From positions 21,131-85,130 of the forward strand of contig CAMKLV010000001.1 of NCBI GenBank assembly GCA_946413695.1: a stretch of 64,000 nucleotides of DNA. The letters are read 5' to 3'. The notes beneath the pieces were generated by a model. The model worked only from the letters and a program-made list of their open reading frames with translations. It was not told where the DNA came from and searched no databases. Shown one piece after another: positions 1 to 64,000 of this stretch. The translations under genes were made by a program, and so were the position numbers. The stretch comes from an uncultured Ruminococcus sp. (lineage in GTDB: Bacteria; Bacillota; Clostridia; Oscillospirales; Ruminococcaceae). Position 1 is the first letter of the stretch. Every line of letters starts with the position of its first letter.

Positions 1-284
1 CAAAGAGCAAGATCAGGCGGCAGCAGCATCCCGAAGATCAGACCCGTGACCACAGCGCTCAAATCCTGAACAGTCTGTTTATGCCGGAAGATCAGACTCG
101 CAATCATCTCAAAAAGAACTGCACTTCCGACGGACACAAGCATGATCAGCGCTGCATGTCTGCCGTAATACAAGCAGCCTGCGAGCACAGCCGGCAAAAG
201 TGCAAGAACCACACAAAGCATCATGCCGGAAACCGAGGATCTGCTACGAATATGCGGAGTTGATTCAACAGATAGCTTATTCAA
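1..284 (-). CDS. rnfD: Rnf electron transport complex subunit D, N-terminal part (continues beyond left edge)
   Basis: Absent from the ORF track because it runs off the window. Reverse translation from TTG at 284 gives LNKLSVESTPHIRSRSSVSGMMLCVVLALLPAVL...DLSAVVTGLIFGMLLPP, the typical RnfD/NqrB N-terminus. It starts 1 nt after the rnfC stop. Confidence 0.8.
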   Translation of the reverse strand, partial: MNKLSVESTPHIRSRSSVSGMMLCVVLALLPAVLAGCLYYGRHAALIMLVSVGSAVLFEMIASLIFRHKQTVQDLSAVVTGLIFGMLLPPDLAL

Positions 285-285
285 A

Positions 286-1578
286 TCAGTTCTCCTTTCG
301 CGTATTCGAGAGCAATGCCTTGGCATGCTGGATATTCTCAGCCAGCGGACGTTTTGCGGGACATACATACGTGCAGCAGCCGCAATTCATGCAGATGCCG
401 GCGTGCAGCTCTGTCAATTTGCGGATATCGCGGTCGGCATATGCGCGTTCCAGTTCCGTCGGAATCAGGTTCATCGGACAGGCGCGCATACATTTTCCGC
501 AGCGGATGCAGTCGCCGGATGTCCGCTCTTTTTTCGGATTCTTCAACGCAATCAGCCCGTTCTGCTGCTTCGTGACAGATGCGCGGAATGCCGGATAGCT
601 CGTCCCCATCATTGCACCGCCGCACCAGATCTGTTTGACCAGATCAAGCTCGCAGGATGCATACAGCAGCAGATCAATCACCGGCGTTCCGATCGGAACC
701 TGCAGGTTGCATGCCTTCGGCACAGCGTTGCCGTCAACCGTCACAATGCGCTCAACAAGCGGAATGCCGGTCTGCGAATACTGATACAAAAATGCGCATG
801 TACTGACATTAAGCACCAGAACGCCGACTTCTTCCGGTTCCTTGTCCTCAGGAACAACAATGCCTGTTGTATGATAGATCAGCACGCGCTTTTCGCCCTG
901 CGGATAGACCGGCGGCAGGGGACAGACCGAAATGCCTTTATACTGCTCCGCCGCCTCTTTCAGAACACGAATGGCAGCAGGCTGGCTGGACTGCACACCG
1001 ATGCGCACATCCTTGATCTTCATGATCTTCTGAATGAGCGCTGCTCCGCCAAGAATCTGCTCGGCATTTTCCAGCATCATCCGCAGATCAGAAGCAAGAC
1101 AGGTTTCACATTCTGCGCCGTTGAGCACAAGAACAGACGGCTTTTCAGCGCGGCTGAACTTCTGATATGTCAGATCGCCGGAGCCGCCGAGCCCGACACA
1201 GCCGGAGTTTCTTGCCGCATCAATCAAATCCTGTCTGTTTGCAATTTTCGGCGGCTGGCAATCCGGATGGATGACCTGCTGACCATCCGGAACGATCTCT
1301 ACACAGGGGACGCTTGTCCCGTCCGGCATTTCATATTCAGATATCACAGACACTGTGCCGGAAACACTCGCATGAACCGGTACTGCCGCATCAGATTCCG
1401 GCTTTCCGATCATCTGCCCGACATAGACGTATTCATCCGGCTTTACCGTCGGGACACATGCATCGCCCATATGCATCAGCATCGGAATCCGCACGAGCTT
1501 CGGCAGCGGCAAAGCGGTGATTTGTTTTTCCTGTGCGCGTCTTTTCATCGGCAAACGGATGCCGTTCAAGCGTTTCAT
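286..1578 (-). CDS. rnfC: Rnf electron transport complex subunit C
   Basis: 430-aa ORF with an RnfC-like N-terminus (LPKLVRIPMLMHMGD), a GLGGSG nucleotide-binding-like segment and two ferredoxin motifs (CIRCGKCMRACP, CMNCGCCTYVCP). RBS is AGGAAAGGG. Followed directly by rnfD. Confidence 0.85.
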   Translation of the reverse strand: MKRLNGIRLPMKRRAQEKQITALPLPKLVRIPMLMHMGDACVPTVKPDEYVYVGQMIGKPESDAAVPVHASVSGTVSVISEYEMPDGTSVPCVEIVPDGQQVIHPDCQPPKIANRQDLIDAARNSGCVGLGGSGDLTYQKFSRAEKPSVLVLNGAECETCLASDLRMMLENAEQILGGAALIQKIMKIKDVRIGVQSSQPAAIRVLKEAAEQYKGISVCPLPPVYPQGEKRVLIYHTTGIVVPEDKEPEEVGVLVLNVSTCAFLYQYSQTGIPLVERIVTVDGNAVPKACNLQVPIGTPVIDLLLYASCELDLVKQIWCGGAMMGTSYPAFRASVTKQQNGLIALKNPKKERTSGDCIRCGKCMRACPMNLIPTELERAYADRDIRKLTELHAGICMNCGCCTYVCPAKRPLAENIQHAKALLSNTRKEN

Positions 1579-1696
1579 AGATTCTGCCCTTTCCTAGGTT
1601 CTATTTTCCTCGCGGAACTATCTATCTGATTCGGCACAGAGATTTTTCTGTGCTCCCATTGCGCTTTTCGCAATTTTGTGCTATAATATTAGAATA

Positions 1697-2419
1697 TTAC
1701 GGTCTGTGCTGTGTCTGGAGTGTATCTCTGGTGCGTGCAATGCTGTCCTCGCTGATCTGGATCAGATTCAGCAGAGAGGATGCGTATTCCGAGAAGTCCT
1801 TGGAGAGTGTCGCCGTGGTGACATACAGCGTCTCCGCATCTTCTACTGCATCATTTGTACCGAGTGCAATGCCGCTGGATGCCGCCTTGATATTGGATTC
1901 ATTCAGTGAAATGATCGCGTTCGCACTGTCATTTGCGACAACCTTCGGAACTCTGAACAGCTTTTGGTCATTGTGCGGGCACGCATTATAAATGATGCGG
2001 AACAGCTTGTAAACCGAAAGCATCAGATATGAGGAAACCTCGCGGATCAGCGTAACAGAGTTCGCGCGCTGTGAAAACGAGAACAGCAGGCTGATTGAGT
2101 TGTTGATGATCTTGCGGTAGAAGCGGATCGCCTCATTCGAGGGCATTTCGTTGTTCCCGTCATCATCAGGGATTTCCTCAAGCGTCAGCGTTTTGCCGCC
2201 CGGTTCCGGCGTTCTGCCGAGCAAATAGTCGCAGGACACGTTGTAATAATCGGCAATCCGGACCAGAAAATCAAGACCGCACTCACGGATGCCCTTCTCA
2301 TAGTGCGAGAGCAGTGCCTGTGAAATGCCGAGATCTGTGGCAGCCTTTTTCTGGCTGATTTTACGTTCCTTTCGCTGGAGCGTAATAATACGCGGAAAAT
2401 CGTCATTCATGGTTTTCAT
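1697..2419 (-). CDS. XRE-family helix-turn-helix transcriptional regulator with extended C-terminal domain
   Basis: HTH_3-like segment: ISQKKAATDLGISQALLSHYEKGIRECGLDFLVRIADYYNVSCDYLLG. Start trimmed to MKTMNDD after a GGGAG RBS; ATG 2410 is an alternative start. Confidence 0.7.
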   Translation of the reverse strand: MKTMNDDFPRIITLQRKERKISQKKAATDLGISQALLSHYEKGIRECGLDFLVRIADYYNVSCDYLLGRTPEPGGKTLTLEEIPDDDGNNEMPSNEAIRFYRKIINNSISLLFSFSQRANSVTLIREVSSYLMLSVYKLFRIIYNACPHNDQKLFRVPKVVANDSANAIISLNESNIKAASSGIALGTNDAVEDAETLYVTTATLSKDFSEYASSLLNLIQISEDSIARTRDTLQTQHRP

Positions 2420-2464
2420 ACTCCCTTCATCAATCGGACACAATACAGTCCTTCATACGTTACA

Positions 2465-2493
2465 ATTATATAACAAATAGTATAATTTGTAAA
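2465..2493 (-). promoter_or_regulatory. Sigma-A-type promoter for the XRE regulator gene
   Basis: Minus strand reads TTTACA, 17 nt, TATAAT. It lies inside an imperfect palindrome (TTACAATTATA 2460-2470 / TATAATTTGTAA 2481-2492) that also carries a TATAAT on the plus strand. Confidence 0.45.
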
Positions 2494-2587
2494 GACCTAA
2501 CAGCAAAAAATAACTGCCAAAAATGAGCTCTCATTTTTGTTGAATCCGCCGATTATCTCATATTATCACCCGAAAGGAACCATATTT

Positions 2588-3223
2588 ATGAAGAATTATC
2601 ACATTTCCCTGTTCCGTCACGGCAGAACAGACGCCAATGACCGCGGTCAGTACATCGGAACAACAGACTTTCCGCTGAATGACCGCGGCAGAGCCGAACT
2701 ACTCGATAAAACAGACCGCTATGTGTACCCGAAAGTCCAGCGTGGCTATACCAGCCCGCTGCAGCGCTGCACGGAGAGCGCCGAGATTCTCTTTCCGGAT
2801 CGCGAGATTGTTGTCGCAGAGGATTTCCGTGAGCTGCACTTCGGCAAATTCGAAGGCAGAACCGCCGATGAGCTGATGCAAAACGATGAATATCTCACAT
2901 GGATCCGCGGCGGCATGGATGCGAAGCCGCCGGAGGGGGAGAGTGTCTCCGAACTCTGCATCCGGACATTTCAGGGCTTTCACAAAATTCTGCTCGAGAT
3001 GATGCAGGAGGATTTCACGCATGTCGCAATCGTCACACACGGCGGCGTCATTGCAAATGCAATTGCCTGTTTCGGCATCCCAAAGCTCGATCCGAAGCAG
3101 ATTCAGACCGCCCCGGGCGAAGGCTTTGAAATCCAGATCAACCCGCAGATGTGGCAGCAGGCACAGGCATTTGAAATCCTGCGTGTCACACCGTACCTGC
3201 CGGAGGAAAGCGAAACATTCTGA
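2588..3223 (+). CDS. Histidine phosphatase family protein (phosphoglycerate mutase superfamily)
   Basis: MKNYHISLFRHGRTDANDRGQYIGTTDFPLNDRGRAE carries the RHG catalytic motif, with VTHGG near the C-terminus. Start trimmed to the ATG after GAAAGGAA. Confidence 0.8.
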   Translation: MKNYHISLFRHGRTDANDRGQYIGTTDFPLNDRGRAELLDKTDRYVYPKVQRGYTSPLQRCTESAEILFPDREIVVAEDFRELHFGKFEGRTADELMQNDEYLTWIRGGMDAKPPEGESVSELCIRTFQGFHKILLEMMQEDFTHVAIVTHGGVIANAIACFGIPKLDPKQIQTAPGEGFEIQINPQMWQQAQAFEILRVTPYLPEESETF

Positions 3224-3238
3224 CTGGGGGAGTGTCCG

Positions 3239-3703
3239 ATGCTGGAAGTTGTCTTTACCGTCGCGATTATTATCGCACTGCTTCTGTTCTTTGGCATGTC
3301 ACTGGAAACCATATTCGTCATTTTCGCAACGATTGTACTCGGTCTGATCGCGATTGCAATGATGCTGTTCGTGCTGTTTTTTGTGATTACAGATATCTCG
3401 CTGCTGTTCCGGCGGCGCGTCAAGGGTGTCTTTCTGCGTGTGGATGACTCAGACCGCTTCGATCACGCTGTGTACGCATATGAAGATCAGGAATACAGCT
3501 GCGTTTTTCCGGCAGAATCCTTCGGCAGAAAGCATATCTACCATGAAAAGCAGGCGTACTCGCTGTTGATTTCACGGAATCCGAAGAAACACACTGCCTA
3601 TGATCGGCACAGCCTGATCATCATTGCAATCGGAACGGTTGTATCAGCCGTGATGGTTCCGCTGCTGATTGCCGCCGCATTATTCATCCGAACCGGACTA
3701 TAA
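3239..3703 (+). CDS. Hypothetical membrane protein
   Basis: 154-aa ORF with a GGGGGAG RBS. It has two N-terminal and one C-terminal hydrophobic helices. I recognise no family. Confidence 0.5.
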   Translation: MLEVVFTVAIIIALLLFFGMSLETIFVIFATIVLGLIAIAMMLFVLFFVITDISLLFRRRVKGVFLRVDDSDRFDHAVYAYEDQEYSCVFPAESFGRKHIYHEKQAYSLLISRNPKKHTAYDRHSLIIIAIGTVVSAVMVPLLIAAALFIRTGL

Positions 3704-3747
3704 GAAAACTGCTGTACCGTGCCATGCATGATACAGCAGTTATTTTG

Positions 3748-4473
3748 TTATACGGTATAGCCGTCAGCGCGGAACGAATCAATCAGAGTGCCGAGAATCT
3801 CCGCATTTGTCGAAGAAACGGAGTGCAGCAGATAGACCGCGCCGCTGTGCGCTGCCTGCGAAAGCTGCCGGAGCGCCGAATCCGGATCAGGCTGCGCATC
3901 CGTGTTCCAGTCCACATGCGCAGCACTCCAGAACAGCGTCCGGTATCCAAGCGACTGCACCTTTGCAAGCGCCCGCGCATCATATTCGCCGCAGGGCGGA
4001 CGGAAATACTGCATCTCATAGCCGAAATGCTCCAGCACATAAGCATGCAGCGACATGATCTCCGTTTCGATTGCGTCATCATCCAGTTCCGGCAACGCAG
4101 CATGCGTCATGCCGTGATTGCCGAGCATATGCCCTTCGTCAATCATGCGCTGTACCAGCTCCGGTTCGCGCTTTGCGTAGTCGCCGGTCAGGAAAAAGAT
4201 TGCGGAGACATGTTTCTCTTTCAGCGTATCCAGAATCTTCGCAGTATAGCCGTTTTCATAGCCCTGATCAAATGTCAGTATGATTCTGTCCGGCTCAGGC
4301 GTCAGTGCATAGGCGCCGGATTCCGCGAATTCATCCTGAAAGGCAACAGCACCCGTCGGGCGGTTTTGTGCATCGCGTTCTTTGCCCTGCCCGTAGCCGA
4401 TTGCACCCGCATGAAGCGGCGGCATCGCAAGCATGACGGTCAGAGACAAAACGGCAGATAACAGTTTTTTCAT
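3748..4473 (-). CDS. pdaA: Polysaccharide deacetylase, PdaA-like delta-lactam-biosynthetic de-N-acetylase
   Basis: LTFDQGYENGYTAKILDTLKEKHVSAIFFLTGDY...GNHGMTH...RPPCGEY...LGYRTLFWSAAHVDW...AVYLLHSVSSTNAE is collinear with B. subtilis PdaA by eye. It has a signal-peptide-like N-terminus (MKKLLSAVLSLTVMLA). Confidence 0.7.
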   Translation of the reverse strand: MKKLLSAVLSLTVMLAMPPLHAGAIGYGQGKERDAQNRPTGAVAFQDEFAESGAYALTPEPDRIILTFDQGYENGYTAKILDTLKEKHVSAIFFLTGDYAKREPELVQRMIDEGHMLGNHGMTHAALPELDDDAIETEIMSLHAYVLEHFGYEMQYFRPPCGEYDARALAKVQSLGYRTLFWSAAHVDWNTDAQPDPDSALRQLSQAAHSGAVYLLHSVSSTNAEILGTLIDSFRADGYTV

Positions 4474-4534
4474 GCAATCATCCTTTCTGTTGCAGGGTAT
4501 ACCTGCGAAGATAGGATTTGCTATACAGTACGGT

Positions 4535-5068
4535 TTATGACCGGTTTGATCTGGCATCATGCGCGGCAATTGCAGGATAATACTTTGAGATAAATCCTGT
4601 AACATACGCAATTGCAGTCAGAACAGGCGGCAGCAGCAGCAGCATGCGGCGGCTCTGCGCAACAGCCGAAAACGGCTCCGCACCGGCGATCAGAAATCTG
4701 TAAATCTGGATAAACGGCGCATTCAGAAGCGGAAAGAGATTCAGCATCAGAATGCTCTCCGGATTTACTGTCAGCAGCAGATACGTCAGATAAGAGGGGA
4801 CAGTCAGGCAGATGCCGATCAGAAGCGGCTTTATGCGCCGTATCTGTGCACCTGATGTCCGGTACAGCGCGGCATCCTCATCCGCAGCCTTTTGCGCACA
4901 GTTTCCGATCAGCAGCACATGTGCCGCGATGCCGAAAATCAGCCCGATCAGGCGAATGACAGGATGATCGCGCAGAATCGCAAGCGAGACCGCCAGGATC
5001 AGGCACAGAACCTCAGAGCCGAACAGCCAGAGCATTCCGTGCAGCAGATGTTTTCCAAAATGATTCAT
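4535..5068 (-). CDS. Hypothetical polytopic membrane protein
   Basis: ORF trimmed to MNHFGK after a GGAGGAA RBS. It has about 5 hydrophobic helices. I recognise no family. Confidence 0.5.
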   Translation of the reverse strand: MNHFGKHLLHGMLWLFGSEVLCLILAVSLAILRDHPVIRLIGLIFGIAAHVLLIGNCAQKAADEDAALYRTSGAQIRRIKPLLIGICLTVPSYLTYLLLTVNPESILMLNLFPLLNAPFIQIYRFLIAGAEPFSAVAQSRRMLLLLPPVLTAIAYVTGFISKYYPAIAAHDARSNRS

Positions 5069-5223
5069 AGTTCCTCCGTGTATTTTGAGATACATCCGGC
5101 ATACTATCTATAATAATGCCATTTGCTATTATACATGATTTTCACAGGATTGTCCAGACTTTCGCCGAAATTTTGGAATCTCCGACGAAAAGCCGCATTT
5201 CACGTGCAGATCGGGCGGAATGC

Positions 5224-5252
5224 TTGACGAAACTCAGAAATTGCGATATAAT
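5224..5252 (+). promoter_or_regulatory. Sigma-A-type promoter upstream of rpe
   Basis: TTGACG (5224-5229), 17 nt, TATAAT (5247-5252), about 40 nt before the rpe ATG. Confidence 0.55.
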
Positions 5253-5292
5253 ATAAGATGTATGTAAAAATCGGGATCTGGAGGAATTCGTC

Positions 5293-5946
5293 ATGGTACT
5301 TGCATCCATTTTGAACAGCGATCTGCTGAACCTTGCTAAGGTCGCGGATACCATCAGGGAATCCGGTGCGGATGCACTGCATTATGACGTCATGGACGGC
5401 AGATTTGTAGACAATATTTCTTTCGGACTGCCCGTGCTTGCATCGCTGCGTCCCTATACAAAGCAGCCGATTGATGTACATCTGATGATTACCGATCCGC
5501 TTCGCTTTGTTGAGCGCTTTGTCAAAGCGGGCGCAGATATGCTTTCGTTCCACATTGAAAGTGATTCCGATGTGCGCGAGACGCTTCGCTGCATCCATGC
5601 TTGCGGGATCCCCGCGGGTATCGCAGTATCTCCGGATACGCCGGTCTCTGCGGTCTATCCGGTTCTTTCCGATATGCAAAAGGATGATTATATTCTCCTG
5701 ATGACCGTTTATCCCGGACTGGGCGGACAGAAGTTCATGCCGCAGATTCTGCCGAAAATCCGTGAGCTTTCCGAATATCTGCAACGCGAACAGCTCCCGC
5801 TTCACATCGAAGTAGACGGCGGCATCAATGCAGAAACCGGCATGCAGTGCCGCAGAGCCGGCGCAGATTATCTGGTTGCAGGCTCCTATGTGCTCGGTTC
5901 GCAGAATCCGGCAGAGGCGGTGCGGTCTCTCAATGCGCCGCTATGA
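5293..5946 (+). CDS. rpe: Ribulose-phosphate 3-epimerase
   Basis: LHYDVMDGRFVDNISFG, IDVHLMI, SFHIES and HIEVDGGIN are characteristic Rpe motifs. RBS is GGAGGAA. Confidence 0.9.
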   Translation: MVLASILNSDLLNLAKVADTIRESGADALHYDVMDGRFVDNISFGLPVLASLRPYTKQPIDVHLMITDPLRFVERFVKAGADMLSFHIESDSDVRETLRCIHACGIPAGIAVSPDTPVSAVYPVLSDMQKDDYILLMTVYPGLGGQKFMPQILPKIRELSEYLQREQLPLHIEVDGGINAETGMQCRRAGADYLVAGSYVLGSQNPAEAVRSLNAPL

Positions 5947-6513
5947 CAGGCTGATATTCTGCTCTGCAATCTGCCTGACCGCATCCTGCTGCAGAATGCA
6001 GTCACAGTATTCCGATAATCTTGCGCGGTTGATTGCCGTGAGCCGGTAGGGGCTGCCGTATTCCAGCAGAATATGCCGGATTGCAGCAGCGCGTGCATGA
6101 CGCAGCTTCAGCGTCAGAATCCAGCTTCGGTTTTCCTGATAAAGCACACTGTTCCGGATATGCGCCTGCTCCGATTGCAGCAGCCCGCAGCATTCCTGCA
6201 GTAATTTCGCATCTGTGAATCTTGCTGCGAGCCTGATGATCCGCTGCCGGTTCGCACGCGGCGCCGGTGTGTGCTCCTGCACAGTGAAATACGCTGCAAG
6301 ACTCCCGTCCTGCGCAGTCATGAGTTCAACCGTCACCGGCAGCGCCGAAAACGCAATACCGCTGACCGATTCTGCCTTCGCAAGCAAAAAGGAAAGCATC
6401 CGCAGCATCTGCGGCGAATCCGCTGATACCGGATCCTCAGGCAGAAACACGCGCAGTTCTTCCGCCGAAAGCTGCACTTTGACGGAGCTCCCGGAAAGCC
6501 GGTGTATTGTCAT
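5941..6513 (-). CDS. mecA: MecA-family adaptor protein (short form)
   Basis: By-eye collinearity with B. subtilis MecA. The N-terminus MTIHRLSGSSVKVQLSAEELRVF resembles MEIERINEHTVKFYMSYGDIE. The C-terminal part IRNSVLYQENRSWILTLKL...ILLEYGSPY...ARLSEYCDCIL resembles LYSFENRYYLYVDF...ILLEYATES...LEEYGKLI. Confidence 0.55.
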   Translation of the reverse strand: MTIHRLSGSSVKVQLSAEELRVFLPEDPVSADSPQMLRMLSFLLAKAESVSGIAFSALPVTVELMTAQDGSLAAYFTVQEHTPAPRANRQRIIRLAARFTDAKLLQECCGLLQSEQAHIRNSVLYQENRSWILTLKLRHARAAAIRHILLEYGSPYRLTAINRARLSEYCDCILQQDAVRQIAEQNISLS

Positions 6514-6586
6514 ATCAAATATATCCTTTCTATGCGGCTGAACCGCCGTGTGTTTCATAGATTTGTTCAGCAAAGGCAGGTGCAAT

Positions 6587-7531
6587 ATGCACAAACCCGA
6601 TCCTAAGCGAATTCTGTTCGACCGCTTTGCATCAGTTCTCGCATTGCTCGCAGCTGCATCCTATGATTACGGTATCCGAATCTGGATTCTCGCTGCTGTC
6701 GCTGTTGCGATCACGCTCATCACAGAACGTATTTGTCTTGCAATCCGAAAAAAGCCTTTTACGGCTGAAAATCTCGATGCCGGCATCATCGGTCTGATAT
6801 TGCTTTTGCTGCTGCCGCCGGGTGTACCGGTTTCTCTGCTTATCATGTCCTGTATCTTTGCAATTATCATCGGCAGGCAGATGTTCGGCGGCAAGGAAAA
6901 TCCGGTAATTCTGCCTGCTGCCGCGGGATATTGCTTCTCGATGCTGAATAACCGTGCGGCTGTTACGCTGTTTCCGGAAAGCAGAGCGCATTTGCCGCTG
7001 ATCATTCCGGATTCCGCCGCACTGACAGACGGCATTTCGTTCGCTTGGAACAGAGCCGGACGCTTCACGGTCAATCCGCTCGAATGGCTCACCGGTCTGC
7101 CGCATCAGCCGATCGGGACAGGCTCTGTGATTCTTCTTTCAGCGATTGCAGTGGTGCTGGCCGCAAGACGGGCAGCATCCGGATGGGTGATTGTTCCGGC
7201 TGCTGTCACGATGATCGTCTGCAATCTTATGGTTTCCAATTTACAGCATCCGATGGCAACGGTTGTCGGCAGTATGCTGACAAACCAGACGCTGACCGCT
7301 CTGATCTTTCTGCACGCCGATCCCGATCATGCGCCGCCGCATCTTGCCGGAATCGCATACGGATTCGCGGTCGGGTTCGCTTCATTCTTTGCAACAAGAA
7401 TTCTCTTTATCTGCGATGCGCCGGTTCTGCTCGCGGTACTGCTTTCCCCGCTGATGATCTGGCTGCGGCGCGTTATGACCGAACCTGAATCTGCGAAAAC
7501 AGTCTCCGCGGAAAGGGGGACTGCTGCATGA
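6587..7531 (+). CDS. RnfD/NqrB-family membrane protein, divergent paralog lacking the FMN-attachment Thr
   Basis: NLDAGIIGLILLLLLPPGVP and FAIIIGRQMFGGKENPVILPAAAGY match the RnfD scaffold. The ...LTDGISFAWN... segment aligns with canonical ...GIDGISQATPL..., putting Trp where the FMN-bearing Thr should be. The SSPHIR-type N-terminus is absent. Confidence 0.7.
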   Translation: MHKPDPKRILFDRFASVLALLAAASYDYGIRIWILAAVAVAITLITERICLAIRKKPFTAENLDAGIIGLILLLLLPPGVPVSLLIMSCIFAIIIGRQMFGGKENPVILPAAAGYCFSMLNNRAAVTLFPESRAHLPLIIPDSAALTDGISFAWNRAGRFTVNPLEWLTGLPHQPIGTGSVILLSAIAVVLAARRAASGWVIVPAAVTMIVCNLMVSNLQHPMATVVGSMLTNQTLTALIFLHADPDHAPPHLAGIAYGFAVGFASFFATRILFICDAPVLLAVLLSPLMIWLRRVMTEPESAKTVSAERGTAA

Positions 7532-8097
7532 GTTCATCCGTGAAACCGCGCATATCAATTCTGCGCAGCGGGCTGATCATCGCTCCGATTGCGGCGTTTT
7601 CAGTCTCTGTTCTGCACAGCGCGGCTTTCTGTATCGCGTTTCTGCTGATCACAATCCCGACGGTGCTGCTTTCTGCGCTGATCCCGCGCAGAATCCCGTT
7701 TGCTGTTCGTATTGTATTGTATTCTGTAATCGGCAGTTTGGTGTATATCCCCGCGGCTGTTCTGACTGCAAACATCCTGCCGCAGATTGCAGGCGGTGTC
7801 TATCTGCCGCTGCTCTGCATGCCGCTCTATCTGACCGTTTATCGGGACGATCTGTTCCCGCGCGGACAGATTCTCCGCACGATGTTCCGCAATCTGATTC
7901 CGGCATGTCTGTTTGTGCTCGCTGCGGGATTTCTGCGCGAACTGCTCGGCAGCGGAAGCATCGTCGGCACGCAGCTGCTGAAAACGCCGCCGCTCCCGAT
8001 CCTGCTGGAGCCTTCCGGCGGACTGATTCTGCTGGTGCTCGCATTGGCAGCAGGTTCCGCAATCAGAAAGGAGGCACCCGATGCAGCTTGCCTCTGA
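7528..8097 (+). CDS. RnfE/NqrD-family membrane protein, divergent paralog
   Basis: ATGA overlap with the upstream gene. The C-terminal half (FLRELLGSGSIVG...LPILLEPSGGLILLVLALAAG) matches the RnfE pattern (LREIIGNGTLF...LLAMLPPGAFIGLGLMLAG). The LGLCP and TNCxxxGRAEAF motifs are not conserved. Confidence 0.6.
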   Translation: MSSSVKPRISILRSGLIIAPIAAFSVSVLHSAAFCIAFLLITIPTVLLSALIPRRIPFAVRIVLYSVIGSLVYIPAAVLTANILPQIAGGVYLPLLCMPLYLTVYRDDLFPRGQILRTMFRNLIPACLFVLAAGFLRELLGSGSIVGTQLLKTPPLPILLEPSGGLILLVLALAAGSAIRKEAPDAACL

Positions 8098-8638
8098 TTT
8101 CGCATTACTGTTTGTGCAGAATCTGATATTTCAGAATCTGCTTGGCCTGCCCTCTGCAGCCGTATCGCTGCAAAAAGGCAAAGGGCTCATCCGGCTCGGG
8201 GTTCTGACAACAATCTTCATCACCGCGGCATCCGGCGCGATTGCGCTGCTGCGTCCGCTGATCCCGAATCAGTATGAAAAGCTGCTGTTTCCGGTCTGCA
8301 TAGCACTGATCTGCGGCATACTGGATCTGCTGCTGATATTTGTATCAAAACTGTCGAAGCATCTGAACCGTATCATCATGCCGTCTCTGCATGCCGCAGC
8401 ATTTTCATCTGCAGTGCTCGGCGCCGTGCTGCTCAGCACGGATTATACCCACGATGTTCTTGTCGCATTCCGGTTCGGGTTCCGTTCCGGAATCGGATTC
8501 TTTGCAGCCTGTCTCATGCTGAAAGCCGTTGCACCGCTGATCAGCAGCGACGCGATGCCGAAAGCAGTCCGCGGCTGGAAGGGCATGCTGCTCTATGCTG
8601 CCGTGATCTCCATGGCAGCGGCATGTCTGTTCCCGTAA
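8081..8638 (+). CDS. RnfA/NqrE-family membrane protein, divergent paralog
   Basis: AGGAGG RBS. FALLFVQNLIFQNLLGLPSAAVS aligns with canonical [24 protein letters not shown], and FSSAVLGAVLL aligns with TNCAVLGVALL. Both Cys positions are substituted. Confidence 0.65.
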   Translation: MQLASDFALLFVQNLIFQNLLGLPSAAVSLQKGKGLIRLGVLTTIFITAASGAIALLRPLIPNQYEKLLFPVCIALICGILDLLLIFVSKLSKHLNRIIMPSLHAAAFSSAVLGAVLLSTDYTHDVLVAFRFGFRSGIGFFAACLMLKAVAPLISSDAMPKAVRGWKGMLLYAAVISMAAACLFP

Positions 8639-8665
8639 ACCCGAAAAGAGAGGAGAGAATCTTCC

Positions 8666-9937
8666 GTGAAACATAAAAAAAGAGGAAGAAAGATTTACAC
8701 CTATCAGGCGCGCAACCGCCGTGTATTCAGTGATTATCATCCGCTGCGGTCGGCGGTCGGCACTGTGCTGACACTGCTGATTGTTGCAGTACTCGGATTT
8801 GTCGGCTACAACGTAATCGGTCCGATTGTAACACGGCTGCACAAGGAGGAAATCAGCCCGACACTGACTGCGGAGCCGTACTTCACAGAGGAGCCGCAGC
8901 AGGGGACAGAGCCTGCTCCGGATGCTGCGCAGCAGACAACTGTTACAGAAGCCGTCACAACCACAACTGCACCGGAAACAACTGTCACTACCACAACTGA
9001 GGCGTATCACGGCAAATATGGCGATGACATGGATGTTGCATACATGGCACCCGCAGATGCGCTGCAGAATCTTGATTCTGTCGAATCCGCTGCAAAGGCT
9101 TGCAAAGAAAAGGGCTGCACATCCATGATTCTGCCGCTGAAGCTCAATACCGGTGTTTTACAGTACGCTTCTTCTGTTGATAAGGCGCTTGCCTGCGGGG
9201 CATCGAATGATTCCCTGCTGACGCTCCGTGAGATCGTCAATGCTGCAAAGCGCTATGATATCTCTTGTATCGCGGAGATCTATACGCTTGAGGATCACAC
9301 TTTCCCGAATTACTTTATGGAAGGCTCTTACGTATTCAAAGACGGCACAACGCGTTGGCTGGATGATAATCCTGACGAGGGCGGAAAGCCGTGGCTCAAT
9401 CCGTTTGATACTGCAAGCGGCGACTACCTGGCGGGAATCGCAGCGGAAATCCAGAAAAGCGGTTTCACGCAGATCATCTGCAAGGGCACAATCTTCCCGA
9501 GCTTCTTCCATTCCGATGCAGAACTGCTCGGCAATCATATAGAGGATCCGGCGCAGCGCCGCGATGCCCTGCTGTCCGTGCTCAACCGCATCTCGGATGT
9601 TGCACCGACCGCCGGACTGTACGCCGATCTCGCAGGCATTTCGCAGAACACTGAAGAGGCGTTCCAGCCTGCCGACCTGCATATGTCATCGGTCTACATC
9701 AATATTGATCCGGCTGCGTTCACAGAAGCGTTTACGATCGGCGAACAGCGGTTTGATCCCGGTGCGCTTGCGTTCCGCGAAAAGATCGAATTACTCGCAG
9801 AAGCTGCAAGAATCGCATCCGGTTCACATGTTGTGATTCCGTGTCTGTGCGTGAAAGACATGACTGACACTGAGATTGACACTGCGGTTGAGGTTCTTTC
9901 CGAAAACGGCTTCAAAACAATCTGCATGCATGAATAA
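8666..9937 (+). CDS. Membrane-anchored exoprotein, putative glycoside-hydrolase-like (GHL/DUF4015-type) domain
   Basis: GTG start after GAGGAG. Basic N-terminus, one TM helix (VGTVLTLLIVAVLGFVGYNVI), a Thr-rich linker and a globular domain of about 300 aa. The family call is from memory of similar 'putative glycoside hydrolase' proteins and is weak. Confidence 0.4.
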   Translation: MKHKKRGRKIYTYQARNRRVFSDYHPLRSAVGTVLTLLIVAVLGFVGYNVIGPIVTRLHKEEISPTLTAEPYFTEEPQQGTEPAPDAAQQTTVTEAVTTTTAPETTVTTTTEAYHGKYGDDMDVAYMAPADALQNLDSVESAAKACKEKGCTSMILPLKLNTGVLQYASSVDKALACGASNDSLLTLREIVNAAKRYDISCIAEIYTLEDHTFPNYFMEGSYVFKDGTTRWLDDNPDEGGKPWLNPFDTASGDYLAGIAAEIQKSGFTQIICKGTIFPSFFHSDAELLGNHIEDPAQRRDALLSVLNRISDVAPTAGLYADLAGISQNTEEAFQPADLHMSSVYINIDPAAFTEAFTIGEQRFDPGALAFREKIELLAEAARIASGSHVVIPCLCVKDMTDTEIDTAVEVLSENGFKTICMHE

Positions 9938-9940
9938 GAA

Positions 9941-9973
9941 AAAGCCGGTCTCCGCGCTCGGAGATCGGCTTTG
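9941..9973 (+). terminator. Intrinsic terminator after the Rnf-like operon
   Basis: AGCCGGTCTCCG-CGCT-CGGAGATCGGCT hairpin (one G-U pair) followed by TTTG. Confidence 0.55.
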
Positions 9974-10111
9974 CACACTTACACGGATGCATCCAAACAG
10001 TCCGGAATGTAAATCATGATGAAAATAAATGTCAAATCGAAAGCAAAATCGTCACAATCTGATAGATTTTGCTGTTTAGAAAAAGAAATCGTCGAAAAAC
10101 GTCAGAAATCA

Positions 10112-10140
10112 CTTGCAAAAAAGACAAAAATGTGATATAC
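10112..10140 (+). promoter_or_regulatory. Sigma-A-type promoter (extended -10) upstream of cmk
   Basis: TTGCAA (10112-10117), 17 nt, TGaTATACT (-10 at 10135-10140). Confidence 0.55.
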
Positions 10141-10182
10141 TATAAAGGAATATCAATGTAAAGCGCATGGAGGGCAGAAAAT

Positions 10183-10851
10183 ATGTCAGTAAACATCGCG
10201 ATCGACGGACCTTCGGGTGCCGGAAAAAGCACACTCGCACGCCGTCTGGCTGCAAATCTCGGCTTCATTTACGTTGATACCGGTGCGCTGTACCGGGCAA
10301 TTGCGCTCAGTATGCTGCGCCGGAACGCTGATACAGAAGAACAGATCATCGGCAGCCTGAAGGAGCTCGATGTAACACTCGGTTATCAGGACGGGGAACA
10401 GCATGTCTTCGCAAACGGCGAGGATGTGTCCGGACTCATCCGCACACCGGAGGTTACAATGGCAGCTTCTAAAGTTTCTGCAATTCCGGAGGTACGCAAG
10501 TATCTCTTTGATCTGCAGCAGAATCTTGCAAAAACAAATTCCGTTGTCATGGACGGCCGTGATATCGGAACCGTTGTGCTGCCGGATGCTGATGTCAAGA
10601 TCTTCCTGACCGCATCGCCGGAAAAGCGTGCTATGCGCCGCTATCTTGAAATGCAGGAAAAAAACATTGTCGGACAGACATATGAAGAAGTCCTTGCAGA
10701 TGTGATCCGCCGCGATGAGCAGGATATGAACCGTGAGATTGCGCCGCTCAGACAAGCGGAAGATGCGGTTCTGGTCGACACCTCAGACCTTGATCTGAAT
10801 GAATCTGAACAGCTGTTGCTGAAAGTATGTAAGGAGAAGCTCGAAACATGA
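10183..10851 (+). CDS. cmk: Cytidylate kinase
   Basis: IAIDGPSGAGKSTLARRLA P-loop, YVDTGALYRA and MDGRDIGTVVLPDA are typical Cmk motifs. RBS is GGAGGG. Confidence 0.92.
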   Translation: MSVNIAIDGPSGAGKSTLARRLAANLGFIYVDTGALYRAIALSMLRRNADTEEQIIGSLKELDVTLGYQDGEQHVFANGEDVSGLIRTPEVTMAASKVSAIPEVRKYLFDLQQNLAKTNSVVMDGRDIGTVVLPDADVKIFLTASPEKRAMRRYLEMQEKNIVGQTYEEVLADVIRRDEQDMNREIAPLRQAEDAVLVDTSDLDLNESEQLLLKVCKEKLET

Positions 10852-13220
10852 GTGGCTTTTATAAGTTTGCCATAGGTGTCATGCGGCTTGTCATGCCGTT
10901 ATGGTATAAAATTGATGCGGACGGGCTTGAGTATCTGCCGGAGGAAGGCGGTTATTTGTTTGTCAGTAACCACCGCAGCATGGCGGATCCGATCCTGATC
11001 GGCATTCAGAATCCTGCAGCGCAGTTCTGTTTTCTTGCAAAGCAGGAGCTTTTTGAAGACGGCTTTATCGGCTGGCTGCTCAAGAAGCTCGGCGCGATTG
11101 CAATCGACCGCGGAACCGGTGATACCGATCCGCTCGAGGAAATCATTTTCCGTCTGCAGAACGGCGATAACGCGCTGATTTTCCCGGAGGGTACACGTTC
11201 CAAAGACGGTACGCTCGGAAAATTCAAGACCGGCGCTGCACTGATCGCAGCACAGACAAATGTGCCTGTTGTTCCGGTCGGCATTTATTTTGATGATGAC
11301 GAGCTGCATTTCCGCAGCACAATTCATATTCGCTACGGTGAACCGTTCCGGATTCCGCAGACGGACCCGAAAAATCCGTCTCCTGCAGTTCTGAAGCAGA
11401 TCCGCCGCGAAATGACGGAAAATGTTTCCGCACTGCTGACAGCGGATAACGGATGGGGACCGAAAGCAATCGAAGTCAAAGAAAAATCCAGTTCAGATAC
11501 CGAAGAATCCGCAGAACCCGTGAAACGGAAATCAGCGGCTGAAAATCAGGAATCGGAGGGTACAGAAAAGAAAATGAGCAAGCACAATCAGAACGAAAAG
11601 AATCACAAGGAGAAGCCGGAAGAGGAAAAGGATATCTTCAAGGAAATTGAAGATGATATTGATGAGGAGATCTCTGATGAGATCGACGAAGCAGCTGAAA
11701 AGATCGAGGATGCTGCGGAAACTGTGAAAGAAACCGGCAAGAAGGCTGTTAAGGATACTGCCGACGCAATTGACGAGCTTGACGAAAAGGAAGAAAAGGC
11801 TGCGAAGAAAACCGCTTCTGCGATGAAGGCTTCTGCTCCGTTCAAAAAGCGTCTCAAGGAAGAAGACACAGAGCTTGATGAAAAGATCGCGGAGGACGAG
11901 GAAGATATCTTTGACGAGTCCAAGAAATCCGAGAAGGACGATGCACCGGAAACTGCTGATGAACCGGAAGAAAAGTTCTTTGAGGAAGAGGATTTCGATG
12001 AGGACTTTGATTTTGATGAAAAGCCCGGTCTGTTCGGCGGCTTCTCTCTGAAAAATCCGTTCAAGAAGAAAAAGAGCGTCGCAGATTTCGATGATGAGTT
12101 CGATGAGGACATCGACGAGGATAACATCGACAACAGCTACGAAGAAGATGATCTCGATGATGATGAGTATGATGACGAGGTTGTCGGCAGAAGAATCGAC
12201 TACGGCAAGATCGCTCTGATCCTGACTTTTGTCATTCTCGGCATCTTTGCAATTGACTTCCTCGTTCGTCTGTGGAAGGATTATCAGAACGCAAAGGGTC
12301 TGCTCGATCTCCAGAATCAGGCACAGGCAGTTGAATCCATGGTGGATTCCAGCCTTGCTGAAACGGATGTCGCACCGGCTGTTACCGAAGCGATCGAGAC
12401 ACTTGCAACAGAAGTTACCACAACCGTTTCTGCGGAAACCGCTGTCACCACAACCACCACGGAAGCTTTTGTTGATAACAGAGATACACAGACCATCGAG
12501 GTCGGAAACGATACCGTTCACTCCGGCAGCATGATCCTGATCGACGGCACACACGCACAGCTCAATACACCGGCACTCGTACCGTTCTCCAGCTTCCCGT
12601 ATCAGCATCTGCGTCTGGTCAGCACCGAAATGACTGTTGACGCTTCTCTTGCTACCCCGATCACCAACTGGTTCAACGATTTCTTCGCTGCAACCGGTCT
12701 CGGCAACGTGATGGTCTACTCCACCACCGGCACACCGGGCTATCCGCCTTACTCCGTTGCAATTCCGGAGCGTACCGCAGGTCTCTCGCTCGATCTCTCG
12801 ATCCTGAACGAGGCTGCTGCAAGCCACGCGCCGTATACGCCGGACGGCAACTACGCATGGCTGACCGAGCATGCAGCAGATTACGGCTTCATCGTCCGTT
12901 ATCCCGCAGGCAAGGCAGATAAAACCGGTCAGGAGGGCTTGACATGGCACTTCCGTTATGTCGGCGCACCGCATGCAAAGTACATGTATGACAATGATCT
13001 CTGCCTTGAGGAATATCTCGAGGAGATCAAGAAGCATACTGTCAGCACCGATCATCTGGAAACAACTGTAAACGGCATCAACTATGAAATGTACTATGTT
13101 GCTGCTGATACCGCAGGTACAACTACGCAGGTCAAGTATCCGGTTGCTGCAGACGGTTCCACACCGATGATTTCCGGTGATAATGACGGCGGATTTATTG
13201 TCGCTGTTGTGAAGCAGTAA
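10848..13220 (+). CDS. plsC: Fusion protein: PlsC-type 1-acyl-sn-glycerol-3-phosphate acyltransferase / acidic disordered region / TM helix / VanY (peptidase M15B)-like domain
   Basis: Single uninterrupted 790-codon ORF with an ATGA overlap onto the cmk stop. The N-terminus carries NHRSMADP (HX4D) and FPEGTRS acyltransferase motifs. Roughly aa 205-452 are E/D/K-rich low complexity. A TM helix (IALILTFVILGIFAIDFLV) follows, then a Thr-rich linker. The C-terminus AWLTEHAADYGFIVRYPAGKADKTGQEGLTWHFRYVG resembles the VanY core. Confidence 0.8.
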   Translation: MSGFYKFAIGVMRLVMPLWYKIDADGLEYLPEEGGYLFVSNHRSMADPILIGIQNPAAQFCFLAKQELFEDGFIGWLLKKLGAIAIDRGTGDTDPLEEIIFRLQNGDNALIFPEGTRSKDGTLGKFKTGAALIAAQTNVPVVPVGIYFDDDELHFRSTIHIRYGEPFRIPQTDPKNPSPAVLKQIRREMTENVSALLTADNGWGPKAIEVKEKSSSDTEESAEPVKRKSAAENQESEGTEKKMSKHNQNEKNHKEKPEEEKDIFKEIEDDIDEEISDEIDEAAEKIEDAAETVKETGKKAVKDTADAIDELDEKEEKAAKKTASAMKASAPFKKRLKEEDTELDEKIAEDEEDIFDESKKSEKDDAPETADEPEEKFFEEEDFDEDFDFDEKPGLFGGFSLKNPFKKKKSVADFDDEFDEDIDEDNIDNSYEEDDLDDDEYDDEVVGRRIDYGKIALILTFVILGIFAIDFLVRLWKDYQNAKGLLDLQNQAQAVESMVDSSLAETDVAPAVTEAIETLATEVTTTVSAETAVTTTTTEAFVDNRDTQTIEVGNDTVHSGSMILIDGTHAQLNTPALVPFSSFPYQHLRLVSTEMTVDASLATPITNWFNDFFAATGLGNVMVYSTTGTPGYPPYSVAIPERTAGLSLDLSILNEAAASHAPYTPDGNYAWLTEHAADYGFIVRYPAGKADKTGQEGLTWHFRYVGAPHAKYMYDNDLCLEEYLEEIKKHTVSTDHLETTVNGINYEMYYVAADTAGTTTQVKYPVAADGSTPMISGDNDGGFIVAVVKQ

Positions 13221-13230
13221 TTTCAAATCG

Positions 13231-13262
13231 AAAAGCCCGGGATTATGATCTCGGGCTTTTTT
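13231..13262 (+). terminator. Intrinsic terminator after the plsC-fusion gene
   Basis: AAAAGCCCGGGAT-TATG-ATCTCGGGC followed by TTTTTT. Confidence 0.75.
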
Positions 13263-13370
13263 ATACGCATCTTTATGTTATATTATAAAATTATATTCAC
13301 ATATGAAACCTACTGCACAGTTTTGCTGACTCAAAGAATGAAGGACCTTCACGAAAGGAAGTGACGAAGC

Positions 13371-13928
13371 ATGAACGACGATCAGATCATCGCACTACTT
13401 GAGGCGCGCAGCGAGCGGGCACTCGATGAAATCCGGCAGAAATACGGCAAAAGCTGTCAGACAATTGCATTTCGCTGCCTCGGGAACATGCTGGATGCTG
13501 ATGAGATCGTGAATGACACGTTGCTCCACACCTGGAACGCAATCCCGCCGGCGAGACCAAAAAATCTGTTTTCGTTTCTTGCAGCAATCACAAGACGCAG
13601 TGCAATCAACCGCTTTCAGCTGGAACATGCCGCAAAACGCGGCGGTATGGAAACGGCTGAAGCAATCGACGAACTGGAAGACTGTATTCCATCCGGAGAA
13701 AATGTCATGAAGCAGATCGAACAACGCGAAATTTCTGCGGCGCTTAACTCATATTTGCAATCGCTGAAACCGGAAATAAGGGCAATTATGGTACAGCGAT
13801 ATGTGAATCTGCATTCCGTTCGGGAAATCGCCGATGCATATCAGATCTCCGAAAGCAAAGTCAAGCTCGTTCTGATGCGTGCGAGAAAGAAACTGCGCAA
13901 ATATCTCGAGAAGGAGGAATTGATTTGA
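13371..13928 (+). CDS. ECF-type RNA polymerase sigma-70 family factor
   Basis: Region 2-like (DEIVNDTLLHTWNAIPP...FSFLAAITRRSAINRF) and region 4-like (RAIMVQRYVNLHSVREIADAYQISESKVKLVLMRARKKL) segments. Confidence 0.8.
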   Translation: MNDDQIIALLEARSERALDEIRQKYGKSCQTIAFRCLGNMLDADEIVNDTLLHTWNAIPPARPKNLFSFLAAITRRSAINRFQLEHAAKRGGMETAEAIDELEDCIPSGENVMKQIEQREISAALNSYLQSLKPEIRAIMVQRYVNLHSVREIADAYQISESKVKLVLMRARKKLRKYLEKEELI

Positions 13929-15604
13929 ATAAATACGATCTCTTTCGTGCGTTTCAGGATGTTGATCCCGGGTTAATGGAGGAGGCAGAGCGTCTGACGG
14001 TACACAGCCCCGAATACCAAACGGAGAAAACGCCGGATGCTCCGAAGCTTCACAGAAGACATGAGGAGGATTTCATGGGAAAACACGGCAAAACATTCCG
14101 GACAATGACCGGAATCGCTGCGGCTGTTGCAATCTGCAGCATCGGTGTCGCAGGATACTTCGCGATTCATCCCAAGGTTGCTGAGCAGCCGGATTCCGGC
14201 GCCTCAGCGGTTGCGGAAGTGACTGACATCACAGAACAGACAGCCCTGTCGCATGCGGAATCGACAGTCACCGCAACCCAGACTGTGACCAGCCCGCTTT
14301 CCGAGGATTTTGAGGAGGAGACAGCACCGCCGCAGAATGATACAGAAGAAAGTTCTGTGGATTGGTCAGAGCTTGACCAGACATTCGCGGATAACAGCTT
14401 CGCCTACGGCGCCGGATTTGTAAAAAGCTCCGACTTAACAGAGACAATCGTCAAACCGGTTGATGCGGAGAACGGGAAGAAAATGTCGCTCAATCTGTCA
14501 ATTATGTACGAAATGGGCGGCACTGATACGGCGATGCAAATTCCGGCAACGGTTGTGCTGATGCAGGACGGTGAAATCATCCCGTTTGCGCTGGCAGAAA
14601 ACGGAAAAACGGAGACATCTCAAACGGTTGAAATTGAAATTCCGGAAAACAAATATACAAATGTGCTGACGCTCATTTTGATGGACAGTCTCAGCGACCG
14701 CTCAATTGAGAAAACCATCGGGCTTGTCAGTGAGGTTGACGGCGTCATAGTGATCAAGCAGCGGGAGGTCTCGGAGCCAGATTGGACACAAAAATATCTG
14801 GATGTCACATTGACAAGTGACCTGCTCACAAATGATAAAGATCAGTATGCGGAGATTTATGATAAACTCAGTGCAATCAGCGGGATCCAGACAGTCAAGC
14901 GAAACACTGAACATGAGGTCTGGGACACGAACACCGCCACGCTCCAGAAGATCTGGTTTACGCCGCACTGCCGGACAAATTACAGCACACTGACTGCAGC
15001 AGTTACGTACCATAAATCCCCGGCGCGATTTCCCGGCATCGGTCCGACAACCGCTTCAACGCAGGTTCAGCTCTATTGCGAAAAGCCGGACGAAAGCACG
15101 GATTCCTCTGCGGCGTATTACACCGCATCTGCCGATGATTATATTGAGTATCCTGAGGCGGTCAGAGGTGCAAATATAGGCGGTTCAACCGGTATTGCAA
15201 TCGGTAAGTGTCAGAACTACAGCTATGACGCAGGTGCAAACAAATATCAAATCAACAACAGTTCGTGGAGTCAGGCCTTGCCGCTCAACCGGAACGAGCT
15301 ATACCTCAAGGCACATTTCGATGAAAAAAATAACATAATGGGTGATGTATACCCGAAGAACTACTATGCGCTCGTGCTCTGCGACGGCAAACCGGTCGGG
15401 CTTGCAAACGGCAAAGACGCGGTGTTGTTTGAAGCGCGCAATGAATCAACCTTAAATCTCAAGCTGACACTCGACGATTCAATTGCTGACGGTCAGCACA
15501 GCTTCTCTGTCTTCATCGCGGATGCTTCTGCGCAGCCCAGAGCAGAGGGGGAGGAGTTCAAGTACTATCCGTATGACAGCTCTGTCTTCGATATTCAATC
15601 ATAA
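13925..15604 (+). CDS. Membrane-anchored protein co-transcribed with the ECF sigma factor (candidate non-canonical anti-sigma factor)
   Basis: TTG start overlaps the sigma stop, after AAGGAGGA. It has a cytoplasmic N-terminus of about 75 aa, one TM helix (IAAAVAICSIGVAGYFAI) and an extracytoplasmic region of about 460 aa with no family I recognise. No zf-HC2 motif is present. Confidence 0.45.
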   Translation: MNKYDLFRAFQDVDPGLMEEAERLTVHSPEYQTEKTPDAPKLHRRHEEDFMGKHGKTFRTMTGIAAAVAICSIGVAGYFAIHPKVAEQPDSGASAVAEVTDITEQTALSHAESTVTATQTVTSPLSEDFEEETAPPQNDTEESSVDWSELDQTFADNSFAYGAGFVKSSDLTETIVKPVDAENGKKMSLNLSIMYEMGGTDTAMQIPATVVLMQDGEIIPFALAENGKTETSQTVEIEIPENKYTNVLTLILMDSLSDRSIEKTIGLVSEVDGVIVIKQREVSEPDWTQKYLDVTLTSDLLTNDKDQYAEIYDKLSAISGIQTVKRNTEHEVWDTNTATLQKIWFTPHCRTNYSTLTAAVTYHKSPARFPGIGPTTASTQVQLYCEKPDESTDSSAAYYTASADDYIEYPEAVRGANIGGSTGIAIGKCQNYSYDAGANKYQINNSSWSQALPLNRNELYLKAHFDEKNNIMGDVYPKNYYALVLCDGKPVGLANGKDAVLFEARNESTLNLKLTLDDSIADGQHSFSVFIADASAQPRAEGEEFKYYPYDSSVFDIQS

Positions 15605-15608
15605 CAGC

Positions 15609-15646
15609 AAAGCCGCATACCGGAACAGATATGCGGCTTCATTTTT
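15609..15646. terminator. Bidirectional terminator between convergent genes
   Basis: AAGCCGCAT-12 nt-ATGCGGCTT hairpin, flanked by a T-run on the plus strand and a shorter U-run on the minus strand. Confidence 0.7.
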
Positions 15647-17687
15647 ACAGCAGATGCGCGATTCCGACAAGTATCATGCAAAGCACAGTGCCGATCACGG
15701 TCGGCAGCAGGAATGCGGCAAATGTCCTGCGACGGCTGCGCGTCTCCTTGTAGACTGTCAGCAGTGTTGTCGCACAGGGAGAGTGAAACAGCGTGAAGAT
15801 CAGGAAACACGAAGCGGTCAGCAGCGTCCAGCCGTGCGCAGTCAGCAGCGTGTGCAGCGATTGCAGTGACTCGTAATCAGTCAGGGCTCCGGTGCCGAGA
15901 TAGGCTGTCAGCGAAACCGGCAGGACAATCTCATTCGCAGGCAGCCCGAGCAGAAATGCCAGCAGCATCACGCCATCCATCCCAATCAGACAGCCGAGCG
16001 GCTGCATGATATCTGCAAGCCTTTGCAGCAGCGTCTCACCGGAGAGACTGATATTTGCAAGAATCCAGATCAGCAGGCTGACCGGCGCCGCCGTCATGAC
16101 CGCTCTGCCGAGAACAAAGACCGTTCTGTCGAGCACAGAGCGCACGATCACATGCCCGATCTGCGGGCGTCGGTAAGGCGGCATCTCCAGCACAAACGAG
16201 GACGGCTCCCCGCGCAGAACTGTCCTTCCGAGCAGTGCGGATGCTGCAAACGTCACGCCGACACTGAACAGAATCAGTGCTGTCATCATGGCTGCCGCAC
16301 GGAAAGAGGAACGCATATCATCACCCGCAAAGAACACAGTCACAATCGCAAGCAGCGCCGGAAACCTGCCGTTGCAGGGGACAAGTGCATTCGTCAGAAT
16401 CGCGATCAGGCGCTCGCGTTTGCTCTGGATGATCCGGCATTCCGTGACACCGACCGCGTTGCACCCGAACCCCATTGTCATGGTCAGCGCCTGCTTGCCG
16501 CATGCCCTGCACTTTGCGCAGCAGGTATCGAGATTGAATGCGATTCGCGGCAGGAGCCCCGCATCCTCAAGCAGGGTAAACAGCGGAAAGAAGATCGCCA
16601 TCGGCGGCAGCATGACAGAAACCACCCAGCCGGTGCCGCGCAAAACACCGTCAATCAGGGAGCCGGAGAGCCACGGCGGCAGGTTCAGCAGATCCGAGGT
16701 CTGATGCAGGGAACTGCAAATCGCAGTAAACAATTCAAACAGCAGGGCAGAAGGATAGTTTGCGCCGACCATAGTCAGCCAGAAAACCGCAAGCAGCATC
16801 AGGAGCATGACCGGATACTTCCACGGCGCAGCGGTCAGCAGGCGGTCGAGCCGATTGTTCATTCTGCTTGCATAATCCGGAATCCTGATCGTCTCCGCAC
16901 AAATCGCACCCGCCTCGCGCAGCGCATCCTGATGTGTATACCCTTCGAAATCCCGATTCAGATCGGGGATGTGACTGACAGCATCAAGCAGGGATGTCAG
17001 AGTGCGTTTCTGCTTCGCACTGATGCCGATCACCGGAACATGCAGCCGATCTGAAATCCCCGCTAAATCCGGCTCAATCTGCTTTTTCTTCGCTTCATCC
17101 ATGAGATTCATGCAGAGAATGACATGCTCCTGCGCGGCAAGCAGCTCGATCGCGAGGGCAATACCCCGAACCGGACAGGTCGCATCGCAGACGCAGATCA
17201 CCAGATCATGCGGGATTTCGCGCAGCAGCCTGCCGGTCTCTGCTTCTTCAGCTGTCTCCGATCGAATGGCATATGTACCCGGCGTATCAATACAACGTAC
17301 ACGAGTACCGTCAGATATCATCCAGCCCGCAGCGCCGGAAACGGTCTTACCGCACCAGTTTCCGGTATGCTGATGCAAGCCGGTCAATGCATTGAAAACG
17401 GTACTTTTCCCGACATTCGGATTGCCTGCAAGCATGATCGTTTTTGTGTGCGTCAGCAGCCGGACAAAAATCCTTGCACAATCCTCCTTCCGGAGCGCCA
17501 GCGTGACACCGTGTATCTCAAACGCAACCGGAGAGCCGCCGCTGCCGAACAGCTTGACTTTCACTCTTGTTTCCGGTATGATACCGAGCTCAGCGAAACG
17601 GTTTATTTCGTCAGTCGATGCGTGTATTTCGGCTATCACTGCCGCTGCATCGGCAGGCAGCTCTGACAGCGGTACAAGATCATTCAA
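15645..17687 (-). CDS. feoB: Ferrous iron transporter FeoB with fused N-terminal FeoA domain
   Basis: The FeoA-like first ~75 aa (LSELP...VIAEI...RFAELGIIPETRVKV...GGSPVAFEIHGVTLALRKEDCARIFV) is followed by a G-domain (GNPNVGKSTVFNALTG) and a polytopic FeoB core. The start is TTG. Confidence 0.9.
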   Translation of the reverse strand: MNDLVPLSELPADAAAVIAEIHASTDEINRFAELGIIPETRVKVKLFGSGGSPVAFEIHGVTLALRKEDCARIFVRLLTHTKTIMLAGNPNVGKSTVFNALTGLHQHTGNWCGKTVSGAAGWMISDGTRVRCIDTPGTYAIRSETAEEAETGRLLREIPHDLVICVCDATCPVRGIALAIELLAAQEHVILCMNLMDEAKKKQIEPDLAGISDRLHVPVIGISAKQKRTLTSLLDAVSHIPDLNRDFEGYTHQDALREAGAICAETIRIPDYASRMNNRLDRLLTAAPWKYPVMLLMLLAVFWLTMVGANYPSALLFELFTAICSSLHQTSDLLNLPPWLSGSLIDGVLRGTGWVVSVMLPPMAIFFPLFTLLEDAGLLPRIAFNLDTCCAKCRACGKQALTMTMGFGCNAVGVTECRIIQSKRERLIAILTNALVPCNGRFPALLAIVTVFFAGDDMRSSFRAAAMMTALILFSVGVTFAASALLGRTVLRGEPSSFVLEMPPYRRPQIGHVIVRSVLDRTVFVLGRAVMTAAPVSLLIWILANISLSGETLLQRLADIMQPLGCLIGMDGVMLLAFLLGLPANEIVLPVSLTAYLGTGALTDYESLQSLHTLLTAHGWTLLTASCFLIFTLFHSPCATTLLTVYKETRSRRRTFAAFLLPTVIGTVLCMILVGIAHLL

Positions 17688-17731
17688 AAAATCACCCTTT
17701 CATATCCTGATGTTACCAGAATATGAAAGGG
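17685..17731 (-). terminator. Terminator/attenuator hairpin between nspC and feoAB
   Basis: On the minus strand, CCCUUUCAUAU-15 nt-AUAUGAAAGGG (11 bp) is followed by UGAUUUUUUG. The 3' arm contains the only SD-like sequence for feoAB, and the U-tract ends in its UUG start codon. Confidence 0.65.
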
Positions 17732-17749
17732 CGTTCTGTTTGGTGCATA

Positions 17750-18871
17750 TCAAAAGCGGTTTTTGAAATCGCTGAAGCCGAAGTTCCGCAGAATCTTGCA
17801 GTTGCCGTCTGTCTCGCGGACAGCGACCGCAGGCATCGGCATACCGGTGTACATTTTCGCCTTTGTCAGCGTGTTGATCGCCATGTCAGAAAAGACCAGC
17901 CGTTCCCCGATCTGCAGCGGATGATCGAATGAATAGTCGCCGAAGATATCCTCCGGCAGGCAGCTTCTTCCGCCGAGGCGGTAGGTATAGGGGAGTACCG
18001 AGGGCTTATCTGCACCGACGAGCGGCGGACGATACCGCAGTTCCGTGATATCCGGCGCATGACAAACCGCAGAGGAATCCAGAATCGCGATCGGCATCTC
18101 ATTCTGCACGATATCGACAACAGATGTTACGAAATACCCAACCTCCCAGACAACCGCCTCACCCGGCTCAATATAAACTTTGAGACCGTATTTGCGCTGC
18201 AGCATCGCGACGGTTTCCTCGAACTTCTCCATCTGATAGCCTTCACGGGTCAGGTGATGACCGCCGCCGAGATTGATCCATTCCATTTCCGGCAGCAGCG
18301 CACCGAACTTTTCAATCACTGCATCGACCAGCCGCACAAGCGCATCAGAATTCTGCTCAAACAGCGCATGCACATGCAGACCGTTGATCATGCGGCGCTG
18401 TGTCATCGGGAATTCCGAAATCGTCGTACCGAGTCGGGAAAACCGCGCGCACGGATCAAATTCATCAAGCTGCTGGGAAAGATACTCCGGATTCACACGG
18501 AGACCGACCGATACATTATGTGTTTTTGCAACCACGCCGTATTTCGCAAGCTGCGACGGCGAATTAAAGGTCATATGGTCACAGATTTCGACAAGCTGAT
18601 CGACCTCATCCGGCAGATAGGCGGTCTGGAACACATGATTTTCACCGTGAAAAAACAGATGCGAAAGCTGCGCTTCATATGCCGAGCAGGACGATACACC
18701 GTCCAGATAGCGAGAGATCATAGAGTAAAACGGAAATGACGAAAAGGCCTTCTGCGCATAGAGAATCCGGCAGCCGGAACGCTGCCGCAGCGCATCCAGC
18801 ATCATCAGATTCCCTTTCAGTTTTGCCTGATCAATCAGATAGCAAGGTGAGGGAAGGGCTGATTCGAGCAT
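17750..18871 (-). CDS. nspC: Carboxynorspermidine/carboxyspermidine decarboxylase
   Basis: The N-terminus SPCYLIDQAKLKGNLMMLDALRQRSGCRILYAQKAFS and the overall length (373 aa) match NspC-family PLP decarboxylases. RBS is AAGGGGTG. Confidence 0.8.
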   Translation of the reverse strand: MLESALPSPCYLIDQAKLKGNLMMLDALRQRSGCRILYAQKAFSSFPFYSMISRYLDGVSSCSAYEAQLSHLFFHGENHVFQTAYLPDEVDQLVEICDHMTFNSPSQLAKYGVVAKTHNVSVGLRVNPEYLSQQLDEFDPCARFSRLGTTISEFPMTQRRMINGLHVHALFEQNSDALVRLVDAVIEKFGALLPEMEWINLGGGHHLTREGYQMEKFEETVAMLQRKYGLKVYIEPGEAVVWEVGYFVTSVVDIVQNEMPIAILDSSAVCHAPDITELRYRPPLVGADKPSVLPYTYRLGGRSCLPEDIFGDYSFDHPLQIGERLVFSDMAINTLTKAKMYTGMPMPAVAVRETDGNCKILRNFGFSDFKNRF

Positions 18872-18996
18872 GTTTTCACCCCTTTGCGAATTATCTTTCT
18901 TCTGAGATTAAGTATATCATATTCTGCGCGATTTTGCAAGTATTTCGATTCACTTTCTGCAGCGGATGCAAAATACCGGAAAATCCGCATAAGCCC

Positions 18997-19025
18997 TTGC
19001 TTTTTCAGGAAAAATGTGATATAAT
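18997..19025 (+). promoter_or_regulatory. Sigma-A-type promoter (extended -10) upstream of the amidase gene
   Basis: TTGCTT (18997-19002), 17 nt, TGaTATAAT (-10 at 19020-19025). Confidence 0.55.
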
Positions 19026-19064
19026 AAAATAAATATGTAAAAATACAGAGGCAGGAGAGAAAGT

Positions 19065-19898
19065 ATGGCAAAACGAAGGAGAGTACGCTGGGATCGCGTG
19101 ATACTCGTGTTCGGTCCGCTGCTGCTGCTGATTCTGATTATTGCTTTCAGCTGTCATCACCGTGACGGCGAAACATCCGCAGATAATCCGGCAGTCACAG
19201 GCGTTGTGGTCGATTCGAGCGAACCGGCTGAACAGAATCCGAATGCTGTTCCAACGGCAACTGAAACAAAACCGCTCACGATCTGCATTGATGCCGGTCA
19301 CGGCGGCAATGACAGCGGCGCAACCGATAAACCCAATGACAAATCCAAAGATGAAACGAATAAGCGGCTTGAAAAAAACGATAATCTCAGGCTCGCACTG
19401 GCTGTCCGCGATGCGTTTCAAAAAAAATATCCGGATATCCGGATCATCATGACCAGAGAAACCGATGTCTATGTAGAACTGCAGGAACGCTGCGACATTG
19501 CAAACAATGCAAATGCTGATTTCTTTATTTCTCTGCACCGCAATATGGCTGAATCCGGCAAGGGTGTCGAGGTCTGGATCAACAACGAGTCAATGGGCGA
19601 TAATACAATGGACAAGCTCATGTCTGAATACATATTGGACTGGCTCGAACAGGTCGGCATTTCTGAACGCCGCGGCATCCATTACGGTTTCCGGGAAGGC
19701 GAAGGTAACTACGAAAGCAACAACTACTATGTCAACCGCTATACCAATATGCCGAGTATCCTGCTGGAGATGGGATTCATGACCTCCAAGGAGGACAACC
19801 GCAATTTTGATGATCATCTCGACGAATACGCAGATGCAATTGCAAGCGCAATGGTTGAGCTGCTCACAGATAAAGGCCTATATCCGGCACAAACGTAA
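19065..19898 (+). CDS. Membrane-anchored N-acetylmuramoyl-L-alanine amidase (Amidase_3 family)
   Basis: N-terminal TM helix (VILVFGPLLLLILIIAF), then ICIDAGHGGNDSGA...ADFFISLHRN...PSILLEMGFMTSKEDN, the Amidase_3 zinc-site pattern. Confidence 0.8.
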   Translation: MAKRRRVRWDRVILVFGPLLLLILIIAFSCHHRDGETSADNPAVTGVVVDSSEPAEQNPNAVPTATETKPLTICIDAGHGGNDSGATDKPNDKSKDETNKRLEKNDNLRLALAVRDAFQKKYPDIRIIMTRETDVYVELQERCDIANNANADFFISLHRNMAESGKGVEVWINNESMGDNTMDKLMSEYILDWLEQVGISERRGIHYGFREGEGNYESNNYYVNRYTNMPSILLEMGFMTSKEDNRNFDDHLDEYADAIASAMVELLTDKGLYPAQT

Positions 19899-19930
19899 CA
19901 AAACACGAAAAAGAAAAGAGGAACAAAACA

Positions 19931-21658
19931 TTGGAGACCGTCAGCTACACAGCACTGAAAAAGCTCGCAAAACAGGCCGCCGAAGCAAAGAAAAAGATCG
20001 CCGTCATCGGGGACTGTGCAACGCAGCAGTTTTCAACCGCACTGCGCGGCGAATCAATCCGCAGAGGATTTCCGATGAATGTCCTTGACGCGGACTATGA
20101 TCAGATGGAGGCACAGCTTCTTGATCCGAATTCCGAAGTCTATCAGTTCGAGCCGGATTATATCCTGCTGTTTGCATCGTTCGAGAAGCTGAAGAACCGG
20201 TTTTACGATACCGTGCCCGCAGCACGTACCGGCTTTGCACAGCATGAAATCGAACGATTCACCGGACTCTGGCAGGCGATTGCTGCAAACTCCAAGGCAA
20301 AAATCCTGATGTTCGATTTTCCGGAAACGGAGGACACTGTCTTTGGCAGTTATGCGCTGCGCACACCGGCATCCTTCGGATTTCAGGTCCGGAAGCTGAA
20401 TCTGCTGCTCTCAGAAGCAATTGCGGCAGATTTCCCGAATGTCTATCCGATTGCACTGAGCACTGTCCAGACAGCACTCGGGCGATCTGCATTCTTTGAG
20501 GACCGTACATGGTATCTGGCAAAAATGGCAGTCTGCACGGATGCACTTCCGGCTGTTGTTTCCAGAATCATGGATACTGTCACAGCACTGGCAGGTCAGG
20601 TCAAAAAGTGCGTGATCGTTGATCTCGATAATACGCTCTGGGGCGGTGTCATCGGCGATGACGGCATAGACGGCATTCAGCTCGGGGAGCTCGGTGACGG
20701 TCCTGCGTTTGCTGCGCTGCAGCGCTGGCTTCTCGAACTCAAACGCCGCGGCATCCTGCTCGCTGTCTGCAGCAAGAATAACGTTGATATCGCGCGCGAA
20801 CCCTTTGAAAAACATCCGGAGATGATTCTGCATCTCGACGATTTTGCAATGTTTGTCGCGAACTGGGAAAACAAAGCGCAAAACATCCAGAATATCCAGA
20901 AAACCCTGAATATCGGCATGGACAGCCTGGTATTCCTTGACGATAATCCGTTCGAGCGCAATCTTGTCCGCGAAATGCTGCCGGATGTTACCGTTCCGGA
21001 GCTGCCTGAGGATCCGGCATTCGTTCCGGCATATCTCGATTCGCTGCACCTGTTTGAAGCGGTCAGCTTTTCAGAGGAGGACGCTGCACGCACCGCGCAG
21101 TATCAGGCAGAAGCAAGCCGCACCGCTGCACAGGCATCGTTTGGCTCCTATGAGGACTACCTCAAAGCGCTCGACATGAAAGCCGAGGTTCTGCCGTTCG
21201 ATTCGTTCCACTATCCGCGCATCGCACAGCTGACACAGCGCTCCAATCAGTTCAATCTGCGGACGGTTCGCTATTCCGAGGCGGATATCGCTGCAATTGC
21301 ACAGGATCCGGAATATCTGACACGATACATGACGCTGTCGGATAAATTCGGTGAGCACGGACTGATCAGCGTTGTGATCTGCAAAAAACATGATGCAGAC
21401 ACACTTTTTGTGGATACATGGCTGATGAGCTGCCGTGTTCTGCGCCGCGGTGTTGAGGAGTGTCTGTTTGATGCAATTGTGAAAATGGCAGCAGATGCCG
21501 GTTTCAAGTATCTTTCTGCGGAGTATCTCCCGACCGCGAAAAACAAAATGGTCGAGCATTTTTATGAGACAATGGGCATGACGCCGCTCGGCGGCGGCAG
21601 ATATACACTTGAAATCGCCGCCTACCAAAATCATGTACACAATATTACGATTTTATAA
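19931..21658 (+). CDS. FkbH-like HAD-IIIC family protein with C-terminal GNAT-like domain
   Basis: VIVDLDNTLWGGVIGDDGIDGIQLG (HAD motif I), CSKN and FLDDNPFER. The C-terminal LSDKFGEHGLISVVI...DTWLMSCRVLRRGVEE is typical of FkbH-domain proteins. TTG start after AAGAGGAA. Confidence 0.7.
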   Translation: METVSYTALKKLAKQAAEAKKKIAVIGDCATQQFSTALRGESIRRGFPMNVLDADYDQMEAQLLDPNSEVYQFEPDYILLFASFEKLKNRFYDTVPAARTGFAQHEIERFTGLWQAIAANSKAKILMFDFPETEDTVFGSYALRTPASFGFQVRKLNLLLSEAIAADFPNVYPIALSTVQTALGRSAFFEDRTWYLAKMAVCTDALPAVVSRIMDTVTALAGQVKKCVIVDLDNTLWGGVIGDDGIDGIQLGELGDGPAFAALQRWLLELKRRGILLAVCSKNNVDIAREPFEKHPEMILHLDDFAMFVANWENKAQNIQNIQKTLNIGMDSLVFLDDNPFERNLVREMLPDVTVPELPEDPAFVPAYLDSLHLFEAVSFSEEDAARTAQYQAEASRTAAQASFGSYEDYLKALDMKAEVLPFDSFHYPRIAQLTQRSNQFNLRTVRYSEADIAAIAQDPEYLTRYMTLSDKFGEHGLISVVICKKHDADTLFVDTWLMSCRVLRRGVEECLFDAIVKMAADAGFKYLSAEYLPTAKNKMVEHFYETMGMTPLGGGRYTLEIAAYQNHVHNITIL

Positions 21659-21685
21659 GTTTTTCCGTAAAATCACAAAAAACGC

Positions 21686-21714
21686 TTGAAATAATCACAA
21701 AACTGTGGTATAAT
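21686..21714 (+). promoter_or_regulatory. Sigma-A-type promoter (extended -10) upstream of the acidic repeat protein gene
   Basis: TTGAAA (21686-21691), 17 nt, TGgTATAAT (-10 at 21709-21714). Confidence 0.55.
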
Positions 21715-21795
21715 AACAGCATCAGGATCGTTGCAGCCGCATGGGCAGCGATCAATCGGCATTTGCCGCAAAAAGCACCTTGCGGAGAAAGAGGA

Positions 21796-22182
21796 ATGAC
21801 TATGAAGAAAACTACTGCTCTTGCACTGTTCGCCGCCGCTGCAGCAGGTGCTGCCGCTGCATTCATGATCGCAAAACGCCGTCAGGATGAGGCAAGCTGC
21901 CGCTATGATGCAGATGAGTTCGATGATGACGATGATCTTTTCTGTGAAGACTGCGGAATTTGCGGTGAGGATGTGAAGGAAGCTGCTGAAGATCTTGCTG
22001 ATCAGGCAGAGGACGCAGCTGAGGATCTCGCTGACAAGGCAAAGGATGCTGCGGATGATCTCGCAGATACTGCTGAGGATGCTGTCGATTCTGCAAAGGA
22101 TGCAGCTGAGGACATTGCTGACAAAGTCGCAGATGCTGTTGATGATTTCGCAGATGACATCAAGGACAAGCTTGACAACTGA
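21796..22182 (+). CDS. Membrane-anchored acidic protein with 11-residue amphipathic repeats (YtxH/LEA-like)
   Basis: N-terminal hydrophobic helix (ALALFAAAAAGAAAAFMIA), a CEDCGICGED cysteine triad, then about six 11-mers of the type AAEDLADKAKD (nt 21982-22179). The product call is descriptive only. Confidence 0.5.
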   Translation: MTMKKTTALALFAAAAAGAAAAFMIAKRRQDEASCRYDADEFDDDDDLFCEDCGICGEDVKEAAEDLADQAEDAAEDLADKAKDAADDLADTAEDAVDSAKDAAEDIADKVADAVDDFADDIKDKLDN

Positions 22183-22268
22183 TCACGCGATCATCAGACC
22201 TGAATGCAAAACGGGATGTGTCAAAAACTGCGCATCCCGTTTTTTATGTGTAAGATTGGGGTAATTGT

Positions 22269-23111
22269 ATGCAAAAAATTCTCGGATATCTGCGCCGCGC
22301 CGTGCAGGAATTTGATCTGATTCAGAACGGTGACAGGATCGCCGTCGGCATTTCCGGCGGCAAGGACAGTCTGCTGCTCCTGAATGCGCTCCGTGATTTT
22401 CAGCGGTTCGGTCTGTTCGATTACACGATCGTCGGCATCACGCTGGATCCGCAGTTCGAGGGCGTACAGACAGACTATTCACCGGCGGTGGAATTCTGTG
22501 AAAAGCTCGGTGTCGAGTATCATGTGATCCGGACACAGATCGGACAGATCGTGTTCGATCACCGCAAAGAGACGCATCCATGCAGCCTTTGCGCGAAGAT
22601 GCGCCGCGGTGCGCTGCACGATCATGCAAAGGCACTCGGCTGCAACAAGCTGGCGCTTGGGCATCACAATGATGACGCAATCGAGACTTTTCTGATGAAT
22701 CTGTTTATCGAAGGCAGAATTGGCTGCTATGCCCCGAAATCTTATCTCTCGCGAAAGGATCTGACCTTGATCCGCCCCTTAAGCTTTGCGCCCGAAGCGG
22801 ATATCATTCACGCGGCGCGGCAGAACATCCCGCAGATTGTGAAATCGCGCTGTCCCGTTGACGGACACACATCCCGCGAGATGATGAAAAACTTTATCCG
22901 CGAGCAGGAGCGTATGCACTCCGGCTTTAAAACGCGCGTGTTCGGTGCCATGCGGCGCGCAAATGTAGACGGCTGGGGCGGTAAGACCTATGTTCGCGAT
23001 CTTTCGATGGATAACCCCGAAACAAACGGAAAACCCGAGCGTTTTCATATGCTTGAAGCTGAAATTGCAAGACGGCTCAAGGAGGGACAATATGCGGATC
23101 TTGGGAATTGA
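22269..23111 (+). CDS. ttcA: TtcA-family PP-loop ATPase (tRNA 2-thiocytidine biosynthesis-like)
   Basis: SGGKDS PP-loop, CSLCAKMRRG and LALGHHNDDAIETFLMNLF are TtcA-family signatures. Confidence 0.7.
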   Translation: MQKILGYLRRAVQEFDLIQNGDRIAVGISGGKDSLLLLNALRDFQRFGLFDYTIVGITLDPQFEGVQTDYSPAVEFCEKLGVEYHVIRTQIGQIVFDHRKETHPCSLCAKMRRGALHDHAKALGCNKLALGHHNDDAIETFLMNLFIEGRIGCYAPKSYLSRKDLTLIRPLSFAPEADIIHAARQNIPQIVKSRCPVDGHTSREMMKNFIREQERMHSGFKTRVFGAMRRANVDGWGGKTYVRDLSMDNPETNGKPERFHMLEAEIARRLKEGQYADLGN

Positions 23112-24108
23112 GAGCTCCTGCGACGAAACGGCAGCTGCAATCGTTGAGGACGGTCGCACGATTCTCTCGAATGTTATCGCGTCTCAGGCGGATGAGCACC
23201 GTCTCTACGGCGGCGTTGTACCGGAGCTCGCCTCGCGCAGACACTGCGAGAATATTCTGCCGGTTGTCCGGCAGGCGCTTGCAGATGCGAATATGACCAT
23301 TGATGATGTCGATGCCATCGCTGTGACCTATGCGCCCGGTCTGATCGGCGCGCTGCTTGTCGGCGTGAGCTTTGCAAAAGGGCTTGCCATGATGGCGAAC
23401 AAGCCGCTGATTCCGGTGCATCACACCGAAGGACATGCCGCGGCAAATTATCTGGTGCATCCCGATCTGAAACCGCCGTATCTCGGACTGATCGTCAGCG
23501 GCGGACACACCCGTATTGCCGAGGTGCTCGACTACACAACCTTCCGGACGGTCGGCAAAACGCGGGATGATGCGGCAGGGGAATGCTTTGATAAGTGTGC
23601 CCGGGCAATGGGATTTCCGTATCCGGGCGGCGTGCATATCGATCAGGCTGCACAAAAGGGCAATGCATCCGCATTCAAGCTGCCCAGAACTAAAATGGAC
23701 GGCAATCCCTATGATTTCAGCTTTTCCGGTCTCAAGACCTATATCGTCAATATGCTGCATCACGCAGAGCAGGTGGGCGAGACTGTCAATACCGATGACC
23801 TTTCCGCTGCGCTGCAAAAGGCAATTGCGGCTACTGTCACGGAGAAAACAATCGCAGCCGCCAAGGAGCTCGGATATACGAATATTGCGCTATCCGGCGG
23901 CGTTTCGGCAAACTCCGGTGTTCGCAATACACTGGCTGCTGCATGTGAAAAGAACGGATTTACACTCTGTATGCCGCCGCTTGCACTCTGCGGAGACAAT
24001 GCTGCTATGATTGCAGCACAGGGATATTATAACTATCTTGCAGGCATCACCGCGGATGAAACGCTGAACGCAGTCGCCTCAAAGGAACTGCGCGGAGAAT
24101 CCGCATGA
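23092..24108 (+). CDS. tsaD: tRNA N6-adenosine threonylcarbamoyltransferase
   Basis: MRILGIESSCDETAAAIV..., HHTEGH, GGHT and a SGGVSAN-type C-terminus. Start trimmed to the ATG after GGAGGG. Overlaps the ttcA-like 3' end by 20 nt. Confidence 0.92.
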   Translation: MRILGIESSCDETAAAIVEDGRTILSNVIASQADEHRLYGGVVPELASRRHCENILPVVRQALADANMTIDDVDAIAVTYAPGLIGALLVGVSFAKGLAMMANKPLIPVHHTEGHAAANYLVHPDLKPPYLGLIVSGGHTRIAEVLDYTTFRTVGKTRDDAAGECFDKCARAMGFPYPGGVHIDQAAQKGNASAFKLPRTKMDGNPYDFSFSGLKTYIVNMLHHAEQVGETVNTDDLSAALQKAIAATVTEKTIAAAKELGYTNIALSGGVSANSGVRNTLAAACEKNGFTLCMPPLALCGDNAAMIAAQGYYNYLAGITADETLNAVASKELRGESA

Positions 24109-24827
24109 GCCGCATATTCGAGGAACTCAAATCCGGATTGTATGTCTGCCGCAGTGATATTCACAGCTTCGGCACAGATGCATTTCTGCTGACCGGCTTT
24201 TGCGGATACCGTCAGCGCGATCTTGTCTGCGATCTCGGAACAGGCTGCGGAATCATCCCGCTGCTGATGCAGCGCAGCAAACCGCCGAAACAGATCTACG
24301 CAGTCGATATCCAGCCGGATGCAATCGAGCAGCTTCAACTCGGCATCGCGCACAGCACATGCTCGCCCGCCATCACGCCGGTCTGCTGTGATCTGCGCGA
24401 ACTGAAAGACATGCCGTTCGGACAGTTTGATCTTGTCACATGCAACCCGCCTTATAAAGCGAGCAATGCCGGTATTCTCTCCGATGATGCGCAAAAGCAG
24501 ATTGCCCGTCACGAGATTGCCGGCGACATATCAGATATCTGCGCGGCGGCATCAAGGCTGCTGAATTATCACGGCAGATTTTGTCTTTGCTGCCGTCCGG
24601 AGCGCCTTGCCGATATCATGTGCGCGATGCGTGCAAATCAGATTGAACCGAAGCGGCTGCGGCTGGTCTGCAAAACGCCGGAATCCGCACCGTGGCTGTT
24701 CCTGATTGAAGGCAAAAAATCAGCAAAGCCGTTCCTGCAAATCGAACCCACACTGTTTGTGCGCTCCGGCGACGGACTGACCGCGGAGGCTGCACAAATC
24801 TGCCATTTTGGAGACAAATATCTATGA
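24105..24827 (+). CDS. SAM-dependent methyltransferase, TrmN6/YabB-like (tRNA adenine-N6)
   Basis: DLGTGCGIIPLLM SAM-binding loop and a CNPPY catalytic motif. ATGA overlap with tsaD. Its position before rsmI mirrors B. subtilis yabB-yabC. Confidence 0.7.
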   Translation: MSRIFEELKSGLYVCRSDIHSFGTDAFLLTGFCGYRQRDLVCDLGTGCGIIPLLMQRSKPPKQIYAVDIQPDAIEQLQLGIAHSTCSPAITPVCCDLRELKDMPFGQFDLVTCNPPYKASNAGILSDDAQKQIARHEIAGDISDICAAASRLLNYHGRFCLCCRPERLADIMCAMRANQIEPKRLRLVCKTPESAPWLFLIEGKKSAKPFLQIEPTLFVRSGDGLTAEAAQICHFGDKYL

Positions 24828-25651
24828 GCGGAACTCTCTTCATCGTCGGTACGCCGATTGGAAATCTCGGCGACATGACCGAACGGCAGCTTGATGTGCT
24901 CAGCAGTGTTGATTTCATCGCTGCTGAGGATACGCGCGTCACACGGAAGCTGCTTTCCCATTTTGATATCCACACACCGCTTGTGAGCTACCACGAACAC
25001 AGCTCCGAGGCCGTGATCCGGCAAATTATGGATCGCATCACAGCAGGGGAGACCTGCGCAGTTGTGACTGATGCCGGTATGCCCTGCATCTCTGATCCCG
25101 GTGCGATTCTGGTACAGAACTGCATCGCGGACAATATCCCCATGCAGGTGATTCCGGGTCCGAGTGCTGTGATTTCTGCGCTGGCAATCTCCGGTCAGGA
25201 TACAACGCGCTTCTGCTTTGAAGGATTCCTCTCTGTGACAAAAAAGCAGCGGTTCACACATCTCGAATCCCTGCGCCATGAATCCCGAACGATGGTTTTC
25301 TATGAAGCGCCGCATAAACTCCTGAACACGCTGCGGGATATGCTCGAATATTTCGGCGACCGCTCGATTTCGATCTGCCGCGAGCTGACCAAAATTCATG
25401 AGGAAATGACAAAGACAACGCTTGCCGAAGCGGTGCGATACTATGAATCCAATCCGCCGCGCGGTGAATTTGTGCTGGTTGTTGCCGGTGAGACAGTGAA
25501 TCAGGAGGACGAAAAGCCTTCGCTGGAGGCTGTTCTCGCAATTGCACGCGAGCGAATCGCGGGCGGGGAACGTGCTGCGGATGTCTGCAAGCAGCTTGCC
25601 GCTGAAACAGGTTATCCCAAACGCGTGCTGTATCAGGCAGTGATCTCATAA
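24824..25651 (+). CDS. rsmI: 16S rRNA (cytidine1402-2'-O)-methyltransferase
   Basis: LFIVGTPIGNLGDMTERQLDVLSSVDFIAAEDTRVTRKLL and FYEAPHKL are RsmI signatures. ATGA overlap with the upstream gene. Confidence 0.9.
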   Translation: MSGTLFIVGTPIGNLGDMTERQLDVLSSVDFIAAEDTRVTRKLLSHFDIHTPLVSYHEHSSEAVIRQIMDRITAGETCAVVTDAGMPCISDPGAILVQNCIADNIPMQVIPGPSAVISALAISGQDTTRFCFEGFLSVTKKQRFTHLESLRHESRTMVFYEAPHKLLNTLRDMLEYFGDRSISICRELTKIHEEMTKTTLAEAVRYYESNPPRGEFVLVVAGETVNQEDEKPSLEAVLAIARERIAGGERAADVCKQLAAETGYPKRVLYQAVIS

Positions 25652-25652
25652 C

Positions 25653-25685
25653 AAAAAGCCGGAGACGCAAATCTCCGGCTTTTTC
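25653..25685. terminator. Bidirectional terminator (rsmI / coaX convergent)
   Basis: AAAAAGCCGGAGA-CGCAAA-TCTCCGGCTTTTT, a perfect 9-bp stem flanked by A and T runs. Confidence 0.8.
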
Positions 25686-26450
25686 TCATGCCTTATAGTT
25701 TTTGTAGAACAGCGTGTCGAGACCTTTCAGCAGCAGTTCATCATCAATAATGATGTCATGACGGCAGTGCGGAACGATCAGCGGTGCAAGCCCGCCGCTT
25801 GCGATCACCGTGGTCTCATAGCCGAGCTCAGCCTGCATCCGGTCAATCAACGCATCCATTGCACCGGCATTGCCGTATACAACACCTGCCTGCATCGAAT
25901 CAATGGTCTCCATATTGATGACCTTTTTCGGCGCGATCAGCTGGATATGCGGCAGCTGTGCCGTGCCGGATTCAAGCGACTGCAGTGCGAGCGAAACGCC
26001 CGGATAGATGATGCCGCCGATAAAGTGCTTCTCGCGGTTGACAACGGTCATCGTTGTTGCGGTGCCCATATCAATGATGATTGCAGGCGCACCGTAATGT
26101 TCGATTGCTGCAACTGCGCCCACAACAAGATCCGCGCCGACGCCCTGCGGCAGAATATTGATTCCGGTTTTGATACCGTGGCCGACAATCAGAGAACGGA
26201 TACCGGTCAGCTTCTCGACTGCATTGCAGAGCAGATCAGTGAGCGGCGGCACAACGCTGGAAATGATCGAGCCGTGCAGATTCGTAATGTCAACCTGATG
26301 CAGCTCAAGCACCATTTTCACGAGAACCGCAAATTCCAGATCGGTCTTGTTGCGGTCTGAATGCAGGCGCTCGACAAATTCGACCTGATGATCATTGACG
26401 CATCCGATGCAGATATTCGAGTTTCCGATGTCAATCGTGAGGATTTTCAT
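25686..26450 (-). CDS. coaX: Type III pantothenate kinase
   Basis: MKILTIDIGNSNICIGC, IIIDMGTATT and VIASGGLA are CoaX/ASKHA motifs. Confidence 0.9.
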   Translation of the reverse strand: MKILTIDIGNSNICIGCVNDHQVEFVERLHSDRNKTDLEFAVLVKMVLELHQVDITNLHGSIISSVVPPLTDLLCNAVEKLTGIRSLIVGHGIKTGINILPQGVGADLVVGAVAAIEHYGAPAIIIDMGTATTMTVVNREKHFIGGIIYPGVSLALQSLESGTAQLPHIQLIAPKKVINMETIDSMQAGVVYGNAGAMDALIDRMQAELGYETTVIASGGLAPLIVPHCRHDIIIDDELLLKGLDTLFYKNYKA

Positions 26451-26464
26451 GCAGCTATCCTTTC

Positions 26465-27055
26465 TTATTCAGCCGATGCAGTTTCCGGCTTCTTGATAAT
26501 ATTCAGAATTCTGACAATCGCGGTGCTGAGAACGAGATTGATGCCCATCTCAACAAGAAAGTTGAGTCCGATAAATCCGAACAGGAAATATGCGCCGACA
26601 TTTTCGTAGCCGCTTGCCGCGCCCCATTCCTTGATTGTGTTCAGGAAAAACAGCACACAGCCGATCAGAAATACGCCGGTATTCACCACCGGGCAGACAA
26701 CACCGGCGGTCAGAACAGCAGCCCACTGATTTTTCTTCTCCAGCAGCTTATATACCGCACCGGCAGCAGCACCGGCAAGCATGCCCTTCATGATGCAGGT
26801 AATAATTGTGCCCGGTACATTGATTGCAAGGAACGCAGCAGCATCGGTTGCGAGAACCATGACACCGAATACAAATCCAAGCCATGCGCCTGCCTTCCAG
26901 CCGTAGAGCGCTGCACCGATGATAATCGGGGCCAGCACAAGCGTAATGCTGAACGGTCCGAAGTGAATCGCGCTGCCGATTCCCTGCAGCACGATCACGA
27001 TTGCGGTCAGAATGCCCATTCCGACCAGAGTCTGAACTGAAAATTTCTTTGACAT
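26465..27055 (-). CDS. ECF transporter S component (substrate-capture subunit; pantothenate specificity suggested only by linkage to coaX)
   Basis: 196-aa, about 6-TM protein (MSKKFSVQTLVGMGILTAIVIVLQ...), 14 nt upstream of coaX, with a GGAGGAGG RBS. The ORF-track start was trimmed. Confidence 0.65.
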   Translation of the reverse strand: MSKKFSVQTLVGMGILTAIVIVLQGIGSAIHFGPFSITLVLAPIIIGAALYGWKAGAWLGFVFGVMVLATDAAAFLAINVPGTIITCIMKGMLAGAAAGAVYKLLEKKNQWAAVLTAGVVCPVVNTGVFLIGCVLFFLNTIKEWGAASGYENVGAYFLFGFIGLNFLVEMGINLVLSTAIVRILNIIKKPETASAE

Positions 27056-27188
27056 ATAAATGCCTCCTCCTGTTATTATTCCCATGCGGGATACAATACA
27101 AGCACGGACATCGCCGAGCGGACACAACTCCTCATGCGGAAATCCGGTCTTCGGCGGGAAGTACCAGTTTCAGCACATTGTGTGTCCG
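27056..27188 (-). promoter_or_regulatory. Structured 5' leader (candidate cis-regulatory RNA) of the ECF-S/coaX operon
   Basis: Long-range stem CGGACACA (27181-27188) / UGUGUCCG (27119-27126) encloses a 9-bp bulged hairpin (27144-27167, loop CCGCC). A further hairpin, UCCC-GCAU-GGGA (27080-27091), lies just before the SD (27063-27070). Confidence 0.4.
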
Positions 27189-27193
27189 AGTAC

Positions 27194-27222
27194 AGTATAG
27201 CATATTCGCATCTGTTTGTCAA
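27194..27222 (-). promoter_or_regulatory. Sigma-A-type promoter of the ECF-S/coaX operon
   Basis: Minus strand reads TTGACA (27217-27222), 17 nt, TATACT (27194-27199). Confidence 0.6.
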
Positions 27223-27230
27223 GTATTTCA

Positions 27231-27263
27231 CAAAGAAAAAGCACATGCCGTGTGACATGTGCT
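27231..27263 (-). terminator. Intrinsic terminator after the AI-2E transporter gene
   Basis: Minus strand reads AGCACAUG-8 nt-CAUGUGCU followed by UUUUCUUUG. Confidence 0.7.
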
Positions 27264-27271
27264 TTTCTGCG

Positions 27272-28591
27272 TTAATGCTTGCGTTTTCTGCGCTTCTTCT
27301 GCGATTTTTGCGTCGATTGAACGGCGGTCTGTGCCGCCGGCGCAGGTTCCGGCTGTTCAGGTTCAGGTATGATTTCCGGAACAGGCGGTGTATCAGGCGG
27401 TGCTCCCGCAACAGCCAATGCGGGCTCCGGTTCGTCATCCTCCGGCATATGGTCAATCGCTTCTTTGAGCAGCTGATAGATGATAGCGAACACCGGCACT
27501 GTAAAGATGATACCGAAGATGCCGCCCAATCCGCCGCCTAGAATGACTGCGATCAGCACGAGAAGCCCCGGCAGACCGATCGAGTTTCCAACCACGCGCG
27601 GATAGATAAACTGACCTTCGATTTGCTGGAGCGCCAGAATGAACACCAGAAACCAGATCACGCGATCCGGCGCCTCCACCCAGATCAGCAGCGCGCCGAT
27701 GCCGCCGCCGATCCATGCACCGATGATCGGAAGAAGGGCGGTGATGCCGGTCAGGATGCCGATTGTCGCTGCATAAGGAAAACGGAAGATATAAAGCCCG
27801 AGAGTACAGAGCGAACCGATGATGATCGCCTCCATAAACTGTCCGGTCAGGAAACTCGCAAAAGAAGAATTTGCAAGGCGCAGCACGCGGAAAACCCGCT
27901 CATGATAGCGCTTCGGTGTCAGAAGCTGAATAATCTTGTGTCCGACATAAAGCACACGCTTTTTTGCACTGAGCAGATAGATCGCAATGATCAGACCGAG
28001 CACAAGATTCGTAGCAGTCGAGAGCACAGAGCGTGTCGCAGTGAATGCCGTACCGAGCACGGATTCAACCTTACCGTCAAGCAGATTGCCGATAAAACCG
28101 ATTGTTGTATCCCAGTCCATATCGAATTCACGGATCTTGTCCATGATAAAGGACGGGGCATTCCATGCGTTCAGCTGCGCTTCAACCATCGACAGCAGTT
28201 GATCCTGACTGCTCGGCATTTTCTCGATCAGTGTGTTGACAGCCGTTGTGAGCTGCGGGATAATCATGAAAATGATCAAAGCGAGCAAAATCATCGCAAC
28301 GAGACCTGTGCAGATCGCACTCAGGATCGGATTGAGTTTGCGCTCCCAGACATGCTCGGAATTCGCCATGCTGCGGAAGATTTTTTTCTGAAACAGATTC
28401 AGGAACAGGTTGATCACAAACGCAATGCAGATGCCGTATGCGACCGGTTCGAGAATCGCAAATATCCAGATGAATACGCTTTTGATCGAGGAGAAATTCT
28501 GCAGTCCCATATAAAGCAGGATGCCGTATGTGACCAGCAGAAACATTGTTTTTCTGTGCGGCTTGTTTTCCTTATCAGGTGTGTTTCTCAT
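27272..28591 (-). CDS. AI-2E family transporter (PerM-like) with Pro-rich/basic C-terminal tail
   Basis: ITALLPIIGAWIGGGIGALL...ALQQIEGQFIYPRVVGNSIGLPGLLVLIAVILGG is the AI-2E/UPF0118 signature. ATGA overlap with the ppk stop. Confidence 0.8.
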   Translation of the reverse strand: MRNTPDKENKPHRKTMFLLVTYGILLYMGLQNFSSIKSVFIWIFAILEPVAYGICIAFVINLFLNLFQKKIFRSMANSEHVWERKLNPILSAICTGLVAMILLALIIFMIIPQLTTAVNTLIEKMPSSQDQLLSMVEAQLNAWNAPSFIMDKIREFDMDWDTTIGFIGNLLDGKVESVLGTAFTATRSVLSTATNLVLGLIIAIYLLSAKKRVLYVGHKIIQLLTPKRYHERVFRVLRLANSSFASFLTGQFMEAIIIGSLCTLGLYIFRFPYAATIGILTGITALLPIIGAWIGGGIGALLIWVEAPDRVIWFLVFILALQQIEGQFIYPRVVGNSIGLPGLLVLIAVILGGGLGGIFGIIFTVPVFAIIYQLLKEAIDHMPEDDEPEPALAVAGAPPDTPPVPEIIPEPEQPEPAPAAQTAVQSTQKSQKKRRKRKH

Positions 28592-30654
28592 ACTGTATCT
28601 TCTTTCATTTCATCAGATGCTGCCGCACGTTCATATGCAGCACGGTGGAGGATCTCCTGCGAAATCTGCTCAGGGCTGCCGCCCTCGGGCAAATGGTAAT
28701 CGCCGTCAGCCGTGCGGATCCGCGCCTTGACCGGATCATCGAACTGCAGCCGGAATTCATCATAGAGCCGCTGTTTCAGCGCCGCATCCTTGACCGGCGC
28801 ACAGATTTCAACGCGCTTGAGCGTATTGCGCGGCATCAGGTCAGCAGAGCCGAGATAAACGCGCATACGATCCTGCGTACCAAAGATATATACGCGCCCG
28901 TGTTCGAGATATCTGCCGACAATACTGCGCACCTCGATATGCTCCGTCTGACCGGCGACCTGCGGAATCAGACAGCAGACGCCGCGCACGAGCAGCTCAA
29001 TCCGGACGCCTGCGCAGGATGCTTCAATCAGCTTTTCCATGATTTTTTTATCGCAGAGACCGTTCATGCGCAGCCCGATATAAGCAGGCTCGCCGTCTTT
29101 TGCATGCTCGATTTCGGCTTCAATCATATCAAGCACAGCAGGCTGCAGACCGTACGGCGCAACGAGCAGTTCCTGCTGCGGTTCGGGCAGCTGATCCTGT
29201 TTCAGCGCTGCAAAGACATTCTCCGCGTCTGCGCCGATCTGCGGATCAGCCGTCATCAGGCAGTAATCTGTATAGATCGCAGCGGTCTTCTCATTGTAGT
29301 TTCCGGTGCCGATCTGCGTAAAGGTCTCGATCTTGCCGCGGTTCTTTCTGTGAATCAGCAGCAGCTTGGAATGCACCTTGTAATTCTCCGGTCCGTACAG
29401 CACATGAACACCGGCGCGCTCGAGCACCTTCGACCATTCGATATTGCCCTGCTCATCGAATCGCGCACGAAGCTCCGTCAGTGCAGTGACCTCTTTGCCT
29501 CTGCCCGCAGCTTCACAGAGCGCCGCAATCACACGGCTGTCGCGCGCCATGCGGTATAGCGTAATCTGAATGCTGATAACCGCCGGATCGTCCGCAGCCT
29601 CATCCAGCAGACGCAGAAACGGGCGGATGCTTTCATACGGATAGCTCAGCAGAATATCCTTCTTGCGGATCTGCGTGAACATCGCGCGGTTTTCCGCGAT
29701 CATAGAGGATTTCTGCGGCACCATGCGCGGATACTGCAGCTTCGGGTTCGTTGCAATATTCTTGCACTCATAGGCAAAGGAGAGATCAAGCGGCGCTTTT
29801 GCATAGAACACCTGCTCCATCGAGATTTCCAGCTTTTTGCAGAGATATTCCAGCGCAGGCTGATGAAACGTCTCCGAGAGTTCCAGACGGACAATCGGCA
29901 GACGGTTGCGCTCTGCGAGCATCAGTTCCATATCTGTGCGAGTGTCTCCGGTTCGCAGTGCGCCGATATCCTCGGGCGTAATGCTTGCAGAACGCGTCAC
30001 GCGCAGAATTGTGCGGTCGATCACGCGCGAATTACCGAATACAGTGTGCGCATAGGCGAGGATCACATCCTCAGCAAGGATAAATCTGCCGCTGTTGCCG
30101 AGCCGGATAATCCGCTGACACTGATCCGATACCGGCAGAATGCCCATCCGCACGCCGGATTTCGATTCCAGCCGCAGAACCACATAAAGCGCGCGGTCGC
30201 GCAGGAACGGCACCTGTTTGCCTTTATCAACGATTACCGGCAGCGAAACGGGACGAATCTCACGCTTGAACCATTCGCCCAGCAGTGCCTGTTCGGCAGG
30301 TGTTGCGGAGTGAATCGTCACACGCTCAAGCCCCTCAGCGCGCAATGCATCCATGATCTCATGGAATGCGGCGTCTCGTGCAGAGGAAAGTGAACGCACC
30401 TGCTCATAGATCGCACGGAGCTGTTCCTTCGGCTTCATTCTGCTGATCGAATCCTTCTTTTTCGGATCCTCATCCTGTTTGCGCAGCAGATTGCCGACAC
30501 GCACGCGGAAGAACTCATCCAGATTGCTCTGGAAAATGGCAGTAAAGCACAGCCGTTCCAGCAGGGGATTGCTCTCGGTCTGTGCCTCCTCCAATACTCT
30601 CTGATTGAAACGAAGCCACGAAAGTTCGCGGTTTTCAAAACAGTCTGATTTCAT
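28588..30654 (-). CDS. ppk: Polyphosphate kinase 1
   Basis: NRELSWLRFNQRVLEEA...LERLCFTAIFQSNLDEFFRVRVG N-terminus, the 688-aa length, and PLD-like C-terminal domains (HSKLLLI, EHGRVYIF). Confidence 0.92.
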   Translation of the reverse strand: MKSDCFENRELSWLRFNQRVLEEAQTESNPLLERLCFTAIFQSNLDEFFRVRVGNLLRKQDEDPKKKDSISRMKPKEQLRAIYEQVRSLSSARDAAFHEIMDALRAEGLERVTIHSATPAEQALLGEWFKREIRPVSLPVIVDKGKQVPFLRDRALYVVLRLESKSGVRMGILPVSDQCQRIIRLGNSGRFILAEDVILAYAHTVFGNSRVIDRTILRVTRSASITPEDIGALRTGDTRTDMELMLAERNRLPIVRLELSETFHQPALEYLCKKLEISMEQVFYAKAPLDLSFAYECKNIATNPKLQYPRMVPQKSSMIAENRAMFTQIRKKDILLSYPYESIRPFLRLLDEAADDPAVISIQITLYRMARDSRVIAALCEAAGRGKEVTALTELRARFDEQGNIEWSKVLERAGVHVLYGPENYKVHSKLLLIHRKNRGKIETFTQIGTGNYNEKTAAIYTDYCLMTADPQIGADAENVFAALKQDQLPEPQQELLVAPYGLQPAVLDMIEAEIEHAKDGEPAYIGLRMNGLCDKKIMEKLIEASCAGVRIELLVRGVCCLIPQVAGQTEHIEVRSIVGRYLEHGRVYIFGTQDRMRVYLGSADLMPRNTLKRVEICAPVKDAALKQRLYDEFRLQFDDPVKARIRTADGDYHLPEGGSPEQISQEILHRAAYERAAASDEMKEDTV

Positions 30655-30724
30655 AGCATTTACTCCTTTGCGGAAGTATATAGATATTATAATTATACTC
30701 TATTTTGCCGGATTCGTCAAGCCA

Positions 30725-30757
30725 TAAAAAGCAGCCCGAGGATCGCTCAGGCTGCTT
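30725..30757 (-). terminator. Intrinsic terminator after the anti-sigma gene
   Basis: Minus strand reads AGCAGCCUGAG-CGAUC-CUCGGGCUGCU followed by UUUUAU. Confidence 0.7.
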
Positions 30758-30763
30758 TCTTTG

Positions 30764-31699
30764 TTATTCCGCTTTTACCCATTCATATGAAGTGAAGGTT
30801 TCATTGTTCTCCTGATGTGTAACAGGCGTGACGCGATAAAGCACCTTACCGTTTGCATCAAGTGCCTCTCCCTCGGTGATGGTATCCCAGTTACTCCGGT
30901 CATTCATCTGTTCCTGCATCGTCAAATTCCGGGAAACTGTGCCAAACCCGTTATCGGGAATGATAATCTGCTTCTCGCCGAATGCCTGCACAACAATCTG
31001 CGCGACATTGGGATCCAGTGCGTAAAACATCCAGTAGTTCATGCATTTGCCGCCGTTTTCATAAAGCAGAGTACCAGGCGACATGATCAGCTTCTCGTCC
31101 TTTGAAAAGCCGCCGGAACCGCCGCCGCCGTCCTCCCACATGCCGAGCGTCAGCGGATTTTCACGGCTCATGTCACTGCACCAGAATCCGATCTGGTCGG
31201 AACCGGGGATATCTGCCGTCACAAACACTTCACGGTTTTTATGATCCGGTGTTGTGATCTGCCCAGTGAAATGCAGATCCAGCTTTGAAAAAATGCACAC
31301 TTCGTCCAGATGATAAACTTCGCGCATCCATTCATCATCTCTCCAGTTGGAGCGGACAAATCGTTTTGCCTGCGTTTTGGATGAATAACGATTTCCGATA
31401 TACCAGTTTCCGAGCACCATCACGAGGAAAATGCCCGCAAGCATCAGCAGCGTCGAACGGAGCAGAAGCCAGAGGCTCTTTTTCCGGACTCTGGTTGCAG
31501 TTTCTGCATATTTGGCTGTCGGTTCCGGCAGCGGTTCCTGTATTGATTGTTCAATATTTGTATTCATCTGTTTCCACTCCTTTGCGCAGTCAGGGCATTC
31601 TGCGATATGCGCCTCAACTGCCTTCTGACTTTTTTCGGAGGCGATGCCGTCAATGCAAAGGGGCATCAGGTCACGGATAATATCGTGATCATATTTCAT
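30764..31699 (-). CDS. Anti-sigma factor, zf-HC2 type, single-pass membrane protein
   Basis: The N-terminus IIRDLMPLCIDGIASEKSQKAVEAHIAECPDCAKEW carries an H-x3-C-x2-C motif. A TM helix (LLLRSTLLMLAGIFLVMVLG) is followed by an external domain of about 200 aa. It overlaps the sigma gene by 11 nt. Confidence 0.65.
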   Translation of the reverse strand: MKYDHDIIRDLMPLCIDGIASEKSQKAVEAHIAECPDCAKEWKQMNTNIEQSIQEPLPEPTAKYAETATRVRKKSLWLLLRSTLLMLAGIFLVMVLGNWYIGNRYSSKTQAKRFVRSNWRDDEWMREVYHLDEVCIFSKLDLHFTGQITTPDHKNREVFVTADIPGSDQIGFWCSDMSRENPLTLGMWEDGGGGSGGFSKDEKLIMSPGTLLYENGGKCMNYWMFYALDPNVAQIVVQAFGEKQIIIPDNGFGTVSRNLTMQEQMNDRSNWDTITEGEALDANGKVLYRVTPVTHQENNETFTSYEWVKAE

Positions 31700-32189
31700 A
31701 GCCGTACCTCTCTTTCATAGTATTCCGCAGCTTCACAACTGTCCGGTTATAGATGACAGCAGCTGTATTCGGGCGAATCTGCAGCAGTCTCGCGATCTCC
31801 GCATAGCTCATCTCAGAGTATAGGCGATACTGCATAACGGAGCGCGCCGGTTCTTCGAGATTCCCAATCAGACTGCGCAGAATTCCGAGCATTTCAGAAT
31901 GTTCCAGTTCTTCGCCGGGCGGCTGGGCGACCGGTTCCTCCTGCTTTTCTGCAATGCCGCGCTGCCGCATCTCCCTGCGCACATATTTCCCGTATACATT
32001 CTTGGCGATTTGAAACAGCCATGTCCGCATGCTGCATTCGCCGCGGAATTTGCCGAAGGAGAGGAACGCCTGATAGAATGTTTCCTGCGTCAGCTCCTCG
32101 GCAGTATGCTGATCACAGCCGGAAAGCCGCATTACAAAGCGAAATACATCCGGCTGAAATGACCGGTATATTTCCTCGAAAGCATCCAT
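31689..32189 (-). CDS. ECF-type RNA polymerase sigma factor
   Basis: AEELTQETFYQAFLSFGKFRGECSMRTWLFQIAKNVY (region 2) and MSYAEIARLLQIRPNTAAVIYNRTVVKLR (region 4). Start trimmed to the ATG 8 nt after AAGGAGG. Confidence 0.85.
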   Translation of the reverse strand: MDAFEEIYRSFQPDVFRFVMRLSGCDQHTAEELTQETFYQAFLSFGKFRGECSMRTWLFQIAKNVYGKYVRREMRQRGIAEKQEEPVAQPPGEELEHSEMLGILRSLIGNLEEPARSVMQYRLYSEMSYAEIARLLQIRPNTAAVIYNRTVVKLRNTMKERYGYEI

Positions 32190-32257
32190 CAGCGTCACCT
32201 CCTTATTCGTTTCTGAATCATGATTCTGTATATTAGTACCAGTTCCGCTGAGAAAAT

Positions 32258-32298
32258 TACAAAAGCAGCGAAGAAAATTTTTCTCCGCTGCTTTTTTT
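32258..32298 (-). terminator. Intrinsic terminator after the GH130 gene
   Basis: Long AGCAGCG-AGAAAA...UUUUCU-CGCUGCU hairpin with U-rich flanks on both strands. Confidence 0.65.
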
Positions 32299-32300
32299 GA

Positions 32301-33290
32301 TTATACCTGAGAATGTGTATCCAGCCACGCGATGACATCATCGACGGTGGTGAAGCAAAGGCTTGTGCATGTATCTGCACAGCCATAGTAGATCGCAATG
32401 CGTCCGGTCTCAGAATCCACGAGATTTGCGCAGGGGAATGTGACATTCGGCACATCACCGACACACTCGTAATCCTTCTGCGGACTGATGAGATATTCTC
32501 TGCCGCGCTTGAGAACCTTCCACGGCTCATCTTTATCGAGAAGTGCTGCCGAGAAGCTGTAGACATAACCGTTGCAGGAGGTCAGCACGCCGTGATAGAA
32601 GATCAGCCAGCCGCGGTCAGTTTCAATCGGGATCGGACCCGCACCGATTTTGGTGGATTCCCAGCCCATGCTCGGGCTCATCACATGGCGGTGTTTGCCC
32701 CAGAAAGTCATATCCGGAGACTGCGAAATGTAGATATCGCCGAACGGTGTATGACCGCTGTCAGAGGGACGGCTCATCATCATGAAGTTGCCACCGATCT
32801 TGCGCGGGAACAGAACACCGTTGCGGTTGAACGGCAGGAATGCATTTTCGATCTGATAGAATGTTTTGAAATCAAAGGTATAAGCGCAGCCGATGGTCGG
32901 TTTCCAGCCATACGCATTGCACCATGTCACATAGAAGCGATCCTCAATCCAGCAGACACGCGGATCGTAACCGTACTGGAAATCCTGAATGGTCGGATCG
33001 GTCTTGACAAACTCGATGCGCTGCTCGCTGATCTCCCAGTTCAGACCGTCCTTGGAGAAGCCGGCATGCAGTTCCATGTTGCGCGCTTTATCATCCACGC
33101 GAAAGACACCTGCAAAACCGCCCTCAAACGGAACGACTGCACTGTTAAAGATACTGTTGGACATTTCGAGATGATCGCGCCGAATCACCGGATTCTGCGC
33201 GTAACGCCAGATCACGTCCTTGCAGCCGGCAGGTTTCTCCTGCCACGGCATATTCGGGATCGGCGTTCCGTTGATAACCTGAACCTTCAT
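32301..33290 (-). CDS. Glycoside hydrolase family 130 (beta-mannoside phosphorylase-like)
   Basis: [24 protein letters not shown]...[22 protein letters not shown]...[16 protein letters not shown]...IFYHGV are GH130 beta-propeller hallmarks. No signal peptide. Confidence 0.75.
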
Positions 33291-33377
33291 AAATAAAATC
33301 ATGCCTTTCTGTTCGTGTTTTAAACACGTTTAATCTATGGTGCTATTATAACACAATTTGGCATGAATTTCAATAGA

Positions 33378-34997
33378 TTATTGGTATTGTGCCCGAAAAT
33401 CATTCAGCGATAAAGCAAGTTCCGAGTTGTACAGATTGTACAAATCATTACTTGAATAATAGTCATCACGGAAAGTTCCGTCCGGATTCATCAGATAATC
33501 GCCGTACCAGAGCCCGAAAAATGACCAGACAGAGCGGTCGATCTGCATCATCCCCGGATCGGGAATCGCACTGCATTCACTGAGCGCAAGCAGCTTTCTG
33601 CCGCCGGTGAGCTTTTTCAGTGCAAGGAACTGTTCATAGCGGCTGCCGTACTGCATCTTCGGCTGGAGATAAATATCAACAGAAGCAATATCGTAGGTGC
33701 TTTCCGGAACAAGATATGCCGCGCTCTGTCCGTTCCAGATCCAGATGAGGTTATCCAGATGATGATATTCTGTCATGCGGCAGTAGAGCAGCTGCCAGAG
33801 ACTTTCATATGCAGCGCTGCCGGATGCGCCCCACCAGTACCAGCCGCCGCCTGCTTCATGCAGCGGGCGCCAGAGCACCGGAATATCCATATTTTTCAAG
33901 GGCTTCAACGCTTCTGCAATGCGGTCAATGTCCTGCAGCAAAAGCTTCGTTTCCTCACGGATCGCACCGGATTCTGCAGCAGCGTCAGCATCAGAGAGCG
34001 TCGCAAGCTTCTGCATGTCCTTATGCCGCAAAGCTGCCTGCAGATCAAAATCCGTATCCTCTGCGTAGACTGAATCTGAGCCGGGTGCATTCCACTGCCA
34101 CATCAGCCCGACGATACCCTGCATGTAGACATTCCAGTCGATTGCAGCGTCGATCTGCTCGCGGTTATCGCCGGAGCCGATCAGACTGAACCGGATCGCA
34201 GGGAGCTGCCCGGTCTGCTGATAAATCATCTGCAGCTCACGGTCATTTTCATCGGAAACATATTGACCGGTGATTATTTTCTGCTCCCAGTTATCAAGCA
34301 GAAACCGGTAAAGCTGCTTTGCTTCATCAGATGCCTCCGGATTGCACAGCGTATCCCGAACAGAGAAATCCGTCTGATAGACTGACGCATCATCCGCAAG
34401 CTCTATATAGTCAATATCAAGCTTCGTATCAATTGTATCCACCGCGATCTCAGCCTTGCCCTTTTCAAGGAAGATGCCGTAAAATGTCACCATTGTGAAG
34501 TGATCCGGATCATCAATCGTAAACTGCGAGACGATCTCATCATTGACACGCAGCGCATGCGAGCCGTTCTGAGAAGCCGCAGCGCAGACTGTAATACAAT
34601 AATGCTGCGTGCGGGGGATAGTCACAGAGCAGGTGAGCGCGGATTCGGTATGTGCAGGCAGCGAACCGATGTACCCTTTGCCGGAATAGCCGCTGCGCTT
34701 TGTCAATGCTTTCAGTTTCTCCGGCAGCTTTAAGGACTCTGCCTCAATCCGCCGTTTGAAATGTCCCTGACTGATCTCGGGGAGATTGAGCTGATAGGAA
34801 TCGGAATGCAGCTCATCGGCAGCAAGGGAGTCATCCGATGCAGAGCCGGAAAAATAACGATAATAGCTGTATTTGCGCTGCTGTGTCTCCGTCGCCTTCG
34901 GAAACGGAAGAAACAGAAAGCATATGGATACAACACATACGCAGATAACCAGCAGCAGCGCCCGAAACACACCGTTGAGGTGCGGAAAACGATTCAA
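33378..34997 (-). CDS. Membrane-anchored glycoside hydrolase family 26 (beta-mannanase-like) with N-terminal carbohydrate-binding-like module
   Basis: PVLWRPLHEAGGGWYWWG resembles the GH26 RPxHEMNGxWFWWG catalytic-acid motif. It has an N-terminal TM/signal anchor. The TTG start overlaps the GH95 stop. Confidence 0.7.
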   Translation of the reverse strand: MNRFPHLNGVFRALLLVICVCVVSICFLFLPFPKATETQQRKYSYYRYFSGSASDDSLAADELHSDSYQLNLPEISQGHFKRRIEAESLKLPEKLKALTKRSGYSGKGYIGSLPAHTESALTCSVTIPRTQHYCITVCAAASQNGSHALRVNDEIVSQFTIDDPDHFTMVTFYGIFLEKGKAEIAVDTIDTKLDIDYIELADDASVYQTDFSVRDTLCNPEASDEAKQLYRFLLDNWEQKIITGQYVSDENDRELQMIYQQTGQLPAIRFSLIGSGDNREQIDAAIDWNVYMQGIVGLMWQWNAPGSDSVYAEDTDFDLQAALRHKDMQKLATLSDADAAAESGAIREETKLLLQDIDRIAEALKPLKNMDIPVLWRPLHEAGGGWYWWGASGSAAYESLWQLLYCRMTEYHHLDNLIWIWNGQSAAYLVPESTYDIASVDIYLQPKMQYGSRYEQFLALKKLTGGRKLLALSECSAIPDPGMMQIDRSVWSFFGLWYGDYLMNPDGTFRDDYYSSNDLYNLYNSELALSLNDFRAQYQ

Positions 34998-37288
34998 ACT
35001 GCAGTCAGATGATAAACACCTGCCGGAACGGTCTCAAATGCCAAGAAGCCTTCCGCCTCCTTTCTGATGTGTTCGGTTTCAATCAGCCGCAGTCTGCACT
35101 GCGGCGGGTAATACAATCTGCAGACGCCGCCGTGATTGGATGCAACTGTCACCTGCAAAAGGTTGTAATCCTTCCATTCAGCGGAAATCTCGAATCCGCC
35201 GTATCCGCACAGACCGCGGAAACTGCCTGTATGCCACGCATCCGGAAGTGCCGGCAGAAGGGTCAAGCCGTCAGAATCCGATTGTAGCAGCGTCTCTGCA
35301 ATTGCAGCTGTTCCGCCGAAATTGCCATCAATCTGAAACGGCGGATGCATGTCAAAGAGATTCGGATTTGTAGAATCAATCATCAGCTTGCAAAGTGCAG
35401 CATAACAGTTTTCACCGTCCTGCAGACGGGCATAGAAATTAGCAATCCAAGCACAGCTCCATCCGGTATGACCGCCGCCGTGCGTCAGTCGCCGCCGAAG
35501 TGTCGCAGCAGCTGCTTTTGCAAGCTCCGGCGTTCTGCGGACAGATATCGCATGCGCAGGATGCAGTGCAAAAAGCTGTGAGATATGCCGGTGACCGGGT
35601 TCCGGTTCATCGTAATCGACAGCCCATTCCATGATCTGCCCGTGCTGCCCGATCTGCGGTTTCGGCAGCTTCTTCAGCTGAGCACACAGCAGGGGAGTCA
35701 GCTCCGAATGCGCGCCGAGAATTGCATCCGCTTCGATCATATCCTGATAAAGCGCCGTGATAATCTGCGTATCCATTGTCGGTCCTGCACACAGAGAACC
35801 GGTTTCTCCGTTCGGCAAACGATAACTGTTCTCCGGCGAAACGCTCGGGCAGGTCACCAACTGACCGTTTTCGTTTTCGGTCAGATACTGTGAACAGAAC
35901 CGCGCCGCCTCCGTCAGGATATCGAAATGTGCCGCGAGAAAATCCCGATCCAGCGTAAACCGATAGTGCTCCATGATGTGCAGCGCAAGCCATGCACCGC
36001 CGAACGGCCAGATTGTCGCCGGCATCCAGAGATCCTGTGGTGCCGTATCACCCCAGAGATCCGTATTATGGTGACAGCAAAAGCCTTCCAGCCCGTACAT
36101 CTCGCGTGCCGTGCGTCTGCCGCTTTTCATGACTTTGCGCAGCAGCGAAAACAGCGGCAGATGACAATCAGACAGATTGCAGCTTTCCGCACACCAGTAA
36201 TTCATTTCGGTGTTGATGTTGATTGTGAACCGTGAACCCCATGCAGGCCACATGTCAACATTCCAGATGCCCTGCAGGTTCAGCGGAAGAGAACCTAAAC
36301 GGCTGCCCGCAATCATCAGGTATCTGCCAAAAGAGAAATAAAGCGACAGCAGCGCATTGCATGCATCCTGATGATGCTCCTTTGCAGATTCCAGAAGTCG
36401 ATCTGTCGGGAACTGCGCACAAAGGGAAGCATCCGGAAGTGTTACGGATGCACGCTGATACAGCGCACAATAATCGGAAAGATGCGCCTGCAAAAGAGCC
36501 GGATAGGGGAGCGCAAGCGCTGCAAGACAGTCCGCATCGCAGAGTGCCTGCAAATCCGCATCCGGATGATAATAGCTTGTCTGCATACTGCAAACAATTA
36601 TGAGAGATGTTACCTGTTCCGCAACTATCGTATTGCCGCGGCGGAAAACCGAACCGTCCGGCGCAGATACGCGGCAGACCGAACAAAACCGGATTCCGTT
36701 TACGCCGCCGGAACAACCGTCAAATATCAGCGCAGCACCCTCAGGGGACTGCAAGACGCAATTGCGGTCAAAATCATCATCTCTGCCGTTCATCGAAAGA
36801 ACCGCAGCAAAGGGAACTTCACCGTTCAGACGCAGCACAATGCATCCCGCCGGTGCAGAAGCAAATGCCTCGCGCTGAAATGCAAATCCGCCCTTCCGGA
36901 ACGATACACGGCAAACCGCTGCATCCAGATCAAGCTCGCGCCGGTACGCAGTCAGATCGCCCTCCGGCAGGGTAAGCTGTATCCGAAGATCGCCGAGCGG
37001 GGTATAGTGCCGCATATCCGGCGGACAGCCCTGCATTTTCTGAAACGCAATCTGTTCCGCTTCTGATGTACGCCCCGCAAACAGCAGCTGCCGAACCTCA
37101 GCAAAACCTTCCTTTGCATCCGGATTGACACGGCTGCGCGGGCCGCCTGACCAAAGCGAATCCTCATTCATGCGGAGAAGCTCCTGCTCCGGATCGCCGT
37201 ATAGCATCGCGCCGAACCGGCCGGCACCGATCGGGAGCGCCTCCTCAAATCGGGATGCAGGCTGTTCATACCAGAGCGTGGGCATCAT
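34994..37288 (-). CDS. Glycoside hydrolase family 95 (alpha-L-fucosidase-like)
   Basis: LWYEQPASRFEEALPIGAGRFGAMLYGDPEQELLRMNEDSLWSGGP is the GH95 N-terminal signature. Also NLQGIWN and the 764-aa length fit. No signal peptide. Its start overlaps the ctp stop. Confidence 0.8.
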   Translation of the reverse strand: MMPTLWYEQPASRFEEALPIGAGRFGAMLYGDPEQELLRMNEDSLWSGGPRSRVNPDAKEGFAEVRQLLFAGRTSEAEQIAFQKMQGCPPDMRHYTPLGDLRIQLTLPEGDLTAYRRELDLDAAVCRVSFRKGGFAFQREAFASAPAGCIVLRLNGEVPFAAVLSMNGRDDDFDRNCVLQSPEGAALIFDGCSGGVNGIRFCSVCRVSAPDGSVFRRGNTIVAEQVTSLIIVCSMQTSYYHPDADLQALCDADCLAALALPYPALLQAHLSDYCALYQRASVTLPDASLCAQFPTDRLLESAKEHHQDACNALLSLYFSFGRYLMIAGSRLGSLPLNLQGIWNVDMWPAWGSRFTININTEMNYWCAESCNLSDCHLPLFSLLRKVMKSGRRTAREMYGLEGFCCHHNTDLWGDTAPQDLWMPATIWPFGGAWLALHIMEHYRFTLDRDFLAAHFDILTEAARFCSQYLTENENGQLVTCPSVSPENSYRLPNGETGSLCAGPTMDTQIITALYQDMIEADAILGAHSELTPLLCAQLKKLPKPQIGQHGQIMEWAVDYDEPEPGHRHISQLFALHPAHAISVRRTPELAKAAAATLRRRLTHGGGHTGWSCAWIANFYARLQDGENCYAALCKLMIDSTNPNLFDMHPPFQIDGNFGGTAAIAETLLQSDSDGLTLLPALPDAWHTGSFRGLCGYGGFEISAEWKDYNLLQVTVASNHGGVCRLYYPPQCRLRLIETEHIRKEAEGFLAFETVPAGVYHLTAV

Positions 37289-38466
37289 TCAGCCTCCTGC
37301 TTCTTGATCAGATTCTTCGCAGCCTCAATCGCAGCAGCAATCTGATTGTCTTTTTCCGCATCCGGATCGTAGACCGCTTCTATATCCGGTTCCAGTCCGA
37401 TCTCATGATAACAAGGCGTTTTGCCGGTCGCATAGGTAGCGGTTGTCAGCGTAACACCGCCGCCGGAAAGATCAAAGGTTGTCTGCATGATGCCCTTGCC
37501 GAAGGTTGTTTCACCGACCAGAACAGCATCCGCATAATCGCGGAGCACACATGCAAACAGCTCGGCTGCGCTCGCCGTATTGCCGTTGACAAGAACCACA
37601 TACGGCATCTTTTCAAAGTGGGCATCGGATTCAAGGATCGGCGATGCATTGCCGTCGCGGTCATAAGAAAACGCGAGCTCGCCCTCCGGCAGCAGGGGAT
37701 CGGTCATCTGTTCCAGCGCCGAAAGCACACCGCCGCCGTTGTTCCGCACATCAAAGATAAATGCTTTTGCGCCCTGTTTCAGGAGTTCCTGACGGGCATT
37801 TTCAAACTGTGCGATTGTCACGCCGCGGAATTTCCCGATGTAAATATAGCCGATATCATCCGGCAGATAGGCAGACTGCACCGTGATTTCGTCGATCTGC
37901 GCGCGGACAACCGTGATTTTTTTCTCTGTATCCGAATCGTGCTTGCGGATCAGAAGCGTGACCGATGTACCGACCTCGCCGGAGATCATGTCAACAGCTT
38001 CGTCATAGCTTGCTTTCAGTGAGACGCCGTCCACCTCAAGGAGCATGTCGCCGACCTCGATACCGCGCTTTTCAGCCGGTCCGTCCTCCGTGACATCTGC
38101 GATTTCGGCAAAGCCTTCCTCTGTTTTTCGGATCGAAATGCCGATTCCGGTGTACACACCCGAATTGTTGTCATGATAAGCCGTCAGTGCCTCATCGCTG
38201 CGATAGACGCTGTAGCGGTCGCCGAGACCGCTGACATAGCCTTCCAGCATGCCCTCGAGCACATCATCCTCCGGCACATCTTTATAAAAGACATCGCGCA
38301 CCTTTGCATCGAGCTCGTCAAGTCGCTGATACTTATCTGCAAGGCGGTCGATCTCTGTAATTTTCGAGTTAAACGCATTCCTGCTGGCGGAAAGCGTAAT
38401 GACAAATGTCGCAGCAGCAGTCAGTGTCATCAGACTCAGAACTGTTCCAAGAGAGATTTTAACCAT
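37285..38466 (-). CDS. ctpA: S41 family carboxyl-terminal processing protease
   Basis: N-terminal TM helix, a PDZ-like segment (GIEVGDMLLEVDG), VLVNGNTASAAELFACVL and GETTFGKG (catalytic Ser/Lys context). Confidence 0.85.
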   Translation of the reverse strand: MVKISLGTVLSLMTLTAAATFVITLSASRNAFNSKITEIDRLADKYQRLDELDAKVRDVFYKDVPEDDVLEGMLEGYVSGLGDRYSVYRSDEALTAYHDNNSGVYTGIGISIRKTEEGFAEIADVTEDGPAEKRGIEVGDMLLEVDGVSLKASYDEAVDMISGEVGTSVTLLIRKHDSDTEKKITVVRAQIDEITVQSAYLPDDIGYIYIGKFRGVTIAQFENARQELLKQGAKAFIFDVRNNGGGVLSALEQMTDPLLPEGELAFSYDRDGNASPILESDAHFEKMPYVVLVNGNTASAAELFACVLRDYADAVLVGETTFGKGIMQTTFDLSGGGVTLTTATYATGKTPCYHEIGLEPDIEAVYDPDAEKDNQIAAAIEAAKNLIKKQEAE

Positions 38467-38582
38467 CCCAGTCCGCCTTTCACATCCGCTTGAAAATGCC
38501 GGAAACGGCAAGAGACATCCTGACTGTCTCCTGCCGTTCTTCCGGATTGTAAGAAATGAAGCAAATTCGTCAAAAAGATGAA

Positions 38583-40139
38583 TTACGGTAGATAATTCAA
38601 AGGATTCACTCGTTCGTTGTTGATGCGCACCTCAAAGTGAAGATGCGGACCGGTCGCAGAACCCGTCATACCGACGATGCCAACCTGCTGACCGACAGTA
38701 ACCTGCTGACCGACAGAGACATCGACGCGCTGCATATGCGCATAGAGCGTCGAATAGCCGTTGCCGTGATAGATCACAACATGCTTGCCGTAGCCGCCGC
38801 CCCAGTTATCGGACGTGACGTAGGAAACCGTGCCGTTGCCCGCAGCGCAGACTGCCGCGCCGTTGATCGGGCTGACGTTTCCGATGATATCAATTGCACC
38901 GTGTCCCTTTATCACGCCGGAACCGAACGGATCGGGACGCGGACCGAAATAACTGGAAATGCCGTAATGTCCCGGAACCGGCCATGCAAACATGCTGCCG
39001 CTCGGAGCCGGTGCCGCAGTGGTTGTAGTCGCAGCGGTAGTCGGGGGCGCAGTCGGCGGTGCGGTCGGAGCCGTTGTCGGTGCCGCGGTGACAACCGGAG
39101 CAGGTGCCTCTGTTACCACAGGCTGCGGTGCGACCTGCTGCGCCTCAGTTGCAGCCGGAGCTGTCACTGCCGGTGTCGGAACAACCGTTGTGTAAACAAT
39201 CGGTTTCGCCGTAGTTGTGGTTGTAGTGCGAACCGTTGTAGTGGTGGTAACGGTAGTTGTCAGCTTTGCCTGAAGCTCAGCCTTTTTGCGGGCTTCTTCT
39301 TCCTTTTGTTTTCTTTCCTCTTCCATTGCCTTCCGCAGTGCTTCGGCAATGATTTCTTCCTGTTCCTTTTCGATTTCGCCAAGATCCAGCTGCTGCTGTT
39401 TCAGTTCATTGTTTGCAGTGAGCTGCTTATTTTCAATCATCTGAATCTCGACATTGTTATCGGAAAGCGCAGTGTTGAGTTCGAGTTTCGAGGCGTCAAA
39501 TTCATCGAGCAGAACCTGAATCTCTGTCTGCTTGATATTGAGCGCCTGTACACTTGCAGTCAGATCCTGCTTGTGATTGGTCAGCGTCTGAATCTCCTCA
39601 CGCAGATTTGTGATCATTTCATCATCGTGCTTGGAGATACGCTTAATCAGATCCACACGCGCAAGGACATCATAAAAGCTGGATGCACCGACGAGTGCAG
39701 AGAGCAGCGAGTCATTGCCGTGGACATAGAGCGCGCGGATGCGGGACTTAAACGCCTTGAGTCCCTCCTGCACTGCGACTTCTTCCTCATCAATCTGAGT
39801 CTGCAGATCGGCAATCTCAGATTCCTTGTCACTGATCTCGCCGATCAGGTTGGACATCTGCGAGTCGATGAGAACCATCTTGCCGTTGATGAGGTTGATC
39901 TCCTCTTTCAGCGTCTGCTCGTAAGCAGCTTTATCCGAGAGATCCTCCGCGAGCTTTTTCAGCTCTGCCTTCTTTTTGTCAATCTGATCCTGTTTGTCTT
40001 TTTTCTCCTGTTCAATTTCCTTAAGTGTCTTCGCATAAGTCAGATTATTCGGATTCTGCTTTGCTTCCAGCGTAAGAGATGTCGCCGTCAAAATGACAGC
40101 AGACAGCACTGCAAGCGCTTTTCTGCATTGCTTGTTCAT
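38583..40139 (-). CDS. M23 family metallopeptidase with N-terminal coiled coil (EnvC-like murein hydrolase/activator)
   Basis: Signal peptide, a long coiled-coil region, a Thr/Pro-rich linker, and a C-terminal HGAIDI...YAHM...GSATGPHLHFEV LytM/M23 motif set. Confidence 0.8.
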   Translation of the reverse strand: MNKQCRKALAVLSAVILTATSLTLEAKQNPNNLTYAKTLKEIEQEKKDKQDQIDKKKAELKKLAEDLSDKAAYEQTLKEEINLINGKMVLIDSQMSNLIGEISDKESEIADLQTQIDEEEVAVQEGLKAFKSRIRALYVHGNDSLLSALVGASSFYDVLARVDLIKRISKHDDEMITNLREEIQTLTNHKQDLTASVQALNIKQTEIQVLLDEFDASKLELNTALSDNNVEIQMIENKQLTANNELKQQQLDLGEIEKEQEEIIAEALRKAMEEERKQKEEEARKKAELQAKLTTTVTTTTTVRTTTTTTAKPIVYTTVVPTPAVTAPAATEAQQVAPQPVVTEAPAPVVTAAPTTAPTAPPTAPPTTAATTTTAAPAPSGSMFAWPVPGHYGISSYFGPRPDPFGSGVIKGHGAIDIIGNVSPINGAAVCAAGNGTVSYVTSDNWGGGYGKHVVIYHGNGYSTLYAHMQRVDVSVGQQVTVGQQVGIVGMTGSATGPHLHFEVRINNERVNPLNYLP

Positions 40140-40166
40140 AAATAAACCTTCCTTTTTGCTTTTGGA

Positions 40167-41084
40167 TTACATATTTGCGGCACGGTATCTCAGGTGAACA
40201 CGTGTCGAAAGCACACTTCCGAATGCGCCGATCAGCGAACCGGCGATGATATAGGAAAGCATGACAATCAGATAGATTTTGTTATAGGGGATGACATTGC
40301 CAAGACCGATCGTGCTCAGGACATCAAAGCGTCCGAGCAGATTGACAAGGCTGTCATATGCAAACCATGTCAGCAGTGTGGCGAAAACGCCCGCCATAAA
40401 TCCGTTGATCATGCCCTCAATAAAGAACGGAAAACGGATAAAGCCCTTTGTCGCGCCGACGCTCTGCATGATGCTGATCTCGCGGCGTCTGGAGAACACA
40501 CTGGCACGGGTTGTATTCGAGATAATAACCATGGAAACGATCAGCAGCGCGATGATAATTGCAATCGCTACAATCGTTACAACGCGGCGCATTTCCGTCA
40601 GCAGCTCAACGAACGAATCCGGCGAGCGGACGGACTCCACGTTTTCAATCTTTTCCGTGGCTGAAAGCGTCTCATCCATTTTCGAGATATCCGAGACGCG
40701 GATGCGATAAGCATCGAGCAGGGGATTGTCATCACCGAGTGACTCAAACACGATCGCCTGATCGCTCATATCCTCTTTCAGATCCTCGAATGCTTCCTCT
40801 TTGGTATAGAGCTGAACGCTTGCAATGTTGTTCATCGCGCGCAGTTCCTCGCCGATTGCTTCGAGGCGGGCATCATCGGTATTCTCCGAAAGGTAAACAA
40901 TGACTTCGTTTTTATCCTCAATGCCGCCGATAATCGCATTGATATTTACGTAGAACAGAACAGAAATGCCGACGAGCAGCAAACTGACAAGCAGAACGCA
41001 GAACGATGCAAAAGCCATAACGCGGTTCTTCCAGACATTGTCAAAGCCCTGTCCGACAAGATACCGAAAACTACTGAGCTTCAA
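40167..41084 (-). CDS. ftsX: Cell division permease-like protein FtsX
   Basis: FRYLVGQGFDNVWKNRVMAFAS, a large extracellular loop and three C-terminal TM helices. I prefer the TTG at 41084 (8 nt after GGAGG) to the ORF-track start at 41099. Confidence 0.85.
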   Translation of the reverse strand: MKLSSFRYLVGQGFDNVWKNRVMAFASFCVLLVSLLLVGISVLFYVNINAIIGGIEDKNEVIVYLSENTDDARLEAIGEELRAMNNIASVQLYTKEEAFEDLKEDMSDQAIVFESLGDDNPLLDAYRIRVSDISKMDETLSATEKIENVESVRSPDSFVELLTEMRRVVTIVAIAIIIALLIVSMVIISNTTRASVFSRRREISIMQSVGATKGFIRFPFFIEGMINGFMAGVFATLLTWFAYDSLVNLLGRFDVLSTIGLGNVIPYNKIYLIVMLSYIIAGSLIGAFGSVLSTRVHLRYRAANM

Positions 41085-41763
41085 TTTCTGCGCCTCCAAT
41101 CACTTCGTCGAATACGACCTCGCCTTCACTGATATTGATGATTCTGCCGCCGAAATGGCGCACCATCTCGTGTGCATGTGTGACCATCAGAATCGTTGTA
41201 CCGCAGGCATTGATGCCCTGCAGCAGCTCAACGAGCTCATAGGCAAGCTCCGGATCGACATTACCGGTCGGCTCATCCGCAATCAGCAGAGCCGGATCGT
41301 TCACAAGCGCACGGGCAAGCGCACATCGCTGCTGCTCGCCGCCGGACAGCTCGCTCGGATAACAGTCAGCCTTATCCTGCAGACCGACCAGAGACATGAC
41401 ATAGGGGACGCGCTTGCGAATCTGCTTTTTCGGCGCGTCAATTACACGCAGCACAAAAGCGATATTTTCATAGACGGTCATGGTGTCAATCAGGCGGTAA
41501 TCCTGAAACACAACACCGATCGTACGGCGGAATTCCGGAACCTTGCGCTTTTTCAGTTTCGTCAGATCATAGCCGTTGACATAAACCTCGCCGCTGTTCG
41601 CATCGAGCTCTTTGAGCAGGAGCTTGATCAGCGTGCTTTTTCCGGCGCCCGATCGACCGATGACAAACGCAAATTCGCCGTCCTCGACCTTCAGGCTGAC
41701 ATCTGAAAGCGCCTCAACGCCGGTACTTTCATATGTCACGGACACATTTTTTAACTCTACCAA
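41071..41763 (-). CDS. ftsE: Cell division ATP-binding protein FtsE
   Basis: Walker A GRSGAGKST, signature LSGGEQQR, Walker B LLIADEPTGNVD. TTG start after AAGGAGGAA. Confidence 0.92.
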   Translation of the reverse strand: MVELKNVSVTYESTGVEALSDVSLKVEDGEFAFVIGRSGAGKSTLIKLLLKELDANSGEVYVNGYDLTKLKKRKVPEFRRTIGVVFQDYRLIDTMTVYENIAFVLRVIDAPKKQIRKRVPYVMSLVGLQDKADCYPSELSGGEQQRCALARALVNDPALLIADEPTGNVDPELAYELVELLQGINACGTTILMVTHAHEMVRHFGGRIINISEGEVVFDEVIGGAEIEAQ

Positions 41764-41863
41764 GAGTATTCCTCCTTATTTGGACGTTTTGGGGATCAGC
41801 GCGAACTTGCCCATGCGCTGATTCTTCGACATCTTCCCAAGGGCGAAAATCAATTATGTAAAC

Positions 41864-41897
41864 ATGGAAAATGCCAAACGAATCACTCCGTTCGGCA
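41864..41897 (-). terminator. Intrinsic terminator after the PucR-like regulator gene
   Basis: Minus strand reads UGCCGAACG-8 nt-CGUUUGGCA followed by UUUUCC. The stem is better on the minus-strand RNA, which uses a G-U pair. Confidence 0.55.
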
Positions 41898-41936
41898 CTC
41901 CCCAAGCTCACAAACAAATCAGATTCATGCTTTCGC

Positions 41937-43022
41937 TCAGAACTTAACAGGGCTGGACGAAAGATATTTCTTTACCATCAGAGCGATCTTAAAGACAATC
42001 GCGTGATCAAATTCGCGGAGATCCAGACCGGTCAGCTTCTTGATCTTCTCAAGACGGTAGACCAGCGTGTTGCGGTGAACGAACAGCTTTCTGGAGGTCT
42101 CGGAAACGTTCAGGTTGTTCTCAAAGAAGCGCTGGATCGTAAACAGCGTTTCGTGGTCGAGGCTTTCGATGCTGCCGCGCTTGAAGACCTCATGCAGGAA
42201 CGTCTCGCAGAGGGTGGTCGGCAGGTGATAGATCAGTCTTGCGATACCGAGGTTATCGTAGCTGACGATGACCTTATCCGTATCAAAGACCTTGCCGACT
42301 TCCAGAGCGGTCTGTGCCTCCTTGAAGGAACGCGCCAGATCCTTTACGCCGACAACGCTGGTACCGATACCGACATTGACGCGGGTGTAGAACTCGCTCG
42401 AAAGTGTATCAGCAATGGAGCGTGCCAGCTTCTCGAGATCCTTGCTCTCGTTGGTGGACTTAATCTCCTTGACGAGCACGATATCGGTCTCCGTGATGTT
42501 GAAGACGAAATCCTTGCTCTTATCCGGAAACAGATTCTGAATGACATCGTAAGCAGAGATATCATTTGCAGAAACAATCCGGATCAGGAAAACAACGCGG
42601 CTGATTTCTGCATTGAAGTGCAGCTCGCGTGCCTTGACGACGATATCACCGGGGAGCACGTTATCCAGAACAACGTTCTTGATAAAGTTGTTGCGGTCAT
42701 ATTTCTCGTCATAGTACTGCTTGATGCTGGACATTGCGATCGCAAGGATATCCGCATACTTTGCAGCATTCTCATCCGTGCCCTCGACAAATACGGCATA
42801 ATCCGGCGTGGTGCGGACACCGAACGGCTTATAGGTAAATCCGTCACGGATAAAGAGGTCACCGGATTCATTCATATCCATGGATACGAACTCATTTGTT
42901 GTGCCGACTCTGGTCGGATCGCTGCACGCGATAATCGTTGCGGTTTCATCGACAACGCCGATGGTTGCGTGAATGGTGTCGTGCATCTGAACGACAAGTC
43001 CCTGAAACGGTCTGTTAGACAT
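41937..43022 (-). CDS. PucR/CdaR-family transcriptional regulator
   Basis: The C-terminal LNVSETSRKLFVHRNTLVYRLEKIKKLTGLDLREFD is the PucR-type HTH. The 361-aa length is typical of CdaR-like regulators. Confidence 0.75.
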   Translation of the reverse strand: MSNRPFQGLVVQMHDTIHATIGVVDETATIIACSDPTRVGTTNEFVSMDMNESGDLFIRDGFTYKPFGVRTTPDYAVFVEGTDENAAKYADILAIAMSSIKQYYDEKYDRNNFIKNVVLDNVLPGDIVVKARELHFNAEISRVVFLIRIVSANDISAYDVIQNLFPDKSKDFVFNITETDIVLVKEIKSTNESKDLEKLARSIADTLSSEFYTRVNVGIGTSVVGVKDLARSFKEAQTALEVGKVFDTDKVIVSYDNLGIARLIYHLPTTLCETFLHEVFKRGSIESLDHETLFTIQRFFENNLNVSETSRKLFVHRNTLVYRLEKIKKLTGLDLREFDHAIVFKIALMVKKYLSSSPVKF

Positions 43023-43300
43023 AATACGATCCCTTCGCTTTCTTCATGAATTTTTGATTGGGAGTGCCATGATCTCAGGCAGGAGGGATCTGATGTCAAC
43101 CGTACGGTCCATTCAGGGATAGTTCCTGATCTGAAACTATTACAGATTGTAACATATTTCCCGTCCTTAGTTGTTAACAAACAATGAACAGAGTGTTAAC
43201 ATTTTATTTGAAGGGGTATTTTTCACGGTTTTCATTGTAAAAAATACCGAAAATTTCCATTTGATTATTGCATCACTGTCATTTATTTGTTACAGAATGG

Positions 43301-45070
43301 TTACATTCTTTCCGGAGCTGTCACTTTCAGCAGTGCAAGCACATTGCCGAGCGTCCGGCAGACAGCATCGCAAAGCAGCAAACGCGCATCACGAAGCTCC
43401 GCAGTTTCCGCGTCGCGAACCTTGCAGGCATCATAGAATTTATGGAACTGCGCCGCAAGATCAACCGAATATTTTGTCAGTCTGGAAGGATCCAGCTGTG
43501 CTGCAGCCGTTTCGATTTCCGCCGGCATCAGCGCAACCTGACGGATCAGTTCGCGCTCAGCAGGGGAGCTCAGCAGATCGAGCTGTGCCTTATCAGCTGC
43601 CGGAACCGGAACACCGCTCTCCGCAAGATTGCGGATCAGGCTGCAGATTCGGGCATGCGCGTACTGCACATAATAAACGGGGTTCGACGAGGATTTCTCA
43701 ACCGCAAGATCAAGGTCAAATTCAAAATGCGAATTCGCTTCACGCAGGTTGAAGAAGAATCTCGCCGCATCGACCGGAATATCCTCAAGCAGTGTCACGA
43801 GCGTCAGCGCCTTGCCGCTTCTCTTGGACTGCTTGACCGGCTGACCGTCACGCATAACCGCGACCATCTGCATCAGAATGACATCCAGCTTGGATGCATC
43901 CACGCCGAGCGCCGTGAGTGCCGCTTTCAGTCTCGGAACATAACCGTGATGGTCAGCGCCGAGCACATTGATTGCCTTATCGAAGTTTCTGGTAACGAGC
44001 TTGTCATAATGGTACGCGATATCCGGTACTATATAAGTATAAAGCCCGTTGCTGCGGCGGAGAACAAAGTCCTTGTCCACACCGTATTCCGTCGCCTTGA
44101 ACCAGATCGCGCCGTCCTGCTCATAGGCTTTGCCCGCTTCGAGCAGCTTGTCCACAATCAGCTTCGTCTCATTTTTCGCGTGCACCGTGCTCTCACGGAA
44201 CCAGTTGTCATAAACAATGCGATACTGCTTCAGATCGTGCTCGAGTCCGGCGATATTCAGCGGCAGCGCATAATCAACAAGCGCTTTCCGGCGCTCCTCA
44301 TCTGAAACGGATGCAAGCGCATCGCCGTGCATATCAAAATAGTTCTTTGCATGCGCGATGATATCCTGACCGAGGTAGACATCCTCCGGCATCGGGAAAT
44401 CTTCCGTATTGCCGTTCTCGCCGTAAATCTTCTTGCAGAGTTCATCAGTATCGGATACAGATTTGTAAATCTCCTGACCCTTTTCCGAGCAGAGCTGCAT
44501 ATACCGAAGCGACAGCGATTTGCCGAACTTCTCGATCTGATTGCCGGCATCGTTGACATAAAACTCACGTTCCGCGTGATATCCGGCAGCCTGCAAAACC
44601 GATGCAAGTGTATCACCGATTGCGCCGCCGCGTGCATTGCCGACATGCATCGGACCGGTCGGATTCGCCGAAACGAATTCCACAAGCACACGCTTGCCCT
44701 TGCCGATATCGGAACATCCGTAGCGTTCGCCTTCTGCAATGACATTCCGCACCACATCAGAATACCATCTCTGTCCGAGATAGAAATTCATGAAGCCGGG
44801 TCCTGCGATTTCAACTTTATCAAAAGGGGAGCCCTCAAGATCAAGCGCATTTGCAATCTCCTCGGCAATTTTGCGCGGTGCCATGTGCAATGTCTTTGCA
44901 GAAACCATCGCAACATTGGAAGCAAAATCGCCGTGCGAGCGGTCAGCCGGAATCTCAATATTGAACGCCGGAAGCGGCTCCGCAGGGAACACCCCGTCCG
45001 CAACCAGCCGCCCGATTGCTTCCATGATCAGATTTTTCGCTTCATTTGAAGAAGCTGATATATGATTCAA
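43301..45070 (-). CDS. argS: Arginine--tRNA ligase
   Basis: FVSANPTGPMHVGNARGGAIGD (HIGH region) and QSKRSGKA (KMSK-like), 590 codons. The start is uncertain: TTG 45070 (8 nt after AGGAG) is preferred over GTG 45079. Confidence 0.9.
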   Translation of the reverse strand: MNHISASSNEAKNLIMEAIGRLVADGVFPAEPLPAFNIEIPADRSHGDFASNVAMVSAKTLHMAPRKIAEEIANALDLEGSPFDKVEIAGPGFMNFYLGQRWYSDVVRNVIAEGERYGCSDIGKGKRVLVEFVSANPTGPMHVGNARGGAIGDTLASVLQAAGYHAEREFYVNDAGNQIEKFGKSLSLRYMQLCSEKGQEIYKSVSDTDELCKKIYGENGNTEDFPMPEDVYLGQDIIAHAKNYFDMHGDALASVSDEERRKALVDYALPLNIAGLEHDLKQYRIVYDNWFRESTVHAKNETKLIVDKLLEAGKAYEQDGAIWFKATEYGVDKDFVLRRSNGLYTYIVPDIAYHYDKLVTRNFDKAINVLGADHHGYVPRLKAALTALGVDASKLDVILMQMVAVMRDGQPVKQSKRSGKALTLVTLLEDIPVDAARFFFNLREANSHFEFDLDLAVEKSSSNPVYYVQYAHARICSLIRNLAESGVPVPAADKAQLDLLSSPAERELIRQVALMPAEIETAAAQLDPSRLTKYSVDLAAQFHKFYDACKVRDAETAELRDARLLLCDAVCRTLGNVLALLKVTAPERM

Positions 45071-45120
45071 ATACAACACTCCTTCCGTTGTCTCGTGTGT
45101 GTATGACAGGCACGCCGCGC

Positions 45121-45567
45121 TTACCGCAGGCGAACGTGCAGATCAATCGTATTCAGTGCAGAATAGCTGTCTCCGACATCAATCAGATACCGAAGCTGCA
45201 GCCTTCCGCCGCCCGGATGAAAGGAAGCCTGAATTTCCAGTGCACAGAGCAGCATTTCCATATCGCCGAAAATCGTGGAATACCGAACCGGATGTGTCTT
45301 GCCCGGTTCCAGTATCATGACAGCTTCGGCAAACCCGATCTTGTGAATCGTGACCAGGTTCTGATTCAAAACTGTGATTGCTGTCTCGCCGGCAGGATTG
45401 CCGTTTTCATCCAGCTCCGTATAAATAATTGTAACCTCATTGCCTTTGCGCGAAAAATGAGCTGTCGTATCTAGCTCGGAGCGTTCCGTTTCGCCGTCGG
45501 CAGTCTGCGTGCTGAGAATGTTCAGAACGGCATTCTCCTCATGCTTTTCCATCTTGATTGCAGACAT
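45121..45567 (-). CDS. DUF1934 (YwiB-like) beta-barrel protein
   Basis: 148 aa. Its position immediately upstream of argS matches B. subtilis ywiB-argS. The sequence pattern ...HFSRKGNEVTIIYTELDENG...TIHKIG... fits the family from memory. Confidence 0.65.
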   Translation of the reverse strand: MSAIKMEKHEENAVLNILSTQTADGETERSELDTTAHFSRKGNEVTIIYTELDENGNPAGETAITVLNQNLVTIHKIGFAEAVMILEPGKTHPVRYSTIFGDMEMLLCALEIQASFHPGGGRLQLRYLIDVGDSYSALNTIDLHVRLR

Positions 45568-45585
45568 ATACCCTCCGTGTGCCGG

Positions 45586-46623
45586 TCAGAAGCTGCGGTC
45601 GGCGTGTTCGATCGCCTGTTCAATCAGCTTATCAAGCAGATACGGATACCGCATGCCGAGATCCGCCATCAGCTTCGGATATGCAGCCTTGTCGGAGAGT
45701 TCCGGCATTGTGTTGACCTCGCCGAGCAGAATGTCGCCGCGGTTCGTATAGTAGATATCAACCAGTGCAAGTGAGCTGCATTCCAGAACACAGAACGCAG
45801 AGATTGCAAGATCCCGCATGATATGTACGGTCTGATCGTCAAGATCGGCGGGGATTGTCAGATCATCCTCGGAACATCCCGTTGTTTCGCCGACAAAAGA
45901 CGCAAACGGCGGATCATATCCGAATACGCCGACGCGGAATTCCCTGCCGGTGACATATTCTTCAACCAGCACCGTGCCGTCCTGTGTGAACGCGCGCTTG
46001 ACATGCTGCGCAAGCTGATCGCGGTTCTCCGCAACACCGGATGCAATCGCCTGATCACTTCCGGACGGTTTGACATACATCGGATAGTCCAGCTGCGATT
46101 CGATGCGCTCATATTCGCGGTCCAGTCTGCTGAGATTCCGCTGTGAGACAGCCACCCAGCTCGGCATCGGAATGCCCGCAGAGGAAAGCAGCGCATGTGT
46201 CATAGCCTTGCTCCGGCATGCCGCAGAGCTGAAAATGCCGTTTCCGACATACGGAATATGTGAGAGTTCGCAGAGTCCCTGAATTGCACCGTCCTCGCCG
46301 AACTGCCCCTGCAAAACGGAGAATATCACATCAATGCGCTTGAGTGTATAGTTTCCGTCCTCCAGAATCAGGACGCCGCGGTGTGCCGGATCCGGCGACA
46401 GAATCGCGGACGCACAGTCCGGATTCTCTATCCATTTTCCGGATTCGATCTCATCATAGTCGCCCGGAAAATACAGCCATCTGCCTTTTTTGTTAATCCC
46501 GACCGGAACAATCTCATACTGTTCGCTGTTCAGTGTGCGCAGAATAGCAGCGGCAGAAGCCAGAGACGCCTCATATTCGTTGGACGAGCCGCCGAACAAT
46601 ACAAGAAGTTTCAGTTTCGCCAC
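45586..46623 (-). CDS. ddl: D-alanine--D-alanine ligase
   Basis: LLVLFGGSSNEYEASLASAAAIL, GEDGAIQGLCELSHIPYVG, and a C-terminal EVNTMPELSDKAAYPKL-type ATP-grasp end. GTG start after AAAGGGG. Confidence 0.9.
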   Translation of the reverse strand: MAKLKLLVLFGGSSNEYEASLASAAAILRTLNSEQYEIVPVGINKKGRWLYFPGDYDEIESGKWIENPDCASAILSPDPAHRGVLILEDGNYTLKRIDVIFSVLQGQFGEDGAIQGLCELSHIPYVGNGIFSSAACRSKAMTHALLSSAGIPMPSWVAVSQRNLSRLDREYERIESQLDYPMYVKPSGSDQAIASGVAENRDQLAQHVKRAFTQDGTVLVEEYVTGREFRVGVFGYDPPFASFVGETTGCSEDDLTIPADLDDQTVHIMRDLAISAFCVLECSSLALVDIYYTNRGDILLGEVNTMPELSDKAAYPKLMADLGMRYPYLLDKLIEQAIEHADRSF

Positions 46624-46810
46624 AGTTCCATAGCCCCTTTCGATTCAAAAATCTTGCGTCAAATGTTGGATTCATTGCGTTTTGGGCATTTTGCCATTTG
46701 TGCATAATTCTGATACAGCATCGCAGAAACCAATGAAAAAACGCTAAAAAGCGAAAAATCGCGTGAACACGCAAAACTGCGAATCACACTCAAATTTTTC
46801 GTCCATATCT

Positions 46811-46839
46811 ATTTTAGCATACTTCACAAAAAAATGCAA
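46811..46839 (-). promoter_or_regulatory. Sigma-A-type promoter (extended -10) about 180 nt upstream of ddl
   Basis: Minus strand reads TTGCAT (46834-46839), 17 nt, TGcTAAAAT (-10 at 46811-46816). Confidence 0.45.
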
Positions 46840-47034
46840 GTGTTTTTTTGCAAAATCACAGAAAAATTTTTGAAAAAACGGGAAATCGACACAGGCGCGG
46901 TGAAACTTCTTGCTTTTTTATACAAATCAGCTTTGCAATTCCTGTATCTGACAGATTCCGGCAAACCACAGCGACATGCAATTCACCAAATCCAGCGGCA
47001 GAATTCTGACATCCGTATTTCGCTCATTACCCCA

Positions 47035-47063
47035 TTGAAATTTCCGGCACAATGTGTTATAAT
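47035..47063 (+). promoter_or_regulatory. Sigma-A-type promoter (extended -10) upstream of tex
   Basis: TTGAAA (47035-47040), 17 nt, TGtTATAAT (-10 at 47058-47063). Confidence 0.6.
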
Positions 47064-47104
47064 AATAGAATATGATTTGAGAACACATCTCAGGAGGTAT
47101 CGGA

Positions 47105-49279
47105 ATGGATATTTTAGAACAGCTTGCTGAAGAATTCAAGCTCCGGCAGGAACAGGTGTCAAACGCAGTTGCACTGCTGGATGACGGCAAAACCGTCCCG
47201 TTTATTGCACGATACAGAAAAGAACAGACCGGCTCGCTCGATGACCAGACGCTCCACGCGCTGAATGACCGTCTCAACTATCTGCGGAAACTGGAGGAGC
47301 GCAAGCAGGAAATCACCGATGCAATCACAGCACTTGAAAAGATGACACCCGAACTTGCAGATGCGATCTCTGCCGCAAAAACACTCGTTGAGGTCGAGGA
47401 TCTGTACCGTCCCTACAAGCAGAAGCGCAAGACAAAGGCATCCGTTGCGAAAGCGCGCGGACTGCAGCCGCTTGCTGACTTGATCATGGAGCAGAACTTC
47501 AAAACCGATCCTGCAGCAGAGGCAGAAGCATTCGTCAATCCCGAGCTTGAGGTTCCGGATGTCGATGCTGCACTTTCCGGCGCATCCGATATTCTCGCAG
47601 AAACAGTCTCGGATGACGCAGATCTCCGAAAGCGACTCCGCAATGTGCTGTCTCTGCGCGGATCAATCACCGTCAAAGCGACCGATCCGGAGGAGGACAG
47701 CGTCTACCGCAACTATTATGAGTATGCTGAGCTGATCACCAAAGCGGCAAAGCACCGGATTCTCGCAATCAACCGCGGTGAGAAGGAAGGCTACCTCAAA
47801 GTCAGTCTGACAATGCCTGAGGGACTCGGCGAGCAGATTGTCACAAAAACATATGTCAAAAACGAAAGCGCATCCGGTCAGATGGTCGAAACTGCTGCAA
47901 TCGAAGCATATAAAAAGTCGCTTCTGCCCGCAGTCCAGCGTGAAATCCGCGCAGAGCTGACAGAGCAGGCATCCGAGCAGGCGATCACGGTCTTTGCATC
48001 CAATCTGCGCCAGCTTCTGCTGCAGCCGCCGATGAAGGGCATGATCACGCTCGGCCTTGATCCGGGATTCCGCACGGGCTGCAAAGTCGCAGTTGTCGAT
48101 CCGACCGGCAAGGTACTCGCAACGGATGTCGTCTACATCACGGCAAACTCCGCACAGGCAGTCGCAGCCGGAAAGATCAAGCTGAAAAAGCTGATCCAGC
48201 AGCACCATGTTGCCGCAATCGCAATCGGCAACGGCACTGCATCCCGTGAATCCGAACAGATTGTCGCTGAGATTCTCCGCGAGCTGCCCGATCAGCACAC
48301 CGCATATATGGTTGTCAGCGAGGCAGGCGCGTCGGTCTACTCCGCATCAAAGCTTGCTGCCGAGGAGTTTCCGGATTACGATGTCGCGCTCCGTAGTGCC
48401 GTATCCATCGCGCGCAGACTGCAGGATCCGCTTGCTGAGCTCGTCAAGATCGAACCGAAGGCAATCGGCGTCGGTGAGTATCAGCACGATATGCCGCCCG
48501 CGCGGCTTTCCGAATCCCTGACCGGTGTTGTTGAGGATTGTGTCAACGCGGTCGGTGTCGATCTGAACACTGCATCCGGCTCGCTGCTCTCCTATATCTC
48601 CGGTATTCACAGCGGCATCGCACACAACATCGTGACATACCGCGAAGAAAACGGCGCATTCACAAGCCGCAAGGCACTGCTCAAAGTTCCGAAGCTCGGT
48701 GCAAAGGCATATGAGCTCTGCGCAGGTTTCCTGCGAGTCCGCGACGGCAAAAATCCGCTTGACAACACCGGCGTGCATCCGGAAAGTTATGCCGCTGCAG
48801 AATCTTTGCTCAAGCTCTGCGGTCTTTCTCTGACAGACATCGGCGGCGACCTCAAAAAGCTTTCGGATACCGTTGATGCACGCGGCTACACTGCACTAAG
48901 CAAGGAGCTTGAAATCGGCGAGCCGACGCTCCGCGACATTGTCAAGGAACTGCAGAAGCCCGGCCGCGACCCGCGTGACGAGCTGCCGAAGCCGCTCATG
49001 CGCAGCGGCGATATCATGACCGCCGAGGATCTGAAGCCCGGCATGGAGCTGATCGGCACCGTCCGGAATATCATTGATTTCGGCGCATTTGTCGATATCG
49101 GCGTACACGAGGACGGACTTGTACATGTCTCGCAGCTCGCGAACAAATTTGTCAAACATCCGCTCGATGTGGTCAAGGTCGGACAGATCGTCCGTGTGCG
49201 CGTGCTCGAATCCGATGCAAAGCGCAAGCGCATCAGCCTGACCATGAAGGGCGTCTCGCAGGAGAATCTCAACTCCTGA
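47105..49279 (+). CDS. tex: Tex-family transcription accessory protein (YqgF/HHH/S1 domains)
   Basis: VALLDDGKTVPFIARYRKEQTGSLDD N-terminus, a YqgF-like GLDPGFRTGCKVAVVD segment, and a C-terminal S1 domain (GTVRNIIDFGAFVDIGVHEDGLVHVSQL). Confidence 0.9.
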   Translation: MDILEQLAEEFKLRQEQVSNAVALLDDGKTVPFIARYRKEQTGSLDDQTLHALNDRLNYLRKLEERKQEITDAITALEKMTPELADAISAAKTLVEVEDLYRPYKQKRKTKASVAKARGLQPLADLIMEQNFKTDPAAEAEAFVNPELEVPDVDAALSGASDILAETVSDDADLRKRLRNVLSLRGSITVKATDPEEDSVYRNYYEYAELITKAAKHRILAINRGEKEGYLKVSLTMPEGLGEQIVTKTYVKNESASGQMVETAAIEAYKKSLLPAVQREIRAELTEQASEQAITVFASNLRQLLLQPPMKGMITLGLDPGFRTGCKVAVVDPTGKVLATDVVYITANSAQAVAAGKIKLKKLIQQHHVAAIAIGNGTASRESEQIVAEILRELPDQHTAYMVVSEAGASVYSASKLAAEEFPDYDVALRSAVSIARRLQDPLAELVKIEPKAIGVGEYQHDMPPARLSESLTGVVEDCVNAVGVDLNTASGSLLSYISGIHSGIAHNIVTYREENGAFTSRKALLKVPKLGAKAYELCAGFLRVRDGKNPLDNTGVHPESYAAAESLLKLCGLSLTDIGGDLKKLSDTVDARGYTALSKELEIGEPTLRDIVKELQKPGRDPRDELPKPLMRSGDIMTAEDLKPGMELIGTVRNIIDFGAFVDIGVHEDGLVHVSQLANKFVKHPLDVVKVGQIVRVRVLESDAKRKRISLTMKGVSQENLNS

Positions 49280-49313
49280 TATCCGCCCGATCAACCGAAA
49301 GGGGACTATTTAT

Positions 49314-50072
49314 ATGGTATATGTAACCGGAGATACGCACGGTGACTTTTCCAGATTCCAGAATTCCATGCTCAAAAAAGCAGATGCAAACGATGTTGTG
49401 ATTGTCTGCGGCGACTTCGGATTCTTCTGGGATGACTCAAAGCAGGAGCAGAAATTCCGCAAAAAACTCACCGAGTTAAAGTATACCGTTGCATTCGTGG
49501 ACGGCTGTCACGAGAATTATGATATGCTCGAAAAATACCCGACGCAGGAATGGAACGGCGGCACAGCGCGCGTGATCGCGCCGAATCTGGTACATCTGCT
49601 CCGCGGCGAAATCTATACAATCTGCGGAAAGCGGTTCTTCACATTCGGCGGCGGACACAGTCAGGATTTCGAGTTCCGGACAGCCGAGAACTGGTGGGAG
49701 CAGGAACAGCCGACCTATGACGAGATCATTCACGCGGCGGAAAATCTGAAATCCTACGATAACACCGTCGATTACATCATCACGCACGAGCCGCCCGCAT
49801 CGCTCAAAGACTGCCTGCGTGTCGATACCATGCAGCGTCTTGAGGTGCATGCATTCTTTGAGGATTTAACACAGATGTGTACATTCCATCAGTGGTATTT
49901 CGGCAAGTGCCACCTGAACCGCTATGTCCCGCTGAAGTATTACGCTGTGTTCGATGAGATCAATCCGCTCAATGATACGCGCGGCAAGGCGATCACCGCA
50001 CAGTATGAGCCTTCCTCACCCGATCCGGTTCTGCCGGACGAACCGGAAGATACCGCGGAGGATGAAGCATAA
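49314..50072 (+). CDS. Metallophosphoesterase family protein
   Basis: VYVTGDTHGD, VIVCGDFG and GCHEN metal-binding motifs. Confidence 0.7.
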   Translation: MVYVTGDTHGDFSRFQNSMLKKADANDVVIVCGDFGFFWDDSKQEQKFRKKLTELKYTVAFVDGCHENYDMLEKYPTQEWNGGTARVIAPNLVHLLRGEIYTICGKRFFTFGGGHSQDFEFRTAENWWEQEQPTYDEIIHAAENLKSYDNTVDYIITHEPPASLKDCLRVDTMQRLEVHAFFEDLTQMCTFHQWYFGKCHLNRYVPLKYYAVFDEINPLNDTRGKAITAQYEPSSPDPVLPDEPEDTAEDEA

Positions 50073-50929
50073 TGGAATCGCAGATTGAAGCCCAGATCGA
50101 AGCAGGACAGGAAGCCGTACAGCAGACTGCCGGTCTGCTCGCAAAAATGGGGCAGAAGCTCGTTGACTATCTGCCGACACTGGTCATCGCCGCTGTTGTC
50201 TTTCTGATCGGCATGCTGATTGCAGGCTGCATCAACAAGATCATCAACCGCATGATGAACAAGGCAAAGGTCAACGCGACGGCATCGGGATTCGGCAAAT
50301 CGCTGATCCGGATTCTGCTCTACACATTGCTGATCATCATCTGCCTTTCGATCCTCGGTGTCCCGATGGCGTCGATCGTTGCGGTTGTCGGTGCGGCGGG
50401 GCTTGCGATCGGTCTGGCACTGCAAAACAGCCTTTCCAATCTTGCCGGCGGATTCATCATCCTGTTCGCAAAGCCGTTTCAGCGCGGCGATTATATCAGT
50501 GCAGCAGGGGAATCCGGATTTGTTGAGGCAATGACGATTCTGTATACAGAACTGATTACGCTTGATAACCGCAGCATCTATCTGCCGAACAGCATTGTGT
50601 CCTCGAGTGCCGTGCAGAACTTCTCACAGAACGGCAAGCTCCGGGTCAGTGTTCCGGTTCAGGTTTCCTATCAGACTGATCTCAGTGTTGCGAAAAATGT
50701 CCTGCTGGAAACCGTCAGTTCACTGCCCGTCACACTGAAAGATCCTGCGCCCGCTGTCGCTGTAACCGAACTCGGCAGCAGCGGCATCACGCTGACTGTA
50801 CTCTACTGGGTGAACAAGGGCGATTATTTCATCGCACCCGGAAAGCTGCTCGAAGCCGTCAAGCCTGCATTTGATGCAGCAGGCATCGAGATTCCGTTCC
50901 CGCAGATTGATGTACATAACCGCACATAA
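50072..50929 (+). CDS. mscS: Small-conductance mechanosensitive channel (MscS family)
   Basis: Three TM helices, then GLALQNSLSNLAGGFIILFAKPFQRGDYI...GFVEAMTILYTELITLDNRSIYLPNS, the MscS pore/beta-domain signature. Confidence 0.85.
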   Translation: MESQIEAQIEAGQEAVQQTAGLLAKMGQKLVDYLPTLVIAAVVFLIGMLIAGCINKIINRMMNKAKVNATASGFGKSLIRILLYTLLIIICLSILGVPMASIVAVVGAAGLAIGLALQNSLSNLAGGFIILFAKPFQRGDYISAAGESGFVEAMTILYTELITLDNRSIYLPNSIVSSSAVQNFSQNGKLRVSVPVQVSYQTDLSVAKNVLLETVSSLPVTLKDPAPAVAVTELGSSGITLTVLYWVNKGDYFIAPGKLLEAVKPAFDAAGIEIPFPQIDVHNRT

Positions 50930-50942
50930 AGGGGAGTGCCGC

Positions 50943-51266
50943 ATGAAAATCACAGATCAGATGATCGACAAATATGCAGAGGAATACTGCCGGAAATACG
51001 GTGCGGTCAAGCTGATTATTACAAGCGAGGAAGTTGCATACAATTTCTTTCTTGAGCAGGATACCGAGGACATTCTCAATTACGTTAACACGCGAAAACC
51101 GCTGGACGAGGTCTATCTGACACAGGCAATGATTGAATGTGCAGACCGCGCCGGACTGGTCGAGGAGTGGATGCATACATTTGACCTCGAGGATAAGCTC
51201 TGGCACAAAATCACGCGGATTCTGCGAAAACAGATCCGCGAACAGAAACAGGCAGAAACAAACTGA
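50943..51266 (+). CDS. Hypothetical protein
   Basis: 107-aa ORF trimmed to the ATG after a GGGGAG RBS. I recognise no family. Confidence 0.45.
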   Translation: MKITDQMIDKYAEEYCRKYGAVKLIITSEEVAYNFFLEQDTEDILNYVNTRKPLDEVYLTQAMIECADRAGLVEEWMHTFDLEDKLWHKITRILRKQIREQKQAETN

Positions 51267-51304
51267 CCGAAATTTGTGCAATACGACAGAATCCGTGCCG
51301 TTTC

Positions 51305-51334
51305 TTGACAATCGCGGAACGGTTGTGCTATAAT
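51305..51334 (+). promoter_or_regulatory. Sigma-A-type promoter upstream of the XRE-cupin regulator, bracketed by a 9-nt inverted repeat
   Basis: TTGACA (51305-51310), 18 nt, TATAAT (51329-51334). TTTGTGCAA (51273-51281) and TTGCACAAA (51340-51348) are perfect reverse complements flanking it. Confidence 0.55.
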
Positions 51335-51431
51335 AAAAGTTGCACAAATCGAAATGACAGAATGCGCGGGGAGAGCAGATATTCTCGCCGCGCTTGTTTT
51401 CGATATTTTATATGAATACGGAGGATACGCA

Positions 51432-51977
51432 ATGGAACCGATCAATGAAATTGCGGCACGCATCCGCGAGCTGCGCGAGGTATGTGATTACACAGTCGAA
51501 CAGCTTGCATCCGAGCTCGGTCTCACCGTCGAGCAGTATGCAGGCTACGAACAGAACGGAGATTTTCCGATCAGCGTTATCTACGAGATCGCGAACAAGT
51601 TTAACGTAGATTTCAACGAGCTGATCACCGGCGAACCGAGCCGCATTGATACGTTTCAGGTTGTACGCCGCGGTCAGGGCAGAAGCATCAGCCGTTTCCC
51701 CGGCTACCGTTTCAAGGACCTCGCATTCCGCTATGCAGATAAGATCATGCAGCCGCTGCTTGTCACGCTGGAGCCCTCGGACGAACCGGCAAAGCTTGTC
51801 ACCCACACCGGTCAGGAATTCAACCTCGTTCTCAAAGGCACGGTCGCAGTTGTATTTGAGGATCGCGAGATCATCCTCAATGAAGGCGATTCGATCTATT
51901 TCAACCCGACTTATCCCCACGGACAGCGCTGCGCAGGCGACACCAAAGCAAGATTTCTGACGATGATTGCGGAATGA
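51432..51977 (+). CDS. XRE-family HTH regulator with C-terminal cupin domain
   Basis: The HTH segment is TVEQLASELGLTVEQYAGYEQNGDFPISVIYEIANKFNVDFNELI. The cupin-like C-terminus is HTGQEFNLVLKGTVAVVFEDREIILNEGDSIYFNPTYPH. Confidence 0.8.
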   Translation: MEPINEIAARIRELREVCDYTVEQLASELGLTVEQYAGYEQNGDFPISVIYEIANKFNVDFNELITGEPSRIDTFQVVRRGQGRSISRFPGYRFKDLAFRYADKIMQPLLVTLEPSDEPAKLVTHTGQEFNLVLKGTVAVVFEDREIILNEGDSIYFNPTYPHGQRCAGDTKARFLTMIAE

Positions 51978-52014
51978 TCCGCAGCACCGCATATATAAAG
52001 GAGTAAGGATTATC

Positions 52015-53691
52015 ATGCTGTTAGACCGCTATCTGCCCCGCATCGAATTTGATTCCTACGAAGATTTCAGAGATAATTACCGCGTCAATGTGCCGGAAAA
52101 CTTCAACTTCGGCTGGGATATCGTCGATGAGTGGGCAAAGCAGGAACCGGAGAAAAAAGCGCTGCTCTGGCTCAGTCACGAAAAAGAAGAGCGCACCTTT
52201 ACCTTCACCGATATCTCGAAGCTTTCCAATCAGACATGTCACTATTTCCAGAGCCTCGGTCTGAAAAAGGGCGATGTGGTTCTGCTGATCCTGCGCCGCC
52301 GCTGGGAATACTGGGTCATTGCAACCGCACTGCACAAGCTCGGCATTATCCTGATCCCGGGCAATCTGCTCTTCACCACACACGATATCGCATACCGCGG
52401 AAATATGGCGGAAATCTCCGCGATTATCGCCTGCGATGATGAATACATCCGCGGACAGATCGACGCTGCCGCCCCGCAGATCAAGACGCTGCGCAAGAAG
52501 ATTGCAGTCGCTGAGCCGCGCGAGGGCTGGGATTTCTTTACGGATGAAATCGCAAAGTATCCGGACACCTTTGAGCGCCCGACCGGCGATGCTGCAACCA
52601 AGGCAACTGATACCATGCTGATCTACTTCACATCCGGTTCGACCGGCATGCCGAAGATGGTCTGCCACAACTTTGCGCATCCACTCGGTCATATCGTCAC
52701 AGCAAAATACTGGCATCAGGTGCAGGAAAACAAGCTGCACATGTCTATTTCGGATTCCGGCTGGGCAAAATTCGGCTGGGGCAAAATCTACGGTCAGTGG
52801 ATCTGCGGCGCAATCCAGTTTGTCTATGATTTCACCGGCAGATTCAATGCAAAGGATATGCTCGAGGTCATCAGCAAGCACAAGCTGACAACATTCTGCG
52901 CACCGCCGACCATGTACCGCTTCATGCTGCAGGAAGATATGACGCAGTATGATCTTTCCACGATTCAGAACTTCTGCAACGCAGGTGAGCCGCTGAATCC
53001 GGAGGTCTTCAACCGCATCTATGAACTGACCGGCAAAAAGATGCGCGAGGGCTTCGGTCAGACTGAAGGCACTGTTCTGGTTGCAAACTTCCCGTGGATT
53101 GATCCGAAACCGGGTTCTATGGGCAAACCGTCGCCGCTCTATAACATTCATCTGCTCCGTCCGGACGGTACCGAATGCGAAGACGGTGAGGAAGGCAGCA
53201 TCATGGCATGCGGCATTGATCAGATGCACCCGACCGGTCTGTTCTGCGGATACTACAAGAATCCGGAGCTGACCGAGGCTGTGCTCGGCGGCAAAAACTA
53301 CGATACCGGTGACGTTGCATGGCGCGATTCCCGCGGCTACTACTGGTTTGTCGGCAGAAATGACGATGTGATCAAGTGCTCCGGCTACCGCATCGGACCG
53401 TTCGAGGTTGAGAGCGCGCTGCTGACACATCCGGCGGTTGTGGAATCTGCGATCACCGGCGCACCGGATCCGATCCGCGGACAGGTTGTCAAGGCAACGG
53501 TTGTGCTGGCAAAGGGGTATACACCTTCTCCGGAGCTGACGAAGGAACTTCAGGATCATGTCAAGCGTGAAACTGCACCGTATAAGTATCCGCGTGTGAT
53601 CGAGTATGTCGATGAGCTCCCGAAGACGCTCGGCGGCAAGATCAAGCGCGCAATGATCCGCCATCAGGACGAGGAAAACTCTGCAAAATAA
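52015..53691 (+). CDS. AMP-dependent acyl-CoA synthetase (medium-chain/ACSM-like)
   Basis: YFTSGSTGMPK (AMP-binding motif I), GYRIGPFEVESAL, and a C-terminal LPKTLGGKIKR. Confidence 0.85.
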   Translation: MLLDRYLPRIEFDSYEDFRDNYRVNVPENFNFGWDIVDEWAKQEPEKKALLWLSHEKEERTFTFTDISKLSNQTCHYFQSLGLKKGDVVLLILRRRWEYWVIATALHKLGIILIPGNLLFTTHDIAYRGNMAEISAIIACDDEYIRGQIDAAAPQIKTLRKKIAVAEPREGWDFFTDEIAKYPDTFERPTGDAATKATDTMLIYFTSGSTGMPKMVCHNFAHPLGHIVTAKYWHQVQENKLHMSISDSGWAKFGWGKIYGQWICGAIQFVYDFTGRFNAKDMLEVISKHKLTTFCAPPTMYRFMLQEDMTQYDLSTIQNFCNAGEPLNPEVFNRIYELTGKKMREGFGQTEGTVLVANFPWIDPKPGSMGKPSPLYNIHLLRPDGTECEDGEEGSIMACGIDQMHPTGLFCGYYKNPELTEAVLGGKNYDTGDVAWRDSRGYYWFVGRNDDVIKCSGYRIGPFEVESALLTHPAVVESAITGAPDPIRGQVVKATVVLAKGYTPSPELTKELQDHVKRETAPYKYPRVIEYVDELPKTLGGKIKRAMIRHQDEENSAK

Positions 53692-53696
53692 CCAGA

Positions 53697-53730
53697 AAGC
53701 ACCGCTGTTTATTCGCAGCGGTGCCTTTTC
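53697..53730 (+). terminator. Intrinsic terminator after the acyl-CoA synthetase gene
   Basis: GCACCGCTG-8 nt-CAGCGGTGC followed by CTTTTC. Confidence 0.7.
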
Positions 53731-53737
53731 ATATACA

Positions 53738-53772
53738 GCAAAACGGTGTCCCGCGAAAACAGGACACCGTTC
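53738..53772 (-). terminator. Intrinsic terminator after ssrA
   Basis: Minus strand reads ACGGUGUCC-10 nt-GGACACCGU followed by UUUGCUG, starting about 8 nt after the tmRNA 3' end. Confidence 0.65.
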
Positions 53773-53779
53773 TTTTGAG

Positions 53780-54122
53780 TGGAGGCGGCGGGAATTGAAC
53801 CCGCGTCCGAAAACCGTTTCATCCGATCTTCTACGAGCGTAGTTTATCTTTTACATTCCCTTTTCGCAGCGCCGACAAACAGGCTATACGAATCGGTAGC
53901 ACATTGTGCGACTGCTGATTATGTGCGTCCTCAGCAGACGTTCACCGCGTCATGACGCCAGACTCCGGATACGCGGTACTCTCCGGGCTGACGGAGGCCT
54001 TAAGCGGCCATCAAAACGGAATCGTTGTTCTCGTTTAAATTTAGAAAGTTGCACATTTTACGGGTTATGCGCCCGGCTCGCCAATCAAACTTCCCAGCCC
54101 CCGTCGAAACCTTTACGCCCCC
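53780..54122 (-). ncRNA. ssrA: tmRNA (SsrA), one-piece
   Basis: The 5' end is GGGGGCGUAAAGGUUUCGACGGGG. The 3' end is ...GGACGCGGGUUCAAUUCCCGCCGCCUCCA, a T-arm plus acceptor stem. The acceptor stem pairs with a G3-U wobble. CCA is not encoded. The tag reading frame ends ...GAG AAC AAC GAU UCC GUU UUG AUG GCC GCU UAA (ENNDSVLMAA, stop at 54000-54002). The resume codon is uncertain. Confidence 0.9.
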
Positions 54123-54193
54123 GTATCGGGTAACTGCAAGCTGAATTGCTCTTATTTATTATACCGTATCTGCGGCGATTTGTCAACTGCCAA

Positions 54194-55306
54194 TTACAGC
54201 AGCCTGATCTCCTGCTTTTCCGCATCAACCTGTGCCGCCGCGCCGTAGGGCAGAATCGCTCTCGGCGTCGCATGCCCGAAATTGATATTATAGAGAATCG
54301 GCAGTTCCGGATTGTCAATCACTTCCCGCCAGACCGTTTTGTATTCTTCATAATACCGTTCGTTCATCGGCTTTCCGACCAGGATCCCACTGACTGCATC
54401 GAACACGCCCTCAGACTTCAATGTTTCCAGACAGAATCGCAGACGATCCGGTGCCGGACAGCATTCACTGGTCTCCGCAAAGAAAACCTTGCCGCGCCAT
54501 TCATCTGCGGACGGGAAAATATTGTATCTGCGTGTGATTGCGCCCTGTTCATCAAATACAGACGGATCAACGAACGGAACCGAAGCAAACAGCTCCGCAT
54601 ATTCCTTACCGCAGTCAGAGATCAGCATTTCAGCGAGACTGTCAACGCATCCGCCGAGCAATTCGCCCTCGAACTGCGGCGCCCCCTGCAGCAGCTCATA
54701 TCCATGCTGCTCCGGATGCGAAACCGGCATTGTGCCGACAGCAGCCGCAGAAAAATCGGTGCGCTCCTCATACCATACAGGAGCCGGTGTGATTTTCCGC
54801 CCGTGATACGAAGCAAAACAGCCTGCAAGCTGCTCCTTCGAGTAGGGGAGCATATCGCCGGAAGGCTCCGCAAGATCCGGCATCAGCGCCTGACCGTAAA
54901 AGGTCTGCAAGCCGATTCTGTGCAGCATCAGGTGATTATTGGTTGTATCAGAAAACCCGAGAAAGAACTTCGGGTGCTCACGAACCGCACGGATAAACTC
55001 CTGATCTTCCATCAGATAGGGGAAAGTCCGGAATGTGTCAATGCCGCCGATTGCCGTGATAATACCGCTGATAGAATCATCGAGAAACGCTGCTTTCAGG
55101 TCAGCAGCACGGTTTTCCGGATGCTTCCATATCGCCTCAGCACCGTCGCAGGCATGCGGCATGTAAACAGGCTCAAGCCCGAATGCACGCAGCGTTTTTT
55201 CACTAAGTTCCTTTTCATGCGCACAGTAAGCCTCTCCGAGAATACCGTTTGACAGACTGACAATCGCAATGCGGTCGCCTTTTTTCAGCAGCTTCGGATA
55301 AAGCAT
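54194..55306 (-). CDS. S66 family peptidase (LD-carboxypeptidase / MccF-like)
   Basis: The N-terminus LKKGDRIAIVSLSNG..., the GFSDTT nucleophile-elbow context, and the 370-aa length of the long MccF-like subgroup. The call is from by-eye family recognition. Confidence 0.65.
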   Translation of the reverse strand: MLYPKLLKKGDRIAIVSLSNGILGEAYCAHEKELSEKTLRAFGLEPVYMPHACDGAEAIWKHPENRAADLKAAFLDDSISGIITAIGGIDTFRTFPYLMEDQEFIRAVREHPKFFLGFSDTTNNHLMLHRIGLQTFYGQALMPDLAEPSGDMLPYSKEQLAGCFASYHGRKITPAPVWYEERTDFSAAAVGTMPVSHPEQHGYELLQGAPQFEGELLGGCVDSLAEMLISDCGKEYAELFASVPFVDPSVFDEQGAITRRYNIFPSADEWRGKVFFAETSECCPAPDRLRFCLETLKSEGVFDAVSGILVGKPMNERYYEEYKTVWREVIDNPELPILYNINFGHATPRAILPYGAAAQVDAEKQEIRLL

Positions 55307-55321
55307 ATTGTGTCCCTTTCG

Positions 55322-55786
55322 TTACTGGTTTCTGGATTTTACTGCGCGGTCAATATCACGGTTCGCGGATTTGATCGCCGCATCCTCGCGCTTGTCATAA
55401 AGCTTTTTACCTTTGCAAAGTCCAAGCTGCACCTTAACTCTGCCGTCTTTGAAATAGAGCGACAGCGGAATCAGTGTCAGTCCCTGTGTTTTCAGGGTAC
55501 CGAACAGCTTGAGGATCTCGCGCTTATGCATCAGAAGCTGCCGCACACGGCGCGGGTCCTTGTTGAACACATTGCCTTTTTCATACGGAGATACATGCAT
55601 ATCACGAAGCAGGAGCTGACCGTCTTCGATCGAGCACCAGCTGTCCTTCAGATTGACATTGCCGTTCCGGATGGATTTGACCTCCGTGCCGACAAGTGCA
55701 ATTCCGGCTTCATATGTCTCAAGCACAAAATAATCATGCCGCGCTTTGCGGTTTTCTGCAATCTGTTTGATACCGGCCTGTTTCAT
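55322..55786 (-). CDS. smpB: SsrA-binding protein
   Basis: [32 protein letters not shown]...KLLMHKREI...[27 protein letters not shown] is near-canonical SmpB. Start is the ATG 7 nt after GGAGGG. Confidence 0.92.
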
Positions 55787-55942
55787 CAATCAGCCCTCCT
55801 TTCGCAGGATTTCATTATAACACGTTCGCTGTGAAAAGTCAAGTTTGGATGCGGTCGGATTGCCGCGTTCTTTGTCAGAAGCTGCTGAGATTGACAAGTT
55901 CGCAGATTTGTGTTAGACTATGAGGAAAGGAGCGTGATCAGC

Positions 55943-56485
55943 ATGCAGGATGCGTTTCTCATTGCATACAGCATGTCCTATACCGGTGACAGTACGGATT
56001 ATTATATCTGGTATGAGGATGCACAGGGCAGAAACCGGCTTTATACAGCAGGAGACAACATTGCAGTATTCCGGTCAGAATCAGATGCAAAGCAGCAGAT
56101 CATCACACGCGGCATGCAGTACAAAGATACGGTTTTCTTTGATGCCGAACGCCTTGACTATTGGCTTTTTACCGGCAGCCGTTCACAGATTTACGTAGAT
56201 GATCAGCTGGACACGGAGTTTCTGCTGGATTTCTGGAATCTGTTTGATGATGCAGCTTACTCGCTGGGAAGAAAGCTGCCGGAGCCTTCCGGTGCAGATG
56301 CCTGTTACGAAAAACTGTTTCGCAGTTGTGACGCCGCTGCACTGATTTCTGATCCGGCTGCTCTCAATCCGGCGCTTTCCGAAGATGCGCTTGCAATTAT
56401 CCGCAGCGTACTCAAAGCCGGATTCGATCTGATCTCGGAACACACAGTATTCATGCAACCGGAGGAACAAAATGGAAACATCTAA
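55943..56485 (+). CDS. Hypothetical protein, first gene of the PflX-type radical SAM operon
   Basis: 180-aa ORF trimmed to the ATG after AAAGGAG. No TM segments and no family I recognise. Its 3' end overlaps the radical SAM gene by 14 nt. Confidence 0.5.
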   Translation: MQDAFLIAYSMSYTGDSTDYYIWYEDAQGRNRLYTAGDNIAVFRSESDAKQQIITRGMQYKDTVFFDAERLDYWLFTGSRSQIYVDDQLDTEFLLDFWNLFDDAAYSLGRKLPEPSGADACYEKLFRSCDAAALISDPAALNPALSEDALAIIRSVLKAGFDLISEHTVFMQPEEQNGNI

Positions 56486-57365
56486 ATGCATGCTCTGCCC
56501 GCGTCAATGCGGTGTTGACCGCACAGCAAAGGCAGGATTCTGCGGCGAATCTGAAGAAATCCGGATTGCAAGAGCCGCACCGCATATGTGGGAGGAGCCG
56601 CCGATCAGCGGCACAATGGGTTCCGGCACGGTCTTTTTCAGCGGCTGCAATCTGCGCTGTATTTACTGCCAGAATCACGAAATTGCTGTCTCACATCTCG
56701 GGTACACTGTTTCATCCGAACAGCTGCTCCGGATTTTCTTTGATCTGCAGGCGCAGGGTGTACACAATATCAATCTTGTTACGGCAGGACATTTTACTAA
56801 GCAGCTGCTCCCGATTCTCCGGCAGGCAAAAGCGGACGGTCTCCGCATCCCGCTTCTCTGGAACAGCAGCGGCTATGAATCCGCCGCCGCGCTCCGGATG
56901 CTGGAAGGTCTGATAGACATCTATCTGCCGGATTTCAAATATATCAGCCCGAAAACTGCAAAGGAATACTCCAATGCACCGGATTATCCGGAAACAGCCA
57001 AAGCATCCCTTGCAGAAATGGTACGGCAGGCAGGTGCGCCGCAGTTTGATCCGCAGACCGGACTGATGACGCGCGGTGTGCAGGTGCGGCATCTGGTTTT
57101 GCCGGGACATGCACAGGAATCGCGGCAGATTCTCTGGTATCTGTATCAGACCTACGGAAACAGCATCGGATACAGCATCATGAATCAGTACACGCCGATG
57201 CCGCAGATGAAGGCGCATCCGCTGCTTTCGCGCAAGGTCACTGTGCAGGAATACGAAAATGTCATTCGATATGCAAAACAGATCGGCATCGAAAATGCGT
57301 ATACGCAGGAAGGGGAGGCAGCATGCGAATCGTTTATTCCGGAATTCTCGGGGCAGCCGCAATAA
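56472..57365 (+). CDS. Radical SAM protein, PflX/COG1313-like (pyruvate formate-lyase activase homolog of unknown function)
   Basis: N-terminal CPRQCGVDR...FCG cysteine cluster plus a CNLRCIYCQN radical SAM CX3CX2C motif. RBS is GGAGGAA. Confidence 0.8.
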   Translation: METSKCMLCPRQCGVDRTAKAGFCGESEEIRIARAAPHMWEEPPISGTMGSGTVFFSGCNLRCIYCQNHEIAVSHLGYTVSSEQLLRIFFDLQAQGVHNINLVTAGHFTKQLLPILRQAKADGLRIPLLWNSSGYESAAALRMLEGLIDIYLPDFKYISPKTAKEYSNAPDYPETAKASLAEMVRQAGAPQFDPQTGLMTRGVQVRHLVLPGHAQESRQILWYLYQTYGNSIGYSIMNQYTPMPQMKAHPLLSRKVTVQEYENVIRYAKQIGIENAYTQEGEAACESFIPEFSGQPQ

Positions 57366-57784
57366 AGCCGATTTCCGGCGGCGGATTCTGGGCAGGCTTT
57401 TTCTCAGTCTTGCTTCTGATTCCGGTTATCATGATCATACGGAAAATCACAGAGTATTTCGCTCTGAAAAAACACGGAGAATCGACCGATGCCATAATCC
57501 GGCAGACAGAAAAGCGACCATTCCGGTATACATATGTATACCGGAAATACTACAGCTTTGATGCAGCAGGAAAATCATACGGCGGCTTCTTTGATACCGG
57601 AGTCAATCTCAAAAAATATCATACAAACCGGACAATCCGGATATACTATGACAAAGAGAATCCGGCGCATCATACCATCAACGGTCTGTCACTCTATGAG
57701 CTGCTTGGTCAGCTGCTTCTCACCGGACTGCCGTTTCTCTGCGCATGCGGGCTGTTCATATCGGAATTCTGTAAATGTTTTTGA
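57323..57784 (+). CDS. Two-TM membrane protein (DUF3592-like architecture)
   Basis: Strong GGGGAGG RBS 5 nt upstream. It overlaps the radical SAM gene by 43 nt. The architecture is TM helix, a soluble beta-rich segment of about 90 aa, then a TM helix. The family call is tentative. Confidence 0.45.
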   Translation: MRIVYSGILGAAAIKPISGGGFWAGFFSVLLLIPVIMIIRKITEYFALKKHGESTDAIIRQTEKRPFRYTYVYRKYYSFDAAGKSYGGFFDTGVNLKKYHTNRTIRIYYDKENPAHHTINGLSLYELLGQLLLTGLPFLCACGLFISEFCKCF

Positions 57785-57868
57785 AGAATCCGCCGCAGGG
57801 CTTGCAATCTGCGCCGGATTATGTTATAATAGTACGGCAATCACAACTTGATAAAGGAGTCTATTCAC

Positions 57869-59053
57869 ATGGATATTATGGAACAGGCACTTGCCGCACA
57901 TCAGGAATGGGGCGGCAAGCTTGACATTCGTTCAAAAGTTGCAATCAAGGATAAGGAGGCACTCTCGATCGCATATACGCCGGGTGTTGCATCTCCCTGC
58001 CTTGAGATTCAGAAGAACCCGTCGCTTTCCTATGACCTGACCGGCAGAGCAAATCTGGTTGCTGTCATCACGGACGGTACTGCTGTTCTCGGTCTCGGTG
58101 ATATCGGACCGCTCGCAGCAATGCCCGTTATGGAGGGCAAGTGTGCGCTGTTCTCGGAGTTCGGCGGTGTACAGGCAATCCCGCTCTGCGTGGACAGTAA
58201 GGATCCGGAGGAGTTCTGCAAGACGGTCGCTCTGATTGCAGGCAGCTTCGGCGGCATCAACCTCGAGGATATCTCTGCACCGCGCTGCTTTGAGATTGAG
58301 CGCAAGCTGAAAACAATGGTCGATATCCCCGTGTTCCATGATGATCAGCACGGCACTGCAGTTGTCGCATCTGCTGCGATCATGAACGCATCCAAGCTCG
58401 CGGGCAAGAAAATCGGTGATCTGCGTGTTGTGATCAACGGCGCAGGGGCGGCAGGAGTTGCGATTGCAGAAATGCTGCTCTCGATCGGCGTACAGGATAT
58501 CATGATGCTCAACTCCAAGGGCATCGTCTGTGAGGGCGACAAGCTCTCCTCGGAGGCACTGACCTCGCTCTCCAAGCGTACAAATAAGAACCACATTCAC
58601 GGCGGACTTGCTGATGCAATGAAGGGCGCTGATGTCTTTATCGGTGTCTCGAAGCCGAATCTTGTCACACCGGAGATGGTCAAATCCATGAATGACAAAC
58701 CGTTCATCTTTGCAATGGCAAACCCGACGCCGGAGATCATGCCGGATCTTGCAAAAGAAGCGGGTGCATTTGTGGTCGGCACCGGCAGAAGCGACTTCCC
58801 GAACCAGATCAACAATGTTCTGGCATTCCCGGGCATTTTCAAAGGCGCACTTTCCGTCCGCGCATCGGATATCACAGAAGGCATGAAGCATGCCGCAGCT
58901 GCAGCGATTGCAGGCTGCGTCTCTGAGGCTGATCTCTCGCCGGATTGCGTCATCCCGAATCCGTTTGATCCGCATGTTGCACAGGCAGTTGCAGAAGCCG
59001 TTGCAGAAGCTGCAATCAAGGACGGCGTCGCGCGTATCTGCTCGGAAAACTGA
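57869..59053 (+). CDS. maeB: NAD(P)-dependent malic enzyme (short, non-PTA form)
   Basis: LSIAYTPGVASPC, VAVITDGTAVLGLGDIGPLAAMPVMEGKCALF, INLEDISAPRCF and VINGAGAAG Rossmann motifs. Confidence 0.9.
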   Translation: MDIMEQALAAHQEWGGKLDIRSKVAIKDKEALSIAYTPGVASPCLEIQKNPSLSYDLTGRANLVAVITDGTAVLGLGDIGPLAAMPVMEGKCALFSEFGGVQAIPLCVDSKDPEEFCKTVALIAGSFGGINLEDISAPRCFEIERKLKTMVDIPVFHDDQHGTAVVASAAIMNASKLAGKKIGDLRVVINGAGAAGVAIAEMLLSIGVQDIMMLNSKGIVCEGDKLSSEALTSLSKRTNKNHIHGGLADAMKGADVFIGVSKPNLVTPEMVKSMNDKPFIFAMANPTPEIMPDLAKEAGAFVVGTGRSDFPNQINNVLAFPGIFKGALSVRASDITEGMKHAAAAAIAGCVSEADLSPDCVIPNPFDPHVAQAVAEAVAEAAIKDGVARICSEN

Positions 59054-59054
59054 T

Positions 59055-59840
59055 ATGCTGCGCATTGACAGCACTGTGCTGCGCGTGATCCTGCTCTGCA
59101 TCGGATTCTGCGGCATTGCATTGTTCCTGCTGCCGATGTTCACGAATATCGTAAATATCGGCAACGGGTTCGGACTGGTATGCAGCATTCTGCTTGTCGG
59201 GTTCGTCATCTGGAACAGGCAGATTTCCGGCTTGCTGGATACAATCCGGAAGCACACAGCCGGCAGAATCCTACTGTGCATTGTCGGGATCGTGATTCTG
59301 CTGGGTGTGCTGTACTGCCTGATCATGAGTGTTCTCATGCTGCACGCTGCCTACCGCAAGCCAAAGCAGCAGCCGCAGGCAATGATCGTTCTCGGCTGCA
59401 GAGTACGCGGCACGGCGCCGAGCCGGATGCTCGCACGCAGAATTCATGCAGCTTATGATGCACTGCAGGAGAATCCGGAGATGATTGCTGTTGTATCCGG
59501 CGGAAAGGGCAGCAATGAGGATATCTCAGAGGCGCAGTGCATGTGGAATGAACTGACGAAAATGGGCATTCCGGAATCCCGCATTCTCATGGAGGATCAA
59601 TCCACTTCGACCTCTGAAAATCTGCGGTTCTCGAAGAAGATTCTCGATGAAAACGGAATCACGGGCAATCTGCTGCTGGTGACAGACGGCTATCACGAAA
59701 TGCGTGCGCAGATTCTCGCGAAGAAAGAGGGGCTGCCGCAGTGTGATCCCGCCTCTGCGTATACATCATGGTATCTTGTCCCGACTTACTGGGTCCGCGA
59801 ATGGTTCGGGCTGGCACATGCATTTGTTTTCGGCAATTGA
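59055..59840 (+). CDS. YdcF/DUF218 (SanA/ElyC-like) family membrane protein
   Basis: N-terminal TM helices followed by IVLGCRVRG...RRIHAAYDAL...VVSGGKG...SEAQCM...STSTSENLRFS, the DUF218 pattern. It starts 1 nt after the malic enzyme stop. Confidence 0.7.
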   Translation: MLRIDSTVLRVILLCIGFCGIALFLLPMFTNIVNIGNGFGLVCSILLVGFVIWNRQISGLLDTIRKHTAGRILLCIVGIVILLGVLYCLIMSVLMLHAAYRKPKQQPQAMIVLGCRVRGTAPSRMLARRIHAAYDALQENPEMIAVVSGGKGSNEDISEAQCMWNELTKMGIPESRILMEDQSTSTSENLRFSKKILDENGITGNLLLVTDGYHEMRAQILAKKEGLPQCDPASAYTSWYLVPTYWVREWFGLAHAFVFGN

Positions 59841-59849
59841 TATTGATAC

Positions 59850-59884
59850 AGAACTGCTGCGAATCGCGGCAGTTCTTTGTTTTA
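59850..59884 (+). terminator. Intrinsic terminator after the DUF218 gene
   Basis: AGAACTGCTGCG-AAT-CGCGGCAGTTCT followed by TTGTTTTAT. Confidence 0.7.
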
Positions 59885-59917
59885 TCACATGAAAGCGAAA
59901 TAATCTTTGTGAAAATA

Positions 59918-59946
59918 TTGACAAACTCTGCAAAATAGAGTATAAT
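59918..59946 (+). promoter_or_regulatory. Consensus sigma-A promoter upstream of ddh
   Basis: TTGACA (59918-59923), 17 nt, TATAAT (59941-59946). Confidence 0.65.
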
Positions 59947-59982
59947 AATAGGCATATAACAATCACAAGGAGGTCTCTACTC

Positions 59983-60972
59983 ATGAGCAAGATTCGTATT
60001 GGTATTGTCGGTTACGGCAACCTCGGCAAAGGCGTAGAGCTCGCGATCCGCAGCAATCCGGATACCGAGCTGGCATTTGTCGCAACTCGCCGCGATCCTT
60101 CCGCAGTTACGCTGAAAACCGCAAATGTTCCGGTCTATCAGTATAATGACCTCGCAGCACATCAGAATGACGCTGATGTTGTCATCGTCTGCGGCGGTTC
60201 CGCAACCGATCTGCCGACACAGACACCGGAGCTCGCAAAGCTCTTTACCGTTGTTGACAGCTTTGATACACACGCAAGAATCCCTGAGCACTTCGCAAAT
60301 GTCGATGCAGCAGCAAAGGCATCGAATCACGTTGCAATGATTTCCGTCGGCTGGGATCCGGGCATGTTCTCGCTCGCAAGACTTTACGGCAACTGCATCC
60401 TGCCGGAGGGCAAGGATTACACCTTCTGGGGCAAGGGTGTTTCGCAGGGTCACTCGGACGCAATCCGCCGTGTTGAAGGCGTACAGGACGGCAAACAGTA
60501 CACCGTCCCGATCGAATCTGCTATGGAGGCAGTCCGCAGAGGCGAGCAGCCGGAGCTGACCACCCGTCAGAAGCATCTCCGTGAGTGCTATGTTGTTGCG
60601 AAGCCGGGCGCAGATCTCAAAAAGATTGAGCATGATATCAAAACCATGCCCAACTACTTCGATGAGTACGATACCGTTGTCCACTTCATCTCGCAGGAGG
60701 AGCTCAACCGTGATCACGCAGGCATTCCGCACGGCGGCTTTGTCATGCGCAGCGGTGTTTCCGGCGAGAACAAGGAGCACAAGCACCTGATCGAATACAG
60801 CCTCAAGCTTGATTCCAATCCGGAATTCACGACCAATGTTCTGGTCGCATTCGCACGCGCTGCTGCACGTTTTGCAAAGGAGCAGAACTACGGCTGCAAG
60901 ACTGTTTTCGACGTACCGCCTGCATATCTTTCGCCGCTTCCGGGCGAAGAACTCCGCGCGCATATGCTTTGA
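59983..60972 (+). CDS. ddh: meso-Diaminopimelate D-dehydrogenase
   Basis: IRIGIVGYGNLGKGVE, VVIVCGGSATD, ISVGWDPG and WGKGVSQGHSDA match the DapDH family. Confidence 0.88.
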   Translation: MSKIRIGIVGYGNLGKGVELAIRSNPDTELAFVATRRDPSAVTLKTANVPVYQYNDLAAHQNDADVVIVCGGSATDLPTQTPELAKLFTVVDSFDTHARIPEHFANVDAAAKASNHVAMISVGWDPGMFSLARLYGNCILPEGKDYTFWGKGVSQGHSDAIRRVEGVQDGKQYTVPIESAMEAVRRGEQPELTTRQKHLRECYVVAKPGADLKKIEHDIKTMPNYFDEYDTVVHFISQEELNRDHAGIPHGGFVMRSGVSGENKEHKHLIEYSLKLDSNPEFTTNVLVAFARAAARFAKEQNYGCKTVFDVPPAYLSPLPGEELRAHML

Positions 60973-61125
60973 TTTTCTGCGCTGCTGCTGAAAAATACCG
61001 GCAGCCGGAATCCTGCACTTTCAGCGTATATGCTTTGATTTCCGCCTGAGCCTTGTAAAAATCGCCAATAATTGCAGGTGTTTCGACAGGTTTCTGATTG
61101 AATAATCCGAATTATTGAATTCGAT

Positions 61126-61155
61126 TTGACAAATCACGTATTTTCGTTATATAAT
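61126..61155 (+). promoter_or_regulatory. Consensus sigma-A promoter upstream of hup
   Basis: TTGACA (61126-61131), 18 nt, TATAAT (61150-61155). A small palindrome, AATAATCCGAATTATT, lies at 61101-61116. Confidence 0.6.
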
Positions 61156-61190
61156 ACATGCATAGACTTTATATACAGGAGGAAATCCCC

Positions 61191-61472
61191 ATGAAGAAAA
61201 ACGATCTGGTTGCAGCAATTGCTGCAAAAGAAAATTGCCCGAAGAAGGAAGCTGACAAGGCTCTGAACCTCGTTCTGGACGCAATCACCGACGCTCTCGT
61301 TGCAGGCGAGAAGGTCTCCATCACCGGTTTCGGTACATTTGAAGTTCGTGACCGTCCTGCAAAGCAGTGCAAGAATCCGCGTACCGGCGAGATCATGACC
61401 ACCAAGCCCTGCAAGGCACTTGCATTCAAGGCTGGCAAGACGCTGAAGGATTCTATCAACCCTGAAAAGTAA
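61191..61472 (+). CDS. hup: HU-family DNA-binding protein
   Basis: MKKNDLVAAIAAK...KALNLVLDAITDALVAGEKVSITGFGTFEVRDRPAK..RNP-like KNPRTGEIM...AFKAGKTLKD is canonical HU. RBS is AGGAGGAA. Confidence 0.9.
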   Translation: MKKNDLVAAIAAKENCPKKEADKALNLVLDAITDALVAGEKVSITGFGTFEVRDRPAKQCKNPRTGEIMTTKPCKALAFKAGKTLKDSINPEK

Positions 61473-61507
61473 TCAACCGACACCCACTGGCAGAGGAGGA
61501 AACGAAC

Positions 61508-61915
61508 ATGCCGAATACCAAGAAGGAAGTAGCCGAGAAGGTCAAGGCTGTTGCTGAGGATGCAAAGGCAACCGTTAAGGCAGCTGCTGAGACTGTAACC
61601 GAGAAGGCTGAAGCGACCGTTGAAAAGGCAAAGACCGCTGCGAAAAAAGCTGCTGCAAAGCCGCGCCGTGCGGCTGCAAAGAAAGCTGCTCCTGCTAAGA
61701 AAGCAGCAGATCAGATCGAGGCAAAGGTTGTCATTGAGCTCCCGAATGTCTCTGAATCCACTGATTCGCTGATCGACCGCGCAAAGGCAGACTGGACCGC
61801 AAAGGGCAATGCTCTGAATGATATGAAGCAGCTTACGCTGTATATCAACGCGGTAGAAGGTATGGTCTACTACGTCGTCAATGATGATTACCTCTCCGGT
61901 AATTTTGCAATCTGA
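61508..61915 (+). CDS. Lys/Ala-rich (histone H1-like tail) protein with conserved C-terminal domain, function unknown
   Basis: Strong GAGGAGGAA RBS, 35 nt after hup. The N-terminal ~65 aa are K/A/E/T repeats (AAKKAAAKPRRAAAKKAAPAKKAA). The C-terminal ~65 aa are globular (VVIELPNVSEST...LYINAVEGMVYYVVNDDYLSGNFAI). Confidence 0.5.
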   Translation: MPNTKKEVAEKVKAVAEDAKATVKAAAETVTEKAEATVEKAKTAAKKAAAKPRRAAAKKAAPAKKAADQIEAKVVIELPNVSESTDSLIDRAKADWTAKGNALNDMKQLTLYINAVEGMVYYVVNDDYLSGNFAI

Positions 61916-61923
61916 TTGCTGAT

Positions 61924-61959
61924 AAAAAGTGTACTGAGGAAACTCGGTACACTTTTTTT
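61924..61959 (+). terminator. Intrinsic terminator after the hup / Lys-Ala-rich gene pair
   Basis: AAAAAGTGTACTGAG-GAAA-CTCGGTACACTTTTTTT. Confidence 0.8.
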
Positions 61960-62021
61960 GTATACAAATGCGGTTTTTGCGGATACTTTCTAATGAACCA
62001 ACAGAAAGGAAGTATCCCGAT

Positions 62022-63626
62022 ATGCGAAAACGTCCGATCCGTATGCTGCTGCTATCCGGCATTCTGCTGCTGTGCATGGCGGGGATGATGCTGCAGCTGT
62101 TTACAATCCTGCGAAAGAATCAGGTCTCCGAAGTCAGTGTCCGGCAGGGGCATTACAAGATGCATGTCCCGCTGACCGACGGCACAATCTATGACCGGAA
62201 TTTCAAATCACTCAATCACCCGGATGATGTGATTTTGGCAGTTGTCAATCCCACCGCAGAAACATTGGCGCCGATCTTTACAAAAATCAAAGACCGCAGC
62301 GCTGTCAACGAACAGCTGCAGCATGTCACACCTTTTTACTGCGAGCTGACAGAGGCTGCCGAGCAGAATCAGAATCTTGTTGTGCTGCACGGCAGCCGCA
62401 AGCCCGCCGGTCCGCTCTGCGCGCAGCATATTCTCGGATACCGGCAGAACGGTGAAGCAAAATCCGGATTGGAGCTCGCTTTTTCAGATTGGCTTTCTGC
62501 CTGCGATGCCTCTGCGGATGTGACTTTTACCGTCAACGGCAGGGGAGAGGTGCTTGCAGGAGCCGAGCGCACAGTAATCCGCAGCGGACAGCAGGGCGGC
62601 GGAATTGTCACAACGCTTGACCGCACCATTCAGCAGATCACCGAGAAGGCACTTGCACAAGCTGCTCCGTATGCAGGCGCGGCCGTTGTCATGAAAATCG
62701 GGACGGGGGAGATCGCTGCATGCGCGAGCACACCGGTCTATGATCCGGATCATCTTGCAGCTGCGATGTCCGGCAAGGATGCACCGTTTCTCAACCGTGC
62801 GTTTTCCGCATACGGTGTCGGCTCCGTATTCAAGATCGTGACCGCTGCGGCAGCGCTCGAACACGGCATCCCCGTGAAATATATGTACGAATGCGACGGC
62901 GATGTTTCCGTCTACGGGCAGCAGTTCCGGTGTCATAAGTGGAACGGGCACGGCGTGCTCGATATGCAGCAGGCGATGATCCAATCCTGCAATCCGTACT
63001 TTATCACGCTCAGTCAGCGCATGACGCCGGAAGTTATGCATGATACAGCAGAAGCGCTCGGATTCGGTCAGCCGAACGAACTTGCGGACGGTATGATCTC
63101 AGCAGGCGGATACCTGCCGTCCATCGAAGATTTGCAGATCGAAGCAGAAAAGGCGAATATGAGCTTCGGGCAGGGCAAGCTGCTTGCGACGCCGCTGCAG
63201 GTCTGCGCCATGACGGCTGCAATCGCAGATGACGGCATCTACACCGCACCGAAGCTCATCCGCGGGCTTACGGCGGACGGCAAAGCGCTGCTCGCGGAGT
63301 TTCAGCCGGAACAGCACCGCGCCGTCTCATCCGGAACCGCTGCAAAGGTTCGCAGAATGATGGTCTCTGTGATCGAAAAAGCCAAGAATACAAACGGCAA
63401 GCCTTTCAACACCCGCGCCGCCGGTAAAACTTCCACGGCGCAGACCGGCAGAACCGATGCAGACGGAAACGAGCTCTGTCACGCATGGATGACCGGTTTC
63501 TTTCCGGTCAATCATCCGCAGTATGCCGTGACTGTATTGATCGAGGACGGCGGCTCCGGAAATGAAACCGCCGCACCGGTCTTCCGCGAAATTATTGAGC
63601 AGATCACAGAAGCATCAGAACCGTAA
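62022..63626 (+). CDS. Class B penicillin-binding protein (PBP2/SpoVD-like transpeptidase)
   Basis: N-terminal TM helix, and transpeptidase motifs GSVFK (SxxK), SCN (SxN) and KTSTA (KTG-like). Confidence 0.85.
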   Translation: MRKRPIRMLLLSGILLLCMAGMMLQLFTILRKNQVSEVSVRQGHYKMHVPLTDGTIYDRNFKSLNHPDDVILAVVNPTAETLAPIFTKIKDRSAVNEQLQHVTPFYCELTEAAEQNQNLVVLHGSRKPAGPLCAQHILGYRQNGEAKSGLELAFSDWLSACDASADVTFTVNGRGEVLAGAERTVIRSGQQGGGIVTTLDRTIQQITEKALAQAAPYAGAAVVMKIGTGEIAACASTPVYDPDHLAAAMSGKDAPFLNRAFSAYGVGSVFKIVTAAAALEHGIPVKYMYECDGDVSVYGQQFRCHKWNGHGVLDMQQAMIQSCNPYFITLSQRMTPEVMHDTAEALGFGQPNELADGMISAGGYLPSIEDLQIEAEKANMSFGQGKLLATPLQVCAMTAAIADDGIYTAPKLIRGLTADGKALLAEFQPEQHRAVSSGTAAKVRRMMVSVIEKAKNTNGKPFNTRAAGKTSTAQTGRTDADGNELCHAWMTGFFPVNHPQYAVTVLIEDGGSGNETAAPVFREIIEQITEASEP

Positions 63627-64000
63627 AAATTCGCCGCTGACATACCCTGTCTTCCCGTTATAAGTTGTCACAAACCAGCCGTCTGTTTCTCCGTTGAGGA
63701 TCAGCTGCGTGCCGTCCGGAATCTGTGTCAGAACAGTTCCGGTCAGTGCAGGATAATCGCGAAGATTCAGGCGGCTGCCCTCTGTCTGCACGGTTCCGTA
63801 AAAGGGTTCGGCCGCGGAGATGAACGGAATCCCGAAATAGTCCGTCAGCGAAAGGACAATCGTGCTCGCAATCTGCTCAAGATGATTGCGGATCCATTCT
63901 GCATCCTCGGGATTGTCATGATAGCCAATCTCCGCGAGAACTGCAACAGCCTTTGTACGCAGCACCTCACCGAGGCTGTTAGTCGGGCGGGCAACCACCT
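63615..64000 (-). CDS. N-acetylmuramoyl-L-alanine amidase C-terminal part with SH3b domain (5' end beyond right edge)
   Basis: AVAVLAEIGYHDNPEDAEWI is the Amidase_3 C-terminal motif. It is followed by an SH3b-like GTVQTEGSRLNLRDYPALTGTVLTQIPDGTQLILNGETDGWFVTTYNGKTGYVSGEFL. The frame is open to the window end. Confidence 0.7.
   Translation of the reverse strand, partial: VVARPTNSLGEVLRTKAVAVLAEIGYHDNPEDAEWIRNHLEQIASTIVLSLTDYFGIPFISAAEPFYGTVQTEGSRLNLRDYPALTGTVLTQIPDGTQLILNGETDGWFVTTYNGKTGYVSGEFLRF

Follow-up and report, generated by a model that had tools for sequence, protein, structure and literature searches.

The analysed window is a 64,000 nt stretch of contig CAMKLV010000001.1 from an uncultured Ruminococcus sp. 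(assembly GCA_946413695.1). Positions 6587–9937 of its plus strand hold four tightly packed genes, encoding an RnfD-like, an RnfE-like and an RnfA-like membrane protein and a transmembrane (TM)-anchored DUF4015 protein, with a strong hairpin after the last. The D-like gene (6587–7531, PF03116) has an ATG start and specifies an integral membrane protein of 314 aa. The E-like gene (7528–8097, 189 aa) overlaps it through an ATGA at 7528–7531, and is itself overlapped by 17 nt by the A-like gene (8081–8638, 185 aa, PF02508); both junctions are as originally described. The gene for the single-pass DUF4015 protein (8666–9937, 423 aa, GTG start, PF13200) follows after a gap of 27 nt, not the 28 nt given previously. 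Good Shine-Dalgarno sequences precede the E-like, A-like and DUF4015 genes. A GTG at 6548 was rejected as the start of the D-like gene because homologues also begin with MHKPD. The operon ends, as predicted, at a terminator-like hairpin (9941–9972, no strand assigned; 14 bp stem, −24.1 kcal/mol, z = −5.7); its plus-strand U-tract is short (UUUG), and a pattern scan placed the terminator on the minus strand.

Upstream of the trio are rpe (ribulose-phosphate 3-epimerase; 5293–5946, plus strand, PF00834) and, divergent from the D-like gene, a MecA-like (ClpC-adaptor-like) gene (5941–6513, minus strand) that matches the C-terminal half of PF05389 at 47 bits. The open reading frame of the latter extends to 6594, and its likely start is Met28. 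At its left edge, the window takes in no more of rnf than rnfC and 94 rnfD codons. These had been taken as part of a canonical rnf operon, but the neighbouring operon of the closest relatives (locus L023, at 82% identity, and L005–L008 and L014) consists of rnfC-rnfD only. It is therefore not established that the trio is a second copy next to a canonical operon, and the window's lineage probably carries a truncated rnfCD pair.

Relationship of the trio to Rnf subunits

Rnf is a Na+/H+-translocating ferredoxin:NAD+ oxidoreductase, for which structures are available from A. woodii (9eri), C. tetanomorphum (7zc6) and A. vinelandii (8ahx). Profile and structure searches bore out the proposed homology of the trio to RnfD, RnfE and RnfA. 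The D-like protein matches PF03116 at 110 bits, and the A-like and E-like proteins match PF02508 at 54.9 and 24.5 bits, the last being marginal (cut-off 23.8); E-like orthologues at distant loci also show PF02508 matches. The best PDB matches of the three proteins are RnfD, RnfE and RnfA from solved Rnf complexes (by phmmer, RnfE 7zc6_E at 3.3e-5, 9eri_E and NqrD for the E-like protein; RnfA 9eri_A and 8ahx_A for the A-like protein). An AF2 model of the D-like protein (pLDDT 81) has RnfD 9eri_D as its top Foldseek match (TM 0.77), so the RnfD fold is predicted to be retained. The trio proteins are auto-annotated in databases as true Rnf subunits, but score 4- to 10-fold under the curated rnfD/E/A cut-offs (e.g., the D-like protein reaches 52 bits where TIGR01946 requires 207).

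Cofactor ligands were located by alignment with canonical RnfD/E/A of related genomes and with the solved structures (codon positions are on the plus strand). Using hmmalign with the canonical RnfD of L004, the Thr that carries covalent FMN falls opposite Trp154 (TGG, 7046–7048), the motif reading DGISFA-W instead of D-x-x-S-x-A-T. Close homologues have W, F or Y in this column, whereas distant members mostly have a hydrophobic, non-Thr residue. MAFFT gives a different register, with the canonical Thr opposite a Leu, and the flavinylation motif is present in only 1 of 294 family proteins. The two [2Fe-2S] Cys positions of RnfE are occupied by Ala19 (7582–7584) and Leu100 (7825–7827; V-N-C to M-P-L), with Cys in none of 29 E-like sequences at either site. 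The first Cys of RnfA corresponds to Pro24 (8150–8152; G-x-C-P to G-L-P-S; no Cys among the 28 A-like sequences) and the second to Ser110 (8408–8410; T-N-C-AVLG to F-S-S-AVLG), where Cys persists in 2 of 20 close and 6 of 8 distant homologues. The window thus retains none of the four cluster ligands, and no homologous cluster examined has more than one. The codons originally cited for Trp154, Pro24 and Ser110 are exact. Misalignment had been raised as a possible source of error, but judged from these comparisons the loss of the FMN Thr and the [2Fe-2S] Cys residues is confirmed across the family, whichever register is used.

Other functional residues are retained. Asp245 (7319–7321) corresponds to the riboflavin-contacting D249 of A. 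woodii RnfD in alignments with the C. tetanomorphum and L022 RnfD proteins; close homologues and most distant ones keep this Asp, and about half of the distant D-like proteins keep the Asn123 equivalent. The description of the trio as stripped of redox cofactors accordingly holds for covalent FMN and the [2Fe-2S] site only. Because the D-like protein keeps the Asp through which RnfD hydrogen-bonds riboflavin, it may bind a flavin non-covalently, leaving room for a flavin-dependent role. In the E-like protein, Arg61 (7708–7710) is equivalent to R67 of the cytosolic ion-pair/Na+ site of RnfE, and Asp107 (7846–7848) is its acidic partner, in the place of E115; the position is Arg in all 29 E-like sequences and the partner is acidic in 25. 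The RE-x-LG motif is also kept, and R137-E138 join R61 and D107 among the conserved polar gate residues. The A-like protein has lost RnfA Glu88 along with the cluster, and the T-T-N stretch that lines the Na+ site is altered as well in the clade of the window, so canonical Na+ handling by the trio appears doubtful (roles of RnfD D249, of RnfE R67/E115 and, in the A. woodii ion-pair network, of RnfA E88: PMC11889175).

Gene neighbourhood, selection and the DUF4015 protein

Thirty-five loci were examined, 25 close and 10 distant, the latter having D-like proteins 23–45% identical to a distant reference member and unrelated flanks. The order rpe-D-E-A occurs in all ten distant genomes, and rpe is also immediately upstream in L001–L004 and every close locus that reaches upstream of the trio (L025 begins inside the D-like gene). 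The MecA-like gene is kept in all close loci reaching that far and in L029 and L034, with a dN/dS of 0.08–0.23. As anticipated, the trio stands apart from rnfC/G/B: none of these lies within 7 kb in any of the ten distant loci. Likewise, no rnfC/D was found within 7 kb in the distant loci, or within 10 kb upstream in the close loci L009–L011, L016, L020, L021 and L024. In and next to the 35 loci, the only candidate partners of an FMN-binding (RnfG/NqrC-like), NAD-binding or ferredoxin-like kind belong to self-complete canonical rnf operons (L004, L022). A complete rnfCDGEAB coexists with the trio in L004/L017 and L022, and the trio is therefore not a replacement copy.

The genes show no sign of the decay that the original prediction had considered as an alternative. 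Reading frames are intact and overlapping in the 25 close loci; among all 35, frames and overlaps are preserved wherever the locus is complete enough, and all four genes are under purifying selection (dN/dS 0.09–0.35), the E-like gene evolving fastest. Clustering at 50% identity gives at least 66 groups of family members with E < 1e-30, and even where identity falls to about 25% the gene cluster is conserved in unrelated surroundings. In P0033 the D-like and E-like proteins are naturally fused, which supports a physical complex. The trio is a conserved, housekeeping-type module of gut and rumen Oscillospiraceae, always directly after rpe.

The fourth protein was correctly described as membrane-anchored and extracytoplasmic with a hydrolase-type fold. 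It has a conserved basic cytoplasmic tail, a TM helix, a Thr-rich linker and an outside DUF4015 domain (PF13200, 48 bits), which is confidently modelled as a TIM barrel (AF2 pLDDT 92, pTM 0.90). Its best Foldseek match is Cwp19 (5oq2; E 7.6e-10, TMq 0.61, 12% identity), a moderate structural match, followed by GH20 enzymes and dispersins, and hydrolase activity is putative. The DUF4015 profile also matches Cthe_0052 (4s1a) at 3e-11, and D106, D129, E157 and D180 (ectodomain numbering) are invariant. Cwp19 is a peptidoglycan lytic transglycosylase (PMC6016235), and DUF4015 is found fused to YkyA domains, as cell-wall deacetylases are (PMC12700454). The cytoplasmic tail and TM motif of the fourth protein stay conserved in homologues only about 30% identical, a pattern expected if they contact another subunit. 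As a partner of the trio, the protein is frequent, its gene following in six of the ten distant clusters, but not universal (absent from L030, L032, L033 and L035); the universal neighbour is rpe, unremarked earlier. Where present, the DUF4015 gene adjoins the A-like gene with a gap of 12–130 nt, except in L004/L017 and L021, over D-like identities of 23–97%.

Possible functions of the trio

The Rnf electron path would no longer be able to run in the trio, because the FMN Thr is missing, at most one of the four cluster Cys residues remains, and RnfG and the RnfB/RnfC input/output modules are lacking. Our preferred reading, held tentatively at a probability of about 0.4, is that the trio descends from the Rnf membrane core but works independently of redox chemistry, probably handling an ion or solute, and is usually accompanied by an envelope glycan hydrolase. 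The E-like/A-like pair would provide an alternating-access scaffold, gated by the Arg-acid pair where ions enter from the cytoplasm, and move an ion or small solute, and the D-like subunit, of a urea/ammonium-transporter-related fold, may be a scaffold or second conduit (RnfA/E alternating access and the relationship of RnfD to Amt/urea transporters: PMC12174285). In most lineages, including that of the window, the DUF4015 protein might fill the topological niche of RnfG, having one N-terminal TM helix and, beyond a flexible Thr-rich tether, a domain outside the membrane; the Cwp19-like glycan-hydrolase fold of this domain would then tie the module to cell-envelope glycan turnover. The trio could import what the enzyme releases, or ion flow or conformation could be coupled to enzyme activity. 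With four of the ten distant clusters lacking it, the hydrolase cannot account for the core function, and for rpe, the sole universal neighbour, a link to envelope glycans is not obvious. An energy-conserving redox pump has seemingly been turned into something else, and no earlier description of such a trio was found in the literature searched.

Alternatively, the trio might simply be a secondary transporter or channel with no relation to the cell wall, carrying a small molecule such as a cation, a flavin or vitamin, or a divalent metal that the Rpe metalloenzyme needs; the DUF4015 gene would then be a lineage-specific passenger. The universal rpe-D-E-A order and the clusters without DUF4015 fit this view. 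The kinship of the RnfD fold with urea/ammonium channels (PMC12174285), the retained E/A scaffold and Arg-acid gate, and the riboflavin-pocket Asp point the same way. This is a serious contender but on balance unlikely: the DUF4015 gene is, with the exceptions given, directly after the A-like gene over a wide range of divergence, the strong conservation of its product's tail and TM segment argues for a real functional partnership, and no substrate-binding protein, regulator or riboswitch naming a substrate was seen around the trio. It is distinctly improbable that the trio is a passive platform that transports nothing and serves only to place the hydrolase, or other envelope proteins, in the membrane or to keep them stable there. 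Such a role is consistent with the loss of the catalytic cofactor sites while helix-packing motifs remain, with the D::E fusion, and with the conservation of the fourth protein in its TM segment and tail, but about 690 residues in three polytopic proteins at a dN/dS of roughly 0.1–0.3, with the polar gate R61, D107 and R137-E138, exceed the needs of an anchor, and the trio persists without DUF4015 in some lineages.

A split or remodelled Rnf that still performs redox chemistry, through a non-covalent flavin, partners encoded elsewhere (e.g., the orphan RnfC-RnfD 5 kb away in the window's lineage) and perhaps a metal centre with other ligands, is improbable. It draws on the widely kept D249 equivalent, the partly kept Asn123, the single Cys at A-like site 2 in six of eight distant clusters, and the nearby rnfCD of the window's clade, which lacks rnfGEAB in several genomes; a precedent is an NqrB/RnfD-like subunit lacking the flavinylation Thr, for which a non-covalent flavin was proposed (PMC11334425). 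Against this, three of the four cluster ligands are gone in every cluster and all four in the window, redox partners and rnfC/D are missing from the neighbourhoods as detailed above, and a second D subunit would be redundant were RnfD the partner. The low scores against curated Rnf models and the barely recognised, fast-evolving E-like protein might suggest that an rnf operon was duplicated and that this copy, now without function, is decaying into pseudogenes, but this is already refuted by the intact frames, preserved overlaps, purifying selection, and the size and depth of the family.

Comparison with known systems

FtsEX, with CwlO, PcsB or EnvC, exemplifies membrane complexes that control extracellular wall hydrolases. 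The preferred reading of the trio resembles these by analogy only, as a transporter-family-derived polytopic membrane complex genetically linked to an extracytoplasmic cell-wall hydrolase; there is no homology, FtsEX uses ATP, and coupling in the trio system is entirely hypothetical. The autolysin Cwp19 of Clostridioides difficile (GHL10) and the DUF4015 ectodomain are both extracytoplasmic TIM barrels of Clostridia, but belong to different families (GHL10 and PF13200), and Cwp19 has CWB2 wall-binding repeats rather than an N-terminal TM helix and lacks Rnf-like partners.

The two-subunit 'NQR/RNF-like' system (Meheust et al. 2021, Huang et al. 2024) shares with the trio an NqrB/RnfD-like subunit without the flavinylation Thr, outside complete Rnf/Nqr operons. 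In that system, which occurs mainly in Actinobacteria and CPR and is proposed to transfer electrons outward, one chain combines the D-like domain with an NAD-binding domain (PF00175), and its partner is an NqrC/RnfG-like protein flavinylated by ApbE (PMC8238504, PMC11334425). The trio has neither the NAD-binding domain nor the FMN-binding partner, includes E-like and A-like subunits, and occurs in Oscillospiraceae. NqrB, NqrD and NqrE of Na+-NQR belong to the same superfamilies, with cofactor positions as in Rnf, and NqrD and NqrB are among the matches; they are more distant than Rnf, and the trio shows the same ligand losses against them, lacking also NqrA/C/F and the quinone-binding N-terminal helices of NqrB. 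Relative to the Rnf core, the trio differs in its missing FMN Thr, cluster Cys residues and RnfA E88, and its operon in lacking RnfG, RnfB and RnfC, following rpe and usually preceding a glycan-hydrolase-like gene. It shares with that core the three families in the order D, E, A, the RnfD fold as modelled, the RE-x-LG and A-V-L-G motifs, the FGG loop, the R67/E115-type ion pair and L103 gate of RnfE, and the riboflavin-contacting Asp.

An Rnf-type membrane core without its covalent-FMN and [2Fe-2S] sites

The ORF coordinates confirmed the four-gene layout of the original prediction, in which homologues of RnfD, RnfE and RnfA (the D-like, E-like and A-like genes, together the trio) are followed on the plus strand by a gene for an exoprotein. 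The D-like gene (6587–7531, 314 aa) is read from the ATG at 6587 because all of its homologues start with MHKPD. It shares an ATGA overlap with the E-like gene (7528–8097, plus strand, 189 aa), which in turn overlaps the A-like gene (8081–8638, plus strand, 185 aa) by 17 nt. The fourth gene (8666–9937, 423 aa, GTG start) begins 27 nt after the A-like gene; this gene and those of the E-like and A-like proteins are preceded by clear Shine-Dalgarno sequences. A hairpin 3′ of the fourth gene (9941–9972, 14-bp stem, −24 kcal/mol, z = −5.7) has a short U-tract on the plus strand, and was assigned to the minus strand by a pattern scan. Upstream of the trio are rpe (5293–5946, plus strand) and, between rpe and the D-like gene, a divergent MecA-like gene (5941–6513, minus strand) that encodes a ClpC adaptor C-terminal domain and overlaps the rpe stop by 6 nt. 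A sigma-70 scan found no promoter upstream of the D-like gene, so none is proposed for the trio.

The three proteins matched the Pfam families expected from the original prediction: PF03116 for the D-like protein (110 bits), and PF02508 for the E-like (24.5 bits, cut-off 23.8) and A-like (54.9 bits) proteins. All three fell below the cut-offs of the curated NCBIfam models for rnfD (TIGR01946; 52 bits, cut-off 207), rnfE (20 bits, cut-off 213) and rnfA (42 bits, cut-off 229). The closest solved structures are RnfD, RnfE and RnfA of A. woodii, C. tetanomorphum and A. vinelandii, with NqrD and NqrB ranking next. Modelled by AlphaFold (pLDDT 81), the D-like protein aligned by Foldseek to RnfD with a TM-score of 0.77 (9eri_D) and to NqrB with about 0.7, and the low-confidence region of the model is the former flavinylation loop.

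PF03116 was the only domain found, both in this D-like protein and in the ten long homologues searched. C-terminal extensions of considerable length, without a Pfam match and often charged or of low complexity, occur in many D-like homologues, such as P0182 (496 aa, locus L029), P0199 (431 aa, L034), P0224 (424 aa, L027; extended at the N-terminus as well) and six proteins of 562–801 aa (P0049, P0072, P0074, P0102, P0130 and P0145). One representative, P0033, is a D-like::E-like fusion.

In Rnf, a Thr of RnfD (T156 in A. woodii) bears covalent FMN, RnfD N123 and D249 hold riboflavin, and a [2Fe-2S] cluster is held by four Cys, one from each of the inner half-helices of RnfA and RnfE; RnfE R67, RnfE E115 and RnfA E88 form an ion-pair network at the cytoplasmic Na+ entry (PMC12174285, PMC11889175). 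Sites were compared, in A. woodii numbering, with PDB sequences and with the canonical RnfD, RnfE and RnfA of two related loci that have complete rnf operons (L004, L022). The profile alignment upheld the proposed loss of the FMN-bearing Thr and all four Cys, and the codon positions first given for these sites were exact. T156 corresponds to Trp154 (codon 7046–7048), within a remnant motif D-G-I-S-F-A-W, by hmmalign and to a Leu in the MAFFT register; neither register places a hydroxyl residue there. The first and second Cys of RnfE are replaced by Ala19 and Leu100, and those of RnfA by Pro24 (codon 8150–8152) and Ser110 (codon 8408–8410).

The ligand losses extend across the family, and the genes themselves are preserved. 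A survey covered 25 loci of related genomes (Oscillospiraceae and Ruminococcus) and 8–10 distant loci. Three of the four [2Fe-2S] positions have Cys in none of 28–29 sequences; the fourth, the second A-like site, has Cys in 8 of 28 (2 of 20 close and 6 of 8 distant). The FMN column is W, F or Y in the close family and, further out, mostly hydrophobic and not Thr. The flavinylation motif D-x-x-[ST]-x-A-T is missing from 293 of 294 retrieved D-like proteins, the sole bearer being a true RnfD (about 105 bits). Pairwise dN/dS lies between 0.09 and 0.35 for the four operon genes and the MecA-like gene. Pseudogene decay of the trio, raised as a counter-explanation in the original prediction, is rejected because of these selection and conservation data, and its probability is negligible.

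Distribution and gene order behind rpe

The trio is widespread, under selection, independent of rnfC, rnfG and rnfB, and fixed behind rpe, usually with a tethered glycan-hydrolase-like domain encoded next. An exhaustive profile search with clustering at 50% identity gave 66 representatives at E < 1e-30 and 1031 at E < 1e-10. A profile scan of genomes reached only members with two strict peptide patterns, and its 21 loci therefore under-represent the family. The named sources are all Oscillospiraceae (NCBI taxonomy) except for one 'Eubacterium sp.' and one 'Clostridia bacterium' MAG, a range based on few named records (Oscillospiraceae, Ruminococcus, R. champanellensis, Pygmaiobacter and the two exceptions). 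The cultured Ruminococcus champanellensis carries the full cluster.

The order of a minus-strand MecA-like gene followed by the plus-strand trio and fourth gene is kept in all close loci that extend far enough. Ten distant members were also sampled, with D-like proteins 23–45% identical to a distant reference member (P0039); representatives within that range are about 25–35% identical to the D-like protein described here. The outer flanks of these ten loci are mutually unrelated (e.g., ATP synthase, class A PBP, polyamine genes, two-component systems). In all ten, the D-E-A genes are intact, rpe is immediately 5′ of the D-like gene, and rnfC, rnfG and rnfB are all missing out to 7 kb, in agreement with the predicted absence of such partners, none of which is present in the operon itself. 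A MecA-like or small minus-strand gene stands between rpe and the D-like gene in four of the ten: the MecA-like gene recurs in L029 and L034, and small unannotated genes occupy the position in L026 and L031.

A polysaccharide deacetylase gene and two genes for small multi-pass membrane proteins accompany the cluster throughout the close clade (here 3748–4611 and 4535–5095, minus strand, and 3239–3703, plus strand), and add to the envelope-related flavour of the neighbourhood. At 10848–13220 (plus strand), overlapping the end of cmk, is a gene for a 790-aa protein. It comprises a PlsC-type acyltransferase (residues 22–146), an extended acidic stretch of low complexity, a TM segment joined to a Thr-rich linker, and a D-Ala-D-Ala carboxypeptidase domain of the VanY type (residues 645–706 and beyond); it is unusual for a single protein to unite a lipid enzyme with a peptidoglycan enzyme. 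In some relatives the fourth (DUF4015) gene is separated from cmk by an inserted gene (L001, 11543–16972; L004, 11559–16966) whose product exceeds 2000 aa and is made up of an S8 peptidase, LRR repeats and a dockerin, a combination that points to cellulosome-type surface display in these Ruminococcus-like organisms. In two otherwise differing distant contexts, yajC (Sec translocon accessory) directly follows the DUF4015 gene (L027, 10864–11214; L034, 10910–11263).

The fourth protein and the neighbouring rnf genes

The proposal of a membrane-anchored, hydrolase-like exoprotein was borne out. The fourth protein matches PF13200/DUF4015 (Pfam, 48 bits). Its cytoplasmic tail is basic and conserved (KGRKIYTY..NRR.FS.YHP.RSA), its single TM helix carries a G-Y...G-P motif that is likewise conserved, and a Thr-rich linker leads to the ectodomain (residues about 105–423), which AlphaFold predicts to be a (beta/alpha)8 TIM barrel (pLDDT 92, pTM 0.90). 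By Foldseek, the best structural match of the ectodomain is the functional region of Cwp19 (5oq2, E 7.6e-10, TMq 0.61), followed by Cthe_0052 (a DUF4015 structure), beta-amylases, GH20 N-acetylhexosaminidases and dispersins; the sequence profile reaches only Cthe_0052 (4s1a, 3e-11). A phmmer search of the full-length protein against the PDB returned only PsbY matches, which are spurious and based on the TM helix. Four invariant acidic residues, D106, D129, E157 and D180 (ectodomain numbering), are candidate catalytic acids from their conservation. Cwp19 is a peptidoglycan lytic transglycosylase (PMC6016235), and in other proteins YkyA domains occur in fusion with DUF4015, as they do with deacetylases of wall polysaccharides (PMC12700454).

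The left edge of the window carries a bona fide rnfC (286–1578, minus strand, 371 bits) and 94 codons from the start of rnfD, as predicted; the description of these genes as a canonical rnf operon did not extend to the closest relatives, which hold rnfCD only. There is no further rnfG, rnfE, rnfA or rnfB anywhere in the 64-kb window. In L023 (82% identity), L005–L008 and L014, unrelated genes rather than rnfGEAB follow rnfD, and rnfD of L001/L019 probably lacks rnfGEAB behind it likewise. The operon beside the trio in this genome is probably only rnfCD, and the true rnf operon of the lineage may itself have been cut down to these two genes. L004/L017 and L022, more distant relatives, have full rnfCDGEAB, and a number of close loci lack rnf genes altogether in the 10 kb upstream. 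Since some genomes carry both the trio and a complete Rnf, the trio is no stand-in for the latter.

In the rnfCD-only loci (L005–L008, L014 and L023; rnf genes at about 2000–5100, minus strand), the RnfD flavinylation motif is (L/V/I)-T-R-V-T-P in L005–L008 and L023, and A-V-S-S-A-T-P in L014 and the complete operons. Immediately behind rnfD, the place of rnfG is taken by a gene for a conserved protein of about 215 aa (MKxITFxLPDELAxKFELA ... HGKVFEEHDGYITIWDRISDTLQKYRDFFE; L006, 2014–2697, and L023, 1973–2626, both minus strand), with equivalents in L005, L007, L008 and L014. An orphan RnfC-RnfD pair could provide a one-way NADH-to-outside electron path, or be a relic.

Proposed function and comparison with known systems

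The trio is very probably not a functional Rnf electron path. We propose that the D/E/A complex would still form and would no longer carry out Rnf-path electron transfer, and that the retained Arg-acid gate and alternating-access scaffold may permit redox-independent movement of an ion or small solute, tied in most lineages to envelope glycan turnover. This combined mechanism is tentative (probability about 0.4). RnfE R67 is kept as Arg61, with Arg in 29 of 29 E-like sequences, and E115 as Asp107, with an acidic residue in 25 of 29; RnfA E88 is lost (Leu85), its equivalent being gone in 28 of 28 A-like sequences. That the trio is only a passive scaffold seems very unlikely beside the kept Arg and acidic residues. 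The fourth protein is probably a subunit of the trio complex; it has the topology of RnfG/NqrC (one N-terminal helix and a domain outside), the subunit that is missing between D and E in the trio operon.

A plain transporter with the DUF4015 protein as a passenger is rather unlikely, though the DUF4015 gene is not always present. It follows the trio in six of the ten distant loci and is absent from L030, L032, L033 and L035 by a profile check, which also ruled out a 352-aa gene after the trio in L035 as a divergent DUF4015. Foldseek compared the D-like model with urea transporters at a TM-score of 0.45 (E 0.03–0.2) and with Amt at 0.36, a likeness as distant as that of true RnfD. A remodelled flavin-dependent redox module is improbable. 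RnfD D249 is kept as Asp245, which may still contribute to flavin binding, and N123, here Leu109, has an equivalent Asn in about half of the distant D-like members; no PF04205 (FMN-binding) gene adjoins the trio in any examined locus, such genes occurring only at a distance of about 7 kb, as members of the complete canonical rnf operons of L004/L017 and L022.

Public records name the trio proteins as ordinary Rnf subunits (e.g., 'RnfABCDGE type electron transport complex subunit D'), so metabolic reconstructions of Oscillospiraceae from gut and rumen may credit a genome with Rnf, or with additional copies of it, on the basis of genes that are very probably unable to carry out Rnf chemistry. 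Rnf and Nqr are regarded as ancient pumps with a membrane core 'strictly conserved' with its cofactors (PMC12174285). A family of at least 66 clusters (50% identity, E < 1e-30) that keeps this core and drops the cluster and covalent flavin is a natural experiment, separating the parts of the scaffold for ion handling from those for electron transfer. That its members so often occur next to a Cwp19-like domain tethered to the membrane suggests an envelope role, as yet unstudied, in gut anaerobes that are abundant and little characterised, and it places DUF4015 in a setting where its function can be tested.

No account of a D/E/A trio lacking the cofactor ligands, or of such a trio's association with rpe or with DUF4015, turned up in searches of the literature. 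Among described systems, the two-subunit NQR/RNF-like complex of the Light laboratory comes nearest, as its NqrB-like subunit likewise lacks the flavinylation Thr (PMC8238504, PMC11334425). Unlike the trio, that subunit is fused to an NAD-binding domain (PF00175) and its partner is an ApbE-flavinylated NqrC/RnfG-like protein, none of which adjoins the trio; this identity was rejected because both defining partners are missing. The trio might be a new kind of energised envelope machine, derived from Rnf and without redox chemistry, in which ion flow through the alternating-access E/A pair would drive conformational work on the RnfG-like tethered subunit, and this subunit would toggle a wall glycan hydrolase. 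This is a long shot, and a weaker variant would have the family retain a transporter-like state ancestral to the Rnf/Nqr redox pumps. The analogues of such a machine are FtsEX, which runs on ATP, and the Mot, Exb and Tol stators, which run on proton flow.

What the first reader, a model, noticed from the sequence alone, without database searches (positions are those of the whole stretch)
10848..13220. One ORF fuses a PlsC acyltransferase, a ~250-aa polyacidic linker, a TM helix and a VanY-like domain with degenerate catalytic motifs
The 790-codon frame is uninterrupted. It contains, in order:
- An LPA acyltransferase domain (NHRSMADP, FPEGTRS).
- A very acidic E/D/K-rich low-complexity stretch, roughly nt 11460-12203.
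- One TM helix, about 12208-12270.
- A Thr-rich linker.
- A C-terminal domain whose core (AWLTEHAADYGFIVRYPAGKADKTGQEGLTWHFRYVG) looks like D-Ala-D-Ala carboxypeptidase VanY / peptidase M15B.

By eye, the M15B zinc and catalytic positions are altered:
- The SxHxxGxAxD motif reads PERTAGLSLD, with Arg (12771-12773) in place of the first His ligand.
- The E-x-x-H motif reads LTWH (12939-12950), with Leu in place of the Glu.

The predicted topology puts phospholipid synthesis on the cytoplasmic face and a peptidoglycan-peptide-binding, probably non-catalytic, module outside. A disordered polyanion lies between them. Physical coupling of membrane lipid synthesis to the wall is an attractive hypothesis, and I do not recognise this architecture as described.
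Basis: partly seen in the sequence, partly recalled or inferred. Interest (0 to 1): 0.7.

Follow-up and report, generated by a model that had tools for sequence, protein, structure and literature searches.

The report
PlsC fused to dead wall-peptidase domain
A gut/rumen Oscillospiraceae bacterium makes one membrane-spanning protein with an apparently working phospholipid-synthesis enzyme (PlsC) inside the cell and a catalytically dead cell-wall peptidase (VanY/LdcB type) outside; the same two genes have joined at least three separate times, which suggests that membrane and wall building are physically linked in this group.

Summary
ORF 10848-13220 (790 aa) holds, in order: a PlsC acyltransferase with intact motifs, a 250-aa acidic disordered stretch, one TM helix, an S/T-rich linker, and a complete VanXY-G/VanY-A-type fold.

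In the VanY-like fold the first zinc His is Arg642, invariant in 30 of 30 relatives. The catalytic Glu is Leu698, and is never Glu in the family. The helix carrying the catalytic Arg is also deleted.

New findings:
- The architecture recurs in about 35 protein clusters from Oscillospiraceae MAGs, so it is not an assembly artefact.
- It arose by loss of the plsC stop codon in a cmk-plsC-dvanY operon. Close relatives still have two genes.
- The acidic "linker" is the old cytoplasmic tail of the downstream protein. Its Shine-Dalgarno sequence (GGAGG, 11555-11559) and start codon (Met243, 11574) survive in frame, so a second, shorter product is possible.
- Fusion happened at least three times.
- The TM helix is as conserved as the enzyme core.
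- Only the degenerate clade is linked to plsC. Its basal members sit next to a DacA-type carboxypeptidase gene.

The function, tethering or coupling lipid synthesis to the wall, is inferred and not shown. This is a new variant of known kinds and is moderately to highly interesting.

The parts
10183..10851 (+). cmk (cytidylate kinase), first gene of the conserved cmk-plsC(-dvanY) operon; its stop overlaps the fusion ORF start (ATGA)
   Evidence: PF02224 E 3.4e-73; cmk lies directly upstream in every related locus examined
10848..13220 (+). Whole fused ORF, 790 aa: PlsC, acidic tail, TM helix, S/T linker, degenerate VanY-like ectodomain
10848..11447 (+). PlsC (LPLAT/AGPAT) acyltransferase domain, aa 1-200, with a short N-terminal interfacial helix (aa 2-19). 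Motifs: I NHRSMADP 10968-10991, II GAIAIDRG 11091-11114, III FPEGTRS 11181-11201, IV VPVVPVGI 11262-11285
   Evidence: PF01553 100 bits; TmPlsC 5kym E 7e-20; motif residues at least 90% conserved in the family; mean pairwise identity 77%
11448..11573 (+). Former PlsC C-terminal tail plus former intergenic spacer, now read through in frame (aa 201-242)
   Evidence: In unfused relatives L094 and L095 the plsC stop codon(s) fall in this stretch
11555..11559 (+). Relic, possibly still active, Shine-Dalgarno GGAGG, 14 nt upstream of the Met243 ATG
   Evidence: CGGAGG-N13/14-ATGAGYAA is identical in fused loci (window, L001, L014) and unfused loci (L094, L095); L096 has GAGGAG-N12. At protein level, E followed by a GNN-coded residue occurs in 25 of 26 fused members within a linker that is only 20% identical overall
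11574..11576 (+). Met243 ATG: ancestral start codon of the downstream gene and candidate internal initiation site (would give a 548-aa product)
   Evidence: Met243 is at least 90% conserved; P0037 and P0038 begin exactly here as separate genes
11574..12188 (+). Acidic disordered cytoplasmic tail (aa 243-447; 83 D/E, 31 K/R). Its length ranges from 25 to 508 aa across the family
   Evidence: pLDDT below 50 in the full-length model; mean identity 20%; only weak short tandem repeats in the DNA
11835..11858 (+). Conserved basic-aromatic short motif 1 (APFKKRLK; family consensus PFKxxNPFKK)
   Evidence: conserved in both fused and unfused long-tail forms
12027..12074 (+). Conserved basic-aromatic short motif 2 (GLFGGFSLKNPFKKKK)
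12198..12269 (+). Single TM helix with a near-invariant sequence (DYGKIALILTFVILGIFAIDFLVR)
   Evidence: Kyte-Doolittle maximum 2.82; 14 invariant positions; 77% mean identity, equal to the PlsC core. The same motif occurs in all PER-clade standalone proteins but not in canonical relatives
12270..12470 (+). Extracellular Ser/Thr-rich disordered stalk
12483..13217 (+). Degenerate VanY/VanXY-G/LdcB-type (peptidase M15B, LAS fold) ectodomain, aa 546-790, including the VanXY-G/VanY-A-type C-terminal beta extension (13083-13217)
   Evidence: AF2 pLDDT 92.7, pTM 0.90; Foldseek 4f78 E 9.6e-18, TM 0.76/0.78; profile against PDB 4f78 E 9.7e-33
12717..12752 (+). Site where canonical relatives have SGYRTxxxQ plus a helix of about 20 aa. 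Here it reads YSTTGTPGYPPY, and the Arg120-equivalent is lost
   Evidence: alignment A3
12765..12794 (+). Degenerate motif 1, PERTAGLSLD (canonical SEHxTGLAxD): Pro640 replaces Ser, Arg642 replaces the zinc His, Asp649 is retained
12939..12950 (+). Degenerate motif 2, LTWH (canonical EPWH): Leu698 replaces the catalytic Glu, His701 is retained

Best explanation
Shown. This is a genuine, evolutionarily maintained gene fusion found in a clade of uncultured gut and rumen Oscillospiraceae. It arose when the stop codon of plsC was lost in a cmk-plsC-dvanY operon, so that PlsC is now read through into the downstream protein. That downstream protein consists of a long acidic cytoplasmic tail, a highly conserved TM helix, an S/T-rich stalk and a VanXY-G/LdcB-fold ectodomain. 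The PlsC half keeps all four acyltransferase motifs. The ectodomain keeps the fold but has lost four of the six residues checked in the catalytic apparatus: the first zinc His is Arg, the catalytic Glu is a hydrophobic residue, the Ser of SxH is Pro, and the helix carrying the catalytic Arg is deleted. It therefore cannot be a zinc carboxypeptidase.

Inferred. The product is a bitopic membrane protein with its N-terminus inside and its C-terminus outside. The cytoplasmic PlsC makes phosphatidic acid at the inner leaflet. The dead peptidase outside still uses its substrate cleft to hold uncross-linked peptidoglycan stem peptides. The invariant Arg642 plausibly replaces Zn2+ and the lost Arg as the partner of the peptide's C-terminal carboxylate. 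Because the wall does not move, this would tether the lipid-synthesis enzyme to places where such peptides are exposed, most likely new wall, and so couple membrane growth to wall growth in space.

The old ribosome-binding site and start codon (Met243) survive in frame, so the gene may also produce the 548-aa tail-TM-ectodomain protein on its own.
For: The architecture is real and conserved. About 35 clusters at 90% identity carry PF01553+PF02557, with identity down to 44% and several seen on 6-10 independent contigs.

Origin. The unfused relatives L094 and L095 have a plsC stop, then 21-36 nt, then a gene starting at the Met243 equivalent. The CGGAGG-N13/14-ATGAGYAA junction is identical in fused and unfused loci. 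Short-tail unfused forms (P0122, P0125, P0126, P0127, L015) all lie directly after plsC, twice with a 4-nt overlap.

Independent fusions. P0035 (AGGGAG...ATGATGAAC, MNRRIDYG) and P0124 (AAGGAG-N10-ATG, MTTNRRIDWG) each sit next to unfused sisters in the tree.

Specificity. Of 64 VanY-like loci in species-representative genomes, only the two with the PER motif and the DYG-TM helix have cmk-plsC upstream.

Dead active site. Arg642 is present in 30/30 members, position 698 is never Glu, and Asp649 and His701 are invariant. The Arg-bearing helix is deleted. Residue roles come from PMC4087270.

Purifying selection on the dead domain and the TM helix. Mean identity is 62% and 77%, against 20% for the tail.

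Fold. pLDDT 92.7; 4f78 TM 0.76/0.78.

Selection on read-through. Insertions of 100-170 aa upstream of Met243 in P0018, P0021, P0022, P0024 and P0025 all stay open in frame.
Against: There is no direct evidence that the ectodomain binds peptidoglycan or anything else. I could not read the model coordinates, so the position of Arg642 in the pocket is inferred from the alignment only. The TM motif and the Arg substitution predate the link to plsC: the basal members P0129 and P0130 sit next to a Peptidase_S11 gene instead. The module therefore has a function that does not require PlsC. The retained internal RBS and ATG, and the switching between fused and unfused states, are also compatible with a nearly neutral fusion. 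TIGR00530 scores 95.9, just under its cut-off of 102.95. Whether this is the genome's only PlsC is unknown. The tree is neighbour-joining without support values.
Confidence: 0.5

Rival explanations
1. Transmembrane sensor or regulator. The dead peptidase reports wall state, for example the abundance of uncross-linked stem peptides. The strictly conserved TM helix, possibly together with the two basic-aromatic NPFKK motifs in the acidic tail, transmits this signal to raise or lower PlsC activity. The result would be homeostatic rather than spatial coupling.
For: The TM helix is as conserved as the enzyme core (77%) and contains polar or small invariant residues (D451, G453, T460, D470, R474), which is unusual for a passive anchor. 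The tail carries two conserved motifs in an otherwise unconstrained region. An acidic spacer arose convergently in the independent fusion P0124.
Against: A disordered tail of 25-508 aa is a poor conduit for conformational signals. P0035 functions with a 25-aa linker that lacks the NPFKK motifs. The TM motif predates the association with PlsC. The full-length model gives no confident inter-domain contact.
Confidence: 0.2
2. Near-neutral fusion of two translationally coupled genes. The working units are PlsC and the tail-TM-dVanY protein, the latter made from the internal start. They may form a complex or may simply share an operon. Read-through adds little, and the dead peptidase's real partner is something else, such as a DD-carboxypeptidase or a PBP, by analogy with dLytM regulators.
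For: The internal SD and ATG are conserved at nucleotide level in fused genes. Fused and unfused states alternate among close relatives: L014 is fused and L094 is not, differing by CAG versus TAA. Basal clade members are linked to Peptidase_S11, not plsC. The cmk-plsC junction of the same operon also fuses in Ruminococcus, so fusions in this tightly packed operon come easily.
Against: The fusion is maintained across a clade with sequence divergence of about 50%. It arose at least three times. Long lineage-specific insertions upstream of Met243 remain open in frame. plsC linkage is exclusive to the degenerate clade, 2 of 2 against 0 of about 60. Together these argue for a specific PlsC-dVanY relationship and for selection on the read-through product.
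Confidence: 0.2
3. The C-terminal domain is still an active VanY/LdcB-type peptidase, or a new metal-independent hydrolase.
For: Asp649, His701, Glu641, Trp700 and the RYP/KxxxTG framework are invariant. The fold is intact.
Against: The first zinc His is Arg in 30/30 members. The catalytic Glu is never present. The Arg120-equivalent helix is deleted and the Ser of SxH is Pro. SpLdcB loses all activity in EDTA and most of it in the E204A variant (PMC4087270).
Confidence: 0.04
4. Assembly or sequencing artefact: a missed stop codon or frameshift joins two genes.
For: Close relatives do have two separate genes.
Against: The same open frame occurs in about 35 clusters from many independent samples and assemblers. 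P0001 is 99% identical and seen on 6 contigs; P0033 is seen on 10 contigs. The unfused relatives differ by base substitutions that create in-frame stops, not by indels.
Confidence: 0.02

Closest known systems
VanXY-G / VanY-A-type D,D-peptidases (PDB 4f78; NCBIfam NF000149, NF000472)
   Same: Same fold over the whole 250-aa ectodomain, including the C-terminal beta extension (TM 0.76/0.78; profile E 9.7e-33). VanY enzymes share the layout of an N-terminal membrane anchor with an extracellular domain.
   Different: The zinc His is Arg, the catalytic Glu is Leu, the Ser of SxH is Pro and the Arg-bearing helix is deleted, so no peptidase chemistry is expected. The gene is not in a van resistance cluster. 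The protein is fused to PlsC.
LdcB/DacB LD-carboxypeptidase (SpLdcB 4ox5, BsLdcB/YodJ 4ox3; PMC4087270)
   Same: Homologous M15B domain, with a gapless alignment across both catalytic motifs. The cleft recognises peptidoglycan stem peptides. LdcB acts after a DacA-type DD-carboxypeptidase, and basal members of the degenerate clade are encoded directly after a Peptidase_S11 gene.
   Different: The catalytic set His153/Glu204/Arg120 is missing here. Only Asp160 and His207 equivalents remain.
PlsC, 1-acyl-sn-glycerol-3-phosphate acyltransferase (TmPlsC, PDB 5kym; PF01553)
   Same: All four acyltransferase motifs are intact. The gene occupies the cmk-plsC operon position. E 7e-20 to 5kym.
   Different: Only about 18 residues precede the point that aligns to TmPlsC residue 61, so there is one short helix in place of the N-terminal two-helix membrane motif (title of Robertson et al. 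2017, as cited in PMC9541089). The C-terminus continues for 590 aa across the membrane.
Degenerate LytM (dLytM, peptidase M23) factors: EnvC, NlpD, SpoIIQ, Csd2
   Same: These are LAS-superfamily metallopeptidase folds that have lost metal ligands and act as regulators, scaffolds or binders in the cell envelope. This is from my own knowledge; Csd2's degenerate active site is described in PMC5053510.
   Different: They belong to a different family (M23, not M15B). None is fused to a lipid-synthesis enzyme. The resemblance is an analogy, not membership.
Cmk-PlsC fusion proteins of Ruminococcus (PF02224+PF01553, about 450 aa)
   Same: Same operon. The PlsC part is about 40% identical. They show that tightly overlapping genes of this operon fuse readily.
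   Different: The fusion is at the other junction and both partners are cytoplasmic. There is no TM helix and no wall-facing domain.

Membership tests
PlsC / LPLAT-AGPAT acyltransferases (PF01553) | Profile match above the curated threshold | tested here: met
   PF01553 100 bits against a cut-off of 23, covering 2-131 of 132 profile positions. The narrower TIGR00530 scores 95.9 against a cut-off of 102.95, just below.
PlsC / LPLAT-AGPAT acyltransferases (PF01553) | Motif I HX4D (catalytic His/Asp) | tested here: met
   NHRSMADP, with H42 and D47 both at least 90% conserved in the family; aligned to TmPlsC.
PlsC / LPLAT-AGPAT acyltransferases (PF01553) | Motifs II (xxxIDR), III (FPEGTR) and IV (PxxPV) | tested here: met
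   GAIAIDRG 82-89, FPEGTRS 112-118, VPVVPVGI 139-146; residues nearly invariant.
PlsC / LPLAT-AGPAT acyltransferases (PF01553) | LPA acyltransferase activity, and being the cell's housekeeping PlsC | not testable with these tools
   Only the cmk-plsC synteny supports this. No paralogue is present in the 64-kb window. The rest of the genome was not available.
PlsC / LPLAT-AGPAT acyltransferases (PF01553) | N-terminal two-helix membrane-positioning motif as in TmPlsC | tested here: inconclusive
   The alignment begins at query residue 19 and 5kym residue 61. Only one predicted helix (aa 2-19) precedes the core.
Peptidase M15B (VanY / VanXY / LdcB) | Fold and profile match | tested here: met
   PF02557 37.9 bits against a cut-off of 25, C-terminal half of the profile only. 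Foldseek 4f78 TM 0.76/0.78 over the whole domain. Profile E 9.7e-33.
Peptidase M15B (VanY / VanXY / LdcB) | First zinc ligand, the His of SxHxxGxAxD (SpLdcB His153) | tested here: not met
   Arg642, in 30 of 30 family members.
Peptidase M15B (VanY / VanXY / LdcB) | Zinc ligand Asp (SpLdcB Asp160) | tested here: met
   Asp649, invariant.
Peptidase M15B (VanY / VanXY / LdcB) | Zinc ligand His of ExxH (SpLdcB His207) | tested here: met
   His701, invariant.
Peptidase M15B (VanY / VanXY / LdcB) | Catalytic Glu of ExxH (SpLdcB Glu204) | tested here: not met
   Leu698. The family has L, M, I, V, K, Q or N here, never E.
Peptidase M15B (VanY / VanXY / LdcB) | Arg/Lys that pairs with the substrate carboxylate (SpLdcB Arg120; SGYRTxxxQ motif) | tested here: not met
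   Canonical relatives have SGYRTxxxQ followed by a helix of about 20 aa. The PER clade has YSTTGTPGY with a deletion of about 20 aa, and the aligned position (G628) is variable. This rests on a MAFFT alignment and was not checked in three dimensions.
Peptidase M15B (VanY / VanXY / LdcB) | Carboxypeptidase or dipeptidase activity | not testable with these tools
   Predicted absent from the residue pattern. EDTA abolishes SpLdcB activity and E204A strongly reduces it (PMC4087270).
Degenerate LAS-fold envelope regulators (dLytM type: EnvC, NlpD, SpoIIQ) | Metallopeptidase fold that has lost metal ligands yet remains under purifying selection | tested here: met
   (62% mean identity in the ectodomain). 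The fold is M15B, not M23, so this is a working analogy and not family membership.
Degenerate LAS-fold envelope regulators (dLytM type: EnvC, NlpD, SpoIIQ) | Acts by binding a partner enzyme or peptidoglycan rather than by catalysis | not testable with these tools
   Inference only.

The most novel reading that the evidence does not exclude
The protein is a built-in envelope-coordination device. The dead LdcB-like ectodomain reads the state of the wall through uncross-linked stem peptides. Through the near-invariant TM helix and the tail's basic-aromatic NPFKK motifs, which might bind the anionic product phosphatidic acid, it positions or tunes the essential PlsC step. Phospholipid output would then be matched to peptidoglycan growth. 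The in-frame internal start would set the ratio of tethered to free modules.
Probability: 0.15. Interest if true: 0.85.

Novelty: new variant of a known kind. Interest (0 to 1): 0.62.

Why it matters
How Gram-positive bacteria match membrane synthesis to wall synthesis is an open question, and few direct molecular links are known. Here evolution has repeatedly welded an essential-pathway lipid enzyme to a wall-facing module. It has also kept the two genes adjacent, and often translationally coupled, wherever they are not welded. That is a classic Rosetta-stone signal for a physical or functional partnership. It points to a specific experiment: does the dead VanY domain bind muropeptides, and does it localise or regulate PlsC?

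The finding also adds a clear M15B example to the catalogue of envelope pseudo-enzymes. The step-wise path can be traced:
- active enzyme
- Arg-for-His form with the helix deletion, encoded next to a DacA-type gene
- loss of the catalytic Glu, encoded next to plsC
- fusion to PlsC

Finally, it shows how a fusion can keep an internal ribosome-binding site and start codon, which leaves the event easy to reverse.

The limits are that the clade is narrow and uncultured, and that nothing here demonstrates function.

Tried and rejected
1. Artefact hypothesis. Rejected: the open frame recurs in many independent assemblies, and the unfused relatives differ by substitutions rather than indels.

2. Active-peptidase hypothesis. 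Rejected on family-wide residue patterns.

3. Neighbouring genes as functional partners. I considered DUF4015 upstream, the ECF sigma factor with a 559-aa TM protein downstream, and feoB. Only cmk is conserved next to the fusion. feoB is syntenic in some loci but lies on the other strand. The sigma pair is unique to this window.

4. The full-length AF2 model was run to look for contacts between PlsC and the TM helix. It was uninformative (pLDDT 58.6, PlsC part poorly modelled with 30 similar sequences), and coordinates and PAE are not exposed. For the same reason I could not inspect the pocket geometry around Arg642.

5. Linker growth by tandem DNA repeats. Only three weak, short arrays were found, so this does not explain the tail.

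6. Paralogues of PlsC, VanY or S11 in the window. None found.

7. Literature searches for a PlsC-VanY fusion or a degenerate M15B domain. Nothing relevant was found. The Lipocone/VanZ paper mentions VanY only in other contexts. The TmPlsC structure paper (PMC5616210) is not held.

The count of 2 family members among species representatives is therefore a lower bound.

Full report
OBSERVATION

The ORF at 10848-13220 (+) is a single open frame of 790 codons. Its ATG overlaps the stop codon of cmk (ATGA).

Pfam places PF01553 Acyltransferase at aa 22-146 (E 1.2e-28) and PF02557 VanY at aa 645-706 (E 1.9e-9). Both are above their curated cut-offs. NCBIfam gives partial matches to vanY-A/F/M, vanXY-G, vanXY and LdcB models.

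A sliding hydropathy scan finds one TM-grade segment, aa 451-474, with a maximum 19-residue Kyte-Doolittle score of 2.82. The region aa 201-450 holds 93 D/E and 41 K/R. An S/T-rich stretch follows the TM helix.

THE C-TERMINAL DOMAIN IS A COMPLETE BUT DEAD M15B FOLD

phmmer against PDB sequences gives VanXY-G (4f78, E 4e-18) and B. subtilis LdcB/YodJ (4ox3, E 1.7e-16). The alignment across both catalytic motifs has no gaps. A family profile raises 4f78 to E 9.7e-33.

An AlphaFold2 model of aa 535-790 is confident (pLDDT 92.7, pTM 0.90). It superposes on 4f78 over its full length (Foldseek E 9.6e-18, TM 0.76/0.78). The N-terminal half that Pfam did not align therefore belongs to the same fold, as does the C-terminal beta extension typical of VanXY-G and VanY-A.

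The LdcB structure paper defines the catalytic set (PMC4087270). The zinc ligands are His153, Asp160 and His207. Glu204 is invariant. Arg120 (Arg or Lys in orthologues) pairs with the substrate carboxylate. Ser151 contacts the substrate. The equivalents here are:
- First zinc His: Arg642.
- Zinc Asp: Asp649.
- Second zinc His: His701.
- Catalytic Glu: Leu698.
- Ser of SxH: Pro640.

In an alignment of 30 family members, Arg642, Asp649 and His701 are invariant. Position 698 is L, M, I, V, K, Q or N, and never Glu.

I also aligned the domain with canonical relatives recovered by an exhaustive profile search of 1.84 billion representative proteins. Canonical proteins read SGYRTxxxQ, then about 20 aa, then PGYSEHHTGLALD, then EPWH. 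This clade reads VYSTTGTPGY, then a deletion of about 20 aa, then IPERTAGLSLD, then LTWH. The Arg120-equivalent and its helix are therefore gone as well.

Four of the six positions checked in the catalytic apparatus are lost, so the domain cannot be a zinc carboxypeptidase. It is nevertheless under purifying selection, with 62% mean pairwise identity against 20% for the acidic tail.

THE PlsC HALF LOOKS FUNCTIONAL

All four acyltransferase motifs are present: NHRSMADP, GAIAIDRG, FPEGTRS and VPVVPVGI. Their key residues are at least 90% conserved.

The domain matches TmPlsC (5kym) at E 7e-20. The alignment starts at query residue 19 and TmPlsC residue 61, so only one short N-terminal helix precedes the core. 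Mean identity within the family is 77%.

THE FUSION IS REAL, RECURRENT AND EXPLAINED

A search of 5.8 billion proteins finds about 35 clusters with both Pfam domains. All come from Oscillospiraceae MAGs and metagenomes. Identity ranges from 99% to 44% and length from 552 to 1052 aa. Several clusters are seen on multiple independent contigs. NCBI names them simply '1-acyl-sn-glycerol-3-phosphate acyltransferase'.

The only conserved neighbour is cmk, directly upstream.

The profile search also recovered standalone proteins of 320-360 aa. They begin directly at the same TM helix (M-x-[KR]-R-x-DYG...ILGIFAxDF..RR) and carry the PER..G..D Arg substitution. Their contexts are informative:
- P0122, P0125, P0126, P0127 and the Ruminococcus sp. 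SIG542 locus L015 are each encoded immediately downstream of a separate plsC of 191-218 aa, which itself follows cmk. Two of these pairs overlap by 4 nt.
- P0037 (L094) and P0038 (L095) are long-tail versions. In them plsC (223 and 232 aa) ends with a stop codon. After 36 and 21 nt, a gene of 727 and 861 aa starts with MSKQNQ or MSNHRQ, exactly the equivalent of Met243 in the window protein.

The junction DNA reads CGGAGG-N13/14-ATGAGYAA in three fused loci (window, L001, L014) and in both unfused loci (L094, L095). L094 has TAA where fused L014 has CAG. L095 has two in-frame stops. A third long-tail subclade (L096) keeps GAGGAG-N12-ATGAGCAAG.

In the protein alignment, the residues before Met243 are E followed by G, V, D, A or E in 25 of 26 fused members. 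Those five residues are exactly the GNN-coded set. This is a footprint of nucleotide-level conservation of GAGG inside a linker that is otherwise 20% identical.

I draw three conclusions:
- The acidic 'linker' is the ancestral cytoplasmic N-terminal tail of the downstream protein.
- The fusion is the loss of the plsC stop codon.
- The old Shine-Dalgarno sequence (11555-11559) and start codon (11574) persist in frame, so internal initiation giving a 548-aa product is plausible but untested.

INDEPENDENT EVENTS

P0035 (552 aa, 25-aa linker) has the junction AGGGAG...ATGATGAAC, encoding MNRRIDYG. This matches the RBS and start of short-tail standalone genes such as L004.

P0124 (663 aa) has AAGGAG-N10-ATG immediately before MTTNRRIDWG. 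Its own acidic linker of about 200 aa lies upstream of that relic start, so an acidic spacer arose there separately.

In a neighbour-joining tree of the TM-plus-ectodomain module, P0035 and P0124 sit next to unfused sisters (P0122 and P0123). Unfused P0037 and P0038 are nested among fused long-tail members. The tree has no support values. It indicates at least three fusion events, or a mixture of fusions and fissions.

In several lineages, insertions of 100-170 aa lie between the PlsC core and Met243, and all remain open in frame. This argues that read-through is under selection.

SPECIFICITY AND HISTORY

Among 64 VanY-like loci from species-representative genomes, only the two with the PER motif and the DYG-TM helix (L014, L015) have cmk-plsC upstream. 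None of the roughly 55 canonical SEH/ExWH loci does.

The basal PER-clade members P0129 and P0130 already have Arg-for-His, the helix deletion and the conserved TM motif. They still keep the Glu (ESWH, EPWH), and they are encoded directly after a Peptidase_S11 (DacA-type DD-carboxypeptidase) gene.

The inferred order of events is:
1. An LdcB-like enzyme paired with a DD-carboxypeptidase gene.
2. Loss of zinc binding and gain of a specific TM helix.
3. Relocation behind plsC and loss of the Glu.
4. Fusion to PlsC.

The TM helix is 77% identical across fused members, equal to the PlsC core, and has 14 invariant positions. Canonical relatives have unrelated, variable anchors.

MECHANISM (INFERENCE)

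PlsC needs cytoplasmic acyl donors, and there is only one TM segment. The topology must therefore be N-in and C-out, the same as for VanY-type anchored enzymes.

The most economical reading has three parts. PlsC works at the inner leaflet. The ectodomain, which keeps its cleft framework (Glu641, Tyr685, Trp700, His701, Arg684, Arg703 and others invariant), binds stem peptides without cutting them. Binding to the immobile wall restricts where the enzyme sits.

Arg642 is invariant, and it lies where Zn2+ held the product carboxylate in LdcB (PMC4087270). It is an attractive carboxylate-binding substitute, but this is untested.

The rival explanations are these, with their weights given in the Rival explanations section:
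- A signalling role through the conserved TM helix.
- A near-neutral fusion in which the internal start makes the real working protein.
- Residual catalytic activity.
- An assembly artefact.

COMPARISON WITH WHAT IS KNOWN

As a homologue, the C-terminus belongs to peptidase family M15B. As an enzyme it fails three defining catalytic features that were tested here, so it should be called a pseudo-peptidase.

The nearest functional analogy is the degenerate LytM (M23) factors such as EnvC, NlpD, SpoIIQ and Csd2. These are also LAS-fold proteins that lost metal ligands and act by binding. This is from my own knowledge; Csd2 is described in PMC5053510.

I found no paper describing a PlsC-VanY fusion or a degenerate M15B envelope factor. 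The sequences are in public databases but are annotated only as PlsC.

VERDICT

This is a new variant built from known parts: a recurrent Rosetta-stone fusion linking an apparently housekeeping phospholipid-synthesis enzyme to a wall-facing pseudo-enzyme, with a traceable evolutionary path and a retained internal start.

It is restricted to a narrow uncultured clade, and its function is unproven. Interest 0.62.

Noticed in passing
window 10183-10851 with 10848-11447; proteins P0039-P0120: The other junction of the same operon also fuses. Cmk-PlsC fusion proteins (PF02224+PF01553, about 440-470 aa) are widespread in Ruminococcus, for example P0063 from Ruminococcus sp. YE71. In the window, cmk and plsC overlap by ATGA but remain separate.
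   Followed up: partly
window 11835-11858 and 12027-12074: Two conserved basic-aromatic short motifs ([FL]x[LIF]xNPF[KR]K: APFKKRLK and GLFGGFSLKNPFKKKK) sit in the otherwise unconstrained acidic tail. They are conserved in both fused and unfused long-tail forms and absent from short-tail forms. They might bind membrane or a partner protein; their role is unexplained.
   Followed up: partly
P0121 (367 aa; metagenomic, no locus fetched): Its ectodomain is nearly identical to that of the P0037 lineage, but its N-terminus and TM helix (MEKRKIQTLYPL...LMILLPVCAAVLIIVLICFIAG) are unrelated and lack the conserved DYG-TM motif. It could be a paralogue or a recombinant.
   Followed up: no
L006 1970-4072; L012 2050-4099; L013 961-3010: Basal members of the degenerate clade (P0129, P0130) have Arg-for-His but keep the Glu. 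They are encoded 13-25 nt downstream of a Peptidase_S11 (DacA-type DD-carboxypeptidase) gene, which suggests an older partnership of this module with peptidoglycan peptide trimming.
   Followed up: partly
P0133, P0134, P0137-P0140: Other Clostridial VanY-like proteins of about 330 aa have independently degenerate active sites: SELNTG/DVTH, SEYHSG..Q/IPYI, SEIITG..N, AESASG, HTEH, and Asp replaced by Asn. Pseudo-VanY ectodomains may be common in this protein family.
   Followed up: no
window 8666-9937: A DUF4015 putative glycosyl hydrolase (E 1.1e-12) with an N-terminal TM segment and a Thr-rich stalk (TTVTEAVTTTTAPETTVTTTTEA) similar in style to the S/T stalk of the fusion protein. It is not conserved next to the fusion in other loci.
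   Followed up: partly
window 13371-13928 and 13925-15604: An ECF-type sigma factor, followed with a 4-nt overlap by a 559-aa protein with one TM segment and no Pfam match. This is probably a sigma/anti-sigma pair. It is unique to this window among the loci compared.
   Followed up: partly
window 15645-17687 (-); L014 6929-9001; L095 4564-6591; L096 6790-8871: A FeoA-FeoB fusion gene on the opposite strand lies downstream of the plsC-dvanY gene in several family members. This is shared synteny and probably phylogenetic rather than functional.
   Followed up: no
L097 2058-4049 (P0124): A third, independent PlsC-dVanY fusion acquired its own acidic spacer of about 200 aa (E/D/T/H-rich) upstream of the relic start codon. 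It is convergent in composition with the long-tail lineage.
   Followed up: partly
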